Assembly: GCA_964449725.1 (NCBI GenBank)
Contig: CAYUZL010000070.1
Coordinates: 1-11,582, forward strand
Direction: 5' to 3'
Source: an uncultured Alteromonas sp.
GTDB taxonomy: Bacteria > Pseudomonadota > Gammaproteobacteria > Enterobacterales > Alteromonadaceae
Length of the DNA: 11,582 nt
Positions 1 through 11,582 of this stretch are shown in pieces (the first letter of the stretch is position 1; every line of letters starts with the position of its first letter). The notes beneath the pieces were generated by a model. The model had not been told where the DNA came from and ran no database searches. It saw nothing but the letters and a program-made list of their open reading frames with translations. The translations under genes and the position numbers were made by a program.

Positions 1-367
<367 letters not shown>

Positions 368-498
368 ACAACGCCAAAGTAGCGTCGAGAGACGTGGTGT
401 TGTGTGAGACATGCTAATCAAATTAAGCGTAGTTAGAGTAGTGAGTTACTTTGATTGACGATGAATATCAGACTTTCCTAAATTGTTAACCCAGTTTA

Positions 499-618
499 TG
501 TCTGGCGACAATAGCGACGTGGTACCACCTGACTCCATTCCGAACTCAGAAGTGAAACACGTTAGCGGCGATGGTAGTGTGGGGTTTCCCCATGTGAGAG
601 TAGCACATCGCCAGACTC
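499..618 (+). rRNA. rrf: 5S ribosomal RNA
   Basis: TGTCTGGCGACAATAGCGACGTGGTACCACCTGACTCCATTCCGAACTCAGAAGTGAAACACGTTAGCGGCGATGGTAGTGTGGGGTTTCCCCATGTGAGAGTAGCACATCGCCAGACT. This is a canonical gammaproteobacterial 5S, with helix I closing TGTCTGGCG/CGCCAGACA. Length is ~120 nt. Confidence 0.95.
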
Positions 619-644
619 CTATTCAGCTCATGAGAGCTACGAGA

Positions 645-672
645 AAGCCATCCGAAAGGGTGGCTTTTTTTT
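645..672 (+). terminator. Rho-independent terminator of the rRNA operon
   Basis: AGCCATCC-GAAA-GGGTGGCT stem (7 bp including one G-U) with a GNRA tetraloop, followed by TTTTTTTT, about 27 nt after the 5S 3' end. Confidence 0.8.
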
Positions 673-841
673 ATGCTTGAAACAAAATCAGAGACTCCAT
701 ATAAATTAGTGCAGTATTCTGTGCTGTTCACCAGAACTCCCATTCTCTAGAAAGATAAGCTTAAATACCTCAGCTAACGCTGATTCCTTTCTTTGAGTTT
801 AACAAAGTAACATTCAGAAACATTTGTAAGCGTTGAGATTG

Positions 842-870
842 TTGACATTTTTCTGTCATGGCAATAGATT
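842..870 (+). promoter_or_regulatory. Sigma70-like promoter (TTGACA-17 nt-TAGATT) for the yqiJ-yqiK-AAA operon
   Basis: A consensus -35 TTGACA sits at 842-847, a 17-nt spacer follows, and TAGATT is at 865-870. This is ~55 nt upstream of the first ORF's start (926), with GGAG 8 nt before the ATG. Confidence 0.5.
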
Positions 871-925
871 AGGTTTACTTAACGAGGATCGTTAAGTCGC
901 AGTAGCTTATGACGGAGTACATGTA

Positions 926-1567
926 ATGGATAGCCTTTTTTCGCTCTTAGTGAGTTTTCCTACCGCCCCCTATTTTTATTTTTTAATCATATTGCTAGTG
1001 TACTGGCTTATCGTTTCTTTTGGTTTGCTTGATATTGAATTGTTTGATCTCGATATTGAATTGGACGCCGAAGACGACCTTGATAGCGGCACTGAGCATT
1101 GGCTCAGTAAATTAGGGTTGGATGGTGTACCACTTACTGTGGCCATTACATTTTTAGATATTTACGCTCTCGCATTTACCTATTTAGGGCGAAAATATCT
1201 GATGCCTCTCTTTGATGGTTTGCTTACCGCTACAGCGACGGGGGCAGTGGTTGCTGTATTCTCATTGTTACTGGCAATTCCTTTGTCAGCACTGTGTATT
1301 AAACCATTAAGGCAAGCTTTTACTACCCATGAAGCTGTGTCTAAACGAGATCTTGTTGGCACTATCTGCACGGTGACTACATCAAGGGTTAATCCAACAT
1401 TTGGTCAGGCAGAAACCCCTGACGGAATGCTATTAAATATAAGGTCCGCCACCCCAAATTCAATGACTAAAGGATCTAAAGTCGCGCTAATTGAATTTAA
1501 TAAAGAATCTGATTGCTATTCAGTCGTTACTGAAGAAGAGCTAATGGCCATGGCGTCATCTAGTTAG
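926..1567 (+). CDS. yqiJ: YqiJ/NfeD-like inner-membrane protein (DUF1449-type; N-terminal TM helices, acidic DIELD-repeat linker, C-terminal OB-fold-like segment)
   Basis: 213 aa, a similar size to E. coli YqiJ (~209 aa). It has a hydrophobic N-terminus, 'LDIELFDLDIELDAEDDLDSG' resembling the YqiJ 'LDFSLDIDLDFDSD' region, and further TM segments. A short-NfeD-like beta-rich C-terminus is present (VGTICTVTTSRV...GSKVALIEF). An RBS GGAG sits 8 nt upstream. The gene lies 30 nt upstream of a flotillin gene, as in the yqiJK operon. Confidence 0.75.
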   Translation: MDSLFSLLVSFPTAPYFYFLIILLVYWLIVSFGLLDIELFDLDIELDAEDDLDSGTEHWLSKLGLDGVPLTVAITFLDIYALAFTYLGRKYLMPLFDGLLTATATGAVVAVFSLLLAIPLSALCIKPLRQAFTTHEAVSKRDLVGTICTVTTSRVNPTFGQAETPDGMLLNIRSATPNSMTKGSKVALIEFNKESDCYSVVTEEELMAMASSS

Positions 1568-1597
1568 CACTATATTTTACTATTAGGAGTTTAAGCA

Positions 1598-3604
1598 ATG
1601 TCACAGACATTAGTTTTTTGGTTGTCTCTTGCCGGCGGGTTGTTGGTTTTTTTGTTAATCATTTTAACTATGCTTGCGAGGCTGTATAGAAAGGTAGAAC
1701 AGGGTAAAGCCATGATAGTGAATACTATGCGGGCTGAGCCTAAAGTGACGTTTACCGGTTCAGTTGTGTTACCCGTTTTCCATAAAATGGAAATTATGGA
1801 GATTTCATTGAAGACAATTGAAGTGGACAGAAATGGTTCCGATGGTCTGATTTGTAAAGATAATATCCGAGCAGATATCAAAGTGGGCTTCTTTGTACGG
1901 GTAAACAAAAACCGAGATGACGTGCTTAAAGTTGCGCAAGCCATAGGGTGTGAGCGAGCGTCTAACATAGAAACCCTTGAAGCCCTATTTAGTGCCAAGT
2001 TTTCAGAAGCGCTTAAAACCGTTGGTAAATCCTTAGATTTCGAAGAGCTTTACGCTAAACGGGATAATTTCAGAGATTTGATTATTGACAATATTGGGAC
2101 TGATCTAAACGGTTATGTTTTGGAAGATGTAGCAATAGATTACTTAGAGCAAACGCCTATTTCTCAGCTTGACCCAAATAATATTTTAGATTCGCAAGGT
2201 ATTAGGAAAATTACTGAATTAACCGCTGAGCAACATATTCAGACCAATATATTTGAACGCGACGAAGAAATGAAAATTAAGCGTAAAGATGTTGAAACTC
2301 GTGAAGCTATATTAGAGCTTGAGCGTCAGCAAGCCGATGCGGAAGCCAAACAAAGCCGTGAAGTCGAAACGGTAAAAGCAAGAGAAGTGGCAGAAACTGA
2401 ACGGGTACAACATGAAGAAACTTTGAAAGCAGAGCAAGCTCGCGTTCAAGCCGAACAAGAAATCCAAGTTCAAGAACAAAATAAACAGCGAGAAATTGAA
2501 GTCGCAGAAAATAATCGACTACGCGCTGTAGCCATCGAAGAAGAACGAGTTGTTAGGGCTAGAGAGCTAGAGCAGATAGACCGTGAGAAAGAAGCATCTT
2601 TACAAAAAATTGCGAATGAAAAATTGATTGAACATGAAAAACGGGAAATTGCTGATGTGATCCGTAGCCGTGTTGAAGTAGACAAAACCGTTGCCGAAAA
2701 AGAAGAAGAAATTAAAGAGCTTAAAGTTGTTGCTGAAGCTGATCGCAATAAACAAGCACAAGTGATAGCCGCTGAAGCTGAAGCTGAAGAAGCGCTAGTT
2801 AAAGATATTAAAGCGGCAGAGGCGGCAGAAAAGTCTGCTGAACATATCGCAAAAGAAAAATCTATTTTGGCACAAGCTGATTTAGAAGTTGCTGAAAAAC
2901 AAGCAGTAGCAAAACGCAAAGAAGCGGAAGGATTAGAAGCGCTTGCAGCTTCAGATGGTTTAGCCGCTGCTAGAGTCCAAGAAGCACAAGCCAGTGCTGC
3001 AGAACAAGAAGGCATGGCTGAGGTTCGAGTGAAAGAAGCAATGGCTGACGCTATTGAAAAATCCGGTGTAGCAGAAGCCGAAGTGGCAGCGAAGAAAGCG
3101 GAAGCTGAAGCTCAAGGTATGACTAAAAAGTTTGAAGCGATGGCGACTATGTCTGAACAACAGCGTAGCCATGAAGAGTTTAGAATGAAACTCGATAAAG
3201 CCCATGACGAAACTATGGAACAAATACGCACCAACGTTGACATTGCCAAAGAACAATCAGTCGTTCTGGCTCAAGCACTTAAAGAAGCCAATATTGATAT
3301 TGTGGGTGGAGATACTCGTTATTTCGATTCGTTTGTTAAATCGCTATCGGTGGGTAAATCCATTGATGGAACTGTAGGTAAAAGCGCTATGTTGTCTACT
3401 GCCTTTGAGCCTCACATGAACGGCGACGCAAGTCTAGTTGAAGACGTGAAAGAGCTTGTAGCAGGCTTCGGTGACGCCAGTGGTAGCGCCAAAGATACAG
3501 CGACAACGGCATTGATCGCCAAATTGTTGAAGGAAGGCAGTGTGGATCCTTCATTACTTGAATTAATTAGTAACGGCTTGAAAGACCTAAAGAAAGATAA
3601 GTAG
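1598..3604 (+). CDS. yqiK: Flotillin-like SPFH/band-7 protein, YqiK type, with an extended Glu/Ala/Lys-rich coiled-coil
   Basis: 668 aa. It has an N-terminal TM helix followed by 'ARLYRK', then 'VVLPVFHKMEI', 'FFVRVNK' and 'DPNN'. These are collinear with the E. coli YqiK motifs ARLYRR, VMPIFHE, FFVRV and NPNN. A long heptad-like EA-rich region spans ~aa 230-520. An AGGAG RBS is 8 nt upstream of the ATG. Confidence 0.9.
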   Translation: MSQTLVFWLSLAGGLLVFLLIILTMLARLYRKVEQGKAMIVNTMRAEPKVTFTGSVVLPVFHKMEIMEISLKTIEVDRNGSDGLICKDNIRADIKVGFFVRVNKNRDDVLKVAQAIGCERASNIETLEALFSAKFSEALKTVGKSLDFEELYAKRDNFRDLIIDNIGTDLNGYVLEDVAIDYLEQTPISQLDPNNILDSQGIRKITELTAEQHIQTNIFERDEEMKIKRKDVETREAILELERQQADAEAKQSREVETVKAREVAETERVQHEETLKAEQARVQAEQEIQVQEQNKQREIEVAENNRLRAVAIEEERVVRARELEQIDREKEASLQKIANEKLIEHEKREIADVIRSRVEVDKTVAEKEEEIKELKVVAEADRNKQAQVIAAEAEAEEALVKDIKAAEAAEKSAEHIAKEKSILAQADLEVAEKQAVAKRKEAEGLEALAASDGLAAARVQEAQASAAEQEGMAEVRVKEAMADAIEKSGVAEAEVAAKKAEAEAQGMTKKFEAMATMSEQQRSHEEFRMKLDKAHDETMEQIRTNVDIAKEQSVVLAQALKEANIDIVGGDTRYFDSFVKSLSVGKSIDGTVGKSAMLSTAFEPHMNGDASLVEDVKELVAGFGDASGSAKDTATTALIAKLLKEGSVDPSLLELISNGLKDLKKDK

Positions 3605-3639
3605 ACCCTAGGTAAGCACAACTTTTTAAGGAAAGTAAA

Positions 3640-6600
3640 ATGGCTGATGTAGATCAGGTAGCTTCGGCAGTTGCTGATGGCGGCGCATATGAAGTCATCA
3701 AAACGCGTTTGGAAGCACACGCCAAACAACTGAAGTCTGAATTAGACACGTTAAATCAAGCTCGAATTGAAGAGTTTGGTCAGACAAAGTTAGACGTGTG
3801 TGGACGTGTTCGTGTGCGTACCGAACACAATTGCATTGCCCGAGATATTGTTCCTGTGGGCGATGCATTGCTGTTTGGTTACAACGTCTACATTGGCTTA
3901 AAAAAAGAAACACAAATTAAAGACGTATTCTCTCTGTATCAATTAAAGAGTGAAGGAAACAACTACGAGTTATCGCAAAAAGCACTAACCAAAACATTTT
4001 TAGACGACCCTACCTTTAAAAAAGAGTTCGCCGAACTGTATGTATATTACAAAGAAGCCAAGCTTATTCAGTTGAAGGTTCAAGCGGGTATCTTGTTTGC
4101 TGTATTTCAAATAGGCCGAAAGATAGATGATGTCAGGGTTTTCCAATGGAAGGTAAACCCTAACGGTGGCGCAGACTATATTGATAATCGTGGAGAAAGA
4201 GCAATAAAACACGCTTCTTCTCATGATTTTGTTTGGATGCCTACCAGCCGTGATATGCACGAGTCAGGTAGCCACCCCCATATTAATATTCTCGATAAAG
4301 TCTTTATTGAAACTATCGGCGGAAACTTAACGGTTAAAGTTGAAAATAATACCCAAGATGGCTTGGGTATCTATCAAGAACCTGTCGACGATAAAAACCA
4401 GTCACTGGCCGATGCAGAGGTAGAATACGCTGAAGTTGGTAGCCTTATTTTAATGCGCGTAGTTCCGTATCGCGAGAAAACCGCCCGTTATCTTATTTTT
4501 AATACACGAACCCACGACGTAAAACGCATAGACGCAATAGGGCAAGCCTGTATTACCTTACCTGAAGATCACGGTATCATTTTCCCCGGTGGTTATTATT
4601 TAAATAATGGTGAAAGTAAAACTTTTCCTGACCAAATCGATGGCCTTAATTTTAAGCGTAGTATTCGCTCGCCTAATGGCGAAGATGTGTTGTATGTGTT
4701 TTATGAGCCTGAGTCGGGTTTGGCAGGCTTATATTCTTACAACTTAATTCGAAAAGAACTACAAAACCCAATTTACGGACACGGATACAGCCTGTTTTCA
4801 GATGGCAAAGCGGTTATTTTCAGCTCTGAAGACGAAGCGACTCGGGTTCATCCCATGCAAGTTTGGAAAACGCCTTATTTTAGTGAAGAATTTGTCGCAA
4901 ATCAGCCAACGTCAGATACGTTTTTTTCCAGAATTGGAAACAAAGAGTTGGTAAGAGGGATCTCTGACTTAACCAGTATTTGCAAAATGGTGGACAATTC
5001 TAGTCCAAGTAAAAATTTGTATGAAGATCTGATCAACGTTAGTCGCAGTATGGCTGATAGTTATTACTGGTTAGACTCCGATGAACTAAAAGCCATAGGT
5101 GAATTGGTTAAAAATATAACCAGTACGTCTGAATTAGTTATCGATGAGTTCGAAAAAGTTGAGCAAATTAGACGCAAAGCAACAGAAGCGTTGAATGCAG
5201 CTAATGAAAAGCATGATGAATTACTGTCGAACATAGATACAAGCCGTTGGGATACCCCAAATCAGTATGTTGAAAAATTAAGCGAACTCAGAAAGCAAAG
5301 AGGTCACTTAATAACGCTAAAAGAACAAAGGTACATAGATTTACCGCGCATCGAAAAAATGGATGAAGAACTCAACCACGTTTTCGATACGGTAAGCCAA
5401 GCGACAGTGGCGTTCCTTTCTAGCGATGTTGCATTAACCCCGTTTAATCAGCAAATTGAAGAAGCGAATAAGGCCATTGAAGAGGTTGAATCGGTTGTTA
5501 GCATTCAGCCTATTAATGACCAATTAGATGGGCTATCTGAAGGGTTAGATTTATTGATTGAGGTCCTGAACGGACTAAAAGTAGAAGACGCTAACGTTCG
5601 TACTCAGATTTTAGATGACATATCTGAACTGTATGCAAAAGTGAATCAAGTTAAAGCCAAAGGAAGGCAAAAACGTACCCAACTAGGCTCAGGCGAAGCA
5701 AAATCTGAATTTGCTGCACAGTTTAGGCTTTTCTCCCAAAGCATCAACAATGCCCTCTCGGCATCGGATACACCTGAAAAAGCCAATGAACAGCAATCTA
5801 GGTTGCTTATACAACTAGAAGAACTGGAATCGAAATTCAGTGAGTACGACGAGTTTTTAAGTGACATTATGGCAAAACGCGAAGAGCTACACAGCGCGTT
5901 TGAAAGCCGAAAGCAAACCTTGATGGAAGCGCGCCAACGTCGTTCTCAGAACTTATTTAATGCCGCTGAGCGCATTATTAAAGGCGTGGTACGCAGAGCC
6001 GGAGGGTTTAATGATAACGATGAGTTAAATACCTTTTTTGCGTCTGATCCTATGATCATTAAATGTGGTGATTTAGCCACAGAACTCAGAGAAATCGACG
6101 ATCAAATTAAAGCCGACGACATTTTGTCTCAGCTTAAAGCGGCAAAAGAACAAGCTATTCGCAGCCTACGAGACAAAAATGAGATTTTTGAAGGTGGCGG
6201 CAGTGTAATCAAATTGGGTAAACACAAGTTTAGTGTTAACTCGCAAAATTTAGACCTTACCTTAATTGCCAAAGAAGACGGGGTGTATAGACATCTTATT
6301 GGTACCGACTACTACGAGAAGTTTGACTCTCAGGTATTAAATGAACTCAAAGCCTATTGGCATCAAGAATTGGTATCTGAAAATGATAAGGTCGCAAGGC
6401 TGGAATACCTTGGGTTCTGTATTTTAAGAGATGCTGAAAAAGGGATGAATTCATTGGATATGAATACATTTCGCGCCGCGGTTCAGCAGCCCAGTGAACT
6501 TAAAAATTTAGTTCGAAAATATATATCAGAACGTTATCAAGAAGGTTATGAAAAAGGCGTACACGACGCAGATGTGAGCCAATTACTTACTCAATTAGCA

Positions 6601-8673
6601 CCAGTTCACGCTAACGCAGGCGTATTAAAATATGCTCCTAAAGCACGTTCATTGGCTATGTTGTTTTGGCGTTTTAAAGGCTTAGACAAAAAGCAAATCG
6701 CGATATGGCAAAGCCAAGCTCAAAGCGCGACCATGTTAGAAAAAACACTTGGGAGCCGTCAGGGATTTGATTCACTTATTGCTGAATTACTGGATTCGTT
6801 AAGCCGCTTTAATCAGTTGAATCAGTTAAGTTTCGACCATTCGATTTTATTGCAAAGTGCAGAGTACTTGTGTGCTGAATTGACCCAATTGACGATCTCT
6901 TTTGCTGCGAGTCGACCAGCGAGAACATTAGTGAGTAGTTTTGAATCCACACTTGCGGATTTAGGGCATTTAAACGAGTTTGAACAAGCAGTTAAAAACC
7001 TGACTTCGCTAACTGACAGCAATAAAGGTGACGGTGTATATCAACAGTGGAACCTTGCTTGTGCTTGGTTAGCTGCGTTAGTTGAGCAATCAGAAAACAT
7101 CGGGGATGTGCACTATATTCCCGAAGCGGCAGCGCTGATTATCTGCAAAGGGCACCTAAGCGTAACGCCTTTAGATGCAGAGCTTCAGATTAAATTACAA
7201 GGGCTTTTAAGCGAACACCCTCGTATTAAACAAGGTGAACTAACCCTTGCACTAGACGAATTTAACGCTCGCTTACAGCGTTTTTGTGAATTGGATGTAG
7301 AACAATATCATCAGTACCAACAAACCCGTATTGAACTGATGGCTGAGAGTAAAAAAGAACTCCAATTAGATAGTTACAGTGCTAAGCCACTAAGCTCATT
7401 TGTGCGAAACCAACTTATTGATCAAGTTTATTTACCCATAATAGGCGATAACTTAGCGAAACAAATGGGCACAGTGGGTGCGGATAAACGAACGGATTTG
7501 ATGGGCCTATTGTTGTTAATATCACCACCAGGATACGGCAAGACAACCTTAATGGAATACATTGCTGATAGGTTGGGCTTGGTGTTTATGAAAATAAATT
7601 GTCCATCTCTGGGGCACGATGTGACCTCTATTGACCCGGAAAATGCGCCCAACGCAACAGCCAAAAAAGAACTGGAAAAGTTAAATTTAGGGTTGGAAAT
7701 GGGTAACAATGTCATGTTGTATTTAGATGACATTCAGCATACTCATCCCGAATTTTTGCAGAAGTTTATTGCGTTATGCGATGGTACAAGACGAATCGAA
7801 GGTGTTTGGAAAGGGGAAAGCAAAACCTACGATATGAGGGGGAAAAAGTTCTGTGTTGTGATGGCGGGGAACCCTTATACGGAATCTGGCGATGTGTTTA
7901 CTATTCCCGACATGCTTGCAAACCGTGCTGACATTTATAATTTAGGTGATGTGTTAGGTGGCAAAGAAGAGGTATTTGCACTTAGTTACATAGAGAACTG
8001 CTTAACATCGAATTCAGTACTTGCACCTATGGCAGTACGTGAAATGGACGACTTGTACAAACTAGTTGCAATGGCGAAAGGTGAGAATATTCCTAGTAGC
8101 GACTTATTTCATCAATACAGCGGGGCTGAATTGAATGAAATAACACAAGTGTTAAAGCACCTATTAGAAATTCAAAAAGTCATTCTTAAAGTGAATCTCG
8201 CGTATATTCAATCTGCGGCGACCGCCGATGATTACCGCGTTGAGCCTCCTTTTAAACTTCAAGGTAGTTACCGAAACATGAATAAAATGGCTGAGAAAGT
8301 GTCATCAGTCATGAATCATGAAGAGTTAATGAGGTTGATTGGCGATCACTACGTAGGAGAAGCGCAAACGCTGACGTCTGGCGCAGAAGAAAACTTGTTG
8401 AAGTTAGGACTTTTGAGAGGCGCGTTAAGTCAGGAAGACACTGAGCGTTGGGAGCATATCTGCTCTAGCTATTCAGCGAAACAACAGCAAGATATTGAGG
8501 GCGATCCCAGTACAATTGCTGCACAAAAATTATCTCAGTTAGCTGCAACCTTAGATGTGATAAAAGACGACATGTTGCAGTCTGATACCGGTGATTTGAT
8601 TCGACCAATCAATCGTGTTGCCGCAGCTATGCACCTGTTAAGCAAGACATGGACAGGAGATACTAGCAAGTAG
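3640..8673 (+). CDS. Giant (1677 aa) multidomain protein with a C-terminal AAA+ ATPase module (MoxR/dynein-like 'AAA_5' flavour), co-operonic with flotillin; function unknown
   Basis: A single uninterrupted ORF starts 36 nt after the yqiK stop, with an AAGGA RBS. Walker A LLISPPGYGKTTLMEY is at nt ~7519-7548. Walker B VMLYLDDIQ is at nt ~7710-7735. Sensor-1-like VVMAGNPY and an arginine in MLANRADIYNLGD follow. The N-terminal ~430 aa look beta-rich and globular. Residues ~450-1250 are largely helical/coiled-coil. No second P-loop was found, and no DxSxS vWA/MIDAS motif. Confidence 0.85.
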   Translation: MADVDQVASAVADGGAYEVIKTRLEAHAKQLKSELDTLNQARIEEFGQTKLDVCGRVRVRTEHNCIARDIVPVGDALLFGYNVYIGLKKETQIKDVFSLYQLKSEGNNYELSQKALTKTFLDDPTFKKEFAELYVYYKEAKLIQLKVQAGILFAVFQIGRKIDDVRVFQWKVNPNGGADYIDNRGERAIKHASSHDFVWMPTSRDMHESGSHPHINILDKVFIETIGGNLTVKVENNTQDGLGIYQEPVDDKNQSLADAEVEYAEVGSLILMRVVPYREKTARYLIFNTRTHDVKRIDAIGQACITLPEDHGIIFPGGYYLNNGESKTFPDQIDGLNFKRSIRSPNGEDVLYVFYEPESGLAGLYSYNLIRKELQNPIYGHGYSLFSDGKAVIFSSEDEATRVHPMQVWKTPYFSEEFVANQPTSDTFFSRIGNKELVRGISDLTSICKMVDNSSPSKNLYEDLINVSRSMADSYYWLDSDELKAIGELVKNITSTSELVIDEFEKVEQIRRKATEALNAANEKHDELLSNIDTSRWDTPNQYVEKLSELRKQRGHLITLKEQRYIDLPRIEKMDEELNHVFDTVSQATVAFLSSDVALTPFNQQIEEANKAIEEVESVVSIQPINDQLDGLSEGLDLLIEVLNGLKVEDANVRTQILDDISELYAKVNQVKAKGRQKRTQLGSGEAKSEFAAQFRLFSQSINNALSASDTPEKANEQQSRLLIQLEELESKFSEYDEFLSDIMAKREELHSAFESRKQTLMEARQRRSQNLFNAAERIIKGVVRRAGGFNDNDELNTFFASDPMIIKCGDLATELREIDDQIKADDILSQLKAAKEQAIRSLRDKNEIFEGGGSVIKLGKHKFSVNSQNLDLTLIAKEDGVYRHLIGTDYYEKFDSQVLNELKAYWHQELVSENDKVARLEYLGFCILRDAEKGMNSLDMNTFRAAVQQPSELKNLVRKYISERYQEGYEKGVHDADVSQLLTQLAPVHANAGVLKYAPKARSLAMLFWRFKGLDKKQIAIWQSQAQSATMLEKTLGSRQGFDSLIAELLDSLSRFNQLNQLSFDHSILLQSAEYLCAELTQLTISFAASRPARTLVSSFESTLADLGHLNEFEQAVKNLTSLTDSNKGDGVYQQWNLACAWLAALVEQSENIGDVHYIPEAAALIICKGHLSVTPLDAELQIKLQGLLSEHPRIKQGELTLALDEFNARLQRFCELDVEQYHQYQQTRIELMAESKKELQLDSYSAKPLSSFVRNQLIDQVYLPIIGDNLAKQMGTVGADKRTDLMGLLLLISPPGYGKTTLMEYIADRLGLVFMKINCPSLGHDVTSIDPENAPNATAKKELEKLNLGLEMGNNVMLYLDDIQHTHPEFLQKFIALCDGTRRIEGVWKGESKTYDMRGKKFCVVMAGNPYTESGDVFTIPDMLANRADIYNLGDVLGGKEEVFALSYIENCLTSNSVLAPMAVREMDDLYKLVAMAKGENIPSSDLFHQYSGAELNEITQVLKHLLEIQKVILKVNLAYIQSAATADDYRVEPPFKLQGSYRNMNKMAEKVSSVMNHEELMRLIGDHYVGEAQTLTSGAEENLLKLGLLRGALSQEDTERWEHICSSYSAKQQQDIEGDPSTIAAQKLSQLAATLDVIKDDMLQSDTGDLIRPINRVAAAMHLLSKTWTGDTSK

Positions 8674-8691
8674 CACTATGCTAGCGTCTTG

Positions 8692-10014
8692 TTACTCTGT
8701 TAGCGCCGCATAGGCTATCGCAGTCATAATGTTTTTAGATGCATTAAGGTCTTGAAGGCGGCGCTGGGCTATTTTGTCAAACGTTGCTTTTTCGCTTTTA
8801 GCAATGGGCTGTGCTTTCGGTAAGGTTACGGTTCTAGGGTTGCGGTGAACACCGTCCACAAGAAATTCATAATGTAGGTGTGCGCCAGTTACCATACCCG
8901 TTGAACCTAGATAACCTACAGTTTGACCTTGTTTCACCCAATCGCCTTTTTTCACTGCACGTTTTTTAAAGTGAAGGTATTTCGTGGTGTATTTTTCGCC
9001 GTGTTGAATAAAAACGTGATGACCGTTGAATTTGTCATACCCTGCACGAATAACTTTACCATCTCCTGCAGCCATTACTGGAGTGCCGACAGCTGCTACG
9101 TAATCGGTTCCTCTATGGGCTTTCCAGCGTTTCTGTACAGGGTGAAAACGTGCTTTTTTGAAGTTTGAACTTACGTACCTAAAATCAACGGGAGCGCGTA
9201 AAAAACTTTTACGCATACTACGCCCTTCTGGCGTGTAGTAATTTCCATCTGTGTGCATAACAGCTTGAAAGGTATCACCTTGGTTTATGAACTCTGCTGC
9301 GATAATGTCACCATAACCTACGAAGTCACCGTCGATATAATGTTCCTCAAAGACAACATTAAACATATCACCTTTTCTTAGTTCAATCGCAAAGTCGATA
9401 TCCCAGCCAAATATTCCTGCTAAACGCATAATTAAATTGTCAGTTAATCCGGCTTTGATACCTGCGTTCCAAAAACTACTTTCAATTTGCCCGAACGCAA
9501 AGTTACTTCTTACTTCTATCGGGTTTTCGGTTAGCTGTGTTGAGTAGGATTTAAAATCATCTGAGGCGTCGACAAAGAGTGTTTTTGTATTTGAAAGTTC
9601 GTATCTGAGGCGCTGCAGTTTACCTTCACTGGATTTAACGTAGTCTAGCTGCTCCCCTGGGCGAATGGTTGTTAGAGATTTAGCAAGCTCGCCAGCTTGA
9701 GTTACTAAGTAGGTTTCTTTGGGAGTTAAGCCAGCTCGTTTAAAAATTTTAGCTAGAGTATCACCGGACTTAACAGTAACGTTTTGCCAAACTTCGTCTT
9801 GTAATTCTGCGTTTTCATTGTGTTCTTTAAACTGAGAGGTATTGAGAGATACTGGGTATCGAACACCTGAATCTAAAATATGAGAAGTGGAATGGGGAGA
9901 AATGTCAGCTGATTGGTTTGGTAATGAAATGAACAACACCATTATTCCGCATAGGCCTGACAGCGCTATTCTATGGGGTTTAGGTAAATTTAAAAACAGC
10001 TTAACAATACGCAT
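8692..10014 (-). CDS. mepM: Murein DD-endopeptidase MepM/YebA (M23/LytM peptidase with N-terminal membrane anchor and OapA/LysM-like domain)
   Basis: 440 aa, the same length as E. coli MepM. The N-terminus 'LNLPKPHRIALSGL' matches E. coli 'NNLPRPHRVMLGSL'. An OapA-like 'VTVKSGDTLAKIFKRAGL' is present. M23 catalytic motifs are HRGTDY (HxxxD) and TGMVTGAHLHYEF (HxH), plus 'YTTKYLHF'. Confidence 0.92.
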   Translation of the reverse strand: MRIVKLFLNLPKPHRIALSGLCGIMVLFISLPNQSADISPHSTSHILDSGVRYPVSLNTSQFKEHNENAELQDEVWQNVTVKSGDTLAKIFKRAGLTPKETYLVTQAGELAKSLTTIRPGEQLDYVKSSEGKLQRLRYELSNTKTLFVDASDDFKSYSTQLTENPIEVRSNFAFGQIESSFWNAGIKAGLTDNLIMRLAGIFGWDIDFAIELRKGDMFNVVFEEHYIDGDFVGYGDIIAAEFINQGDTFQAVMHTDGNYYTPEGRSMRKSFLRAPVDFRYVSSNFKKARFHPVQKRWKAHRGTDYVAAVGTPVMAAGDGKVIRAGYDKFNGHHVFIQHGEKYTTKYLHFKKRAVKKGDWVKQGQTVGYLGSTGMVTGAHLHYEFLVDGVHRNPRTVTLPKAQPIAKSEKATFDKIAQRRLQDLNASKNIMTAIAYAALTE

Positions 10015-10033
10015 AATTCTCTCTTATTATTCT

Positions 10034-10063
10034 ACCGCTAAAGAATAAAGCGTTTTTAGCGGT
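10034..10063. promoter_or_regulatory. Perfect 9-bp inverted repeat ACCGCTAAA-N12-TTTAGCGGT in the mepM upstream region
   Basis: Seen directly at 10034-10042 and 10055-10063. It is 20-50 bp upstream of the mepM start codon on the - strand. On the + strand it is followed by GTGTTTT. It is an operator candidate or an RNA hairpin. Confidence 0.4.
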
Positions 10064-10099
10064 GTTTTCAAGTAAAATGAGTCGAATAGGATCGATTTA

Positions 10100-10282
10100 C
10101 TAAAGTGATTTTAGGCGCATCTTATGTAATTCGCTAATCAATTTAGAGTTGTTGATAAATTCATTCTTACCAACTCTAATAAAGCATGTTGCTCTTATTT
10201 CGTTGATATACGAGATTATTCGTGTGATGAAACATAAAACTGCTAAAATAGTCAGTGAAATATAAACTGCAATCTTCTTCAT
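10100..10282 (-). CDS. Possible small (60 aa) membrane peptide, hypothetical
   Basis: MKKIAVYISLTILAVLCFITRII has a Lys-Lys n-region followed by one predicted TM helix. It is divergent from the downstream + strand gene. No convincing SD was found, and the region is AT-rich, so a chance ORF is plausible. Confidence 0.25.
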   Translation of the reverse strand: MKKIAVYISLTILAVLCFITRIISYINEIRATCFIRVGKNEFINNSKLISELHKMRLKSL

Positions 10283-10317
10283 TGCCGACTAATGTATATC
10301 AAGCAATTAGCCATCAA

Positions 10318-10340
10318 TTGACAATAGTTTTGCTTGTCAA
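10318..10340. promoter_or_regulatory. Inverted repeat TTGACAA-N9-TTGTCAA in the divergent intergenic region
   Basis: A perfect 7-bp palindrome arms pair is seen at 10318-10324 and 10334-10340. Both arms also resemble -35 hexamers (TTGACA), in opposite orientations. Confidence 0.35.
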
Positions 10341-10397
10341 ATTAATTGTATTAGGGTGTCTGTTTTTTTTACAGATTTTTAGTCTTAGTAAATGATG

Positions 10398-10422
10398 TTG
10401 AATTAAATCCTTTTTAATTCAA
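10398..10422. promoter_or_regulatory. Perfect 10-bp AT-rich inverted repeat TTGAATTAAA-N5-TTTAATTCAA upstream of the choice-of-anchor gene
   Basis: Seen directly at 10398-10407 and 10413-10422, ~85 nt upstream of the GTG start at 10507. Confidence 0.35.
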
Positions 10423-10506
10423 TAGATTGTGTATTGGAATGATTTTTGCTTATGGTGGTTGTAGTTATTTCGATTTTTAAATTCTCGATTTGGAAAATAT
10501 ACAAAA

Positions 10507-11496
10507 GTGAAAAATAGACTTTTAAATTCTATGTTTAGTGTGAGTATGGCTGTCATTCTTGGTGTGGCAACTTCTTTTGCTTATGCAACTGAAAATACAT
10601 TTGTCACTTACAATCTTATTCTCATACAAGATTATAATTTGTCAGGTGGTGATGTAGAAGGTCAAGCGTTTATTGGTGGTGATTTAAATGCATCAGGTGT
10701 CGCAGAATTCGGTAGTCGCTTATCAAATTTAGATACTGCTGTAGATGCAGTAACAATAGCAGGAACGACCAATGCTCAAACGGTTCGAGTTTTAAATGGC
10801 AACAATGTTGTCTATAACGACTTACCTAATGGGCGAACAGAAAGTAACACATTTGATGTAAATGGAAATGGGACGATAACACAAGACAGTAGCTTGTCTA
10901 TCGATGAGTTGGAAACTGAATTAAGGGCGCAAACAGCCTATTTTGAATCGTTAAGCCCAACTGATGGGGCGGTTTTCAATAATGGTAACTTTTCATACTC
11001 AGGAAATGAATCTACGGTTGTTTTCGATATTGACGCAGACGATTTGTTTTCGAATAACATAAACGCAAATATTGATTTTAACTCTTTGGATACTGTGATC
11101 ATCAATGTTAACGCAGATGTAAATGGTGATGACGTAGCTGACGCGATTAGTGTTAATGGTGGAGTTAACCTTAATGGTTTCGGCAATGCCATAGATACGA
11201 ATGCAGGAACAACAAATGTTGTTTGGAATTTTTATAACGCGACGTCGATTGATTTCAATAACTTGGCTGTACGAGGGGCAGTGCTTGCGCCTTATGCAAA
11301 TATAACTGGCGGAGCAAGTTTTGATGGAGCTGTAGCAGCATTGTCATATACTGGTGCGAGAGAATTCCATAATTTTGTGTTTGATTTTGATATCCCTGAT
11401 GATATCAACCCTCCACAAGAAGTTCCAACTCCTAATGTATTTATACTTATGCTAGTTGGCATGATGTATATAGGTCGAAAACGGCGTTATATCTAA
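10507..11496 (+). CDS. Secreted choice-of-anchor A family protein with PEP-CTERM-like (variant PTP) C-terminal sorting signal
   Basis: 329 aa from a GTG start. There is an N-terminal signal peptide (MKNRLLNSMFSVSMAVILGVATSFAYA|TEN). 'DYNLSGGDVEGQAFIGGDLNASG' resembles the start of the choice-of-anchor A domain (..DYN.F..GD...S.D.EGR.AVGGN..). The body is Asn/Asp/Gly/Thr-rich. The C-terminus is 'PPQEVPTPNVFILMLVGMMYIGRKRRYI', i.e. a Pro motif, a hydrophobic helix and an Arg/Lys cluster, as in exosortase substrates. The alternative in-frame ATG at 10531 lacks a charged n-region. Confidence 0.8.
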   Translation: MKNRLLNSMFSVSMAVILGVATSFAYATENTFVTYNLILIQDYNLSGGDVEGQAFIGGDLNASGVAEFGSRLSNLDTAVDAVTIAGTTNAQTVRVLNGNNVVYNDLPNGRTESNTFDVNGNGTITQDSSLSIDELETELRAQTAYFESLSPTDGAVFNNGNFSYSGNESTVVFDIDADDLFSNNINANIDFNSLDTVIINVNADVNGDDVADAISVNGGVNLNGFGNAIDTNAGTTNVVWNFYNATSIDFNNLAVRGAVLAPYANITGGASFDGAVAALSYTGAREFHNFVFDFDIPDDINPPQEVPTPNVFILMLVGMMYIGRKRRYI

Positions 11497-11527
11497 CGAT
11501 TTTTTCAGGCACTAAAAGCAATATAAG

Positions 11528-11558
11528 AAACCGACGAGCTAATATTCGTCGGTTTTTT
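11528..11558 (+). terminator. Rho-independent terminator downstream of the choice-of-anchor gene
   Basis: AAACCGACGA-GCTAATAT-TCGTCGGTTTTTT: an 8-10 bp GC-containing stem, an 8-nt loop and a T6 run, 32 nt after the stop codon. Confidence 0.85.
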
Positions 11559-11582
11559 GTTAATTCGGTATTCTTCCATAGG

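Follow-up and report, generated by a model that had tools for sequence, protein, structure and literature searches.

The window analysed here, a stretch of 11,582 nt from an uncultured Alteromonas sp., carries three consecutive genes (A, B and C), the last of which encodes an unusually large ATPase, and raises the question of whether a flotillin and an ATPase act together in an undescribed bacterial membrane system. A sequence-only reading had proposed exactly this, taking the NfeD–SPFH pair of genes to be all that is established. The three co-directional ORFs are located where that reading placed them (Table 1) and are separated by 30 nt (A–B) and 35 nt (B–C), the latter gap having been given as 36 nt, and the Shine-Dalgarno sequences claimed for B and C are both present. 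Since a 5S gene and the terminator of an rRNA operon lie upstream, the genes form a transcription unit of their own. The claim of one promoter is partly borne out, as the sigma-70-like candidate that precedes the first ORF by 56 nt is a good site and the top-scoring one within positions 600–10500; however, such sites are no more numerous in this region than in shuffled sequences, so the site is a plausible promoter only, and the upstream regions of the Alteromonadaceae relatives are too diverged for an alignment-based check of its conservation. Translational coupling, which had also been asserted, is unproven because the genes do not overlap.

Table 1. Positions in the window of the three genes, their putative expression signals and the domains and motifs of the gene C product.
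Feature	Residues of C	Position (nt)	Strand	Basis or remark
5S gene		501-616		5′ of the three genes
rRNA-operon terminator		641-670		5′ of the three genes
Sigma-70-like promoter candidate, TTGACA-N17-TAGATT		842..870	+	10/12 matches, 56 nt 5′ of first ORF
Gene A, 213-aa YqiJ/YuaF-like inner-membrane protein, BacC orthologue		926..1567	+	profile–profile comparison and TM prediction
Shine-Dalgarno sequence of gene B, AGGAG		1586..1590	+	7 nt 5′ of second ATG
Gene B, 668-aa YqiK-like flotillin, BacD/PaFlo3 orthologue		1598..3604	+	hhalign to YqiK
Shine-Dalgarno sequence of gene C, AAGGA		~7 nt 5′ of third ATG	+	
Gene C, 1677-aa soluble DUF3686-family AAA+ ATPase, BacE/PA3728 orthologue	1-1677	3640..8673	+	Pfam
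Long N-terminal helix, called a coiled coil by Ravi et al.	1-46	3640..3777	+	AF2 model
Beta-propeller, ~27 strands, core of Pfam DUF3686	52-410	3793..4869	+	AF2; Foldseek propeller matches
Helical-bundle or spectrin-like rod	416-847	4885..6180	+	
Pfam DUF7902, in the rod	598-680	5431-5679	+	
Small, highly conserved beta element, motif GG.VIKLGKH.FSVN	856-895	6205..6324	+	
Second helical region	920-1170	6397..7149	+	pLDDT 85-95 in most 10-residue blocks
Single AAA+ module, MoxR/AAA_5 type	1250-1470	7387..8049	+	
Walker A, SPPGYGKTT	1295-1303	7522-7548	+	
Walker B, LYLDD	1360-1364	7717-7731	+	
Sensor-1, MAGNPY	1408-1413	7861-7878	+	
Candidate Arg finger	R1429	7924-7926	+	
Helical lid and C-terminal extension	1471-1677	8050..8670	+	AF2 model 2, conservation

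The gene A product has three hydrophobic segments (residues ~10–35, ~67–88 and ~107–125) together with an acidic loop and, at its C-terminus, a beta-rich, OB-like domain (~145–205). Single-sequence scans returned no match to Pfam NfeD (PF01957) or YqiJ (PF21001 and PF07290) even at E ≤ 10, no NCBIfam match, and as the sole Pfam match a sub-threshold one to DUF4229, whereas E. coli YqiJ itself matches both YqiJ models. When the family profile of A was aligned with E. coli YqiJ using hhalign, the two matched with 93.5% probability (E = 2.2e-7) over TM2–3 and the OB region. Judged by this profile–profile comparison and its three TM segments, the A product is YqiJ-like, as had been proposed. The gene B product likewise gave no match as a single sequence to Pfam Band_7 (PF01145) or Flotillin (PF15975) at E ≤ 10 and nothing useful in NCBIfam, and distant B orthologues do have precomputed Pfam Band_7 matches. 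It combines an N-terminal TM segment (5–23) with an SPFH region (~35–190), a coiled coil rich in E, A, K, Q and R (~200–520, 64% EAKQR) and a C-terminal tail, and its family profile aligns with E. coli YqiK at 99.9% probability (E = 2.4e-35, residues 19–466), the C-terminal 'Flot' domain being partially covered. Its proposed identity as a YqiK-like flotillin is clear from the comparison of profiles. Searches of PDB sequences with phmmer and profiles produced no significant match for any of the three products; the B product reached E about 1 against flotillin-1, and the B family profile found nothing.

The gene C product is devoid of hydrophobic segments, has more than 4561 homologues and matches Pfam DUF3686 (E = 5e-201) and DUF7902 (E = 3e-27), with AAA and AAA_5 above cut-off. 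Together, Pfam, the AF2 model and Foldseek support the predicted architecture of a beta-rich N-domain, which is classed as a beta-propeller, a long helical middle and a single C-terminal MoxR/AAA_5-like module. The middle consists of ~750 aa of helical bundles and includes, in its second helical region, the conserved motif YQEGYEKGxHD (966–976); around the small beta element the model is poor, with pLDDT <50 in residues 849–871. The top Foldseek matches to dynein heavy chains, with TM-scores of 0.04–0.12, were discounted as matches between long helices. The AAA_5 match has a score of 27.7 bits (cut-off 22) and spans profile positions 2–125 of 139. Walker A, Walker B, the sensor-1 Asn and an Arg at the 'NR/DRF' position are all present in the core, and Walker B reads DD, not DE, its second Asp occupying the position of the catalytic Glu in most AAA+ proteins. 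All three motifs that had been read from the sequence (SPPGYGKTT, LYLDD and MAGNPY) are invariant in 62 close and 24 distant relatives, and the AAA+ module is under the strongest constraint within the protein, for which reasons C is probably an active enzyme.

Across bacterial phyla the three genes are seldom found apart. We counted their linkage from the C homologues, using the best 80 genomic loci, 76 of which include upstream DNA. B lies directly 5′ of C in 75 of these 76, and 72 have A, B and C colinear on one strand. The exception is a Methyloprofundus MAG (L007) in which C has neither A nor B within 10 kb upstream. The triad also recurs in all six of the distant relatives checked (from Actinomycetota, Fibrobacterota, Vibrio and three metagenomic sources), in which A and B homology was confirmed by hmmsearch and N-domain identity is only 31–38%. 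On plasmids of Hymenobacter (Bacteroidota) and Streptomyces, the annotated gene orders are Tir chaperone–PspA–DUF1449–hypothetical–'DNA repair ATPase' and hypothetical protein–'flotillin family protein'–'DNA repair ATPase'. Because the linkage holds in 75/76 loci and across phyla, A, B and C form a functional unit. The neighbourhoods also contain partners that the sequence-only reading had missed: DUF2170 (CesT/Tir-like) and PspA genes lie directly upstream of the module in ~50 of the 80 loci, and many of the loci carry rhomboid, PLD or Zn-ribbon genes on the downstream side. A VWA gene is not among the conserved neighbours. In one further locus (L083) a PspA gene is convergent downstream, and in two (L086 and L087) a TelA gene is adjacent. 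The recurrent DUF2170, PspA, rhomboid and PLD partners tie the module to a phage-shock or ESCRT-III-like membrane stress response.

The assertion that such a system is undescribed does not stand. From comparative genomics of the phage-shock protein PspA, Ravi et al. (mSystems 2024, PMC11237479; bioRxiv 2020) described an operon of a CesT/Tir–PspA dyad, a band-7/flotillin protein, an AAA+ protein with a coiled coil and a beta-propeller, and a YqiJ/YuaF protein. They also noted abbreviated operons of flotillin, YqiJ/YuaF and AAA+ only, which may act with PspA encoded elsewhere, and drew the inference of ATP-driven membrane remodelling as well. The window encodes these same three proteins, each with the architecture described there, and differs from the full operon in having neither the CesT/Tir–PspA dyad nor PLD. 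No CesT/Tir-like (DUF2170) or pspA ORF is present in the window, where 23S/5S rRNA genes and the terminator lie upstream instead, and for want of these adjacent genes we regard A–B–C as an abbreviated form. The full form, found in numerous other bacteria, has a CesT/Tir-like chaperone (DUF2170/YjfI) and PspA/IM30 upstream, and rhomboid, PLD and Zn-ribbon genes downstream.

The corresponding genes in Pseudomonas aeruginosa are part of the 'biofilm-associated cluster' bacABCDEF (PA3732–PA3727, PA14_16140–16200; Mace 2008, PMC2587700; Wallart 2024, PMC10948618). By RT-PCR its genes are co-transcribed, and the six proteins are co-regulated (Wallart et al. 2024, PMC10948618). Experimental phenotypes of the cluster, in biofilm formation, rhamnolipid secretion and virulence, concern bacA and bacB and not the ATPase (PMC2587700, PMC10948618). 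By synteny A, B and C match BacC (a short NfeD protein), BacD (PaFlo3) and BacE (PA3728), and a P. paraeruginosa locus (L062) has six genes in the order CesT–PspA–A–B–C–PLD, with a C that is 51% identical to that of the window. In contrast to the three genes and sigma-70-like site of the window, bacABCDEF has bacA (DUF2170) and bacB (PspA) as its first genes, PLD as its last, and a proposed sigma-54 promoter. We therefore assign the window, with high confidence, to the abbreviated three-gene form of a flotillin/YqiJ/DUF3686-AAA+ module whose genes correspond to bacC, bacD and bacE. PA3729 also appears in Arc3 pull-down tables, as background with a fold change of ~1.3, and was set aside. As the association has been on record since 2020/2024 and the operon of P. 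aeruginosa is under study, the window is one further instance; the account of Ravi et al. contains no structural model, AAA+ clade assignment or quantified linkage for the ATPase, and what we add is the quantified linkage, a domain map of C, its probable AAA+ clade and the invariant DD of its Walker B. Literature searches for DUF3686 and PF12458 found no paper, and one for 'flotillin + MoxR' nothing relevant.

Set against better known systems, the module shares its two-gene core with E. coli yqiJ–yqiK and B. subtilis yuaF–floT, which are homologous and in the same order, small membrane protein first. Unlike the window, E. coli yqiJK has sibD/ibsD and not an ATPase downstream, and the A and B products are too diverged to match YqiJ and Band_7 in Pfam, which their E. 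coli counterparts match easily. MoxR-family proteins (NorQ, CbbQ and RavA, with the eukaryotic relatives midasin and dynein, AAA_5) are ~300 aa long and paired with VWA proteins, whereas in C the module sits at the C-terminus of 1677 aa behind a propeller and a helical rod, has DD in Walker B and comes with no VWA partner. The likeness to ESCRT-III/Vps4 and HflK/C–FtsH, in which an AAA+ machine is coupled to a membrane polymer (PspA being ESCRT-III-like) or an SPFH cage, is one of functional analogy only; homology of C to Vps4 and FtsH is limited to the AAA+ fold, and C has no MIT domain, protease domain or TM anchor.

What, then, does the module do? By inference, it most likely uses ATP to remodel assemblies of flotillin and/or PspA at the inner membrane, and for the explanation as a whole, an abbreviated Bac-type module with this proposed activity, we estimate a probability of roughly 0.75. 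The steps by which it might work are, taken together, a tentative proposal with somewhat less than an even chance of being right. The 3-TM YqiJ-like protein would reside in the inner membrane, where its cytoplasmic OB-like domain may nucleate or cap flotillin oligomers, and the flotillin, held by one N-terminal TM anchor, would form a large cage or scaffold of coiled coils at the cytoplasmic side of the membrane, as other SPFH proteins do. The 1677-aa protein could oligomerise via its MoxR-like AAA+ ring and grip a partner with the beta-propeller at the tip of its long helical rod. When the envelope is under stress, it would spend ATP on putting together, reshaping or taking apart the flotillin scaffold and/or ESCRT-III-like PspA polymers, much as Vps4 acts on ESCRT-III or FtsH inside HflK/C cages. 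A PspA partner in this organism, if there is one, would have to be encoded elsewhere. Bolder, and a shade more doubtful still, is the idea of a bacterial flotillin machine with the DUF3686 ATPase as its dedicated motor, a MoxR-derived AAA+ ring whose propeller-tipped helical arm assembles or strips flotillin cages and/or PspA polymers. If true, the ATPase would be a bacterial functional counterpart of Vps4 and would supply the dynamics of flotillin microdomains with their first known source of energy. C, being soluble and almost never without its flotillin and YqiJ partner among the loci counted, offers experiments the most obvious way into both the role of bacterial flotillins and the remodelling of PspA/ESCRT-III-like polymers without Vps4.

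The same components could instead form a quality-control chamber for membrane proteins, in which the flotillin cage encloses clients and the AAA+ protein unfolds or extracts them for a rhomboid protease, an analogue of HflK/C–FtsH or of stomatin–NfeD–protease systems with a separate ATPase. SPFH cages do pair with AAA+ or ClpP-type proteases (cited in PMC13086221), the propeller of C could be a substrate-binding domain, and rhomboid genes lie directly 3′ of C in many loci, often overlapping its stop codon, and upstream in one (L088). However, neither a rhomboid nor another protease is encoded in the operon of the window or in those of five Alteromonadaceae loci (L001–L005), MoxR-type AAA+ proteins are typically complex-maturation chaperones and not threading unfoldases, and nothing found indicates a client, which makes this alternative unlikely.

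Less likely again is a role in anti-phage defence or inter-bacterial conflict, with the ATPase sensing an invader and triggering a membrane or PLD effector. Such a role would fit the PLD (HKD) genes 3′ of C in many loci, the TelA or TerD genes near three loci, the WYL regulator that adjoins the Fibrobacterota locus, and the frequent occurrence of large propeller-repeat NTPases in conflict systems. Yet in PADLOC-DB 2.0 A and B have no match, and C has only sub-significant ones (IetA, mad8 and TRIP13; E 6e-4 to 2e-2), all within residues 1232–1342 around Walker A. The count was 0 among 50,697 phage records and 13 among 72,556 plasmid records, these mostly megaplasmids or chromids. The triad, moreover, occurs in varied housekeeping contexts, C is strongly conserved, in length as well as sequence, and shows none of the diversification that sensors typically undergo, and the P. 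aeruginosa phenotypes of biofilm formation, rhamnolipid secretion and virulence point away from conflict.

Database entries call the protein 'DNA repair ATPase' or 'MoxR-like ATPase', and the sequence-only reading had rightly mentioned the first of these labels. That C should repair DNA is nonetheless highly improbable: in its favour are the names themselves (Pfam DUF3686 'ATPase involved in DNA repair' and NCBI 'DNA repair ATPase') and weak RuvB_N P-loop matches (E ~1e-3), but the latter span ~45 residues around Walker A and score 17–19 bits against cut-offs of 27–299. C showed no nuclease, helicase or DNA-binding domain, its constant neighbours are membrane proteins, and the literature searches on DUF3686 and PF12458 yielded no paper. 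The annotation, carried by thousands of database entries, is misleading and is corrected here. Finally, the idea that an unrelated ATPase gene came to lie beside a yqiJK-like pair by lineage-specific chance, for which the Methyloprofundus MAG and the E. coli yqiJK locus might be cited, is refuted by the neighbourhood counts, the order being kept in 75/76 loci, in the relatives with 31–38% N-domain identity and on the Hymenobacter and Streptomyces plasmids.

The giant AAA+ ATPase gene (C) comes essentially always with a flotillin gene (B) and a gene for a YqiJ-like membrane protein (A), whereas A-B pairs can occur without C; E. coli yqiJK has no ATPase gene downstream. At 90% identity the homologues of C fall into more than 4561 clusters, and its N-domain as query gave 720 clusters at 50% identity, the full-length members of which are nearly all 1590-1930 aa long. 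A genomic scan with one genome per species returned at least 533 C loci, of which the best 80 (mostly Gammaproteobacteria, ≥49% identity) were taken with 10-kb flanks and their neighbours assigned by phmmer and mechanical ORF calling. Among the loci of these best 80 that have upstream DNA, B lies immediately 5′ of C in 75/76 and A-B-C are colinear in 72/76. The sole exception to B-C adjacency is a Methyloprofundus MAG (locus L007), where divergent minus-strand ORFs and no YqiJ or flotillin genes occupy the ≤10 kb upstream of the C gene (9971-15205), which may reflect a rearrangement or partners encoded elsewhere. As the best 80 loci are taxonomically narrow, we also examined six relatives with 31-38% N-domain identity, from an Actinomycetota MAG, a Fibrobacterota genome, Vibrio and three metagenomic proteins. 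All six have the gene order ~200 aa, 650-690 aa, then ATPase, with hmmsearch E-values of 5e-16 to 2e-37 for A and 4e-70 to 7e-215 for B. A Hymenobacter plasmid is annotated 'chaperone Tir - PspA/IM30 - DUF1449 - hypothetical - DNA repair ATPase' and a Streptomyces plasmid 'hypothetical protein - flotillin family protein - DNA repair ATPase'. The functional linkage of the three genes is stronger than the sequence-only reading could tell.

As single sequences, A and B match none of the Pfam models NfeD, YqiJ, Band_7 and Flot even at E≤10, and nothing in NCBIfam or PADLOC; a phmmer search of PDB with B gave a marginal flotillin-1 match only (E about 1). Family profiles, each made from 21 orthologues, were compared with the E. 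coli yqiJ and yqiK products. The B profile aligns with YqiK over residues 19-466 (99.9% probability, E=2.4e-35) and the A profile with YqiJ across TM2-3 and the C-terminal OB-like domain (93.5% probability, E=2.2e-7). Since E. coli YqiJ and YqiK readily match their Pfam models and A and B do not, the sequences place A and B in a diverged subfamily. Hydrophobic segments number three in A, one in B (residues 5-23) and none in C. A Saccharospirillaceae locus (L024) has adjacent B-like ORFs, one short (6966-7622) and one full-length (7697-9766), perhaps because its flotillin gene was duplicated or split.

C carries Pfam DUF3686 (residues 31-476, E=5e-201), DUF7902 (residues 598-680) and one AAA module, to which AAA_5 aligns almost full-length (residues 1291-1414) and which is MoxR/AAA_5-like by a narrow margin. 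An AlphaFold model of residues 1-1200 (mean pLDDT 80.6) contains a beta domain that Foldseek matches to six- and seven-bladed propellers (paraoxonase, prolyl oligopeptidase, EED, Elp1, tricorn-type). Dynein matches from Foldseek were discounted, their TM-scores being just 0.04-0.12. No variation in Walker A (SPPGYGKTT), Walker B (hhhhDDIQH), sensor-1 (AGNPY) or PDMLANR is seen across 62 close and 24 distant relatives, and the AAA module keeps 56-73% identity where the rest of the protein's domains fall to 18-43%. The Walker B 'DD' (window 7717-7731; C residues 1360-1364) is found in every family member examined, the most distant included. The usual residue there in AAA+ ATPases is the catalytic Glu, and its family-wide replacement by Asp is notable. 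C is a soluble, MoxR-like and probably active ATPase that bears a propeller and a helical rod.

The sequence-only reading proposed that the system is undescribed, and this is wrong: both the operon and its abbreviated form are already in Ravi et al. (mSystems 2024, PMC11237479; bioRxiv 2020). Their operon combines CesT/Tir-PspA with three components, the third being a 3TM protein with YqiJ and YuaF as prototypes, and in some Proteobacteria includes a PLD. They describe abbreviated operons (flotillin and YqiJ/YuaF protein, sometimes with the ATPase) as widespread and suggest that these might act with PspA encoded elsewhere (PMC11237479). The window is exactly this abbreviated arrangement, an example of a described system. 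The P. aeruginosa cluster is named bac, 'biofilm-associated cluster' (PMC2587700), and the P. paraeruginosa locus (L062), CesT-PspA-A-B-C-PLD, matches bacABCDEF gene for gene. Wallart et al. 2024 (PMC10948618) showed by RT-PCR that the six genes PA14_16140-16200 (bacA-F) are co-transcribed. They also report that mutation of bacA raises all five downstream proteins 6- to 13-fold, and a sigma-54 promoter is proposed for the operon. In a 2026 paper PA14_16180 is called PaFlo3 and PA14_16160 is described as a short NfeD. PA3728, given as an 'ATPase', appears in a list of genes with recurrent mutations in isolates from cystic fibrosis. Our literature search found no paper on the activity, partners or structure of the C ATPase.

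Clustering all ORFs flanking C loci revealed partners that had been overlooked: DUF2170 (YjfI, CesT/Tir-like) and PspA/IM30 genes directly 5′ of A in ~50/80 loci, and rhomboid, PLD (HKD) and Zn-ribbon genes 3′ of C in many. Only the A-B-C core is present in the window and in the Alteromonadaceae loci most closely related to it (L001-L005), and none of the rhomboid, PLD and Zn-ribbon genes lies within the window. The rhomboid gene often overlaps the C stop codon with PLD next (L006, L013, L022, L025, L042 and others) and is also present at L088 (2192-2857). The Zn-ribbon (TFIIB-type) protein, ~180 aa, is conserved and frequent 3′ of C or between B and C. In the vicinity of distant members there are TelA, TerD and a convergent PspA; TelA/TerD genes (tellurite/'toxic anion' stress) adjoin the triads at L086 (11502-12608), L087 (11001-12221) and L090 (14116-14649), which hints at a broader tie to Ter-type membrane stress systems.

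A and B are membrane-anchored and C is soluble, their co-occurrence is near-obligate, and the triad is often operon-coupled to PspA with its CesT-like partner and to lipid- or membrane-protein-processing enzymes. Tentatively (probability about 0.4), C would dock by its propeller onto flotillin and/or PspA assemblies and drive their assembly, remodelling or recycling with ATP under envelope stress, a role that would be analogous to Vps4 with ESCRT-III or FtsH inside HflK/C. That the triad instead forms a quality-control chamber supplying a rhomboid protease seems unlikely. A conflict or defence system is more doubtful still, as PADLOC gave no significant match, zero phage and just 13 plasmid copies were found, and sequence diversification of C is very low. 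Action in DNA repair, for which the database label (DUF3686, 'ATPase involved in DNA repair') is the sole basis, is highly improbable, and chance adjacency is refuted by the neighbourhood counts.

Features of the window and of the C protein (residue numbers where indicated)
Feature	Position	Strand	Detail
23S rRNA 3′ end	1-367		
5S rRNA	501-616		
Strong terminator-like hairpin	641-670		3′ of 5S rRNA
Best sigma-70-like site of region	842-870		TTGACA-N17-TAGATT
A	926-1567	+	213 aa
B	1598-3604	+	668 aa
C	3640-8673	+	1677 aa
C, N-terminal helix	residues 1-46		AlphaFold
C, beta domain, ~27 strands	residues 52-410		AlphaFold
C, helical bundles	residues 416-847		AlphaFold
C, small beta element	residues 856-895		AlphaFold
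C, additional helices	residues 920-1170		AlphaFold
M23 endopeptidase gene, convergent	8692-10014	-	Pfam/NCBIfam
Choice-of-anchor A / pAdhesive_15 protein	10507-11496	+	329 aa; Pfam E=6e-39; TIGR04215

In the window, the three-ORF arrangement, the YqiJ-like and YqiK-flotillin labels (supported at profile level only) and, narrowly, the MoxR/AAA_5-like core of the sequence-only reading are all borne out; its A-B gap of 30 nt is correct and its B-C gap of 36 nt measures 35 nt. AGGAG and AAGGA lie ~7 nt ahead of the B and C start codons, respectively. The region shows no excess of sigma-70-like sites over shuffled sequence, so the one at 842-870 is only a plausible promoter. The 65-aa ORFs found on both strands at 483-743 are spurious; they overlap the gene for 5S rRNA and the terminator behind it. 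The stop codons of C and the M23 gene are 18 nt apart, with no terminator-like hairpin detected in this gap. The M23 DD-endopeptidase carries LysM/OapA and Csd3_N2 domains, and ShyC heads its NCBIfam matches with 509 bits, short of the cut-off of 700, followed by ShyA and MepM. The C-terminus of the pAdhesive_15 protein, 'VPTPNVFILMLVGMMYIGRKRRYI', resembles a PEP-CTERM-type sorting signal; the gene sits in a low-GC stretch (0.33-0.35 vs ~0.41 elsewhere) and, judging by this composition, may be an acquired surface-protein gene.
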